Source: TPA_inf: Saccharomyces
Lineage: Eukaryota
Assembly: GCA_000146045.2 (NCBI GenBank)
Contig: BK006945.2
Coordinates: 960,001 to 1,024,000 of the forward strand
Direction: 5' to 3'
DNA: 64,000 nt
The translations under genes and the position numbers were made by a program. The notes beneath the pieces were generated by a model. That model ran no database searches. It saw nothing but the letters and a program-made list of their open reading frames with translations, and was not told the DNA's origin. Positions within the stretch are counted from its first letter, which is position 1. Each line of letters begins with the position of its first letter. Shown here in pieces: positions 1 to 64,000 of the stretch.

Positions 1-2735
1 AAGAGAATATATCTAAGATAATTGACAACCCTGGCCCATTAATTCCAGATTCAGATTCGAAAGGTGCAATAAACAAAAGAAACATTTCAAACGGTAAGAG
101 AAGTATAAATAATTCTAGTTCGAGAAAATTCACAAAAACCACCATTTCTGAAGACACGCTCTCTGTCCTAAGGGAAGAGTACACAAAAAGGATCAAAAGT
201 TCTGAATACAAAAGTATGCAGTTAGTTAGAGAACAACTGCCTGCCTGGAAGAAGCAAAAGGTTATTATAGATATCATCAATAAAAACGAAGTTGTATTGA
301 TTACTGGTGAAACAGGTTCGGGTAAATCCACTCAGGTCGTTCAGTTTATACTAGATTTCTTACAGAAGGAAAAAGGAGATTTCGGTAAGACTAAAATCGT
401 ATGTACGCAACCCAGAAGAATCTCGGCTATTGGGCTTGCTGAACGTGTTTCTGATGAACGCTGTGTAACTTGTGGGGAAGAGGTAGGTTACGTAATAAGA
501 GGTGTCAATAAAACCAAAGCTTCCACACGTATCAAGTTCATGACCACAGGTGTTCTTGTTAGGTTGTTACAGAATGCTAGAACTATGTTAGAAAACACAA
601 TTGTTGTTATTGATGAAGTTCATGAACGTTCTATTGATACTGACTTGATAGTGACATTGATGAAAAATCTCTTACATAGAGTTCGCGGCATGAAAATTGT
701 TTTAATGAGTGCTACTGTTAACGTTGACTTGTTCAAAAAATTCTTTCCGGGGCTAGCAACATGTCACATAGAAGGACGCACTTTCCCCATCACTGATTAC
801 TTCTTGGAAGACATTCTTAGTGACCTTGACTTCAAGATCAAGAGAGAGAAGGCTTTGTCTTATGATGATGATAGCGTTGATGAAAGAAATAATGACGACC
901 AATATTTGAAGCCGAGAGCAGATTCTAAGTTTTTTACATCTGGGCAAATCAATTATGATTTGCTTTGTCAAGTGGTTGAATATGTACATAAACGCCTGAA
1001 AGCTGCTAATGACAACGGATCTATTATCGTTTTTTTGCCTGGTGTGGGAGAGATTAATAAGTGCTGCAATTTGCTAGCTAATAAATCAAATGAAGCAGAT
1101 TTTATGGTTCTACCCTTGCACTCCGCTCTAACTCCTGAAGACCAAAAAAGGGTGTTCAAAAAATATCATGGGAAAAGGAAAGTTGTTGTATCCACAAATA
1201 TTGCTGAAACATCTATTACTATAGATGACTGTGTTGCAACTATTGACACAGGCCGTGCCAAATCGATGTTCTATAATCCAAAGGATAATACTACAAAACT
1301 AATTGAGTCGTTTATTTCAAAAGCTGAAGTTAAACAACGTAGAGGTCGTGCTGGTAGAGTACGTGAAGGTTTATCTTACAAATTATTTTCTAAAAATTTA
1401 TACGAAAACGACATGATATCAATGCCAATTCCAGAAATCAAAAGAATCCCGTTGGAATCCCTTTATTTATCTGTTAAGGCTATGGGTATAAAGGACGTTA
1501 AAGCGTTTTTGAGCACAGCTTTGGATGCCCCTCCTTTACCAGCTCTGCAAAAGGCAGAAAGAATATTAACAACGATAGGACTTGTTGATGAGTCCGACAA
1601 GTCACTCACACAGCTAGGTCAATTTATTAGCCTGATGCCTGTCATGGATAGTAAGCATGGTAAATTACTAATATACGGCATTCTGTTTGGCTGTACGGAC
1701 ATTTCTGTTTTACTTGTCTCGATACTCGGTATTGGAGTTTTGCCTTTCATCGGAGGTTTTGAAAATAGGGAAAAGATAAAAAAACTGCTATGTAAATATG
1801 AAAGTCGTGGGGATTTATTTGCAGTATTGGAAATTGTCAGAGATTACTTCAAAATCAAAGATTCGAGCATCAAAAGGAAATATTTGAGAGACAATTTACT
1901 TTCCTATAATAAAATTAATGAAATTAAGTCATCAACAGCCCAATATTATTCTATTTTGAAAGATGTAGGCTTTCTACCAATGGACTATAAAGTTGGAAGC
2001 ATTTCTGATTTGAATAGGAACGAGCGAAATTTTGATATCCTAAGGGCCATTCTCACGGGTGCGTTTTATCCACACATAGCCAGGGTGCAACTACCAGATG
2101 TAAAGTATCTATCAACAAGTTCCGGTGCTGTTGAAAAAGATCCTGAAGCCAAAATGATCAAATACTGGATTCGAAGCGAAGAGTATCAGGACAAATTAGA
2201 AGAATATAAGACGAAAATTTCGCAAGAGACGCAAAAGGTTGATTTGGAAGATTTACCGTTACCTGCTACTAGGGCATTCATTCATCCAAGTTCAGTCTTA
2301 TTTTCAACCAATTCAGTAAACTTGGAAGACGCTAAGTTACTCTCTGAGGTGGATGGTCCAATATCCCGTCAATCCAAAATACCAACCGTTGTAAAATACC
2401 CATTTGTTTTGTTTACCACGTCTCAAGTTACTAATAAGTTGTATTTGAGGGACTTAACCCCAACTACTACATTATCATTACTATTATTCGGAGGGGCAAT
2501 CTCTTATGACATTGGAGGTACTATTCATTCACCGGGCATCGTTGTCGACAACTGGCTCCCAATTAGAACCTGGTGTAAGAATGGTGTTTTAATCAAGGAA
2601 CTGAGAACACAACTTGATGAGGCCATAAGGAAAAAGTTAGAAAGTCCCGATTATGCTAAAAAATCTCAAATTGATAATTCTGGTGCTGATAAAACTCTAA
2701 AAATTGTTGAAAAAATTATAGCTTCCGAACAATAG
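1..2735 (+). CDS. YLR419W: C-terminal ~911 codons of a large DEAH/DExH-box RNA helicase (5' end lies outside the window); consistent with YLR419W, the gene immediately upstream of URA4
   Basis: Frame 3 is open from nt 3 with no stop before the first Met at 216. The translation shows the Walker A motif GETGSGKST, a DEVHER (DEAH-type) box, a SAT motif and helicase C-terminal motifs (QRRGRAGR). Stop at 2733-2735. Confidence 0.7.
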   Translation, partial: ENISKIIDNPGPLIPDSDSKGAINKRNISNGKRSINNSSSRKFTKTTISEDTLSVLREEYTKRIKSSEYKSMQLVREQLPAWKKQKVIIDIINKNEVVLITGETGSGKSTQVVQFILDFLQKEKGDFGKTKIVCTQPRRISAIGLAERVSDERCVTCGEEVGYVIRGVNKTKASTRIKFMTTGVLVRLLQNARTMLENTIVVIDEVHERSIDTDLIVTLMKNLLHRVRGMKIVLMSATVNVDLFKKFFPGLATCHIEGRTFPITDYFLEDILSDLDFKIKREKALSYDDDSVDERNNDDQYLKPRADSKFFTSGQINYDLLCQVVEYVHKRLKAANDNGSIIVFLPGVGEINKCCNLLANKSNEADFMVLPLHSALTPEDQKRVFKKYHGKRKVVVSTNIAETSITIDDCVATIDTGRAKSMFYNPKDNTTKLIESFISKAEVKQRRGRAGRVREGLSYKLFSKNLYENDMISMPIPEIKRIPLESLYLSVKAMGIKDVKAFLSTALDAPPLPALQKAERILTTIGLVDESDKSLTQLGQFISLMPVMDSKHGKLLIYGILFGCTDISVLLVSILGIGVLPFIGGFENREKIKKLLCKYESRGDLFAVLEIVRDYFKIKDSSIKRKYLRDNLLSYNKINEIKSSTAQYYSILKDVGFLPMDYKVGSISDLNRNERNFDILRAILTGAFYPHIARVQLPDVKYLSTSSGAVEKDPEAKMIKYWIRSEEYQDKLEEYKTKISQETQKVDLEDLPLPATRAFIHPSSVLFSTNSVNLEDAKLLSEVDGPISRQSKIPTVVKYPFVLFTTSQVTNKLYLRDLTPTTTLSLLLFGGAISYDIGGTIHSPGIVVDNWLPIRTWCKNGVLIKELRTQLDEAIRKKLESPDYAKKSQIDNSGADKTLKIVEKIIASEQ

Positions 2736-2954
2736 TAATCAGTTCCTACTGTAGTCCCTGTATAATAATTATCATCTTCATTTTCGAAAAGGAATTTTTT
2801 TAACATATAGAAGTGTCAAAGTATAAAACACTAACAAAAATCTAAGAGATTATTGCGACTGCGTGTTTTTCTCTTTGCTGAATCAGGGCTAGAATCCCGT
2901 AAACTACATAGCACATTGTCTTTGCCATATTTTAAAAATTTTGTGGCGCCGTCA

Positions 2955-2969
2955 AAATAAAAAAAAAAT
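2955..2969 (-). terminator. Pol III oligo(dT) terminator immediately downstream of tRNA-Leu on the minus strand
   Basis: An A-run, aaaataaaaaaaaaata, on the plus strand reads as T9-T4 on the minus strand directly 3' of the tRNA. Confidence 0.7.
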
Positions 2970-2971
2970 AC

Positions 2972-3055
2972 TGAAGGATGCGAGGTTCGAACTCGCGCGG
3001 ACAACCGTCCAACAGATCTTAAGTCTGCCGCCTTAGACCACTCGGCCAACCCTCC
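2972..3055 (-). tRNA. tL(UAA): tRNA-Leu, anticodon UAA, 84 nt with a long variable arm, no intron
   Basis: The reverse complement reads GGAGGGTTGGCCGAGTGGTCTAAGGCGGCAGACTTAAGATCTGTTGGACGGTTGTCCGCGCGAGTTCGAACCTCGCATCCTTCA. It has an A box (TGGCCGAGTGG), a B box (GGTTCGAACC) and the anticodon loop CTTAAGA, giving anticodon UAA. Confidence 0.9.
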
Positions 3056-3182
3056 GTCGATAATACAACAACAAGGAAATACAGGATACGAACACCATCC
3101 AGTTTAACTTGATTAATCTTTACGCATGCATATTGCTACATCTTTTTTATTCTGCAATATACATCTGTTTATATCTCATTAA

Positions 3183-3546
3183 TGTTGGTAAGCCTCTGAA
3201 AAATTTATCAAATACTAGTACAATTGTTTACCAACATCATTTTCGTTGCTAGAAAATTACTATACACCGTTAAGAAAAGACATAAATCATGAGACTAATA
3301 GAACAACACTAGGGATTAGCCAATTTAATGGGAGCTGAAATGCAGGGATTAATTATGCAATTACAAAATGAATGGTATCGTTTGAAATGAAAGAAGAAAC
3401 ACTAATATTATAACATAGAAATATCGATTTCTTCCTGCGAATTCCCATGTCCTCGTTGAGAACTTCTAATATGTTTTGTATGCCTAATATTATAGCTTTA
3501 CAAAAAAATAGAATCTCAACAATTATCCCACAATTCACTCATGTCA
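3183..3546 (+). repeat. Degenerate solo Ty LTR (delta/tau-like), about 130 bp upstream of tRNA-Leu
   Basis: It starts TGTTGG and ends ...CACTCATGTCA. Internal blocks are alignable to the Ty1/Ty2 delta: GGGAGCTGAAATGCAGGGATTAATTATGCAATTA vs GGAAGCTGAAACGCAAGGATTGATAATGTAATA, and TCCTCGTTGAGAACTTCTAATATGTTTTGTATGCCTAATATTATAGCTTTA vs TCCTCGAGGAGAACTTCTAGTATATCTACATACCTAATATTATAGCCTTAA. It is heavily diverged, so it is an old insertion. Confidence 0.6.
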
Positions 3547-3653
3547 TGCTGCCTCTCGCGTATTTTTTCTTGAAACCGATGCTAGTTTAGTTGTCTTTCG
3601 GCATCAGCTCTAATTTTTTCAAGAATAGTATCTACAGAGTCAAATTTCATCAT

Positions 3654-3667
3654 TCGGAGAATTCCGA
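3654..3667. promoter_or_regulatory. Perfect palindrome TCGGAGAATTCCGA (CGG-N6-CCG). This is a Zn2Cys6 Ppr1-type UAS about 120 bp upstream of the URA4 ATG, with a TATA box (TATATAAG) about 25 bp further downstream
   Basis: The sequence reads cattCGGagaattCCGatg. Ppr1 recognises CGG-N6-CCG, and URA4 is a known Ppr1-regulated pyrimidine gene. An overlapping everted repeat CCGATGAATCGG follows. Confidence 0.6.
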
Positions 3668-3784
3668 TGAATCGGCATCGTCAGAGAAGCTATATAAGAA
3701 GAGATAAACACATTTGAAAGATAGGATATACTTTGAAAGTGTTCTGGTGACCACTATATCACTTAAGTAATACCTAACAAAGCA

Positions 3785-4879
3785 ATGGTACAAGAAATCG
3801 ATTTAGGTTTGACATGTGATATGCATGTTCATGTAAGAGAGGGTGCGATGTGTGAACTAGTCACCCCCAAGATTAGAGATGGTGGGGTTTCAATTGCTTA
3901 CATCATGCCAAATTTACAACCTCCAATTACCACACTAGATAGAGTGATTGAATACAAAAAGACACTGCAGAAACTAGCTCCTAAAACTACCTTCTTAATG
4001 AGTTTTTATCTTTCAAAAGACTTAACTCCAGATTTAATTCATGAAGCTGCCCAACAACATGCCATTCGTGGAGTAAAGTGTTATCCAGCGGGAGTAACAA
4101 CAAATTCGGCTGCTGGGGTGGATCCAAATGACTTCAGCGCATTTTACCCAATTTTCAAGGCTATGCAAGAAGAGAACCTGGTATTAAATTTGCATGGGGA
4201 AAAACCTTCTGTCCATGATGGAGACAAAGAACCTATTCATGTATTGAATGCAGAGGAAGCCTTTTTGCCAGCCTTGAAAAAATTGCATAATGATTTCCCA
4301 AACCTGAAAATAATTCTGGAACACTGCACTAGCGAGTCGGCAATAAAGACAATCGAGGATATAAATAAGAACGTGAAGAAAGCCACTGACGTAAAGGTTG
4401 CTGCCACATTAACGGCTCATCACTTATTTTTAACAATTGATGATTGGGCCGGAAATCCGGTAAATTTTTGCAAACCTGTTGCGAAACTTCCAAATGACAA
4501 AAAGGCTCTAGTCAAAGCTGCTGTATCAGGGAAACCATATTTTTTCTTTGGATCTGATTCAGCACCTCATCCTGTACAAAATAAGGCCAATTACGAGGGT
4601 GTTTGCGCAGGAGTTTACTCACAATCTTTTGCGATCCCTTATATCGCCCAAGTTTTTGAAGAGCAAAATGCCTTGGAGAACTTAAAGGGCTTTGTTTCCG
4701 ACTTCGGAATTTCCTTTTATGAGGTTAAAGATAGCGAAGTGGCTTCTTCAGATAAGGCAATATTATTCAAAAAAGAACAAGTTATCCCTCAGGTTATCAG
4801 CGATGGCAAAGACATAAGCATCATCCCATTTAAAGCAGGTGATAAACTAAGTTGGTCGGTGAGATGGGAACCTCGTTAA
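3785..4879 (+). CDS. URA4: Dihydroorotase (pyrimidine biosynthesis), 364 aa
   Basis: The N-terminus MVQEIDLGLTCDMHVHVREG carries the metal-binding HxH motif of amidohydrolases. The length matches URA4 (YLR420W). Confidence 0.9.
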   Translation: MVQEIDLGLTCDMHVHVREGAMCELVTPKIRDGGVSIAYIMPNLQPPITTLDRVIEYKKTLQKLAPKTTFLMSFYLSKDLTPDLIHEAAQQHAIRGVKCYPAGVTTNSAAGVDPNDFSAFYPIFKAMQEENLVLNLHGEKPSVHDGDKEPIHVLNAEEAFLPALKKLHNDFPNLKIILEHCTSESAIKTIEDINKNVKKATDVKVAATLTAHHLFLTIDDWAGNPVNFCKPVAKLPNDKKALVKAAVSGKPYFFFGSDSAPHPVQNKANYEGVCAGVYSQSFAIPYIAQVFEEQNALENLKGFVSDFGISFYEVKDSEVASSDKAILFKKEQVIPQVISDGKDISIIPFKAGDKLSWSVRWEPR

Positions 4880-5089
4880 TATGCAACAATATGTAGGCTC
4901 ATTTGAGAGTATAGACCATATATACATATTTATGGGAAAAATAAACTTACCTTCCAATAGAAGTTATAGATGCCATCATCATGCCTATTGTTATGGTCCG
5001 TATCTCTTTACAGAAGTTCACAGCCAAATGCGTTGATATGGTATATTTTTTCTCTTCAGTTTTTTATCAAAAAATGCCACAACCTTGAT

Positions 5090-5566
5090 TTAATCTTGCA
5101 TACTAACATCCACATCTTGAGCTTTTTGCTTTTCGTCATTGCTTTCTTCCTCATCACTTTCACTACTATTATTCAGCACTCCAATCATCTTATTGTAAAT
5201 TTCTTTATCTTTCGCACTCAATTCATTTAAGGGCAAATTACCTGAGTTCTTCTCTTGCAGCCAAAAGAAGTACCTTTCGTTGGATGAAAAAACTAAAGCA
5301 AATATTCTGCCACTTTTACTGGATTTTATTGGAACCCACATGGTCTCTCCAGGAATTAAAATCAAAGAAATAGGATCAAGTTCCCTCCCGACCGGCTTTT
5401 CCGTTGGACGCCACTCGAAATCCCAAAATCCCAATTCTTCCTCTTCATTTGGTTTGATCTCGATTTCACCCTGAACTGGAATTGGCGTACATAGACGTGA
5501 ATCTTCGTTGTATTCACAAACACCAGCCCTGAATTTAATTACAGTTGAACTCATACTCATCAACAC
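5090..5566 (-). CDS. RPN13: Proteasome regulatory-particle ubiquitin receptor (Pru domain), 158-aa ORF
   Basis: The translation MLMSMSSTVIKFRAGVCEYNE... and its acidic C-terminus match yeast Rpn13 (YLR421C). Confidence 0.8.
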   Translation of the reverse strand: MLMSMSSTVIKFRAGVCEYNEDSRLCTPIPVQGEIEIKPNEEEELGFWDFEWRPTEKPVGRELDPISLILIPGETMWVPIKSSKSGRIFALVFSSNERYFFWLQEKNSGNLPLNELSAKDKEIYNKMIGVLNNSSESDEEESNDEKQKAQDVDVSMQD

Positions 5567-5664
5567 TCTTTTAAAATTTATAAGTCAACCAGCACTTAGG
5601 TAGTTTTCTGGCACCCTTATAGAACCTAATCTACTGGTCATAGTAGAGTATTTAGTAGCAAAGC

Positions 5665-5674
5665 TTTCGCCACC
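5665..5674. promoter_or_regulatory. PACE-like motif (TTTCGCCACC, a one-base variant of TTTGCCACC / GGTGGCAAA) about 100 bp upstream of RPN13. Candidate Rpn4 site
   Basis: The plus strand reads agctTTCGCCACCtcg. Proteasome subunit genes typically carry PACE elements. Confidence 0.35.
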
Positions 5675-5896
5675 TCGCGAATAATATATCACGAAATACG
5701 GAGGAATTTTAACTGAAATATATCAATAACGCATATCAAGGAGGGGATGACTTGATGAGTTGAAAATAATATAAATGGTTCAAGCAACCGTTTGTACACC
5801 ACTCAGTCAATTATTGCTTCAATTGAAATTATAGAGGACCGAAGATTAGTCATATAAAACAGGGGTCTTTTTTTCTTTAGGGAGATTACTATTACA

Positions 5897-8800
5897 ATGT
5901 CGCAACAGGATTCACAGCGCTGGCTGCCCACGGATCGGCTAATATATGGTGTGCTAGTCAAATCTTTCCTTCCCTTACAAAGGTATCCTGAGCTGGTATA
6001 TGAAAACAGCAATTATGCGAACGTTTATGTGGGTGCAGAAGTTTACGTCTTCGAAGAATCTGTGGATAAGAAATGGTGTAGAGCGTACCAATGTTTACGA
6101 CCCTTTCCTGAAGAATTCATATCGAATATGAACTCGGCGAATGATGTACTGCCAGACGTGAAACCGAAAGTAGTGATATTTCCTAGAAAATATGTTCATT
6201 TTGAAGCAGAAAAAGCCGTCAGCACAATGCCATTTTTCAAAGCACCTAGTGCTGAGGATTTTAAACCATTGATAAGTAAAGAATGTGAGTCCCGCTCCTT
6301 TTGTGACAGCCTATATGTTAGCTCTACTGATGATATATCAACTGGTAAACCAAGAAAGACACCGAGACCTCCGTTCCCCTTTTTCAGATACCAAAAGAGG
6401 TCCTTTAAGGACGAAATGGGTCCTATATTATCTCTTATTTCCTCGCATGTTTACTCTATGTATTCAATTGGCGAGTTTTCTATATATAGGAAAATGATAA
6501 AACTTTATTATGATTTGGACACTATACGATTTAGATTGTCTATGAATTTAACCACAGAGGCTGAGAAAATAAATCTGATAAGAGCAGCAACATCCCTAAG
6601 AACTAAAATCGCAAAATTTTTGTCCTCCACATACAGGAAGAATAAACTAATTGCTAACTCTACTCCAAGAAACCCAGATCCTTATGGTTTCGAAGGAATT
6701 TTTGCCAGGGATATTGATACTGGCGAATTGCTCTCATACGAGATCGACAAATTAAGAACTTTAGTGTCATCGTCAATGCTTTGTGGTTTAACTAATAATT
6801 TTCCTACTGTACCTGTGGTAGAGTCCGATGATGAGTCCTCATCTAACGGACTATTCGGCACAGTTAGATCGAGCATTTTGGTTAACTTGAAAGATCTGGC
6901 ATGGGATCCCTCTATATCAGATCCTAAATATCAAGATCTTTCTATTTGTGTATACTTGAGAACCAAAGACGAAGTTTTAACAGAGTCTTTTACCATGACG
7001 AAGTCGTCCAATATGGAATCAGCTCTAGATGAAATTCCTGCAATGTTATTCAAGAATATTTTGGAAACGATAGTCCATAAAAATAAAGTATACTTAGTAG
7101 TAGTGCTGAAGGAAACAATAGCAATTACAACAGAAACTGCTCCGGAAATTTCATCTTACAATATATCTACCGAAGAGTCAAGTTCACATTCCCCATTTTC
7201 TCCATTTAATTCATCGACTGAGAATAAGATTGACCACGTAAAAAAGGGCTTAGCTGCCGGAGTTATTAACATATCTCCGGTATTCAAGTTTTATAACGGC
7301 CTATCAGTTGCGAATAAAGCTCAGAGGTTTAACCTTTATCTTTATAGCTCCGATTCCTCGGATTCGCAAAACTTCAACTCTTCAAAGGATGCGGATTTAG
7401 GTTGGGGCGGGTTAATAAATAAGATAATAAAAGATTCTTCTGAAGGCGTTTCTGTGAACCCTAGGGCTGTTTCTTTATCGGTAACTGTAAAGGAAATTAT
7501 AGGCAAACAAGAGGCGGAAAAAGTGCTCTCCACATCTTTAGTACCGATAAGATCTATTCCCACATACTTTTATGATACCATGTTTAGCCAAGCAGAAAGA
7601 ATTTATCTGAACTTAGGTAGGGTGTCGCTTTATGGACTTCCTGCAGCTGATACAAATATAGAAAATGTTACCGTTCAAATATCCTGCAGGAATAAGGCCG
7701 TAAAATTTTGCAAAAATAAGCTCGAAGAGAGATCTGGGGACTGGAAGTTTGTTTCAGTTCGTCCAAATGAGAGCATAGGCGAATCGATTAGAATAGAAGG
7801 GGTAGAGAACATGAACGAAGACGAGACATTAAGAGTATTGGTATATTTGAATGGATTTTTGATGGCAAAATCAAATATACATATCAAGAAAAAGAACGAA
7901 ATCATAGAATATAGAAAGGGTACCGTATTCCAAATAATGTCATCCAAATCAGTACCTCTAATTCATTTAGAGCTTGAAGCATCATATTTTGGTCGGAGAT
8001 ATAATATCAACCCTGCCATTACAAATTTCTTAGTTCTTCAAACCAAAAATGTTGAATTCGACCAGCAACTTAAAGAGCACTATTCAGTTACATTGAAGCA
8101 GCTGAATAACGTTTCTTTTAAAGATTTACTAAAGCATTTTGACACAATTTTAGCACACTATTTGTTACTTCTTGAATCGGTGAATGAAGCTACTGATAAA
8201 AAAGGCCCTTCTTCAAGTTTACCCAATATTGTATTCAGTGAATTCGTCAAGTTTTTAAATTTAATGTTAACACACCAAGAAAACTCTAGATATTGGTTTA
8301 ATAGACTGTACAAAAAAGTCATGTCAAAGGAACTAGAATGTCCCAATGTTGCACCGATACTAATAAAACATATGACAACGATCTTTGATAGGAGTCATTC
8401 TTCTTGGACTAGAACAGGAACTGCAATCTGCCGAACCATCCTGTACATAATTGTGTTGGCAATCGGTTCGTCTCATTCTGATGAAATGCCTAATTTCAGT
8501 CATTTTTTCAGAAGCTTGCACAAATTTTTAATGCTTGCTGATGAGCCAATAATGGCGGATCAAATTTTGTTAATAGAAAGTATTCCCTCTATGCTGGAGA
8601 CAATGACCAATCACTGTAAGGTGGAAGACTTAGTTCGTTTTGCGATCGGACTGTTTGAATGTTGCCAGGAAAAAGAAATGAATCAAAAAATGTACTCCAG
8701 GCCACTCTCAGTTCGAGAAGAAGAATATTTGAATACAAAGTTTAATTGCCTGTTGAAGTTAATTAACAAGAAGGTTTTGCAAAATTATTTAACCAATACG

Positions 8801-11695
8801 GAATCCGTAGATAAACTGAGGTTACAGTTTTTATCTAAAACCCTTGAGTGGTTACTTACGCCGTATACTCCAGGCGATGACAAATGTTTTCACGTAGAAT
8901 CCTTACGCTTGGTTAATTCTGTTTTCATTACAATAATCGAAGATTACAAATTTGACATGCTACAAAGGAACTTGATAAGGTTACTACCATATTTGTGTAA
9001 GTCCTTCGTCCATTTAAGAAGGTACTGTAAGAAAGCACGTTTAATGAGGCCTCGAAGAGTTTTTACCATGCTTTTTCCCAGAGAAATTCCATGCAACTAC
9101 ATACCGGTTGATTCAATAGTGAATGATGAAGTAGTCGTAGAAGTTCTTCTAGAGCTTGCCATCATAATTTGTGAAATAACGAAAATTGCATCAAGCAGAT
9201 TTCCATCATATCAATCTTTCAGCGAAATCATAAACTTGTGCGATAAAGACACTCTTTTTCAATCAAATTTTTATTCACGACAAATCACGAATGAAAATGT
9301 CTATACAATAACCAAAACAGTTTTTTTGTTTTTTAAACAAGATTGGTTCCCAGGAATGAAGTGGCTTGGCGTATCAGCGTTATTAGGAAGATCGTCTCTA
9401 ATATTGCTTAGTTTATGCAAGGATTATATCATAGAAAATAATTCACCTTCTCCATCAAAGGAGTCTGAAAAGAGGGTTGACATGCGACTTTGGGCAGAAT
9501 ATGTAAAAGTCATACTACTAGTTTCAAACCATAAAAGTGCATCCTTGACTAAGTTAGCTATTACTCCACGTAAGGCCGTTTATTTGATATCGGGTGACCT
9601 GAAAAAAATTTCAGCATATATCCTAAATGAATGTTGGGATGCCCTAGCCACTGGGCACTATAATATCACTTATGCTAAAAAGTATGGATTAGGAGCCTTG
9701 AGTGATTGCCAATTTGAATTGTTTGTTCATAATCAATTTTTGATACGTGAGATCTTTATTTTTGCTTTCCATAGACATATCGATGCAACAAGAATTTGTT
9801 GCAAAATACTATGGGGATTAGGGCTAAATTTTTGGAGGATATTTGGGTCCCTACAACCAGCAGTGAACGCATGTATCCCAGAATTATTCAGCGCATACCA
9901 AATCGGGAAGCTTCGTTTGAATGATTACGAATTGGAAAGGTTTGTTTCTTGTTTGTTTTTTATGATGCACGTTCCCGATTCTGACACCTTTTTTCCTGCT
10001 TGTATGGATTTCTTAAGAGATTTACTTGGTTTTTTGCATATTGTAAATGAAATCTACAAAATACCTAATCAAGAAGAATTTGATGATGATCGGACTGCTC
10101 GGCACATAGAGATGTTCGAGTACTTGCTAGAAGCAAACAGGCCAGAGTTGTTTCATAAAATGATATATGATTTGTTTATCCACTTTATTCAGAAAAAAGA
10201 CTTTGTTCAAGCAGCTTTGAGTCTAGAACTCTTGGCAGGTACGTACGCTTGGGATTCTAATGATACTCTTGAAGCAATATCTTTCCCGCCATTGCCAGAG
10301 CAATCTTCATTTGAGAGGAAGGAATATCTTCTTAAGGAATCCGCAAGAAACTTTTCGAGAGGCCAAAAACCAGAAAAAGCTTTAGCGGTATACAAGGACT
10401 TGATAAAAGCCTACGATGAGATCAATTATGATTTAAACGGGCTGGCCTTTGTACATGACCAAATAGCAGGCATTTATACCAGATTACAGTCCATTGATAG
10501 ACTGGTTCCAACGTATTTTAAAGTTTCTTTCATGGGATTTGGTTTTCCAAAATCATTAAGAAATAAATCGTTCGTCTTTGAGGGTCTCCCATTTGAACAC
10601 ATTACGTCTATGCATGACAGGCTTCTACGAAGCTATCATGGGTCAAATATTGTACACTCACAAGAAGAAGTGGATATGTTATTGATGAATCCTCCAATGG
10701 GAAAATACATTCATGTAGCTTCCGTCGAACCGTGCTTAAGTATATCCGATAATTACAACAGTAGTGACAAGAAAAGCTCAATTAACAACAAAGTGCGGAT
10801 GTACATTGAGAATAGAGATTTGAGGACTTTCAGTAATTCTCGACGTTTGCCAGGCGCAAAAGGAGTCACTGACCTGTGGGTGGAGGAATATACGTATCAT
10901 ACTATGAATACTTTTCCAACACTAATGAATAGATCAGAAATTGTAAAGGTTACGAAGAGCAAACTTTCTCCACTTGAAAATGCAATTCGTTCCTTACAAG
11001 TTAAAATACAGGAGTTATATGGGCTTGAAAACATGTGCAATAAAACTCTGAAGGACCACGGTGATGTGAACGATTTATTTACCGAGCTTTCTACAAATAT
11101 TACGGGAACAATATCAGCTCCAGTTAATGGAGGCATATCACAGTACAAGGCCTTTTTAGAACCCTCCACATCCAAGCAGTTCAGTACTGATGATTTAGGA
11201 AGATTGACGCTAGCTTTTGATGAGCTTGTTGCAGTATTAGGTCGCTGTCTAACGTTGCATGCAGAACTACTACCATCAAAGGATCTAAAACCATCACATG
11301 ATCTTCTAGTGCGTCTTTTTGAGGAAAATTTCGCTGAGGAGATAGAAAGATATAGTCGTACTCTCAGTGAGGCCAATCGTAGCAGGAATAACATGATTAC
11401 TGCTCGAATAATTTCGCACAAGAACCCCAATAAAAAGGCAAGCTTTTCTGGAAGGGATCATCACACCTCAGGGTCCAATCATAGCCAATTTGTATTAGAA
11501 CATAGCGACTCATTTGGCCCAAACAGTTTACTTTTTGGAAAATATTTAACAAGAACGTTATCCCACTCGTCCACTACGAGCAGTTTGGATAAAAGTGGAA
11601 TTGTTTCCGGCACTTCGAGCACCTTTTTGGCAGGGTCACAGCCAAACACCAACACAGATTCACAGCACAAGCATGATTACTCACATTCGGGATAA
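5897..11695 (+). CDS. DCK1: DOCK-family (CDM) guanine-nucleotide exchange factor, 1932 aa
   Basis: A single 1932-aa ORF whose length and sequence match Dck1 (YLR422W). DHR-1/DHR-2 type architecture. Confidence 0.85.
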   Translation: MSQQDSQRWLPTDRLIYGVLVKSFLPLQRYPELVYENSNYANVYVGAEVYVFEESVDKKWCRAYQCLRPFPEEFISNMNSANDVLPDVKPKVVIFPRKYVHFEAEKAVSTMPFFKAPSAEDFKPLISKECESRSFCDSLYVSSTDDISTGKPRKTPRPPFPFFRYQKRSFKDEMGPILSLISSHVYSMYSIGEFSIYRKMIKLYYDLDTIRFRLSMNLTTEAEKINLIRAATSLRTKIAKFLSSTYRKNKLIANSTPRNPDPYGFEGIFARDIDTGELLSYEIDKLRTLVSSSMLCGLTNNFPTVPVVESDDESSSNGLFGTVRSSILVNLKDLAWDPSISDPKYQDLSICVYLRTKDEVLTESFTMTKSSNMESALDEIPAMLFKNILETIVHKNKVYLVVVLKETIAITTETAPEISSYNISTEESSSHSPFSPFNSSTENKIDHVKKGLAAGVINISPVFKFYNGLSVANKAQRFNLYLYSSDSSDSQNFNSSKDADLGWGGLINKIIKDSSEGVSVNPRAVSLSVTVKEIIGKQEAEKVLSTSLVPIRSIPTYFYDTMFSQAERIYLNLGRVSLYGLPAADTNIENVTVQISCRNKAVKFCKNKLEERSGDWKFVSVRPNESIGESIRIEGVENMNEDETLRVLVYLNGFLMAKSNIHIKKKNEIIEYRKGTVFQIMSSKSVPLIHLELEASYFGRRYNINPAITNFLVLQTKNVEFDQQLKEHYSVTLKQLNNVSFKDLLKHFDTILAHYLLLLESVNEATDKKGPSSSLPNIVFSEFVKFLNLMLTHQENSRYWFNRLYKKVMSKELECPNVAPILIKHMTTIFDRSHSSWTRTGTAICRTILYIIVLAIGSSHSDEMPNFSHFFRSLHKFLMLADEPIMADQILLIESIPSMLETMTNHCKVEDLVRFAIGLFECCQEKEMNQKMYSRPLSVREEEYLNTKFNCLLKLINKKVLQNYLTNTESVDKLRLQFLSKTLEWLLTPYTPGDDKCFHVESLRLVNSVFITIIEDYKFDMLQRNLIRLLPYLCKSFVHLRRYCKKARLMRPRRVFTMLFPREIPCNYIPVDSIVNDEVVVEVLLELAIIICEITKIASSRFPSYQSFSEIINLCDKDTLFQSNFYSRQITNENVYTITKTVFLFFKQDWFPGMKWLGVSALLGRSSLILLSLCKDYIIENNSPSPSKESEKRVDMRLWAEYVKVILLVSNHKSASLTKLAITPRKAVYLISGDLKKISAYILNECWDALATGHYNITYAKKYGLGALSDCQFELFVHNQFLIREIFIFAFHRHIDATRICCKILWGLGLNFWRIFGSLQPAVNACIPELFSAYQIGKLRLNDYELERFVSCLFFMMHVPDSDTFFPACMDFLRDLLGFLHIVNEIYKIPNQEEFDDDRTARHIEMFEYLLEANRPELFHKMIYDLFIHFIQKKDFVQAALSLELLAGTYAWDSNDTLEAISFPPLPEQSSFERKEYLLKESARNFSRGQKPEKALAVYKDLIKAYDEINYDLNGLAFVHDQIAGIYTRLQSIDRLVPTYFKVSFMGFGFPKSLRNKSFVFEGLPFEHITSMHDRLLRSYHGSNIVHSQEEVDMLLMNPPMGKYIHVASVEPCLSISDNYNSSDKKSSINNKVRMYIENRDLRTFSNSRRLPGAKGVTDLWVEEYTYHTMNTFPTLMNRSEIVKVTKSKLSPLENAIRSLQVKIQELYGLENMCNKTLKDHGDVNDLFTELSTNITGTISAPVNGGISQYKAFLEPSTSKQFSTDDLGRLTLAFDELVAVLGRCLTLHAELLPSKDLKPSHDLLVRLFEENFAEEIERYSRTLSEANRSRNNMITARIISHKNPNKKASFSGRDHHTSGSNHSQFVLEHSDSFGPNSLLFGKYLTRTLSHSSTTSSLDKSGIVSGTSSTFLAGSQPNTNTDSQHKHDYSHSG

Positions 11696-11916
11696 TATGT
11701 CAGAAGTTGTTCACTATAAAATATACGCATATGTAATCATTTATTTATTCATTCATGACTTTTAGTTGAAAAGGGCACATTTTTCTTTGTCGTAAAAGTG
11801 AAGAAGACAGCGAATTTTTTCCTTTCTCCTTCAAGTATTGCTTTTTTGATAAAGTATTTTTCGAAATATTGATACAATTATTGAATCTTTGTACCGTATC
11901 CTTTTTTTCCTTTTTT

Positions 11917-13170
11917 CTAAGGATTCTTCACGTTGTAATTTAAAGTGTACAGGGAAGAAAAATCGTCAATTTTACCGGGCCAGATTGTCTCAGGAAGATA
12001 AGTTCCATTTTCCGCTATAAAATTCTGACGTTCTTCCTGGTCCTGAGCATCTAAATTCTGCAACTGCTTTTCACAATCTTTCAATATAGTTTTCATTCTG
12101 TTTGCCACATCCTTTCTCCTCTTTGCTTCTAGAACTAAGTTACCGTAGCTTTCTTCAAAATTATCATAAAATTCACAAAGTTCCTTAGTTGTTTGAATAT
12201 CTTGTGTACAGGAATTTTTGAAGCTATCAATCAGATTGGAAATATCTTTAAAGATTAATAGATATTCCAAATTTCTATTGAAATCGTTTATTATTTCAGA
12301 AACTTCGCTGTGTAGTTCTGTCTTTTCCTTTATTTTTGCCTGCAAAAATTGACCCAAGTTAAGAATTGTTTTGTCCACGTCATCAATTACCTCATGCAGA
12401 GTTTTGAAAATGTTGTATAGTTCTTTGTCGTCGCCTTGTACCACCTTAAACAGCTCCTCACGTTCATCGTTATCAATTTTTTTATCTTGTAACAGCAATG
12501 TCTTATCAAAGTGCTGTGTCAATGAATTCATTATCTCTGCTAAATCTTTTTCAAGGTCCGTTAGTTCCCTGCTAAACTGCTCTGCAACATTTGTTTCCAT
12601 CAGGTTATCTATACCAAATTTACTTTGGAATTTTTGAGTTACGTCCGTCAACTTGGTATCAATCAGTTCTTTGTTAACTTTTCTGACCATATTTTCGTAT
12701 TGAAGCTTAATGTTTTCAATTTGACGCTCAATTACTGGCACTTCTTTCAGTTTGTCATTCAATAAGTTAACGTTGTCTCTCGAGATGTAATCTCCTAGTT
12801 TAGAGGGATCGGTATCATCTTTTTCTGATATGCTCAATTCATTTACTATACCATCCAACCTTTGTACTTTAGAAGTGATTTCATATTGCCAGTACTTCAT
12901 CTCATCAACTAAGACCACTAAGACAGCTTGATTCCATTGTTTCTGGATTAGCTTTGTCCCAATGCCTTCCTTTAAAATAGTGTAAAGAAACTTTCCTTGC
13001 TGTCTCAAGCCAACTATTAGAAAATTGAGTTTTGAAATACTCAACTGCCAAGATGACAATTTTTTCTTAATATCTACAATCCTTAAATTAGCACTTGAAC
13101 ATAAAAGTTGAGCATCGGTCAGCGTTTTCCTGGCATTATTAACAAATTTTGTAACATCTGCTTCGTTCAT
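11917..13170 (-). CDS. ATG17: Autophagy scaffold protein Atg17, 417 aa
   Basis: The N-terminus [38 protein letters not shown] and the coiled-coil-rich 417-aa length match Atg17 (YLR423C). Confidence 0.85.
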
Positions 13171-13394
13171 AGGTGTTAAATACGTTGATAATATCCTCGC
13201 AGTATCGAATTTATCGTACGTTATGCGACTTTCAAATAATTATCAAGTTAGGGATATCTTGCAATTTTTAATACTGAGGCCTTAGAGCGCGCATCTAGTA
13301 TTTACATTATGTCAAAACAATAACAAAAATCCAAAATTTCGAAATAGTACAACCGAGAGAGGTCGAAGAACTTAAGCCTTCAGTACGCCAAAAC

Positions 13395-15521
13395 ATGGAG
13401 GATTCGGACTCCAACACAGATAAAAAGTTCTTTTTCAAAAAAAGAAGAATCGATTCCTATAATTATAGCGATGAGGAAGATAATAATTCAAGCATGAATA
13501 GTGACATGACATACACTAATGATGCCTTGAAAACTAGTAGCGGCAATGCCCCAACGATCTCAAAATTAACGAAGACATATGGTATTGGTGCGAAGTTACT
13601 TTCGAGTATGGGATATGTTGCGGGAAAAGGCCTTGGGAAGGATGGTTCTGGTATAACTACACCAATAGAAACCCAAAGCCGACCTATGCACAATGCAGGT
13701 CTAGGAATGTTTTCAAATACCAACTCCAGTAACTATCACAGTGAAAATGAGGATTACTTGAGCTCTGAGGATGAGGTGGTTGAAGGTATAGAACAAGTCA
13801 AATTCAATAAAACCTCCACGGAGGTTTTAGGCGAAGCGTTGTTAAATGATAGTGGTGATATGACTATAGTGCGAACACTGAGAGAATTGAGGTTAGCAGG
13901 GGTACAATTACCAGAGAGTATCCTAAAAGAATTAGACCCTTTAAATGCAGTACCAAAGCCGAAAAAAGATGTTGTTGTGGAGATATTGCAAGAGCTGCTG
14001 GGTATTGAAAAAAGTTTGGAAGCTATTCGTCAGCGCACCTCTCCGTTAGAAGTGCAAGTCAAAGAATATTATGGACAAGAGAGGCTTCTTTCTGAATTGG
14101 AGGTTACTTTGAGGGACGAAAGCAAGCATGTTTCCCTGTATGATAAGATTGGTGCTATTTTAAAATTGTCCGACGACGAGCTCATAGATAGGCTAACGTC
14201 CTGCTTATTGAGAAAAGAATTACTAATAGAATTTGATTTGGATCATTTAGAAAAGCCAAACGATATACTTGATGAGTTAACGCAAATTATAGAACTACTC
14301 GCATATAGAATGGATACAACTTCGAAATTTTTGAACAGGACACAAACAACAATCTTTAAAGTTATATATCCCAAACTCAAAAAATTTTGGGAAGGGTTTG
14401 ATATGACTAAATCAAAAATCGACAGCGCTATCACCCTATTACTGGATTTCCAACAAGTGCTAAGTTTTATCGGGTGTAAAGAGCATATCATGGAGGAATT
14501 CGTCTATCCAAAGCTATTACAGGAATTAGATAATTGGGAACTTCACGATGAAGTAGACCATGTTTCGCCAAGAATATGGGTCTTGGATTTTATGGTTTTA
14601 ATTGACGATAAGATCAAAGACACAATTGTGGACAAGATTGAAGCAAAATTTTTTGCTTATTGTAAAAATTGGTACCATAGGGAATCATTTTGTATCACTA
14701 ATTCTGATATTATATTTATCAAAGAACTTATCTGCGAACGAAGATATTACAAAATTTTATGTAAAGAGTTTCTTCCTAAATTCCTGGACGAGCTGTGGGA
14801 AAGACATAATGACCCCATCTACGAGTTAGAGGATTGGAAGGAAAAACAGGAATGGAAAGAAAAAGATTCTGGATTTTTCTATTTTATGAAAAAACTGAGA
14901 AGTTATACCCATTATTTTCATCCAAAACAGTATGAATTGATGATGCGGGGAACCTTTAATAATATAAACAAAATACTCTATCAATGGCATCTTTATAGTA
15001 CAGTGGAAGACTTACACAAGTCAAAGTGGTGGCTTAATTGGCTGATGAATACGGTATTTGAGCACTCTTTACCAACAGAAATAGAACTATCGGAGATCAG
15101 AAAAAGCTATAATATATTCGCTATGTCTCATAGGTACCACCTTGATAAATCTACATTAGATGAAGATTTCGATTTGAGACAGGGTTTACGAAACTTAATG
15201 GAAACACAAGTGATCGACGATATTAGTCAAAGCGAACAAGAACCTACCTATACTGTACAAAATATTCCGCTTGGAAAAGTTAGCAGCTCTTTCAAGGATG
15301 TGGTAGAAGACTACTGCCTGGAAAAAGGGTACTTGATCAGCAAAATACCAAATAGGTACACTCAACTGCCATATGGAAGAGACCAAGATTGTATAGTTCC
15401 TTTATTTGAGATCCGAAACGGGAAGAAAAAAATGGAAGTTGCTTTGAAACATGATATTCTTTGGGTGGAGGATTCCAGTGGGACCTTTAAGCCAATTTAT
15501 TTATGGGCCCTTGACCTCTAG
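13395..15521 (+). CDS. SPP382: G-patch spliceosome disassembly factor (Ntr1), 708 aa
   Basis: A G-patch motif (GIGAKLLSSMGYVAGKGLGKDGSGITTPIE) and the 708-aa length match YLR424W. Confidence 0.85.
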   Translation: MEDSDSNTDKKFFFKKRRIDSYNYSDEEDNNSSMNSDMTYTNDALKTSSGNAPTISKLTKTYGIGAKLLSSMGYVAGKGLGKDGSGITTPIETQSRPMHNAGLGMFSNTNSSNYHSENEDYLSSEDEVVEGIEQVKFNKTSTEVLGEALLNDSGDMTIVRTLRELRLAGVQLPESILKELDPLNAVPKPKKDVVVEILQELLGIEKSLEAIRQRTSPLEVQVKEYYGQERLLSELEVTLRDESKHVSLYDKIGAILKLSDDELIDRLTSCLLRKELLIEFDLDHLEKPNDILDELTQIIELLAYRMDTTSKFLNRTQTTIFKVIYPKLKKFWEGFDMTKSKIDSAITLLLDFQQVLSFIGCKEHIMEEFVYPKLLQELDNWELHDEVDHVSPRIWVLDFMVLIDDKIKDTIVDKIEAKFFAYCKNWYHRESFCITNSDIIFIKELICERRYYKILCKEFLPKFLDELWERHNDPIYELEDWKEKQEWKEKDSGFFYFMKKLRSYTHYFHPKQYELMMRGTFNNINKILYQWHLYSTVEDLHKSKWWLNWLMNTVFEHSLPTEIELSEIRKSYNIFAMSHRYHLDKSTLDEDFDLRQGLRNLMETQVIDDISQSEQEPTYTVQNIPLGKVSSSFKDVVEDYCLEKGYLISKIPNRYTQLPYGRDQDCIVPLFEIRNGKKKMEVALKHDILWVEDSSGTFKPIYLWALDL

Positions 15522-15982
15522 AAAGTACCTATAAAAGAGGTGAGATAGGCACGATTTATATATTATTGTCGAAAAACAAAATTGATTAGATTACTAAATA
15601 AATAATAATTGCATTACCATTTTTAGACAATGGATTAATTTAAAGTGGAGTCTATTAATTCCCCTTATTTGATAGTTGTTGGTATTTTGCCCTTGAAATG
15701 TTTCCAAAATTTATTGTTTAAACTTTTATACTTCGCTAGACTCTCGTAGTTAGACTGTTAAGAGTTGTGGCAGAAGGAAACGAGTTTCGGATGGGATCAA
15801 AGGACCTTTTTTATATCAAGATCAAATGGAGCTGTTATTTTCCAAGAAAGACAGAAGAAAGCCCGAATGTGGCTAAGTAGTGAGCCTAATCAAGTAGTCA
15901 GCTTCACTTGATATTAGTTTATACGATTACTATTTTAATGGAGTTTTTAGCTCACTAAATAATTTAATGCAAAAAAAATAAA

Positions 15983-16056
15983 CGACCCCAGTGAGGGTTG
16001 AACTCACGATCTTGCGATTAACAGTCGCACGCCTTAACCAACTTGGCCATGGAGTC
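15983..16056 (-). tRNA. tN(GUU): tRNA-Asn, anticodon GUU, 74 nt
   Basis: The reverse complement reads GACTCCATGGCCAAGTTGGTTAAGGCGTGCGACTGTTAATCGCAAGATCGTGAGTTCAACCCTCACTGGGGTCG. Anticodon loop CTGTTAA gives GTT. The B box is GGTTCAACCC. A T-run terminator follows on the minus strand (plus strand aaaaaaaataaa at 15971-15982). Confidence 0.9.
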
Positions 16057-16257
16057 TTTTATTTCCGATATCTGCTGAGTTAAAAATTATATAATATTAT
16101 TGATAGCTTCTATCATTGACCTTCAATTACTTATGTTGGAATATCAAAAATGTGAGATTTTTTTTTTCAAATAGTTTTGAAGAATCAGCGAATAATTTGA
16201 TACTTTTTGGGATTCTTGTTAGTAACGGCTATTGTTGGAGTTAAACTTCTTTAAATT

Positions 16258-16589
16258 TGTAGAGTATGTGGATTTTGATGTAATTGTTGGGATTCCATTG
16301 TGATTAAGGCTATAATATTAGGTATGTAGATATACTAGAAGTTCTCCTCGAGGATTTAGGAATCCATAAAAGGGAATCTGCAATTCTACACAATTCTATA
16401 AATATTATTATCATCATTTTATATGTTAATATTCATTGATCCTATTACATTATCAATCCTTGCGTTTCAGCTTCCACTAATTTAGATGACTATTTCTCAT
16501 CATTTGCGTCATCTTCTAACACCGTATATGATAATATACTAGTAACGTAAATACTAGTTAGTAGATGATAGTTGATTTTTATTCCAACA
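16258..16589 (-). repeat. Ty2 3' LTR (delta)
   Basis: It differs from the 5' LTR at 3 positions out of about 332: A/T at 16265 vs 21375, G/A near 16353 vs 21463, and A/G near 16417 vs 21527. Confidence 0.9.
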
Positions 16590-16611
16590 TACCACCCATA
16601 ATGTAATAGAT

Positions 16612-19600
16612 CTAATGAATCCATTTGTTAGTTAATAGTTTAAATGTTTTTATCGGAAGAGGTTTTGTCATCACATCAGCAATGTTCTTCTTGGTCTCGA
16701 TGTAGTATACGTATAAATTATTACCTGATACTTCATCTCTAAGTCTCATTGCCTTTGTGCCAAAAAATCTGTTTCTAAATTTCTCTTCATTTATTTCTAG
16801 TTCATCCTGGTCTATATAATGACCTGGTTGACCTGGAGCTCTAAGTTTCTTTCCTTTTGGGTTCAAAGGTACGTTTAGTTTGGGTAATTTTTCTGTCAAG
16901 GATTTTTCCATACCTAATTTCATGTACTTGCTTCTTTGATATTTGATCTCTAATCCAAGTATGTCGTACTGAATTTCGTTATCACCTTCACCCAGATTTA
17001 TTATCTTTGTATCGTATTGTTTCTTGAGTGTTGTTATGATTTTCTTATTTGCATTTAAGTCTTTGCTGAATAATATCATATCATCAACGAATAAGCAAAT
17101 TGTTACTTGACTATTCTTAAATACGCATGACCATCCGCGAACTTCTTGCATGTCGCAACAATTTATTAAATATGATTTAATGGTTTCATACCAGTTTGCA
17201 CCACTTTGTTTCAAACCATAGAGTGATTTTCTCAAACGTAGTAACTTATCATTCAAACCTAAATGTGGTGGAGGTCTTATGTATAATTCTTCTTTGATAT
17301 CAGCATATAAGTAAGCAGAGGATATGTCCAGCTGTGTGATATAATAGTCATTGTCTAATGCGATTGACAATGACGTCATCAGTGCATAGTGATGTACGGT
17401 ATTGGATTGCATATCAGAATCATATGTATCGGGGTGTTGAATGTCGCTTCTTGCAACAAATCTAGCTTTGTGTGTACCATCACGTTTCTTGTTAAATATA
17501 AACATTGAGTTTATTACTTTTTTAGGATCTATGTCATTTCTATCATAATATTTGTTTGTATCCCAAGTGTTCATTTTCAATAGTTGGCTAATTTCTTTAT
17601 GATAAGCTTCAACATATCTGTCTTTTTCTTTGTTGTCTTTATTATATGTAATTGCTTCATCATATCTTAAGGTCGTTCGAACTGGTTTGATCGATTTCAC
17701 TCCTTTTATTGCTGCAATTAAATTTATGCGTTTCTTCGATCTTGGTGGTTCCAGACTTCTCATATTCTTATTATTCCATGTGTCTCGGGATACCTCAATT
17801 TCAGTTTCATTATCTTCTAATGATCTTTTCTTACTTTTGGTAGTAGTCAGAACATTAGAATCATCCATACCACCCAAACTGGAATTAGTCTGACGAGAGT
17901 GTATGTGTGGAATATCTTTTGAAACATCAGAAGTGTCCGTAGGAGATTTATGGGTTAAGTCAGGAAGTGGGAGGTCGTCAAGAATAGAATCAGCCGTAAC
18001 ATTTTTTGAGGATTTGTCAGGCATTATATTAGGAGTCGCATGGTCAGAAGATCGATATTCTGGCGGATCCGTATCAATGGAGGGTGTATTATCACATACA
18101 GCCTTTGTTTCTATGGAGATGATGGGAGTAGTGGATTCACTGTTGGACGAACGGTCATCTATTGAGGGCGTACTATTTGTAGTCCTGTATTTGATATTTG
18201 TATCACTATTTCGTTGAATATATGGTTCCTCCGTACCACCCAAACGTGTAGTTTTGATGTTTTCAAGTCCATAATTAACTCTATCCTGTGAGGTCAAATC
18301 AATCATCTCATTGGTACTACCAGGTCGGTTTTGGTTTCGTGCAGTGAAGGTAGACGAGTGTCTAGGTGAAGTAGTATCTGATTCAACGGTACCACCCATT
18401 TCGGTACTCTCTTTATTAATGATATGGGGTGTACGAGATCGTATAGTAGATGGAAGAATATTGTATTCAGATATGTCGGCATCAACTTCTTTTGGTGCAC
18501 GTACTTTTTGGACTGGTTCCTTGTCTAATTGTAAAGGGTTTATTGATTGGGACGAGAAGTCGTTCACTAGAGGATCAGAGTTTATTTCAATCTCCGATTG
18601 ATAGTCATGATCAGATTCTTTATTTTGATCATATGACTGCTCTGTTTCATTTTGTTCAATAAAAGATTGGTTATGGGCTGTTAAACGATTGAGATCATCA
18701 TCAAAAGTGAGTGTATCGTAGTCGAACTGGTCCAATTTCGTTTGCTTGTTTTGTAATATAACGTAATTGGTAGTATCTACTGTCTTTTTTAAGGATGGAA
18801 GATAGATAATATAGCCATAAGAGTTTCGTGATGGATGTAAGGCGTAACCTGGAATGCCACGAGGATGTATTTTCGAGTCGGGATTATGGTTGTTAACTAT
18901 AACCGGTTGACCGAAAGGTAGTATAGTAGTAATGTCCAGTCCAGCTAAACCTGCATGTTGTCTTGCAGATTTATCGTTTTTTGGTGAGACTAATGAATTT
19001 CTGATTATAGTAGAAAATTCGACTGCTGAGAACCATAGATGATTTGGTAGACCACTGCAATGAAGCAGTGTGCGACAATCGTTTAATAAAGTACGATTTA
19101 ATCGTTCAGCGACACCGTGTGCTCTAGAATCTGCCGTGGTTGTATAGCATGCAGTAATACCTCTGTTCGTAAAGAACTTATGAAGAGTTTTGTTAGTGTA
19201 CTCGGAGCCACGATCCATCTGGATAACTAGAACGCGAGCATTGAATTGGTTCTTAATAAATGCTAATATCGATGTAAAAACATTGAGGATAGATTCTTCA
19301 CGACGGTCGTGTAATGGGTACACCCATTGGAATCTGGTTTTCTCATCTGTAAACGATATAAAGTAAGAAGGTGCACTTTTCGGTAAGTGATGTACAGGAC
19401 CAAATATATCGGTATGCAAGTACTGAAAAGGCTCATATGATTCTTGGTACTTTAGTCGTGATCCTTTGACATGCCTATGTTTCGTGCTTTTGCCGATTAG
19501 ACAGTCAGGACATTGATATGTGCTAGCGTTAGACCATTCAATATCCGATTCTTTCAAATATGTAACTGCATTCTTCTTAAGAGACTTCTGAATACTTCGG

Positions 19601-20118
19601 AAGTTAGCATGTCCAAGCATTCGATGTATTAACGGATATGGATATTTATTTACGCTTTTGCTTTTGTTGACGTTGTTTATTGTTAGCTTTGAAATGTGCG
19701 AAGGAATTAGGTATTTTTTAGATAACCAGTAAAAGTCTCCATGTTTGACTATGGGAGCTAGTACTGTACCATCCGATCTTTCTAAAGTGTTTCTGGTAAA
19801 GCAGGCAGTAATATTTTGGTTAGCCAGCTCACTCAAACTTAATAGATCATAGGCTATGTTTGGTGTGTGTAGTGCTTTTATTGATGTTTTGGTGCCGTTC
19901 TGAAAGTTGAAGTGAAGATTACCAATGGCATTTATAGGAATGTCTTGTTTTTGAGCATCGACTATGTTTATTTCAGAATTGGGTGTTGCATGGTGTAAAT
20001 AATGGGCTGATCTGACAAGCGTTTGCGAAGCTCCTGAATCAATAAGAAGGTGATCAGGTAGTTCGTCATTCGAGTCTATTGTGCGTGTTGGCTTAGATTC
20101 TTTCTGTTGCTGGCCTAA
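16612..20118 (-). CDS. TYB: Ty2 TYB (Pol: PR-IN-RT), expressed by +1 frameshift from TYA. The RNase H domain is missing (about 1169 codons versus about 1339 expected)
   Basis: The ORF runs continuously from the CTTAGGC frameshift site to NKWIH*. The translation reads ...[15 protein letters not shown]|[19 protein letters not shown].... This skips the segment that in intact Ty1/Ty2 contains the RNase H catalytic motifs (ISDASYG, TEAE, TDSKS). Confidence 0.8.
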
Positions 20119-21409
20119 GACTAAGTTCGTTGTCATCGCTTAAGTATTGTGATGAAACGGTTGATTCATTAATGTGATCATTGTTCACCCTTGAGAATTT
20201 ACTGGATGTAGCAATATTGTGAGCTTTTGCTGCTCTTGGTTTTGAACTATTTGTTCTATGATAATTACGAGTTGTAACCTTCGTGTTAGTCGTGTTTGGA
20301 GATGTGCGAGAAACATTTTTGTATTCGCTGTGTTGTTTGTATTGGGACGGTTTATTTAGATTCATGATTTTATTTTCGTCATATATTAATTGAATTTCAG
20401 CGAATAATTGGGAAAGTTTCATGTTCGTTTTGGTACGATATTGATTACGTAGGTATTTGAAATCACCGGATAGACCTTTAAGTATTAGTTGACAGGCCAA
20501 TCTGTCGCTAACATTGATATTGTTTTCTTTTAGCCTTTGAATGATCGTGCTGACTGTAATTTCAAATGTATCAGCAGATGTACTTCCGTTGTACTCAAGG
20601 TTGGCAAGAGCTATCCAATCTTTTAATTCTTGATTGTTAGTTTGCATTTTGGACACACTTTTACAAAGGACAGTAAGGATGTCAGAATAATTAATTTCTA
20701 AAATTTGTTTTACCCATGTTGGCAATAAATGAAATGGGGCAAATGCTTGGAAGGTATTGTATATATACGCATGTTCTTCATAAGTCATTTGTCTTTTGAT
20801 TTCACCCTGGTCATTTGGAATAATGTCACCGAGATTAGAGTTCTTCAAAAATCTGATGTAAAATTTAACCCATGTAGAAAAGTTTTCTTCTGATGTTAAA
20901 GTGTGTGGTGGTAAGACATTATTTCTCACCTTTGTCTTAGCTTGAGGTACTTCAGAGTGTTGATCCTGTGAATCGATTGGATCAGGTGAGGAAGTACTCA
21001 GCGGTGGGATATACTGTGGCAGCGGATAGTGTGGGTCCGGTTGATAATACGCAGGTGACGTTTGATAATGTGAACACGTCATCATAGATGGTTGTTGGTA
21101 ATGTGCCCAGTTAGAAGCCATAGCTTTGTTTGGGGTCATCATGCCGTGCTGTTGGTACTGTCCATTCTGTGGAGGTGGTACTGAAGCAGGTTGAGGAGAG
21201 ACATGATGATGGTTCTCTGGAACAGCTGATGTCCCAGGTGTTGTCTCTTCTTGAGAATTAACCTTAGTGGAATCTCTATCAAATTCCGGTAAATTGGAAG
21301 CTGAAACGGCTAACGGATCTTGATTTGATGGGACTTCCTTAGAAGTAACCGAAGCATAGGCGCTACCATGTAGAGAATGTGGATTTTGATGTAATTGTTG
21401 GGATTCCAT
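20093..21409 (-). CDS. TYA: Ty2 TYA (Gag), 438 aa
   Basis: A 438-aa ORF of Ty2 type. Its C-terminal region overlaps the TYB frame. Confidence 0.9.
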
Positions 21410-21700
21410 TGTGATTAAGGCTATAATATTAGGTATGTAGATATACTAGAAGTTCTCCTCAAGGATTTAGGAATCCATAAAAGGGAATCTGCAATTCTAC
21501 ACAATTCTATAAATATTATTATCATCGTTTTATATGTTAATATTCATTGATCCTATTACATTATCAATCCTTGCGTTTCAGCTTCCACTAATTTAGATGA
21601 CTATTTCTCATCATTTGCGTCATCTTCTAACACCGTATATGATAATATACTAGTAACGTAAATACTAGTTAGTAGATGATAGTTGATTTTTATTCCAACA
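21368..21700 (-). repeat. Ty2 5' LTR (delta). TYA initiates inside it
   Basis: It matches the 3' LTR at all but 3 positions. The internal junction reads ...TCTCTACA|TGGTAGCGCC on the minus strand. Confidence 0.9.
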
Positions 21701-22893
21701 GGTTCACACGAAGATTGAAAGTGTGGCCACGCTAATTTAGTTTATTAGGGAAATGCTCCTGGTCAGTTCTAATTCACCCAACGTAGCGCGGAATATTTTA
21801 AAGTTAATATAGTATTTCGATATGACAAGCACCTCTAAACAAAAGGTTATTTTCGCTTTTGTTCATTGAGCGTGTACTTCAAGCCTGATCCTGCTTTTTC
21901 TTCTGATTTGATCTGATTCGATTAAGCAAGCGGTACTACCCTAAAACCGCCATCTGTTGTAATATAGTAACGTCGCAATAAACCTGTCATATAATTAGCA
22001 GCTAATCCTTATATTCCATCTCCTCAATTTGTGATATTTATCGTATATAATTCCCATTTCAGACCGTCATTTAGTAGTAGGCATCTAACTATGGAACGGC
22101 TTTACCCGATCTTGGTATGTATGCCATAATGTACTACCGCTATCGATTTACCTTAACCCTAACGAGTGTCTCTAGCCAGTATTTTAAACTTCCATATCAC
22201 AACTAATGTTGAAGATTGTATAATAAAAACATCAAGCTATTTAATAGATGCGATTAATCTCCTAATCGAAAACAGTTTGTTCGGTGTCCAAATACTGTTT
22301 TAGTGGACTATGATAAACGTTATAACAGCTATTTTGACTAAAACAACCGTAAATTTACACAGATAGGTGTTCACAGTAATTTTTTGGGGAGTTAGGTCGA
22401 AATCTTTTCCAAAACCAGTCATGCAAAGGAAATGCGTCAACTTTTGGGGACTTTTCCCCTACTCAAACACAGTTAGTCAACATTTAAAGGTTGTGTCTTT
22501 ACTTAAGAGAAAATTAACTGAGCTTCGGTCATACATACGTAATTTCGCTGCTTCCAGTCGAGCAGTTGGTGCGCTATAATCATTTGATGTTTTTAGCTTA
22601 CGGCTTCTTAAGATTTTCTATTGTTCATACTGACTCGTCGCATAGGCCGCAATATAAATCATTTAGAGAAAACGTTAACACATCGTTTAGGTAAACAACC
22701 CCTAGAGAGGATGATCAGTACGCAATATAACTGTTCAAAATCCATTTCTTGCATCAATATTTTATTCAACTATTATTTCTGGAGGTTTTAGTGGTTCTGT
22801 ATACCCCCTCCAGCCACTGTTATGAACAATTAATTGATACTACTTCGAATATAAACATTAAAACAAAAAACTTATTGAGTGCAGCAAGTTAAC

Positions 22894-25800
22894 ATGTATC
22901 GATATAATAGAAGTTCCCCTTTTGAACGAACACCAGAAAAACGAGTAAGCCGTCAAGAAAGCCAACGAAAGAGCATCGAATTGCCCAAACTGCCACCATT
23001 GAATACGAGGAACTCCTTTTTGGATGATTCTGATAACGGAACAGATAATATCTCAATTGGCTGGACACCAATCAGTGACACCCAGCAATTCCAAAGCCCG
23101 GTCCCTCAGGCTTTTACCTTTACATCAAAACATAGTGCAAGGGGAAACGGTACTAGCTCTTCAGAATCCACACCCAAATCGACAAAGTACGTCAAAGAAA
23201 GACGACCACCACCACCGCCACCCCTTTTGTATTCCACTGAATCAATACGGATAGACTCACCCATGGTATCTCCCAGTTCTCAGTCCCGGGAAAGATCACC
23301 TAATAAACTATCCTTTATAGGAAACTCAGAGGAACGACATCACATGGAATACATATCTAACCATTCCAGGATCTTAAAATCACCATTTGCGAACGGATTT
23401 AGTCCAAATTCCCCTAAATCTCCAAGAGATAGTAGCAAACAGCAGGCTCACTTCTCTGATGAATCAGATCTACGGTGTCATGAAAGAGAAAAAGCTTTAC
23501 CCCCAATTCCTTTCACTACTACTCTTCTGCTATCTCCTTTTGATGATGAAGACTCAGAATTTTTTACGAAACCACCACCGCCTCTATCAACATCTAGAAA
23601 CGTAAGTGGGAATAGCCGAGTATCAGAAGCCCTAGAAAGTGTTTATTCTGACTCAGATTATACTTTTAATAACTCAAATGCCAGGCAAAGTAGTTTTAAC
23701 TCTTTACTAGGAGCCAAGCCATTAGAATTAGCACCAAGCATTACTGCACCGACACAACCATTTTCAATTCAATCTATCGATGAGCACAAGCTTTATCAAT
23801 GTGATAATGTTTACAAACTTTCTGCTATTTATGAGTGGATTTTGAAAGTTTATTTTGAATGGTTTAATGAATGTGTCTTCACGAAAATCGATCTTTTCCA
23901 AATTGTTCAATTACTTTTAGAGTTTCAAATGCCTACAAATTTCGATCAAGATACGATAGACTCAAATGTGGATAATATTATGGCTTCGTTTATTTCCCAG
24001 AAAGCAGTAAGATTCGATATCATTAACGATGAAGAGGTAGCCGTAGTTGTGGGAGGGCTGGATATTACTGGTGTTTTCACCGAACTACTACCGTGCTATT
24101 CATTCATCGATAATACTTATGGATCTACAAACTCCCTGATTTGTTATTCCAACGTTTGCACACATGGCCAAAGCTCTGGCTTCAGAAAAGAAATAAAACT
24201 TTCCGAAATCATAAATAAATCAGTTGGACTTTGGACAGAATACTGGCACTTGACTCCAGATGATTTAGCAGAAATTAATCCCCGTGAAGTACAAAGACAA
24301 AGCTTTATATTTGACTTAATTATTTTAGAAGAAAGATCCTTAAACATGGCTACTGCCGCGGTAGAAATCTATGGGAAACGGTTTGACAAATCCCTACTTC
24401 CAGATGAGCCTGAGTTCAAGGCATTGGCATTTGATATCTTCGAACCTCTAATACAATTACATACCGAATTTCTTTTGACGCCAATATTTTGGAAATTAAA
24501 AACGAGAGGTAAGTTTATTGATGGCGTTGGAAAAATCTATTCAAAATGGTGTGGTGAAGCCAAGAATATATATTTGAATTACGCGAAAGCTATGGCAACG
24601 GTACACGAAATCATAATGTGGGAGAAGAAAAACAAGACGAAATTTGTAACATGGCTTAAGGAGATTGATAACTCGGTTGAAATTACAAGATCGAAGATGT
24701 ATCATGATGTTATATTCTTTGGGGGGTTTTTCAAATCTTTACAAAACATGCCCGTAACTCTGCGCTCAATTTTGAAGAACACGGATCCTTCCATGGAGGA
24801 TTATGAATACCTGAAAATAGTAATTAAGGAAGTAGAAAAGTTGAACTTTGAAGTTAATCAGGTACATGGATTAGCAATTGACCATAGGAAACTAGTAAGG
24901 TTTTCGAAACAATTAGTATTAAGTACTAATAGTAGTAATGCAACAAGCTATGTGAACGTCGGTGGTAGTACTAACGCAAATGACGATGATGCAATTCAGG
25001 ATAAACTAGCTCTTGGTTTAACTTATCCGGAAAGGAAGTTAGTACTATCTGGCACTGTTTATAAAAAGAGGGATTTATGGCTGGACCCAACCCCAGTGTA
25101 TATCGCATTATTGGACAATTGCTTACTGATTACAGAGGAAATAAGTAAAGGAGAAACTCAAAAATATAAGCTTATTGAAAGACCTATCCCAATAGATTAT
25201 TTAAGTCTCGAGAAAAGGAAAATTCCAGGAACAAGTAAACAGCCTCTGAGAAACTACTCTCAGAAAGAACATAAATCCCCAATGCATAATTTTTCGACAC
25301 CGATTAACTCCATGAGACCTCTGCTTAAAAGTTCTGGAAATCACATGTCAACAGCGTATGGAGATAGAAAGACTAGTAATACTGAAATTTCTAACGCGAA
25401 TCCAAACACAGACGAGTTCTCATTTAAGATCAGAAATACAGCCACAGGTGAATCGTTCAAATTTTTTACAGAAAGTGCAGAAGTACTCAACCAATGGATT
25501 GATGCTATCATGGAATCTTTTAAAAGAAATGCAGAAAATCATGATTTAAATGCCTTTGAATTTACAGTGTTGAGCTCTGAGTTCGCATACTTCGACAAGG
25601 ATGCACCGGTGAATCTACCTGTAGCTCCGGAAGGATCAGAAATTGATGTAGCACTCAAAGCTTACGCTCAAAAAGCAAACAAAGATTCATGTTCATGGAG
25701 TAAGACAACACGGATTCTTTGTTGTGAAGATGTTAAATTCGAGGGCAGAATTTACCTATTTGTGGCTACAACAGACGGTATCTATGTGAAATATAGAGAC

Positions 25801-26817
25801 GATTATGGTAGTGGTTTCGTTAAAATATTAGAATTAAACGACGTCAAAAGAATGGAAGCCAATGTTAAGTTGGGGCTCTTGTTTGTATTGGATAACAGAA
25901 AGTTGTGCTATTTTAATATCTCAACGGTAGTGAGCCGTTACCTAGCGCAAGGAAACACTCTAGATGAAAACTGCATTGTGGGAACAGTAATCAGAGATAA
26001 GGTGAGATTCTTCAAAATTGCTGATGATTTTGGTAACTCAAAACATTTATTTTTTGAAAGAAAGGGGAAGATAGTTATATTAACACCAGAATTTGATCAA
26101 TTGACAAACCAAGTAAAATATTTCAAATTTTACAAAGAGTATAAGCTCCCAAGTTCAAGTAATAACATTCTGAATAACGAAATTGAGGATATTGCCATAT
26201 TCAGGAAAAGTTTTGCTGTGTGTACAAAGAAAACAGTCATACTTTATCAAGATTCATTCGAGGATAACGGAATAGTCTTACCATCTTTTTTGAATGATAA
26301 AGATATGATGGCACACTTGAGGCATCCACATTTGAATAGCTTACCGTTCAAAAGTGCTACAGACTCCAAGAAACGCCCCTCCATAGAATCTCTCACTGAA
26401 GAAGCAAAAAAGGATATCGCCACTTGCAAAGCTATACCGGTCAATTTTTTTCAAATATCACAATCTAGTTTTTTTGCCTTGGTTTATGATGAAGCCGTAG
26501 TGAAAATAAACTGCTACGGTGAGATGTCTGATTGGAGAAAGGATATTCTCTTACTTGATTTTTGTTGTACCGGCGCGAGCTTCCATGGTAATCATTTGAT
26601 TCTCGTTGGCGACAATTTGATACAGATTTACGACTTAAAAAATGTTGAGCAGAACCTAGGCGAATTGGTTCCCGTCCAGATCATAAAAGGAAAGAAGATA
26701 AAGCTGGCTAGTTCAGAAAGGAGAGAGAAAACAATTCTTGTGTTAAGTCATCCAAATATACTTAATAGACAATTATTAGTCGCGTGCAATCCTGTAGCAA
26801 TGGCAGATCATCAATAA
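22894..26817 (+). CDS. TUS1: Rho1 guanine-nucleotide exchange factor (DH-PH-CNH), about 1307 aa
   Basis: The 1312-aa ORF starts MQQVNMYRYNRSS. The size and sequence match Tus1 (YLR425W). The second Met at 22894 gives the annotated 1307-aa length. Confidence 0.8.
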   Translation: MYRYNRSSPFERTPEKRVSRQESQRKSIELPKLPPLNTRNSFLDDSDNGTDNISIGWTPISDTQQFQSPVPQAFTFTSKHSARGNGTSSSESTPKSTKYVKERRPPPPPPLLYSTESIRIDSPMVSPSSQSRERSPNKLSFIGNSEERHHMEYISNHSRILKSPFANGFSPNSPKSPRDSSKQQAHFSDESDLRCHEREKALPPIPFTTTLLLSPFDDEDSEFFTKPPPPLSTSRNVSGNSRVSEALESVYSDSDYTFNNSNARQSSFNSLLGAKPLELAPSITAPTQPFSIQSIDEHKLYQCDNVYKLSAIYEWILKVYFEWFNECVFTKIDLFQIVQLLLEFQMPTNFDQDTIDSNVDNIMASFISQKAVRFDIINDEEVAVVVGGLDITGVFTELLPCYSFIDNTYGSTNSLICYSNVCTHGQSSGFRKEIKLSEIINKSVGLWTEYWHLTPDDLAEINPREVQRQSFIFDLIILEERSLNMATAAVEIYGKRFDKSLLPDEPEFKALAFDIFEPLIQLHTEFLLTPIFWKLKTRGKFIDGVGKIYSKWCGEAKNIYLNYAKAMATVHEIIMWEKKNKTKFVTWLKEIDNSVEITRSKMYHDVIFFGGFFKSLQNMPVTLRSILKNTDPSMEDYEYLKIVIKEVEKLNFEVNQVHGLAIDHRKLVRFSKQLVLSTNSSNATSYVNVGGSTNANDDDAIQDKLALGLTYPERKLVLSGTVYKKRDLWLDPTPVYIALLDNCLLITEEISKGETQKYKLIERPIPIDYLSLEKRKIPGTSKQPLRNYSQKEHKSPMHNFSTPINSMRPLLKSSGNHMSTAYGDRKTSNTEISNANPNTDEFSFKIRNTATGESFKFFTESAEVLNQWIDAIMESFKRNAENHDLNAFEFTVLSSEFAYFDKDAPVNLPVAPEGSEIDVALKAYAQKANKDSCSWSKTTRILCCEDVKFEGRIYLFVATTDGIYVKYRDDYGSGFVKILELNDVKRMEANVKLGLLFVLDNRKLCYFNISTVVSRYLAQGNTLDENCIVGTVIRDKVRFFKIADDFGNSKHLFFERKGKIVILTPEFDQLTNQVKYFKFYKEYKLPSSSNNILNNEIEDIAIFRKSFAVCTKKTVILYQDSFEDNGIVLPSFLNDKDMMAHLRHPHLNSLPFKSATDSKKRPSIESLTEEAKKDIATCKAIPVNFFQISQSSFFALVYDEAVVKINCYGEMSDWRKDILLLDFCCTGASFHGNHLILVGDNLIQIYDLKNVEQNLGELVPVQIIKGKKIKLASSERREKTILVLSHPNILNRQLLVACNPVAMADHQ

Positions 26818-27061
26818 TATAAGATATAGACACTTTTAATGGTAAATATCGTTGTAATAATATAAGCCAACAAGAATATAGTCCAGTAATTATGCTATTT
26901 GCAGTAACTCACATCATTATTCTCTCTGTTCATATAATCCTGAATAACAGGTTACCCTCGGAAGTGCATTTAGCCGTATAACAAGTAGCTCTTTAAAATC
27001 AGTAGAACAGATACATTAATATGTGATAATACGGCTGTGAGGAAAAGGTGAAGTTCTGGTG

Positions 27062-28113
27062 ATGAATATAGACTGTTTGTGTCGTTGGGTAGTTCTGCCA
27101 CTGCTGCGCTATCCACTTCTGGTAGCTCTTGTATTGAGATGGTATGTAAAGTAGAAAATAGGCATGAGGTTAGAAACAGCGTTTTTTATACTAACATGAC
27201 GAACTAACCTAGGTCTCTAAGCGACTCGATAAGCATTTGTCTAACAATCTATACACTACTGATAAATGCATTCCTCATTGCTAATTCCTATATAAAGCGG
27301 TCGGGACAGGTCGCCTGGAAGAGCCTTCGTGAATTTAAGAATGGCATAGTTCTTATTACTGGAGGAAGTAAAGGACTTGGACGGGCCATAGTATCTCAAC
27401 TCCTACAAGACTACAGCAACCTGACCATCTTGAATGTCGACATATGCCCATCATCAGTGAGGAATACTCGCGTGAAGGATCTCATCTGCGACCTGAGTGA
27501 TGATGAAGAAGTTGCAGCACTACTGAATTTGTTGAAAAGAAAGTATAAAAATGAAATCCGATTGATTGTGAACAATGCTGGAGTAAGGGCCAACTTCACC
27601 GGATTCAACGGCATGGAACGGGATAATCTTGATAAGATTTTTAAGATAAACACATTTGCACCACTTCAGTTCATTCAAGAACTGGCCCCTAGTAGACACT
27701 CAACTAGACAGTGTTATATTGTCAATATCGCAAGCATTTTGGGCATATTGACGCCGGCCAAAGTAGCAGCTTATGCGGCGAGCAAAGCAGCATTGATAGC
27801 CTTTCATCAGTCGTACAGTTTTGAATTGCAAAACGAAGGCGTAAGAAATATCAGAACACTATTAGTGACCCCAGGGCAACTGAATACGGAAATGTTTGCA
27901 GGATTCAAGCCTCCTCGCCAGTTCTTTGCCCCTGTAATAGACATTACTACTCTAGCTGCCAAGATAGTCCGTTATTGTGAGCTGGGTCAGAGGGGACAGC
28001 TAAATGAACCCTTTTATTGTAGTTTTGCTCATCTTTTGATGTGCGTACCTTATTCGCTACAACGCATTGTAAGAAGCTTCTCTCGCATAGATTGCTGCCT
28101 CCCGGACGAGTAG
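27062..28113 (+). CDS. TDA5: Short-chain dehydrogenase/reductase-family membrane protein, 326 aa. Spliced: exon 1 at 27062-27141 (80 nt), intron at 27142-27212 (71 nt), exon 2 at 27213-28113
   Basis: Exon 2 (frame 1) carries a TM helix (LTIYTLLINAFLIANSYI) and the Rossmann motif VLITGGSKGLGRA. The intron signals are GTATGT at 27142, TACTAAC at 27189 and AG at 27211-27212. Exon 1 is ATG(27062)...AGAT, and its last two bases plus G at 27213 make a TGG codon that keeps the frame. The spliced length is 981 nt, i.e. 326 aa plus stop, matching YLR426W. Confidence 0.8.
27142..27212 (+). other. Spliceosomal intron of TDA5 (71 nt)
   Basis: It has canonical yeast signals GTATGT ... TACTAAC ... YAG, and frame continuity is restored only when it is removed. 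Confidence 0.8.
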
Positions 28114-28427
28114 AAAGCTATACATAGTAAATAGAATATTTATAGATGAATCCGAGTAGACAGCCTTGGTGTTTGCTTATACATTCTTTGCAATTATGCA
28201 CGCCCTCATTACCGTTGCTCATATTTTTGGGCATTAATTGTATTTTGAAAAGTGCTCGTTCAGGCCCGTGTAAAAAAAGGTGATGAAGCAAACATTATAA
28301 TAAACACTTCTGAGAAGCCACGTGTAGAGGGGTAAGCTATATCGTAAACACCGTTGGATGTGGACCACGGTGCACTGATAAAATAAAGATATAGTAGTAG
28401 AATCTGTTACTAATCTTAACACTTTTG

Positions 28428-30440
28428 ATGGTAGAACCGGACATGCAGAAGAAGGCAAGTGGTGGCAGTGGCGGTTCCGAGATGGATACTTTAAATGCTA
28501 CCAGCAACAGTAGTAAACAAGGAGTTTCAAATAATAAAAGGAATCCGGTCAGTAAAAAGAAACCAGGGAATAAGGTCTCTGATGGAAGAGATAATGCACA
28601 TAATTATCACGGGGAAGGCCGCAGAAAAAGTAGCAAACAACAGAGGTCAAGAACGCCCTATAAGGAGACTAGTACTAGGATCAATGATCAAGATATAGAT
28701 TTATCTATCCAGGAAGAAATTCTTGGTGGTAATTTCAAATTACGAGGCAGGAAAACTCAAGTTTCCATTAATCATTTGTTGAATTTCCAGTTACCTGAAG
28801 TCGAAAGGGAAAAAAGTAGGTCCTCTTCAAGTAAGAAATCGAATAGGAGACGCGATGAGCACGTACATTTACACGGTGACACATTTGTTAATGTTAATTA
28901 CCGTCTTTTGGTAGATGATCGTTTTGACTACCCAGAGCAAAACTGTAACCCGAACGTTCCTGTCGATCAAGAAAAGATTCTAAGAGTCATAGTGCCAAAG
29001 GGTCAGAATTGTTCTATTTGTCTGAGCGAGGAACCGGTGGCTCCCAGAATGGTTACTTGTGGCCATATTTTCTGTCTAAGTTGTCTCTTGAACTTTTTCT
29101 CCATTGAAGAAACCGTCAAAAATAAAGAGACTGGGTACTCAAAGAAGAAGAAATATAAAGAATGCCCGCTTTGTGGAAGTATTATTGGCCCTAAAAGGGT
29201 CAAGCCTGTTCTGTATGAGGACGACTTTGATGTAACCAGGTTAAATCAAAAACCCGAACCTGGTGCCACAGTACATCTACAACTGATGTGTAAACCACAC
29301 GGTTCACTATTACCTTTGCCAGTAGCCTTACATTTAGACCCTCTAAAATGTGGAAATTTCCCTCCCGCAAACTTAGGATCAATAAAGCATTATGCGCATA
29401 TTATGAAGTGTGGCGTGTCTTACTCCTTGGAGCTCTATCAAAAGGACATTGTTGCTATTCAGGAACAATATGAAATCGACAAGGCCATTTATAATGATAG
29501 TGGAAAATTTGTTAAGCAGTCGATTGAAAATATCAATGATCAAATTTCGACGTTGCTGGCTGCAACCACTGATTTGAGCCCACTTTCCAACGATATTAAC
29601 AACGGTTTGGACAATTTTCATTTTGATGACGATCTCTTGACCAAATACGATGATTCTTCCGCTTATTTTTTCTACCAGACGTTGGTGGCATCGTCCACGA
29701 AATACTTCTTATCTCCACTGGATGTAAAAATCTTATTGACTATTTTCCACTATTATTCCAAGTTTCCAGAAAGCATCGAGACGACAGTCGAAAATATACA
29801 TTATGATACAGTGGTAACGGAGCAATTAATCCGCCGCTACAAGTACATCGGCCACCTTCCAATCGGCACTGAGATTGCCCTTTTAGACTTGGACTGGCGT
29901 AAAATACCATTCCTTCCCAAGGAAATTTACGAACAGTTTGCTCATGAGCTAAAACAACGTCGAAGAAAATTCACAATGAAAAAGCAAAAGGAAGATAAGG
30001 AAAAGAAACTATATGAAAAAAGGTTGGAACAAGAACATGCCGAGTTCTACAGAAAGGAAAATGGCAATTCTCTCAAGTTTGAAGACTCTGTACAGATGGC
30101 TACCCATTATGAATCCATTGTAAGCTCTTCCATACCTCTCAACTCCTTAGGAATTTCTATGCTGGGTCCACCGACAAATTCCTGCTCTACTCCTCAAAAG
30201 CAAGCGCCCTCCCACACGAAAAGAACAATTTGGGGGACATCAATTGCAGTGACGGAAGACGAAAAAGCATCAAAGGAGAACAAAGAATTTCAAGATATGT
30301 TATTGCAGCGAATAAGGCAGGAAGATAGTTCGGATGTCACAGATTCGACGGATTCTCCTCCTACAAGTAATGGTAAGCGAGGCAGGAAGAAGAAAGGTAA
30401 AGTCATGCTATTCAGCAGCAATCATCAAGCCTTGGGTTAG
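28428..30440 (+). CDS. MAG2: Cytoplasmic RING-finger protein, about 670 aa
   Basis: A C3HC4 RING motif (CSICLSEEPVAPRMVTCGHIFCLSCLLNF...CPLC). The length and position match YLR427W. The ORF track starts one Met earlier, at 28425. Confidence 0.75.
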   Translation: MVEPDMQKKASGGSGGSEMDTLNATSNSSKQGVSNNKRNPVSKKKPGNKVSDGRDNAHNYHGEGRRKSSKQQRSRTPYKETSTRINDQDIDLSIQEEILGGNFKLRGRKTQVSINHLLNFQLPEVEREKSRSSSSKKSNRRRDEHVHLHGDTFVNVNYRLLVDDRFDYPEQNCNPNVPVDQEKILRVIVPKGQNCSICLSEEPVAPRMVTCGHIFCLSCLLNFFSIEETVKNKETGYSKKKKYKECPLCGSIIGPKRVKPVLYEDDFDVTRLNQKPEPGATVHLQLMCKPHGSLLPLPVALHLDPLKCGNFPPANLGSIKHYAHIMKCGVSYSLELYQKDIVAIQEQYEIDKAIYNDSGKFVKQSIENINDQISTLLAATTDLSPLSNDINNGLDNFHFDDDLLTKYDDSSAYFFYQTLVASSTKYFLSPLDVKILLTIFHYYSKFPESIETTVENIHYDTVVTEQLIRRYKYIGHLPIGTEIALLDLDWRKIPFLPKEIYEQFAHELKQRRRKFTMKKQKEDKEKKLYEKRLEQEHAEFYRKENGNSLKFEDSVQMATHYESIVSSSIPLNSLGISMLGPPTNSCSTPQKQAPSHTKRTIWGTSIAVTEDEKASKENKEFQDMLLQRIRQEDSSDVTDSTDSPPTSNGKRGRKKKGKVMLFSSNHQALG

Positions 30441-30776
30441 GTTACAGCATGTTCTGCTTAAAAATCTCTTTCCAAGCCAGAAATGTGGGAGGACCTATTC
30501 TATATCATTTCAAAATCGAACTCTATATCTTTATGTATAACTTCAAACGCTATTGCATATAAACAATTACTCATATATAGTCCAAATGCATTCATACCAT
30601 GTTATACTATTCAATTCTAGTGTCGTTGTGCGTGATTTTTCACTTTTGACCGTAAATAGAATTTCGGTGATATTATTTTAACTCTCGAAGAAAATAAAGT
30701 AGATTCATGTACACGTATATCAAAAGAGTACAGTGAAAAAGGGATAAAGGATACACTCCACTTAGAAGGGCGCAAG

Positions 30777-32732
30777 ATGAGTGGAAAATTTGTTCGTGCT
30801 TCTAAATATAGACACGTCTTTGGCCAAGCGGCCAAAAAGGAACTGCAATATGAAAAACTCAAAGTGACCAACAACGCATGGGACTCCAACTTGCTAAAAA
30901 CGAATGGTAAATTTATTGCGGTGAATTGGAATGCCTCTGGAGGTGGTGCATTCGCTGTCATTCCGATCGAGGAAGTGGGCAAGGCTCCAGATCAAGTGCC
31001 TTTGTTCAGAGGCCACACTGCGCAGGTCTTGGATACCGATTTTGATCCGTTTAATGACCACAGGATTGCTTCCGGTTCCGATGATTCTAAGATTGGTATT
31101 TGGGACATACCGGAAAACTACAAATTTCACGATCATGTAGATGAAGATGGAGAGCCAATTGATATCAAACCAGTAAAGTTTTTGACAGGACACGCAAGGA
31201 AAGTTGGACATGTTCTTTATCATCCCGTCGCTGAGAATGTATTAGCATCCTCTTCAGGTGACTATACTGTTAAATTATGGAATGTGGAAACTGGAAAGGA
31301 CATGATTACTTTGAAACATCCAGATATGGTCACATCCATGTCATTTTCGTATGATGGTAATTATCTTGCCACAGTGGCTCGAGATAAGAAACTACGAGTC
31401 TGGAATATCAGAGAAGAAAAAATTGTTAGCGAAGGGCCTGCCCATACGGGTGCAAAAAACCAAAGGGTGGTATGGTTAGGAAACTCTGACAGATTGGCTA
31501 CTACTGGTTTTTCAAAATTGAGTGATCGTCAAATCGGTATTTGGGATGCCTTCAACATTGAAAAGGGAGATTTGGGAGGCTTCTACACTGTCGACCAATC
31601 ATCAGGTATTTTGATGCCCTTTTATGACGAAGGGAATAAGATTCTTTACTTGGTGGGGAAAGGTGATGGTAATATTCGATACTACGAATTTCAAAACGAC
31701 GAGCTGTTTGAGTTGTCTGAATTCCAATCCACAGAAGCACAGAGAGGCTTTGCTGTAGCGCCTAAGCGAATGGTGAACGTCAAAGAAAACGAAGTCTTAA
31801 AAGGTTTCAAGACTGTCGTTGATCAGCGTATCGAACCGGTATCTTTCTTTGTTCCAAGGAGATCAGAGGAGTTCCAAGAAGATATCTACCCGGATGCACC
31901 TTCCAATAAGCCAGCTTTAACTGCTGAAGAGTGGTTTTCTGGCAAGTCTGTTGAAGGTCCAATTCTCGTTAGTATGAGATCTATCTATGACGGTTCCGCA
32001 CCAAGCTTTCATGAGGCTAAAAGACCTCAACAGCCAACAACTCAAGAAACAGCTCTTGAAGAGAAAAAGGAGCAGCCTAAAGTGGAGAAGCCAATCAGCG
32101 AATCCGAAAAGGAGGTGAAACAAGAAGCTCCAAAATCTCCCTCACCGCTAAAGTCGGCCTCCTCATCTTCTACAATCAACCATGTATTAAAGGAAGATAA
32201 TTCGATCAACAAGTTGTTGAAGAAATCCTCCGATATTGATCAAGTTAACAACGCCGAAGATCCGTCTAGGGATACCTCCGGATGGGAAGAAGCCGATGAT
32301 GAGCCAGCTCCTATCAAAATCGAAACCCCAGTCACTCCAACAGAAACTAAAAAGGATCGCACACCTAAGGTCGAACCTTCAAAAGAATTGAAGCCAGAGC
32401 CAGTGTCTATCGCAACAGATAGAAAACAGGAGCAAAGCTTACCTCAAGAAGAGAAGTCCTCTGAGAAAACAAAGTCCCCTGAGCAGGAAAAATCCGCAAC
32501 ACCTCCTTCTTCAATTACGGCTGCTAAGACAGCCATTACTGCCAGCAGTAAGGAAGAGCCATCCGCGGCAAGGACATCACCTAAGTCATTGGGTTTAAAA
32601 AAGTCTGTCGAAAAACTATCTACATTGGTTCTGCAATTAGAAGATGTAGTTGATAAATTAACGAAAGCAAATCTTGACAAAGATGAGCGCCTGTTAAAGT
32701 TGGAACAAAAAATTGGCGAACTGTCAAAATGA
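30777..32732 (+). CDS. CRN1: Coronin (actin-binding WD40 protein with C-terminal coiled coil), 651 aa
   Basis: The N-terminus MSGKFVRASKYRHVFGQ is the coronin signature. WD repeats and a C-terminal coiled coil follow. The length is 651 aa (YLR429W). Confidence 0.9.
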   Translation: MSGKFVRASKYRHVFGQAAKKELQYEKLKVTNNAWDSNLLKTNGKFIAVNWNASGGGAFAVIPIEEVGKAPDQVPLFRGHTAQVLDTDFDPFNDHRIASGSDDSKIGIWDIPENYKFHDHVDEDGEPIDIKPVKFLTGHARKVGHVLYHPVAENVLASSSGDYTVKLWNVETGKDMITLKHPDMVTSMSFSYDGNYLATVARDKKLRVWNIREEKIVSEGPAHTGAKNQRVVWLGNSDRLATTGFSKLSDRQIGIWDAFNIEKGDLGGFYTVDQSSGILMPFYDEGNKILYLVGKGDGNIRYYEFQNDELFELSEFQSTEAQRGFAVAPKRMVNVKENEVLKGFKTVVDQRIEPVSFFVPRRSEEFQEDIYPDAPSNKPALTAEEWFSGKSVEGPILVSMRSIYDGSAPSFHEAKRPQQPTTQETALEEKKEQPKVEKPISESEKEVKQEAPKSPSPLKSASSSSTINHVLKEDNSINKLLKKSSDIDQVNNAEDPSRDTSGWEEADDEPAPIKIETPVTPTETKKDRTPKVEPSKELKPEPVSIATDRKQEQSLPQEEKSSEKTKSPEQEKSATPPSSITAAKTAITASSKEEPSAARTSPKSLGLKKSVEKLSTLVLQLEDVVDKLTKANLDKDERLLKLEQKIGELSK

Positions 32733-33433
32733 AAATTTTTTGTACTTTTAATGATAAAATTAAGTGAGTCCTTTTTATAGGAAAGATGTATTTTGATTAT
32801 ATGTAATGTACATAAGACGGCGGCGATAATAATGCACTTAGAAAGTGAATCATGTTCACCTGTCCACTAACAAAAAAGGAAACAAAATGTTGCTTTCCCA
32901 CAGGAAAAAGAATGTTTTTGACAAAACACTAAGCGTTATGTGACCAATGTATAATTGTCCTCATCATATAGTTTTATGCAAGCATAAATAAGTCTTTCTT
33001 TTAGTTAAAACGCGTTACATAGTAAAGGTAACCCTGAATGAATTTTTATTTATATTTTTCTTCGCATATTTTAGGATCTTGAAAAATTAACCACAAGTTA
33101 GAAGTTGATGAGATCAGGAATTCTAACAAAAGGTCATTGGTTAGGTTTATTTTGTAGGTGCACGTTTGCAACTTTATTCCTTTTGTTTCAAAGTTATAGA
33201 GCTTTCATTTTCTCATTCTTCTCTAGTGTAGGTCATTTCTCCTGCATATTAACCTACTAGAAAAGTTTACGAAGCTTCATAGGAACGAATAATCGATCAC
33301 TTTAAAGGCTTCCCGCACTTTAATCTTATCATCTACACCTACAAAAAAGCTCTACTTTGTCATTTATTTTCTACTTCATCTCTGTATGGCATCTATCTCT
33401 ATATATATAAAAAAGCGCATCTGTTTATTATAA

Positions 33434-36400
33434 ATGAATTCCAACAATCCTGATAATAATAATAGCAACAACATTAATAATAATAATAAGGATAAGGATA
33501 TTGCCCCCAATAGCGATGTTCAGCTAGCTACCGTCTATACCAAGGCAAAGTCTTACATTCCTCAGATTGAACAAGTTTATCAAGGCACAAATCCAAATAT
33601 TCAAGAGGCAAAATTATTAGGGGAGTTATTACAAGTTCTAGCAGAAGTTCCCAAGGGTACGCATTTATTTTGCGACCCCATACTTGAACCAATATCAATT
33701 TTTTCCCTAACCATTTTCTCATTCAATGAAGAAGCTACGGCCACATGGCTGAAGAATCATTTTAATCCAATTCTCTCTGTTTGTGATAAATGCATTCTAA
33801 ATTTTGCGAGAGGGAAGTGCAAAATGTTACAACATTTTGCCATTCAAAGACATGTGCCGCATGAACATGTAGCCAAGTTTAATGACATCGTATGCCAATG
33901 GAGGGTGGAGGCTGTTTTTCCTATTCTTAGAAATATTTCCGTTAACGATAATACGGGAATTAACATTACAAATGAAATTGAAACTGCAATGTACGAGTGT
34001 CTCTGTAATCCGCATATGTTGAGGCTTAACAAGCAACTTAAGGCTACTTTCGAAGCAATCTTCAAATTTTTCTACGACACAAAGCATCGTTTGTTGGACG
34101 TTACGAATCCATTAAGCATAAAAACCTTTATATCAGGTGTCATATTTTGCTGGTGTGAAGGTTCAAAAGAGGAAAATGAGTGGTCACGAGCTTTTCTAAA
34201 GGATTTATACTCAAGAAATTTCCATATAAATCTTTCTAACCTGACACCGGATATTATTGAGGAAGTTTATATCCATATTTTATTCTTACAGAATCCGGCA
34301 AACTGGACAGAGATTGTGGTATCTCAATTCTGGTCGAGATTACTACCGGTTTTCAATTTATTTGATAAAGACGTCTTCATAGAGTACTTTCAGGTCCCAA
34401 AAAATGTGGAATCTTTAAAAAAAACATTCAAATTTCCGTTAGAGCCAATTTTTAAAATGTGGTACAATCACTTAAGCAAATCATATCATGATAAGCCACT
34501 AGACTTTTTGTTAAGAGGATTAACAATGTTCTTGAATAAATTTGGCTCCGAGTTTTGGTCCAAAATTGAACCCTTCACATTCCATAGCATTTTGGATATA
34601 ATTTTCAATAGAGATTCATTCCCAATCAAACTAATCAAAATTCAAGACAATCCAATTGTTGAGCATCAAACAGAAGTTTACTTTCAACTTACCGGTTCTG
34701 TAACCGATTTACTTTCTTGGACCTTACCATTTTATCATGCACTGTCACCATCCAAAAGAATTCAAATGGTTAGAAAGGTCTCAATGGCGTTCCTGCGTAT
34801 AATAGCCAATTATCCATCCCTAAAATCCATTCCCAAAGCTTGTTTAATGAATTCAGCAACTGCCTTGTTGAGGGCTGTGTTGACTATTAAGGAAAATGAA
34901 AGGGCAATGCTTTATAAGAATGATGAATTTGAAACAGTACTGTTGACTAAAACAGATTCTAGAGCTTTGCTCAACAATCCTTTGATCCAAGACATAATAA
35001 TTAGATCAGCTTCGAATCCTAACGACTTTTATCCTGGGCTAGGTGCTGCTTCTGCATCGGTGGCCACATCCACGATGATGGTATTGGCAGAATGTATCGA
35101 TTTTGATATACTGTTATTATGTCATCGAACGTTTAAGCTTTATTCAGGTAAACCAATTAGCGAAATTCCAATTTCAACCAACGTCTTGGAAAATGTTACA
35201 AATAAAATTGACCTGAGATCTTTTCATGACGGTCCATTGCTGGCCAAACAGCTGCTAGTATCTTTAAAAAATATTAATGGTCTTTTGATAGTACCGTCAA
35301 ATACTGCCGTAGCTGAGGCACACAACGCATTGAATCAGAAGTTTTTGCTGCTATCAACGAGATTAATGGAAAAATTTGCGGATATTTTGCCCGGTCAACT
35401 GTCTAAAATCCTTGCGGATGAAGATGCATCGCAGGGTTTTTGGTCCTGCATATTCTCCTCTGATAAACACTTGTATCAAGCAGCTACTAATATTTTATAC
35501 AATACATTTGACGTTGAGGGTAGACTGGAAGGTATCTTAGCGATTCTGAATAGTAATTTGACCGTTAACTTGAAGAATATAAACGTGATGCTACAAAGAT
35601 TAATCAATTGTGAATTCTATGAGCCTTGCCCCCGTGCTGTTCGTGTTTTGATGGACGTAGTGAGTGCATTTGTAGACCCGATTTCTGGTGTGTTTGCTAA
35701 TTTCCAAACTTTGAAGAGCCAAAATACCGAAAAGGAATTTTTAAAATTCTGGGAATCATGTTGGTTATTCTTGGATACGATTTATAAGTTTACTTTGAAA
35801 TGGGCTTCTAAATATGACTATTCTGAACTGGAAAATTTCACCAAAGATACTTTAGATCTAAGTCGCTCTTTGGTGGACTCCTTTAGAGAATTTTCAGATA
35901 TTCTTCATGACCAAACGAAAAATTTACTTCTCAACGTTTTAGAAACCTTTAAGAATATGTTGTATTGGCTGAGATTGAGCGACGAAGTACTTTTGGAATC
36001 TTGTGTTAGATTAATTATAAGCACGTCTGATTTAGCACATGAAAAGCATGTGAAAGTGGATGATTCCTTGGTAGAAATGATGGCCAAGTACGCCTCGAAG
36101 GCAAAGAGATTTTCAAATAAGTTGACGGAGCAACAGGCGAGTGAGATTCTACAAAAGGCTAAAATATTCAATAAAGCACTCACGGAAGAGGTCGCTACAG
36201 AAGCTGAAAACTACAGAAAAGAAAAGGAATTATCAAGACTTGGGAAGGTGATCGACTTAACGGATTCTGTGCCGGCGTCACCATCCCTCTCGCCCTCTCT
36301 GTCTTCAACCATTGCTAGTTCTTCTGCTGAATCCAGGGCAGACTATTTACAAAGAAAAGCTTTATCTTCTTCAATAACTGGGAGACCAAGAGTAGCTCAG

Positions 36401-39400
36401 CCTAAAATAACATCTTTTGGTACGTTCCAATCATCAGCTAATGCTAAACTGCATCGTACAAAACCTGTTAAGCCTTTATCCAAAATGGAATTAGCTAGGA
36501 TGCAATTATTAAACAACAGAGTTGTTCATCCACCTAGTGCGCCAGCTTTCCATACAAAGAGTAGGGGTTTGTCTAACAAAAACGACGATAGCAGTAGTGA
36601 GGAGAGTGACAACGATATAGAAAGCGCTCGGGAGCTTTTTGCTATTGCTAAGGCAAAAGGCAAAGGAATACAAACTGTCGATATTAATGGTAAGGTTGTC
36701 AAGAGACAAACTGCGGCTGAATTGGCTAAACAGGAGTTAGAACATATGAGAAAGAGATTAAATGTTGATATGAACCCTCTATATGAAATCATATTGCAAT
36801 GGGATTACACCAGAAATAGTGAATATCCTGATGATGAGCCTATTGGTAATTATTCTGACGTAAAGGATTTCTTCAACTCTCCTGCTGACTACCAAAAAGT
36901 CATGAAGCCTTTACTACTTCTAGAATCTTGGCAAGGTCTATGTTCTTCACGTGATAGAGAGGACTATAAACCTTTCAGTATTATTGTAGGAAATCGAACT
37001 GCTGTGTCAGATTTCTATGATGTGTATGCCTCTGTCGCTAAACAAGTCATACAGGATTGTGGTATTTCTGAATCTGACTTAATTGTAATGGCTTATTTAC
37101 CCGATTTTCGACCAGACAAAAGGTTGTCCAGTGATGATTTCAAGAAAGCACAACATACATGTTTAGCAAAGGTGAGAACATTGAAAAATACCAAAGGTGG
37201 TAATGTTGATGTCACATTACGAATTCATAGAAATCATTCTTTCAGTAAATTTTTGACACTAAGATCAGAGATATATTGTGTGAAGGTTATGCAAATGACG
37301 ACTATTGAAAGAGAGTATTCAACACTGGAAGGGCTGGAATACTATGACTTAGTTGGCCAAATTCTACAGGCTAAACCATCGCCTCCCGTAAATGTGGATG
37401 CGGCAGAAATTGAAACAGTTAAGAAAAGCTATAAGCTCAATACGTCGCAGGCTGAGGCCATCGTTAATTCGGTATCTAAAGAAGGTTTTTCTTTAATTCA
37501 GGGTCCACCTGGTACGGGTAAAACAAAGACTATACTGGGTATTATTGGTTACTTTTTGTCTACAAAGAATGCCTCATCTTCAAATGTCATCAAAGTGCCA
37601 CTAGAAAAGAACTCATCGAATACTGAACAACTGTTAAAAAAGCAAAAAATTCTAATCTGTGCCCCCAGTAATGCCGCTGTGGACGAAATCTGCCTCAGAC
37701 TGAAGAGTGGAGTGTATGACAAGCAGGGGCATCAATTTAAACCTCAATTGGTCCGTGTAGGTAGGTCAGACGTTGTAAACGTTGCAATTAAGGACCTTAC
37801 TTTAGAAGAACTTGTGGATAAAAGGATAGGTGAAAGGAATTACGAAATCAGAACAGATCCGGAACTAGAACGTAAATTTAATAATGCTGTGACTAAAAGA
37901 AGAGAATTGAGAGGAAAATTAGACTCTGAGAGTGGTAATCCAGAAAGTCCAATGTCAACCGAAGATATCAGTAAATTACAACTTAAGATTAGGGAGCTAA
38001 GTAAAATAATCAATGAACTTGGCCGTGATAGGGACGAAATGCGTGAGAAGAATTCCGTAAATTATAGGAATAGGGATTTGGATAGAAGGAATGCACAGGC
38101 CCATATCTTGGCGGTTAGTGACATCATATGTTCGACTTTATCTGGTTCAGCCCATGATGTACTCGCAACAATGGGTATTAAATTTGATACGGTCATTATA
38201 GATGAAGCATGTCAATGTACCGAACTTTCTTCAATTATTCCTCTCAGGTATGGAGGGAAGCGTTGTATTATGGTTGGTGATCCTAACCAACTACCACCAA
38301 CTGTTCTTTCAGGTGCAGCAAGCAATTTTAAATACAATCAGTCACTGTTCGTTAGAATGGAGAAAAATAGCTCCCCATACTTGCTGGATGTTCAATACCG
38401 TATGCATCCTTCCATCAGTAAATTCCCCTCTTCTGAATTTTATCAGGGACGACTAAAAGACGGCCCTGGTATGGATATCTTGAACAAAAGACCCTGGCAC
38501 CAGCTTGAGCCATTAGCTCCCTACAAATTTTTTGACATCATTAGTGGTAGGCAAGAACAAAATGCGAAGACTATGTCTTATACAAATATGGAGGAAATAC
38601 GTGTTGCCATTGAGTTAGTTGACTACCTTTTCAGAAAATTCGATAATAAAATTGATTTCACGGGAAAAATCGGTATAATTTCACCTTATAGAGAGCAAAT
38701 GCAAAAAATGCGTAAAGAGTTTGCCCGCTATTTTGGAGGCATGATCAACAAATCAATCGATTTCAATACAATCGACGGTTTCCAAGGTCAAGAAAAAGAA
38801 ATCATCTTGATATCGTGTGTCCGTGCCGATGATACGAAATCTAGTGTCGGTTTTTTAAAGGACTTTCGTCGTATGAATGTGGCTCTGACTAGAGCCAAGA
38901 CAAGTATTTGGGTTTTGGGACATCAAAGGTCTCTGGCTAAAAGCAAGTTATGGAGAGATTTGATTGAAGATGCAAAAGATAGAAGTTGTCTTGCATATGC
39001 TTGCTCGGGTTTCCTGGATCCCAGAAATAATAGAGCTCAAAGTATTTTAAGAAAGTTCAATGTACCCGTACCATCAGAGCAAGAAGATGATTATAAGCTA
39101 CCCATGGAATATATTACGCAAGGCCCCGATGAGGTAAAATCCAATAAGGACACAAAGAAGAGAAGAGTTGTCGATGAAGGTGAAGAGGCAGATAAAGCTG
39201 TAAAGAAAAAGAAGAAAGAGAAGAAGAAGGAAAAGAAAAAGTCCAAGGCAGATGATAAGAAAAAGAATAACAAGAAGGCAGAATCGCCCAGCACCTCATC
39301 TGGTACAAAGAAAAAGTCATCCATTTTTGGTGGAATGAGTGTACCGAGTGCCGTAGTTCCTAAAACTTTTCCTGATGTGGACAGCAACAAAAAGGCAGCA

Positions 39401-40129
39401 GCAGTTGTTGGTAAAAAGAAAAATAACAAACACGTTTGTTTTTCGGATGATGTTAGTTTCATACCAAGAAATGACGAACCTGAAATTAAAGTGACCAGAA
39501 GTTTATCCTCTGTATTGAAGGAAAAGCAGTTAGGTTTGAAGGAGACGAGAACAATTTCTCCGCCTGAAATCAGTAATAATGAGGATGATGATGACGAAGA
39601 TGATTATACGCCGTCAATCTCCGATTCTTCATTAATGAAAAGTGAAGCAAATGGTCGTAACAACAGGGTGGCTTCTCATAACCAAAATTTCAGCGCTAGT
39701 ATATACGACGATCCACAAGTTTCGCAAGCAAAGCAGACGCAGGTACCTGCTGCTATTACAAAACACAGAAGTTCAAATAGTGTTTTATCCGGTGGTTCTT
39801 CGAGGATCCTGACTGCTTCCGATTACGGTGAACCCAATCAAAATGGACAGAATGGAGCAAATAGGACCCTCTCTCAACATGTGGGTAATGCGAATCAATA
39901 CTCAACGGCTCCTGTGGGTACAGGCGAACTGCATGAAACTCTGCCCGCCCATCCGCAAGACAGCTATCCTGCTGAGGCAGAAGATCCATATGATTTAAAC
40001 CCCCATCCGCAACCACAATCTTCAGCATTCAAAGGACCTGGTAGTGGGCCCACAGGCACACGCAACAGTTCGAGACGGAATGCTTCATCTAGCCCATTTA
40101 TCCCAAAAAAAAGAAAGCCTAGATCATGA
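33434..40129 (+). CDS. SEN1: Superfamily-1 5'-3' RNA/DNA helicase Sen1 (transcription termination), 2231 aa
   Basis: A 2231-aa ORF with a Walker A motif (GPPGTGKT) and SF1 motifs in the C-terminal third. A Lys-rich NLS-like tail reads KKKKKEKKKEKKKSKADDKKKNNKK. Confidence 0.9.
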   Translation: MNSNNPDNNNSNNINNNNKDKDIAPNSDVQLATVYTKAKSYIPQIEQVYQGTNPNIQEAKLLGELLQVLAEVPKGTHLFCDPILEPISIFSLTIFSFNEEATATWLKNHFNPILSVCDKCILNFARGKCKMLQHFAIQRHVPHEHVAKFNDIVCQWRVEAVFPILRNISVNDNTGINITNEIETAMYECLCNPHMLRLNKQLKATFEAIFKFFYDTKHRLLDVTNPLSIKTFISGVIFCWCEGSKEENEWSRAFLKDLYSRNFHINLSNLTPDIIEEVYIHILFLQNPANWTEIVVSQFWSRLLPVFNLFDKDVFIEYFQVPKNVESLKKTFKFPLEPIFKMWYNHLSKSYHDKPLDFLLRGLTMFLNKFGSEFWSKIEPFTFHSILDIIFNRDSFPIKLIKIQDNPIVEHQTEVYFQLTGSVTDLLSWTLPFYHALSPSKRIQMVRKVSMAFLRIIANYPSLKSIPKACLMNSATALLRAVLTIKENERAMLYKNDEFETVLLTKTDSRALLNNPLIQDIIIRSASNPNDFYPGLGAASASVATSTMMVLAECIDFDILLLCHRTFKLYSGKPISEIPISTNVLENVTNKIDLRSFHDGPLLAKQLLVSLKNINGLLIVPSNTAVAEAHNALNQKFLLLSTRLMEKFADILPGQLSKILADEDASQGFWSCIFSSDKHLYQAATNILYNTFDVEGRLEGILAILNSNLTVNLKNINVMLQRLINCEFYEPCPRAVRVLMDVVSAFVDPISGVFANFQTLKSQNTEKEFLKFWESCWLFLDTIYKFTLKWASKYDYSELENFTKDTLDLSRSLVDSFREFSDILHDQTKNLLLNVLETFKNMLYWLRLSDEVLLESCVRLIISTSDLAHEKHVKVDDSLVEMMAKYASKAKRFSNKLTEQQASEILQKAKIFNKALTEEVATEAENYRKEKELSRLGKVIDLTDSVPASPSLSPSLSSTIASSSAESRADYLQRKALSSSITGRPRVAQPKITSFGTFQSSANAKLHRTKPVKPLSKMELARMQLLNNRVVHPPSAPAFHTKSRGLSNKNDDSSSEESDNDIESARELFAIAKAKGKGIQTVDINGKVVKRQTAAELAKQELEHMRKRLNVDMNPLYEIILQWDYTRNSEYPDDEPIGNYSDVKDFFNSPADYQKVMKPLLLLESWQGLCSSRDREDYKPFSIIVGNRTAVSDFYDVYASVAKQVIQDCGISESDLIVMAYLPDFRPDKRLSSDDFKKAQHTCLAKVRTLKNTKGGNVDVTLRIHRNHSFSKFLTLRSEIYCVKVMQMTTIEREYSTLEGLEYYDLVGQILQAKPSPPVNVDAAEIETVKKSYKLNTSQAEAIVNSVSKEGFSLIQGPPGTGKTKTILGIIGYFLSTKNASSSNVIKVPLEKNSSNTEQLLKKQKILICAPSNAAVDEICLRLKSGVYDKQGHQFKPQLVRVGRSDVVNVAIKDLTLEELVDKRIGERNYEIRTDPELERKFNNAVTKRRELRGKLDSESGNPESPMSTEDISKLQLKIRELSKIINELGRDRDEMREKNSVNYRNRDLDRRNAQAHILAVSDIICSTLSGSAHDVLATMGIKFDTVIIDEACQCTELSSIIPLRYGGKRCIMVGDPNQLPPTVLSGAASNFKYNQSLFVRMEKNSSPYLLDVQYRMHPSISKFPSSEFYQGRLKDGPGMDILNKRPWHQLEPLAPYKFFDIISGRQEQNAKTMSYTNMEEIRVAIELVDYLFRKFDNKIDFTGKIGIISPYREQMQKMRKEFARYFGGMINKSIDFNTIDGFQGQEKEIILISCVRADDTKSSVGFLKDFRRMNVALTRAKTSIWVLGHQRSLAKSKLWRDLIEDAKDRSCLAYACSGFLDPRNNRAQSILRKFNVPVPSEQEDDYKLPMEYITQGPDEVKSNKDTKKRRVVDEGEEADKAVKKKKKEKKKEKKKSKADDKKKNNKKAESPSTSSGTKKKSSIFGGMSVPSAVVPKTFPDVDSNKKAAAVVGKKKNNKHVCFSDDVSFIPRNDEPEIKVTRSLSSVLKEKQLGLKETRTISPPEISNNEDDDDEDDYTPSISDSSLMKSEANGRNNRVASHNQNFSASIYDDPQVSQAKQTQVPAAITKHRSSNSVLSGGSSRILTASDYGEPNQNGQNGANRTLSQHVGNANQYSTAPVGTGELHETLPAHPQDSYPAEAEDPYDLNPHPQPQSSAFKGPGSGPTGTRNSSRRNASSSPFIPKKRKPRS

Positions 40130-40341
40130 TCTTGAAGTAAAAGTGTTAGGAATTATACCTGCATATATATTGGTGTATACATTTATATTGAATTTAATAG
40201 CAACATTATTTTTCATTATTTTTCATTATTTCAGCAAAAAGAACATTTTTTTTCAATTTGACGTGAAAGAGTTTGACTATTACGTGGGCATACAATGTTT
40301 AAATTTACATTATCCTCATGGCTACTCTAGCTATTTGCATT

Positions 40342-41718
<1,377 letters not shown>

Positions 41719-42214
41719 TTATTTTGTTACCTTATAGAACAACGAGGTTAAAATGTGGAACAAGAAAACGAAAATAATCACTTGAACTAAAACGTACTCT
41801 ATCCTTCACTTTTCCATTCCTTAGCCGGTTCTCCAATAGATATATACAGACGTTCTCTGTGTTCTATTATTTGTATATGATTTACACTATAAAAAGACTA
41901 TCTATACCTTTTGTTAATTGCGCACCTAAACGCCAGAGCTTACGCCCTTAAATTTTTTGAACATATGCGCTGATACCCTACAAGTTGTCCTAGGGCTAGG
42001 ATATCGGGAAAAAAGAGACAAGGGAACTTGAAAAACCATAATTCCCAATACATAAACCTGTTACTTGATGGCTAACAAGATGTACTTTTTTCCAGTGACC
42101 CAGTGGCTTCTTTAACCACTATTGTGTTCATTTCTAACTCTGGTTAATTACATAAATATTAGCCTTCAAAGCCGCACACGTTTCTTTTTCCGAAAAATGA
42201 AAAATTTTTCACTG

Positions 42215-42233
42215 AAAAAAAAAAAAAAAAAAA
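42215..42233. promoter_or_regulatory. Poly(dA:dT) tract of 19 bp, nucleosome-excluding, in the divergent ATG23/IMD3 promoter. A TATAAATAG TATA-like element lies about 20 bp downstream
   Basis: An uninterrupted run of 19 A about 320 bp upstream of the IMD3 ATG. Confidence 0.6.
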
Positions 42234-42556
42234 GAAGAAATAGAAAGGTATAAATAGTTGAATAATTTGCCCTTCCGAGATCCAACAAGATTTTTGAGTG
42301 TTGGGACCCTTGGAGGTTTACTCCAGTTTCGTGGGCTTGTGCATTTTCACCTAGTGTACTGGGAACTTTCTCTTTTTTACTCTATTTCTTTTCTTTCTTG
42401 CTTCTATATAACTTAACTTAGAAAGACTTTCTAAACTCGCAGAAAAGCACGTCATCTCATCTGTCTCACTTTTATTCTAAGGAAAAGAAGTCATCGACAG
42501 GTTAACAGCAGTAAATATTATCAGTGCAATTAATAACTCCGAAAGTAGTAAAAGCA

Positions 42557-44128
42557 ATGGCCGCCGTTAGAGACTACAAGACTGCCTTGGAATTCGCCAA
42601 GAGCTTACCAAGACTAGATGGTTTGTCTGTCCAGGAGTTGATGGACTCCAAGACCAGAGGTGGGTTGACTTATAACGACTTTTTGGTTTTGCCAGGTCTG
42701 GTTGATTTCCCATCTTCTGAAGTTAGCCTACAAACTAAGTTGACAAGGAATATCACTTTGAACACCCCATTCGTTTCCTCTCCAATGGACACCGTGACAG
42801 AATCAGAAATGGCCATCTTCATGGCTTTGTTGGGTGGTATCGGTTTTATTCACCACAACTGTACCCCAGAGGACCAAGCTGACATGGTCAGAAGAGTCAA
42901 GAACTATGAAAATGGGTTTATTAACAACCCTATAGTGATTTCCCCAACTACTACTGTGGGTGAAGCTAAGAGTATGAAGGAAAGATTTGGATTTTCCGGT
43001 TTCCCCGTTACAGAAGATGGTAAAAGAAACGGAAAATTGATGGGTATCGTCACTTCTCGTGATATTCAGTTCGTTGAAGACAACTCTTTGCTTGTTCAAG
43101 ATGTTATGACCAAAAACCCTGTCACCGGTGCACAAGGTATTACATTGTCTGAAGGTAATGAAATTTTAAAGAAGATTAAAAAGGGTAAGCTATTGATTGT
43201 TGACGACAATGGTAACTTAGTTTCTATGCTTTCCAGAACTGATTTAATGAAAAATCAGAACTATCCATTGGCTTCTAAATCTGCCACCACCAAGCAACTG
43301 TTATGTGGTGCTGCTATCGGTACTATCGATGCTGATAAGGAAAGGTTAAGACTATTAGTCGAAGCAGGTTTGGATGTTGTTATCTTAGATTCCTCTCAAG
43401 GTAACTCTATTTTCCAATTGAACATGATCAAATGGATTAAAGAAACTTTCCCAGATTTGGAAATCATTGCTGGTAACGTTGCCACCAGAGAACAAGCTGC
43501 TAACTTGATTGCTGCCGGTGCCGATGGTTTAAGAATTGGTATGGGTTCAGGCTCTATTTGTATCACTCAAGAAGTTATGGCCTGTGGTAGACCACAAGGT
43601 ACAGCCGTCTACAACGTGTGTGAATTTGCTAACCAATTCGGTATTCCATGTATGGCTGATGGTGGTGTTCAAAACATTGGTCATATTACCAAAGCTTTGG
43701 CTCTTGGTTCTTCTACTGTTATGATGGGTGGTATGTTAGCTGGTACTACTGAATCTCCTGGTGAATATTTCTATCAAGATGGTAAAAGATTGAAGGCATA
43801 TCGTGGTATGGGTTCCATTGACGCCATGCAAAAGACTGGTACTAAAGGTAATGCATCTACCTCCCGTTACTTTTCCGAATCAGACAGTGTTTTGGTCGCA
43901 CAAGGTGTCTCCGGTGCTGTCGTTGACAAAGGTTCTATCAAGAAATTTATTCCATATTTGTACAACGGTTTACAACATTCTTGTCAAGACATTGGTTACA
44001 AGTCCCTAACTTTATTAAAGGAAAATGTCCAAAGCGGTAAAGTTAGATTTGAATTTAGAACCGCTTCTGCTCAACTAGAAGGTGGTGTTCATAACTTACA
44101 TTCTTACGAAAAGCGTTTACATAACTAA
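42557..44128 (+). CDS. IMD3: IMP dehydrogenase, 523 aa
   Basis: It starts [13 protein letters not shown]. The catalytic Cys loop reads GSGSICIT, and the CBS-domain insert is present. The ORF-track start at 42524 lies 11 codons upstream of the conserved N-terminus. Confidence 0.85.
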
Positions 44129-44346
44129 TTGGTAACTAGGGTTCATTAATAATAAAATAAAACTAAAAAATATGTGTTTATATTTATTCTGCTCGCAGTT
44201 AAGTATGGAAATCAAGAAATAGACTGGAAATGATCTATATTTTCTTCGTATTTTGTTAGTTCATATTATCTCTTGCGGATCGTGACAGTAGCACAAGAAT
44301 TCGATGTTGCATCTCATAGGAATAAAAAAGAATAAAATGAGATTTA

Positions 44347-46008
44347 TCACAGTTGTGGCTTTTTCTCCGCTCCCTTTAATATTTTTTCGTAGTATTTAAT
44401 CTTCTCTTGTTCAACCTCCGATAAAGATGGTGGTAATTTTTCATTAATAAGGTCTTCCTTTCTAGCCTTTTCAAAAGTGCTTAGCGTTTCATTCAAACCT
44501 TCAGTCCCACGAGCTAGAGCACCACGAGGTAAGACACCGGCATTCATAGTTTTCAAATATTCCACTTTTTCGCTCTCTTCTCTTAGCACCGAAAACATTC
44601 TTGAAACTTTAGCAATAGCTAATATCTTATTTCTCAAAGCCTTTCTTCGGGTTTCATCTTCTAATATCGCTGATGACGCCTTTTCATCAGATGGGGTGCC
44701 GGTCTCCTTAGTTGCGTTTGCTCTTGCCTTTACAGTCTCCTCCGCAGCTTTGGGTTCCGATTCTGGGTCAAGTTCCTGCTCACTACATATGTTTAATATA
44801 GACACTAACATGCTAGTAACTTTTTCGCCAACAAAAGGTAGTGACCAGGTGAAAACATCCATAAAATCAGGCAACCAGTAAGGGTGCGGAGACATGTGAA
44901 ACTGCCTGATGTTCATGACGTTTTCTTCATATTTTAACACAGCAGCTTTATTATGATATGTGTCCAGGTAGTTTGGCGCACTGAACATGGTTATTAAGCT
45001 CGGGAAGCCTGTTACTTTATTGTTTTTATACATTCTGTACCCAGCATCCTGTGCTTCGTGTGCTCTAATAATAGATAACAAACCATTTGCCTTCAAAAAC
45101 TTGCATGATGCTTTAAAAGTGAAGGCGAAAGAGCAACCCCTCAAACTGTTAGGTACGAATTCATCCTCGCTCTGATCAAATTCGCTACCATCTCTTGCAT
45201 CATCATAATTTTCGACAGGATCGGCCCATAGTAGGTCACACATGAGACCACGAGATGGGATTTCTCGAAATCTATTAATTTTATTAACATCCTCTACTGA
45301 TTTTAACTCTGGAGAGATACCACCATGCACACAAAAATATTGTCCGTTCATTAAAGCTGCTAATGGTAAGACATTGAATGATCTGCAGCAAGCATCGTAA
45401 ACTTCCATATCGTATTTGTGCAACATCTCATTCTTAAAAGTAAAATAAGAGGTCAAGTGCTTACACTCATGGTTACCTCTTAGCATCCAAAATCTCCCTA
45501 AATTATTCAACTTCAAGGAGTACAAATAAATCAGACACTCAAAAGAGAATGCACCTCTATCAACATAATCCCCCAAGAATAAATAGTCGATTTCGGCGGG
45601 GTCACCGCCAACTTCAAACAGTTTCAATAAATCATAATACTGCCCGTGAATATCACCACATATAGTAATTGGCGCTTTGAGTTTTAGTAGATTGGGTTCT
45701 TTACTCAATGCTACAGTTGACATATTTAAGATTTTTATGGCCTGTTCCTTAGAAAGTCGACCCTCATGAAAGAAATGCTCTCTTAAAAAGGAATGATTAG
45801 GTAATCCCGTCTTGGAGTCGAATACTTCCTCATCACTTGGTATCTTTCCTGTTATGGCAGGTACAGAAGCGATAGGTCGGTCCTTAGTAGAAATTACTTT
45901 ACCGTTTTCTAATTCGTATTTTGTTAAATCTTTTTTCCGGTCAACCTTTATGTAAGAGTCATTAGGTTTAATGATTTTGATGCGTGAAGAATTCAAGTCT
46001 TTCGACAT
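44347..46008 (-). CDS. CNA1: Calcineurin catalytic subunit A (PP2B), 553 aa
   Basis: Phosphoesterase motifs (GDIHGQ, GDYVDRG, GNHE). The length is 553 aa (YLR433C). Confidence 0.9.
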
Positions 46009-46237
46009 TGGCGTTGAGAGTGTTTTATGGCAGCTGAGCTAATACGTCAAAAAAAAAAGAATCTAAAAAAACTTTTCTTTGAATAATACCTTTAATAAAG
46101 CAAATATTAAAGGCTTTGCTTCGTTCTTTTATAATAATGCCTCTTGATTCAAAAACATTAAAGGATTTATACATTTTTCCCTTTTGTTTCCCAGTAGTAC
46201 GTTCTTTTTCAGAATTGGAAAATTCATGTTTCAAGAG

Positions 46238-46257
46238 GCGATGACATGAAAAATTTT
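46238..46257 (+). promoter_or_regulatory. PAC-like (GCGATGAC) plus RRPE (AAAAATTTT) pair. A second RRPE (AAAAATTTTT) lies at 46345-46354. Together they are a ribosome-biogenesis regulon promoter signature upstream of TSR2
   Basis: The plus strand reads gaggcGCGATGACatgAAAAATTTTgaa. PAC (GCGATGAG) and RRPE are the characteristic Ribi promoter motifs. Confidence 0.5.
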
Positions 46258-46377
46258 GAAATAGATATAGATGAATATCAAAATGATTCAAACAGTTTGT
46301 ATTTATTGCAACAGGAAGAAAGGTGGAGTCCAAAGAAATCTGCGAAAAATTTTTATAGTGATAATCCTTACGGAACA

Positions 46378-46995
46378 ATGAGCACACAATATATTGATGA
46401 GACAGCATTTGTTCAGGCTGAGCAAGGTAAAACCAATCTAATGTTCTCTGACGAAAAGCAACAGGCACGTTTTGAGCTCGGTGTTTCCATGGTTATTTAT
46501 AAGTGGGATGCGTTGGATGTTGCCGTAGAAAACAGTTGGGGTGGTCCAGACTCAGCTGAGAAGAGAGACTGGATTACAGGGATTGTAGTAGACCTTTTCA
46601 AAAATGAAAAAGTTGTTGACGCCGCTTTAATCGAAGAAACGTTACTTTATGCAATGATAGATGAATTTGAAACTAATGTTGAAGACGACTCGGCTTTACC
46701 GATTGCCGTGGAGGTCATCAACATATATAACGACTGTTTCAATTTAAATTATAATAAGGTAGAAAAATTGTATTTGGAATGGCAAGAAAAGCAGAGAACT
46801 AAAAAATCAAAAAGAGTTGTGCATATTGAGGGTGATGATGATGAAGACGATGAAGATGTAGAGGACTATGATGACGAAGATGAAGATGAAGAGATGGACG
46901 AGGTTGTACCTGACTTAGTATCGTCTAAACCTGAACCAATTGTTGACGAAGACGGTTTTGAATTGGTTCAACCAAAAGGAAGAAGAAAGCACTAG
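46378..46995 (+). CDS. TSR2: Pre-rRNA processing / Rps26 escort protein, 205 aa
   Basis: MSTQYIDETAFVQAEQGK... with an acidic C-terminal tail. A 205-aa length from the internal Met matches YLR435W. The ORF track extends 44 codons upstream into the promoter. Confidence 0.75.
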   Translation: MSTQYIDETAFVQAEQGKTNLMFSDEKQQARFELGVSMVIYKWDALDVAVENSWGGPDSAEKRDWITGIVVDLFKNEKVVDAALIEETLLYAMIDEFETNVEDDSALPIAVEVINIYNDCFNLNYNKVEKLYLEWQEKQRTKKSKRVVHIEGDDDEDDEDVEDYDDEDEDEEMDEVVPDLVSSKPEPIVDEDGFELVQPKGRRKH

Positions 46996-47420
46996 TATCT
47001 TCAAAATCTGTATATTATAATTGATAGTGCGCTGCTTTTTTGCACTTCCAGTAAGAAATAGCAACAAAATTAGATAAATCTCGGTGGAGTTATCCAAAAT
47101 ATGTAATATATATCAAGAAAGTTACGTATTAAACATTGGACTTCTAGAGGAGATCTTCAATATAGATTTAAAAGGTGGGCAATGCATCGCTACGTGAAGA
47201 TTTTTACTTTTCTTCAACATGTGTATTTTTTATGTTTCATATTTTTATATTTTGTGTTTGCTAAGGTCTAATCGTTCAGCTAAGTTAAAGCTAAGTATAA
47301 GAAGCAAAAAATACTAAATTATACTAAATTATAAATTTTCGTACATAAATAATCATGAGGTAGATGTTTAAATATGTAAATAGTTTCTTTTTTCTTCTTT
47401 GTGATTGTCAAAATTTGTGT

Positions 47421-50400
47421 CTATCTATACAACCCTCTAGAGGTATATCTTAACTGTGTATTATCATCAAATTCGTTATTATTATAATTGTCATTATCGC
47501 TATTAATGAATTTAAATTTCTTGAAAAAAGAAGATGTCATTTCCAGAAATGAAAAAGATTCTTTTCTGAAGTTTGCGATCTTAAATAGTCGGATGTCGGT
47601 TCCAACCCAAATGTTATTTTCAATTATGTTGTTTACAACGCCGGGACTAATTTCTTCTTCAAACATATAACTATTCAAATTATCTGTAATGATTGACGTG
47701 CTGACATTTGGATCTCTTTGACTAGCCTTGGTGTCATCACTGCCACCATTGCTGTTATTTCCACCCCATTTCCATTTGAAAAATGAAAATCCGCCGTTAC
47801 TACTGTTGTTGCTATTACCATTAGTGGAATTATTGTTATTAGTCTCAGGAGCAACATGATGAGAATTTGGTCTAGTTCTTATTGAAGAACTATTAGAAGT
47901 AGTCTTCTCTAAAGTAATGGAGGACGAAGACGAAGACGATCTTAAATGCTGAAAGTGATTTTGCGCTGTGTTCTGAAAAAAATAATTCATCAAGTTGCCA
48001 CTTCCGTTACTTTTTGTTCTATTTAATGCCATTGTTGGGGTACTTACACCTGAGCCAGCGCTTATTGTTCTTTCTAAGCTTACAGAAGATTGACCTCTTG
48101 ATCTTCGTATGTATCCCAAACGATCTGTTGTAGGCTTTGAAATGGTATTGCCTTCACATTCGTCAATACTAATATCCAAAAGAGATTCAAATTGCCTCAA
48201 TTCATGCGAAAAAGTTTCCTCGTATTTAAACGACGTCTGCGTGAAAATATTTGCCCATGTGGCAATGTGGAACCACATCAACAGCTTATCATTAGTATGC
48301 ATAGACAAAGGCTGAAAAGTTGTCAATCGTCGAACATCCAGTGGTAACCGGGGATGAATTGTGGTCAATATATCAGATCTAAGAGCCGACAGTTTCGATA
48401 AAGTTTCGAAATATTGCACCGATTTAATTCTCGGAATTTCAGGAACCTTCGACAAAATTTGCTTAATAACCCGCAAAAGAATTTGTAAATAAACTGTACC
48501 GGACCAAACTTCATTAAAATTTTCATATTTGGGATTTTTACATTTGTGAGTAAACGTTAGTGGTGTAGGCCATTGAGGTCTATGTGGCCAATACTCTAAT
48601 TGATGTTGCAAATTCAGATTTGAATCTGACTTGAAATCAATGAATGCAATGACTTGGTAGTTCTTATCATGATTCGTACTTGAAAAATGCTTAACTGTCC
48701 CAGGTGTTTCATTTTCTAATGACGCAGGATTGAAAAGCAAATAAGGAGTTGGAGATTCGTTTTCTTGACCTGGGTCCTCATTTTGATTTTGGCCTCGATT
48801 GTCATTTTGGCCTTGTTGCTGATTTTGATGTTGTTGATTTGCTGAAGAATAAAGATTGACTTGAGGCAAATCAGTTATCTCTTCAAATTGATAGAAATCC
48901 TTCCATTGGACTTTCCGGTTGAATCCCATTTGCTTCAAGGTCATGATATGCGAATTTAAATTTGGATTCATGTCTAAGGCCTTGGATATAGAATTTATAG
49001 AGTCATTTATTTGGTGAGTGATGGACTGATGTCTCACCATTGCAAATAGTAGATTCTCCGCATCGTCAAAATATAAGGTGAAAAATATTGTGATTGACCT
49101 TAATAATAACGCCAACAAATCCATTTTGAAACCCGGTGAGATCATATACGGTATATCTTTTGTCTTGAAGACAGGCGTAGCGTAAGTTGTCAGATAAACC
49201 TTATTTGATGACTTAGAAAGAACGTAAAGTAGGGACATTGCAGCATTGTAGGATAGTTTGGACGAGGATGTATGACTAGAGGTGGCTGCACTTGGTGATG
49301 CGGACTTCTTCTTTGCTGATAATAGAATTAAATCGTCATGTGAATCATCATTTTTGTGAGAACTGGTCAAAATTTCGTCATTAATTGGCAGCAGATTGTA
49401 AATCAATTCATAAAAAATCGGATTCGGTTGTAAATTGAATTTAATGTTGTCTAAAATCAAATTCGATAATTGTATGACTGTAAAATCTCTGAACGTCAAA
49501 TTATTTATATCGCCGTTGATGTTGGAGAGTTTGTAGAAATTTGGCAAATTATTTGTATAATAATTAAGGTTGAAAGTCTGTAGCATTTTGAAGAGAACAA
49601 GTTTTTTTGAAGTCAAAATCAGGAGAAGATGATTGAGTAAAGGTAACAAGATCTGTGAAACGCTATTTTCGTTCAGTTCCACAATAGAACGCTCGTTGCT
49701 CGTATCGTTAGATGTGCCGTTGCTCGTGGTGGAAGAATTCGAGCGTGTTGTTGATGAAGACGACGACAACGATGAATAATCATAATACTTTAAATAGTAG
49801 ATGGAAAAAATGATGAATCTACTTGCAAACTTGTCTGCAAAATAATTTTGGAAACACTTATTGCAATCAATCAAGTTTGTCATGAGAATAGTCATAGGTA
49901 TCAACAAAGGATGAATCTCTGGTAATTGTGGCTTTGTTTGCGGTTTCGTATGGTATGCCGCCGATGATGAACTAGGCAACGAAGCATGCGAAGATGAACT
50001 GTTATCGTGAGAGCTCGTCGACACGGCTCTCCTTCTGCTGGCATCAATATGTTTATTGTTTGTGAAGTTAAAAATGTTTGATTCTTGTTCTATGGCGAGA
50101 TCGATGGGGTATTTGAAAATTTTAATGAAACTAGAAAGAATTAATTTTAAATCGTACTCTCGCTGTAATTGGGTGAGGAAAATGGTAATGACATTGTCTT
50201 GGGCCTTATATGACATGGAGAGATTTAAAACGTGCAGACAAGACTGCACAAATTGAAAATAAAGCGTCTGCCAATTACTTGCGGTGGCGTCGGAGCTGAA
50301 AAAATTAGCCTTCAAGCTCTGGAAGTCTTTATTATTGTTAAGTATAAACCGCATCGTGCAATTTAATAGCGAGGAAGTGAATTGAATGCTTTTGTCCTTA

Positions 50401-51245
50401 GGCATTTGAGTACACCAGTAGACAAGAAACATGTTTATGTCCTGTTTACCGCCGCTCGTGTACAAGTCCGAAGAAAATAAAGCTGCCAAAAGACGTAAAA
50501 GAAGCAGTCTATTGGCAAAAAGATGCCACTGATGATGCATATTCAGTAGTGAGCGGTACTTGTTGGAATTAGTCAAGATGCCGATTTCCCACAATTCGCT
50601 TGGGTGGGCGGTCACGGCAGTTGTGAAATTATCTTGGAAAGCCAGTTTCAAGATCGCCAACAGTAGTCTTTCTCCCAGTGGGATGTTTTGCAAGGGAAGA
50701 CCCTCAATTTCATGTTGCGTGGCCCAAAAGACATCGTAATGGTCCTGCGTGCTAGACTTGACCCGGTCAAAATAAATAGGTATGAGGATGGAAAGGGTCT
50801 TTATGGCGTTGATAAGCCGCGAAGAATGAAGTCCCGTACGGGAAGCGGGCAAGGAGTTCGCGGAAAGAATAATGTAGAGCGAAAGGAAGACAATCAAGTT
50901 GTTGAAGTTGGGTGGGTTCAAACTAGAGATAATGTGCAGGATTTTTTTAAAACTAGAGTTAATGCTGAAGTCCTGCACGTCCACTGATATGAAGTCCAAG
51001 TAAAAATCGTTGAAGACGGTATCTAGCGGGACATTTGGTTTGTCGCTGAACAACGCTTCAACGTCAGGCCCAGAATCCAGCTTAAAAATTGACAGGTTTA
51101 AACTCAACGGATCAGCATCAACTGAAAGGGAGGGCGAGGGCGACGACGTACGTGAAGGGGAGGACGCATCTGCGTCCTCCGGTCGAACCAGAGCGATGCA
51201 GTGGTTCAGCAGGATCGAACTGGATTTGGAGTCAGTATTTCCCAT
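47421..51245 (-). CDS. ECM30: Large protein of unknown biochemical function (cell-wall phenotype), 1274 aa
   Basis: A 1274-aa ORF whose size and position match YLR436C. It contains Asn/Ser-rich low-complexity stretches. Confidence 0.75.
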   Translation of the reverse strand: MGNTDSKSSSILLNHCIALVRPEDADASSPSRTSSPSPSLSVDADPLSLNLSIFKLDSGPDVEALFSDKPNVPLDTVFNDFYLDFISVDVQDFSINSSFKKILHIISSLNPPNFNNLIVFLSLYIILSANSLPASRTGLHSSRLINAIKTLSILIPIYFDRVKSSTQDHYDVFWATQHEIEGLPLQNIPLGERLLLAILKLAFQDNFTTAVTAHPSELWEIGILTNSNKYRSLLNMHHQWHLFANRLLLLRLLAALFSSDLYTSGGKQDINMFLVYWCTQMPKDKSIQFTSSLLNCTMRFILNNNKDFQSLKANFFSSDATASNWQTLYFQFVQSCLHVLNLSMSYKAQDNVITIFLTQLQREYDLKLILSSFIKIFKYPIDLAIEQESNIFNFTNNKHIDASRRRAVSTSSHDNSSSSHASLPSSSSAAYHTKPQTKPQLPEIHPLLIPMTILMTNLIDCNKCFQNYFADKFASRFIIFSIYYLKYYDYSSLSSSSSTTRSNSSTTSNGTSNDTSNERSIVELNENSVSQILLPLLNHLLLILTSKKLVLFKMLQTFNLNYYTNNLPNFYKLSNINGDINNLTFRDFTVIQLSNLILDNIKFNLQPNPIFYELIYNLLPINDEILTSSHKNDDSHDDLILLSAKKKSASPSAATSSHTSSSKLSYNAAMSLLYVLSKSSNKVYLTTYATPVFKTKDIPYMISPGFKMDLLALLLRSITIFFTLYFDDAENLLFAMVRHQSITHQINDSINSISKALDMNPNLNSHIMTLKQMGFNRKVQWKDFYQFEEITDLPQVNLYSSANQQHQNQQQGQNDNRGQNQNEDPGQENESPTPYLLFNPASLENETPGTVKHFSSTNHDKNYQVIAFIDFKSDSNLNLQHQLEYWPHRPQWPTPLTFTHKCKNPKYENFNEVWSGTVYLQILLRVIKQILSKVPEIPRIKSVQYFETLSKLSALRSDILTTIHPRLPLDVRRLTTFQPLSMHTNDKLLMWFHIATWANIFTQTSFKYEETFSHELRQFESLLDISIDECEGNTISKPTTDRLGYIRRSRGQSSVSLERTISAGSGVSTPTMALNRTKSNGSGNLMNYFFQNTAQNHFQHLRSSSSSSSITLEKTTSNSSSIRTRPNSHHVAPETNNNNSTNGNSNNSSNGGFSFFKWKWGGNNSNGGSDDTKASQRDPNVSTSIITDNLNSYMFEEEISPGVVNNIIENNIWVGTDIRLFKIANFRKESFSFLEMTSSFFKKFKFINSDNDNYNNNEFDDNTQLRYTSRGLYR

Positions 51246-51621
51246 TATGCATAGCCTAAGGGAGAATTTTTATGGTTTGATTTGTGTGTATTTCTTTCTC
51301 TATTAGCTTTTTCTCTGATTTGTTTGCTTATCTACCTGTACGTGTATGTTGTGTACTCAATAAATAGAGGTCTTTTTTTTTTTTTTTCTCCATAGGTTTA
51401 CCCGAAAGAAAAAACACCGAAATTAAGCACGTAAACCGGCGGAAAAGCAAGGAAAAACCCCCTGAAGCCAAAGCAACTGCGATAGTTTTTATTATTTGTT
51501 ATATCCTCTATAAAAAATGTGCGAACAAGAGAAAAGACTATATAAAGAATCTATAAAAGAGAAAGTAAAGTAGGAAAAAGAGAGAAAAAAAGAGAGAGAT
51601 AAAAAAAATTGTGCAAGTCTG

Positions 51622-52023
51622 TTAAAGTCTTCTCTTGGATCCATTAACCATTGTTTCGTGCTCCGCGGCAGGTTCCGCGACGTCCCATTTCTCGAGCGAG
51701 GACGCCTCGGTCGACATTGTTCTCTGGTTTATCAGCATAGGTGGTAGCGAGTTAGCAGTGGGCAAGGGCGACCTTGTAAATTGCGGAACAATAACGCTCG
51801 AGTAATCTCTAATGACACCCGGCTGTAGTGAAGCGTCCGAGGTGCTCGGCGTCCTCGATGCATAACCCTGGTCGACCCGCTGTCTGATTCGCATACCCAC
51901 AGTCATCAACTGGTCCTTGTGGAAATCCTGTTGCTGCTGCTGCTGCTGCTCCTGTTGTTGTTGTTGTTGTTGAAGCTGTCTCTTTGGGACGAGGCTGCTT
52001 GCCCATTCCAGTTGTGCGTCCAT
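51622..52023 (-). CDS. DIF1: Rnr2/Rnr4 nuclear import facilitator (Sml1/Hug1-related), 133 aa
   Basis: MDAQLEWASSLVPKRQLQQQQQQQEQQQQQQQDFHKDQ... The polyQ tract is encoded by a CAG/CAA run. The length is 133 aa (YLR437C). Confidence 0.75.
   Translation of the reverse strand: MDAQLEWASSLVPKRQLQQQQQQQEQQQQQQQDFHKDQLMTVGMRIRQRVDQGYASRTPSTSDASLQPGVIRDYSSVIVPQFTRSPLPTANSLPPMLINQRTMSTEASSLEKWDVAEPAAEHETMVNGSKRRL
51931..51973. repeat. Imperfect trinucleotide repeat, (CTG)7 CTC CTG (TTG)8 on the plus strand. It encodes the Q7-E-Q7 tract of DIF1 on the minus strand
   Basis: The plus strand reads tgctgctgctgctgctgctcctgttgttgttgttgttgttg. Confidence 0.9.
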
Positions 52024-52500
52024 TAAGTCTTGTTTGTTCCTGTATTAGTGTGTGATGTAAAGCGTGCGTTTCTTGATCTGGGTTCTCTTGCTGTTTCTTT
52101 TTCTTTGTTTTCTTCTCCAATCCTTGCCTGTTGCTACTAGATAAATAAATACCCCACTGGCGGGAAAAAGAAAAAGCACACACACAAACAAACGAGAAGA
52201 AAAAAGCGCGTGGTACGAGCCGCGCTAATGAGGAATAGAACCCATGCACCACACGCAAATGTGCGCACGGACAAATTCTGCCCTCTGTTAACGGCAGGAC
52301 CTGGCGTCCCCTGCCGTTAGCGGCGCTAGCCGACGCCGTAGTCGCGTGCCCTTGCCCTTAGCGGCTGACTGGCTGACTCGATTGCATATATAAATTGCGG
52401 CCACCATACGTTGAGTCTTGTTGTTATATGGCGGTTGTTCGTATTACAGCAAAGGATACTACACCACAAGACACCACAGCAGCACAGAACCACAACACCA

Positions 52501-53775
52501 ATGTCCGAAGCTACCCTCTCCTCCAAGCAAACCATTGAATGGGAAAACAAATACTCCGCCCACAACTACCACCCCTTGCCCGTCGTTTTTCACAAGGCTA
52601 AGGGCGCACATGTGTGGGACCCGGAGGGTAAGCTGTACCTCGACTTCCTGAGCGCTTATTCTGCCGTCAACCAGGGCCATTGCCATCCTCACATCATCAA
52701 GGCTTTGACGGAGCAAGCACAAACACTAACATTGTCCTCCAGAGCGTTCCACAACGATGTTTACGCGCAATTCGCCAAGTTCGTGACCGAATTCTTCGGG
52801 TTCGAAACCGTTTTGCCCATGAACACCGGTGCAGAAGCCGTGGAAACTGCTTTGAAGTTGGCCAGAAGATGGGGGTACATGAAGAAGAACATCCCTCAAG
52901 ATAAAGCCATCATTCTGGGTGCCGAGGGTAACTTCCACGGGAGAACCTTCGGTGCTATCAGTTTGAGTACCGACTACGAGGACTCCAAGTTGCATTTCGG
53001 GCCTTTCGTGCCTAACGTTGCCAGTGGTCACTCCGTGCACAAGATCAGATACGGCCACGCAGAAGATTTCGTCCCTATCTTGGAATCTCCTGAAGGTAAG
53101 AACGTTGCCGCCATCATTCTAGAGCCAATTCAGGGTGAAGCCGGTATCGTCGTGCCCCCCGCAGACTACTTCCCAAAGGTCTCCGCATTATGCCGTAAGC
53201 ACAACGTCCTATTGATCGTTGACGAAATTCAAACCGGTATCGGTAGAACCGGTGAGTTGCTTTGCTACGACCACTACAAGGCAGAGGCCAAGCCTGATAT
53301 TGTTTTGTTAGGTAAGGCTCTCTCAGGTGGTGTTCTTCCCGTCTCATGTGTTCTGTCTTCTCACGACATCATGTCTTGCTTTACCCCAGGATCTCACGGT
53401 TCTACTTTCGGCGGTAATCCTTTGGCTTCCCGCGTTGCCATCGCCGCCCTCGAGGTCATCCGCGACGAGAAGCTGTGCCAAAGAGCCGCCCAACTGGGTA
53501 GCTCTTTCATCGCCCAATTGAAAGCTCTCCAAGCCAAATCTAACGGTATAATCTCTGAGGTGCGTGGTATGGGACTGCTTACCGCCATCGTAATCGACCC
53601 ATCCAAGGCCAATGGTAAGACCGCTTGGGACTTGTGTCTATTGATGAAGGATCACGGCCTCTTGGCTAAGCCCACCCACGACCACATCATCAGATTGGCT
53701 CCTCCTTTGGTCATCTCCGAAGAGGACTTGCAAACCGGTGTCGAAACCATTGCCAAGTGTATCGATCTGTTATAA
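52501..53775 (+). CDS. CAR2: Ornithine aminotransferase (PLP-dependent class III), 424 aa
   Basis: It starts [30 protein letters not shown]. The ORF-track start at 52411 adds 30 non-conserved codons. The sequence is GC-rich with strong codon bias, and the length matches YLR438W. Confidence 0.9.

Positions 53776-64000: not shown

Follow-up and report, generated by a model that had tools for sequence, protein, structure and literature searches.

YLRCTy2-2 on Saccharomyces cerevisiae chromosome XII, a Ty2 retrotransposon with a 516-bp in-frame deletion across reverse transcriptase and RNase H

The window analysed here (64,000 nucleotides of Saccharomyces contig BK006945.2, forward-strand positions 960,001 to 1,024,000) contains a Ty2 copy with complete ends and an interrupted Pol, which raises the question of what exactly this element has lost, how the loss arose, and what the copy could still do. 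The element occupies positions 16258-21700 on the minus strand, measures 5443 bp from LTR to LTR, as delimited by its LTR pair and its identity to intact Ty2, and lies between SPP382 and TUS1. It is YLRCTy2-2 of S. cerevisiae chromosome XII, an LTR retrotransposon of the Ty1/copia type (Pseudoviridae), of Ty2 rather than Ty1 sequence type, whose sequence predicts a defective copy. The assignment to Ty2 in the initial annotation is borne out at several levels: the conceptual Gag-Pol of 1598 aa equals UniProt P0C2J5 ("PUTATIVE PSEUDOGENE: Transposon Ty2-LR2 Gag-Pol") at every residue, the 438-aa TYA matches UniProt P0C2J6 (Ty2-LR2 Gag) residue for residue, nucleotide identity to the intact Ty2 in metagenome scaffold L002 is 99.3% outside the 516-bp gap, and the coordinates coincide with chrXII 976255-981697, listed as YLRCTy2-2 and typed TY2 by Carr 2012 (File S2). 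In the same source, RepeatMasker breaks the internal region of YLRCTy2-2 at the deletion junction (Files S2/S3), and the element is scored "Full, Active" by LTR criteria. The defective copy is already on record, because UniProt labels exactly this protein a putative pseudogene; the records found go no further than that name. An exact-protein look-up of the 1174-aa TYB ORF returned no record, and no paper found in the literature search names Ty2-LR2 or P0C2J5. The original Ty survey, reportedly that of Kim et al. 1998, may describe the deletion.

The ends and reading frames of YLRCTy2-2 are those of a Ty2. Its two LTRs (5' LTR 21369-21700, 3' LTR 16258-16589, both minus strand) are 332 bp each, the length typical of Ty2, run from TGTTGG to CTCTACA with the expected TG...CA ends, and are 99.1% identical, with three mismatches. 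The primer-binding site TGGTAGCGCC (21359-21368, minus strand), complementary to the 3' end of tRNA-iMet, adjoins the 5' LTR, and the polypurine tract GGGTGGTA (16590-16597, minus strand) abuts the 3' LTR. The TYA (Gag) ORF (20093-21409, minus strand; Pfam TYA, E = 8e-204) is connected to the TYB ORF (16612-20136, minus strand; its length counted from the first ATG with the stop included) by a +1 frameshift at the heptamer CTTAGGC in the TYA frame (20113-20119, minus strand), and the resulting fusion reproduces the UniProt entry exactly. Along TYB, which encodes protease (PR), integrase (IN) and a truncated RT-RNase H (RT-RH), Pfam families occur in the order Pol_BBD, gag_pre-integrs, rve, SH3_retrovirus and RVT_2, with the RNase H remnant at the C terminus, which corresponds to the copia gene order PR-IN-RT-RH. 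The Pol keeps DSGAS, the HHCC motif (H-x3-H ... C-x2-C), D,D-35-E and FVDDM. Protease, integrase, the RT YxDD motif, primer-binding site, polypurine tract, frameshift site and two full-length LTRs are all present, as initially described for all of these but the primer-binding site. The accompanying statement that RT is otherwise intact holds for FVDDM but not for the motif FVARGD, where codon 17446-17448 (minus strand) reads AGC instead of the GGC of intact Ty2; the resulting G1321S is private to YLRCTy2-2 and affects a glycine conserved in every homologue that covers the position.

The extent of the deletion was established against two intact references, the scaffold L002 (1346-aa TYB ORF) and Ty2-C (P0031, NP_009909.2, 1770-aa Gag-Pol), which were obtained through TYA-encoding contigs and a protein cluster look-up, the initial homologue search having yielded fragments only. 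Both carry 172 aa between the residues that are joined in YLRCTy2-2, so the in-frame loss of about 170 aa proposed in the initial annotation stands with a precise value: an anchored nucleotide comparison with intact Ty2 gives exactly 516 bp (172 codons), in frame, and the element measures 5443 bp versus 5958 bp in the intact copy. The missing residues are 1540-1711 of the canonical 1770-codon Gag-Pol; intact Ty2 reads DQDELEI-DEDEYKEK at the start of this 172-aa stretch and TISIIKST-NEEKFRN at its end, and the deleted copy reads on from the junction to NKWIH further downstream. The junction, A-A-ATGAAGA, lies at 16784-16792 on the minus strand (ATGAAGA at 16784-16790), inside the interval of 16770-16810 first proposed for it. 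The junction 29-mer GAACTAGAAATAAATGAAGAGAAATTTAG has a single match in the window and no match in 100 shuffles, and the deleted segment has no second copy anywhere in the window.

What the deletion removes differs in part from a clean excision of RNase H. An RNase H profile constructed for this analysis covers residues 1602-1770 of intact Ty2; in the deleted copy, the match is confined to the final 59 of its 167 positions (109-167). The deletion takes some 62 aa from the RT thumb/connection helices and, starting from the N-terminal side, 65% of the RNase H fold. In the structure predicted with AF2 for an intact homologue (pLDDT 82, pTM 0.84), for which Foldseek matches include MMLV RT and many type-1 RNase H structures, the deletion is predicted to start 62 aa ahead of the RNase H fold and to remove three RT thumb/connection helices, and the RNase H strands β1-β4 lie within it, as do helices αA-αB. 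The retained C-terminal 59 aa (16615-16791, minus strand) comprise αD, β5 and αE with the Asp of NIADVMTK, and the complete type-1 fold, β1-β2-β3-αA-β4-αB...αD-β5-αE, is no longer present. By the D/E/D/D alignment columns, one of the four catalytic carboxylates survives (D1750, in NIADVMTK), while D1625, E1665 and D1700 are deleted. The motifs named in the initial annotation, ISDASYG (1623), TEAE (1664) and TDS(R/K)S (TDSRS, 1699), do lie within the missing stretch; its claim that the entire RNase H domain is gone needs correction on both sides, as 35% of the fold including the fourth Asp remains and RT helices are lost as well. The Pfam search that it proposed for RNase H was uninformative, since no RNase H family is returned even for intact Ty2 TYB: deleted and intact TYB give the same five families, and the RVT_2 match ends at profile position 197 of 244 in both. 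A sequence search of the PDB with the intact RT-RH fragment gave no match.

These losses allow a prediction of what the copy could still do. YLRCTy2-2 would still encode Gag, protease, integrase and a truncated RT, but it would not degrade the RNA in RNA/DNA hybrids, so that neither strand transfer nor PPT priming would be expected. Its polymerase is probably crippled too, as suggested by the missing thumb helices and G1321S. The element is accordingly predicted to be a non-autonomous pseudogene. Mini-Ty1 requires the first 380 nt and the last 357 nt of the RNA (PMC4974528). YLRCTy2-2 keeps the primer-binding site, the 5' packaging region, the polypurine tract, both LTRs and the 203 internal bp that adjoin the 3' LTR; since all cis elements are present, copying by intact Ty2 or Ty1 proteins would be possible in principle. 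It thereby combines retained cis sequences with defective coding, as trans-propagated non-autonomous LTR elements do, and the initial proposal of an element that is non-autonomous and can be mobilised in trans agrees with its partial loss of RT-RH and its complete cis set.

The insertion site shows a second rearrangement. The Ty2 lies 202 bp upstream of tRNA-Asn(GTT) (15983-16056, minus strand), a placement that is a typical Pol III-targeted insertion. In the window, its flanks do not form a 5-bp target-site duplication (TSD): AAATT at 16253-16257 (plus strand) is what remains of the duplication made by the Ty2 itself, and GGTTC at 21701-21705 (plus strand) belongs to the duplication of a former solo LTR, not of the Ty2, as seen in the alleles L012 and L011. 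L012 (GCA_029991815.1) represents the ancestral arrangement, in which the Ty2 has AAATT on both sides and is followed by a spacer and a solo LTR with its own GGTTC duplication. Empty alleles retain the spacer, and S288C, L005 (GCA_947370305.1) and L001 (GCA_002571405.2) lack both the spacer and one LTR. On this allele comparison, the Ty2 evidently inserted with an AAATT duplication beside an older solo LTR, and in the S288C lineage its 5' LTR evidently recombined with that neighbour, with loss of the 140-bp spacer and one LTR. The matching duplication is missing because of this recombination, and in S288C the 5' LTR abuts the flank of the former neighbouring solo LTR. As a later crossover explains the mismatch, it is no argument against membership in Ty2. 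Nested old LTR fragments were also considered as the cause of the missing duplication and rejected, the allele comparison being simpler and direct.

The deletion itself would have arisen by loss between two copies of a short repeat, A-R-ATGAAGA. Each breakpoint bears the same 7 bp, ATGAAGA, a perfect direct repeat of which one copy is left, and among random deletions of 100-1500 bp in Ty2 just 0.08% have repeats of at least that length. The microhomology postulated in the initial annotation is therefore real, yet the product is not a clean 7-bp one, as the flanking A is mismatched: the base directly 5' of the repeat at the junction is A, as in the downstream copy, whereas the upstream copy has G. 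Retroviral or Ty reverse transcriptases make short-direct-repeat deletions by template switching, and a minus-strand switch to the upstream acceptor would be expected to retain the downstream-copy base. Template switching during reverse transcription appears to be the most likely origin, with a switch from downstream donor to upstream acceptor in minus-strand synthesis; such an origin would imply that the copy was dead on arrival. On the other side, one junction base departs from the consensus for a purely repeat-mediated product, which calls for an intermediate with a mismatch, for a progenitor that was itself a variant, or for a G>A change afterwards. A defective Ty2 that acquired its deletion by template switching and later underwent an LTR-LTR crossover in the S288C lineage is, as a joint reading, somewhat more probable than its competitors taken together.

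Among these competitors, a collapse between repeats in sequencing or assembly deserves almost no credence: the same junction occurs at the same locus in L001, L005 and L012, three independent assemblies from different projects, and also in the UniProt record. Because the three assemblies agree at the same locus, the deletion is regarded as real, and the artefact was rejected. Loss of the 516 bp from an intact Ty2 after insertion, through replication slippage or microhomology-mediated end joining (MMEJ), is a less likely but still serious possibility. The same 7-bp repeat could guide either process, and residence at the site sufficed for three LTR differences and an LTR-LTR crossover; in the L012 allele, with its flanking TSD, the LTRs already differ at 3/332 positions, and this points to residence, or gene conversion, over a time that would allow post-insertion events. 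Against such a loss, all three Ty2-bearing alleles checked (L001, L005 and L012) carry the junction, and no intact Ty2 was found at the insertion site among the 10 alleles returned from 24 contigs read, a small strain sample out of the contigs in 137 index blocks. The deletion also predates the LTR-LTR crossover, and the L012 element is 100% identical to that of S288C across 5443 bp. These observations do not decide between loss in the chromosome and template switching.

Two further readings assign the deleted copy a wider role. It might mark a trans-propagated, non-autonomous Ty2 sublineage with YLRCTy2-2 as one daughter copy among several, for which the open reading frame and the complete set of cis sequences for trans-mobilisation would speak. 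This is very unlikely, since the junction was found at one locus only (in the window, L001, L005 and L012), the Ty2 scaffolds L002-L004, with an identical TYA protein, are intact at the deletion position, and several copies at different sites with the same internal deletion were not seen within the collections searched. The zero matches of the junction 29-mer in metagenome and prokaryote-genome collections are weak evidence because these hold little yeast DNA. It is more doubtful still that an in-frame truncated Gag-Pol is kept for a benefit to the host, for instance by dampening Ty1/Ty2 transposition as a dominant-negative Pol or as a source of Gag. The frame is preserved, and the insertion is present in 10/16 scorable SGRP strains, a high frequency for a full-length Ty2 (Carr 2012 File S2), but one third of random deletions are in frame anyway, a conserved RT glycine is substituted, and the locus shows strong polymorphism, some alleles being empty and others carrying a solo LTR, as would be expected of a neutral insertion. 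It is equally improbable that the truncated Gag-Pol is expressed, enters virus-like particles and lowers Ty1/Ty2 mobility as a dominant-negative RT-RH or as extra Gag, a role that, if true, would help explain the intermediate frequency of the insertion.

YLRCTy2-2 is one of 13 "full-length" Ty2 copies in the reference yeast genome, and the LTR-based "Full, Active" class overstates its competence. The analysis adds an exact map of the loss, in which RT thumb/connection and two thirds of RNase H are missing while the last catalytic Asp is kept, together with natural alleles that illustrate TSD loss by crossover of a Ty with an adjacent solo LTR. The finding is real, ordinary and already on record, and the understanding of Ty biology is unchanged by it.

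Compared with known systems, the element is the same object as UniProt P0C2J5 / P0C2J6 and SGD YLRCTy2-2, without any difference. It shares LTRs, primer-binding site, polypurine tract, TYA, frameshift site, protease, integrase and RT palm with the canonical autonomous Ty2-C (YCL019W), from which it differs by 20 aa over 1598 common residues; unlike Ty2-C, it lacks residues 1540-1711, carries G1321S and has no matching TSD in S288C. As in deletions made by RT template switching, a 7-9-nt direct repeat bounds the deletion, a single copy of it is left and the mismatch carries the base of the donor side, although here the event is inferred from its product, with a chromosomal origin as the less likely alternative. 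Mini-Ty1 donors (Xu & Boeke 1990, summarised in PMC4974528) are engineered, with deletions of up to 5 kb, whereas YLRCTy2-2 is natural and lacks 516 bp; like them, it is internally deleted, keeps its terminal cis sequences and would depend on a helper.

The window is part of S. cerevisiae chromosome XII. YLRCTy2-2 is an LTR retrotransposon on its minus strand (window 16258-21700, 5443 bp), delimited by its LTR pair, ORFs and Pfam matches. It is placed between a 708-aa ORF with a G-patch (13395-15521, with an ATG17-like gene adjoining) and a RhoGEF ORF starting at 22879 (1307 aa in other assemblies), which we take to be SPP382 and TUS1, respectively. The element lies 202 bp upstream of a tRNA-Asn(GTT) gene (15983-16056), as is usual for the Pol III-linked targeting of Ty1 and Ty2. 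The initial annotation described the LTRs, polypurine tract (PPT) and frameshift site as present, and all three were found: two 332-bp LTRs (16258-16589 and 21369-21700, minus) that differ by 3 mismatches, the PPT GGGTGGTA directly adjoining the 3' LTR, and an in-frame +1 frameshift site, CTTAGGC (20119-20113, minus). The PBS reads TGGTAGCGCC. TYA (438 aa) matches Pfam TYA (E = 8e-204), and the 1174-aa TYB ORF matches Pol_BBD, rve (integrase) and RVT_2. Three more internal copies of the PPT core occur in the IN/RT-coding region (18397, 18241 and 17875, minus), one of which may be the central PPT described for Ty1. Elsewhere in the window, a degenerate solo delta (~3220-3538, of which 3322-3538 is 67% identical to the Ty2 LTR) beside tRNA-Leu(TAA) (2972-3055) corresponds to YLRWdelta24, which Carr et al. 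(2012, PMC3511429) score as fixed among the SGRP strains.

An intact Ty2 DNA reference was found among contigs encoding an identical TYA protein: the metagenome scaffold L002, whose 5958-bp Ty2 has a 1346-aa TYB ORF. Anchored comparison with this copy bears out the in-frame Pol deletion proposed initially, YLRCTy2-2 being short by exactly 516 bp, or 172 codons. The absent residues are 1540-1711 of the 1770-aa Ty2-C protein (NP_009909.2); both Ty2-C and L002 hold these codons, and canonical Ty2 does not share the junction reading. At the junction (window 16784-16792) TYB reads across and on to ...NKWIH, and the junction 29-mer occurs once within the window. The deletion is real, since three independent assemblies (L001, GCA_002571405.2; L005, GCA_947370305.1; and L012, GCA_029991815.1) carry the identical junction at this locus, which rules out an artefact. 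The deleted segment was detected nowhere else, either in the Gag-Pol protein or in the window translated in all frames. L002 (1-12566) and two further metagenome scaffolds, L003 and L004, carry Ty2 as LTR-internal-LTR-internal head-to-tail arrays, which could be multi-copy assembly collapse, tandem Ty2 or circular Ty DNA.

The element is already catalogued and is hence a known object. Conceptual translation of TYA up to the frameshift site with its +1-frame continuation yields a 1598-aa Gag-Pol protein equal to UniProt P0C2J5 ("PUTATIVE PSEUDOGENE: Transposon Ty2-LR2 Gag-Pol polyprotein", strain S288C), and TYA is P0C2J6, also labelled a putative pseudogene. Carr et al. (2012, PMC3511429, Files S2/S3) list it as chrXII_u24-_TY2 (chrXII 976255-981697, 5443 bp), scored present in 10 of the 16 SGRP strains that could be scored and classed "Full, Active" despite a split of its internal RepeatMasker fragments at 976791/976792, which is the deletion point (window 16794/16795). 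Ty2 Gag and RT/RNase H fragments also appear in a protein cluster as "hypothetical protein [Streptococcus uberis]" (GAA5351190.1, GAA5349144.1/WP_461254127.1), most likely through yeast DNA contamination of bacterial assemblies.

Because Pfam reported no RNase H family even in intact Ty2 TYB, with an RVT_2 match of equal extent in the intact and deleted proteins, and a PDB sequence search with intact RT-RH gave no match, the lost segment was mapped by structure modelling of an intact Ty1-type RT-RH fragment (P0003, 438 aa; 18-sequence alignment; canonical residue = model residue + 1332). The model (mean pLDDT 82, pTM 0.84) matched MMLV/XMRV reverse transcriptase over ~450 columns in Foldseek, as well as numerous structures of type-1 RNase H (from E. 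coli, human, HIV, MLV and PFV) over ~140-180 columns. The deletion spans model residues 208-379 and removes three thumb/connection helices (209-268) without catalytic residues, followed by RNase H β1 (286-295) with the D of ISDASYG (1623 in Ty2-C numbering, as for the two motifs that follow), β2 and β3 (305-323), αA (331-357) with the E of TEAE (1664), β4 (361-367), after which comes the D of TDS in TDSRS (1699), and αB (370-377); β2, β3 and αB hold no catalytic residue. Retained are αD (387-402) and β5 (406-409), likewise without catalytic residues, and αE (416-420) with the Asp of NIADVMTK, the only catalytic residue left, whose column is conserved in every homologue reaching that position. 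A profile derived from the alignment's RNase H columns covers residues 1602-1770 of intact Ty2 (profile positions 1-167) but only 1540-1598 of the deleted protein (positions 109-167); therefore, 65% of the fold has gone with three of its four carboxylates, and 35% is kept. Inactivation of RNase H thus stands as first claimed, whereas loss of the "entire RNase H domain" misstates the extent, as part of that domain survives and the deletion also takes 62 RT residues upstream of RNase H.

The claim that PR, IN and RT are otherwise intact holds for the motifs, with PR DSGAS, IN HHCC and D,D-35-E, and RT FVDDM identical to intact Ty2, but not for the RT as a whole, which lacks the thumb/connection helices and carries a substitution in FVARGD. 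Against six other Ty2 sequences, YLRCTy2-2 has five private substitutions (D887N, S890T, N896D, T930K and G1321S). G1321S (GGC>AGC, 17446-17448, minus) alters the FVARGD Gly, which is present in all aligned homologues covering the position, and is common to the three other assemblies sharing the junction.

The proposed ATGAAGA microhomology proved to be a perfect 7-bp direct repeat at the breakpoints, extending to an 8/9 match with the two preceding bases. Intact Ty2 reads ...GAAATA G ATGAAGA TGAATAC... on the left and ...TCTACA A ATGAAGA GAAATTT... on the right, and the deleted copy ...GAAATA A ATGAAGA GAAATTT.... In simulations on intact Ty2, only 0.08% of random 100-1500-bp deletions had at least 7 bp of perfect microhomology, and among all 516-bp deletions of intact Ty2 the only placements with at least 7 bp lie at this repeat, which gives good support to a homology-guided event. 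The mismatched base kept in the product is that of the downstream repeat. This donor-side base is expected if RT, during minus-strand synthesis, left the downstream repeat as template and resumed on the upstream one, and we infer such a switch as the probable origin. Slippage in the matching direction during replication, descent from a variant progenitor, or a G>A change after the deletion could account for it too.

YLRCTy2-2 lacks a target-site duplication in the window, its plus-strand flanks being AAATT on the left (16253-16257) and GGTTC on the right (21701-21705). Ten strain alleles were fetched by identical SPP382 protein. Four are empty (L008, L009, L013, L014), reading AAATT, a 140-bp spacer and GGTTC (~11860-12000 in L008/L014), while L007 and L011 have only a solo LTR, which has GGTTC on both sides and lies right of the spacer. 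L012 (GCA_029991815.1, 11864-17788) has the ancestral arrangement: the deleted Ty2 with perfect AAATT/AAATT, the spacer, and the solo LTR with GGTTC/GGTTC; its element agrees with the window copy at every one of the 5443 bp. The S288C type, seen in the window, L005 (seven similar places) and L001, has the deleted Ty2 alone, without the spacer and one LTR. Because L012 combines the duplication-flanked Ty2, spacer and solo LTR, and empty alleles retain the spacer, the S288C type is the product of crossing-over of the Ty2 5' LTR with the solo LTR, which would yield precisely this structure; variable LTR positions map the exchange to plus-strand LTR positions 160-332. As the deletion-bearing L012 has the pre-crossover arrangement, the 516-bp deletion is older than the crossover. 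No intact Ty2 was seen at the AAATT site among the alleles returned (10, a small sample), which slightly favours deletion at or before insertion. The spacer lost from S288C (L012 17307-17456) holds a stretch like an old degenerate delta LTR (TTACTAGTATATTATCATATGCGGTGTAAAAAGATGAC...). L006 (11847-12678) has an extra solo LTR, inverted, ~15 bp from the Ty2 site, and L010 (12010-13335) a truncated LTR, an inverted 0.5-kb Ty2 RT-coding fragment (97% to window 17442-17968) and a further LTR piece. Given these additional independent LTR insertions or rearrangements, the ~160 bp upstream of tRNA-Asn (in the intergenic region of window 16240-21700) are a polymorphic insertion hotspot.

The RNase H active site is absent from YLRCTy2-2. 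Under the established retroelement replication scheme, template RNA would then be left undegraded, so that neither strand transfers nor PPT primer generation would take place; polymerase activity is itself doubtful given the missing thumb helices and G1321S. The junction was not found at other genomic sites in the fetched loci or in metagenome and prokaryote-genome collections, which contain little yeast DNA. Mobilisation in trans would be possible in principle: 203 bp of internal sequence remain between the junction and the 3' LTR, and YLRCTy2-2 retains more than the minimal cis regions of mini-Ty1, namely 380 nt and 357 nt at the 5' and 3' ends of the RNA, respectively (PMC4974528).
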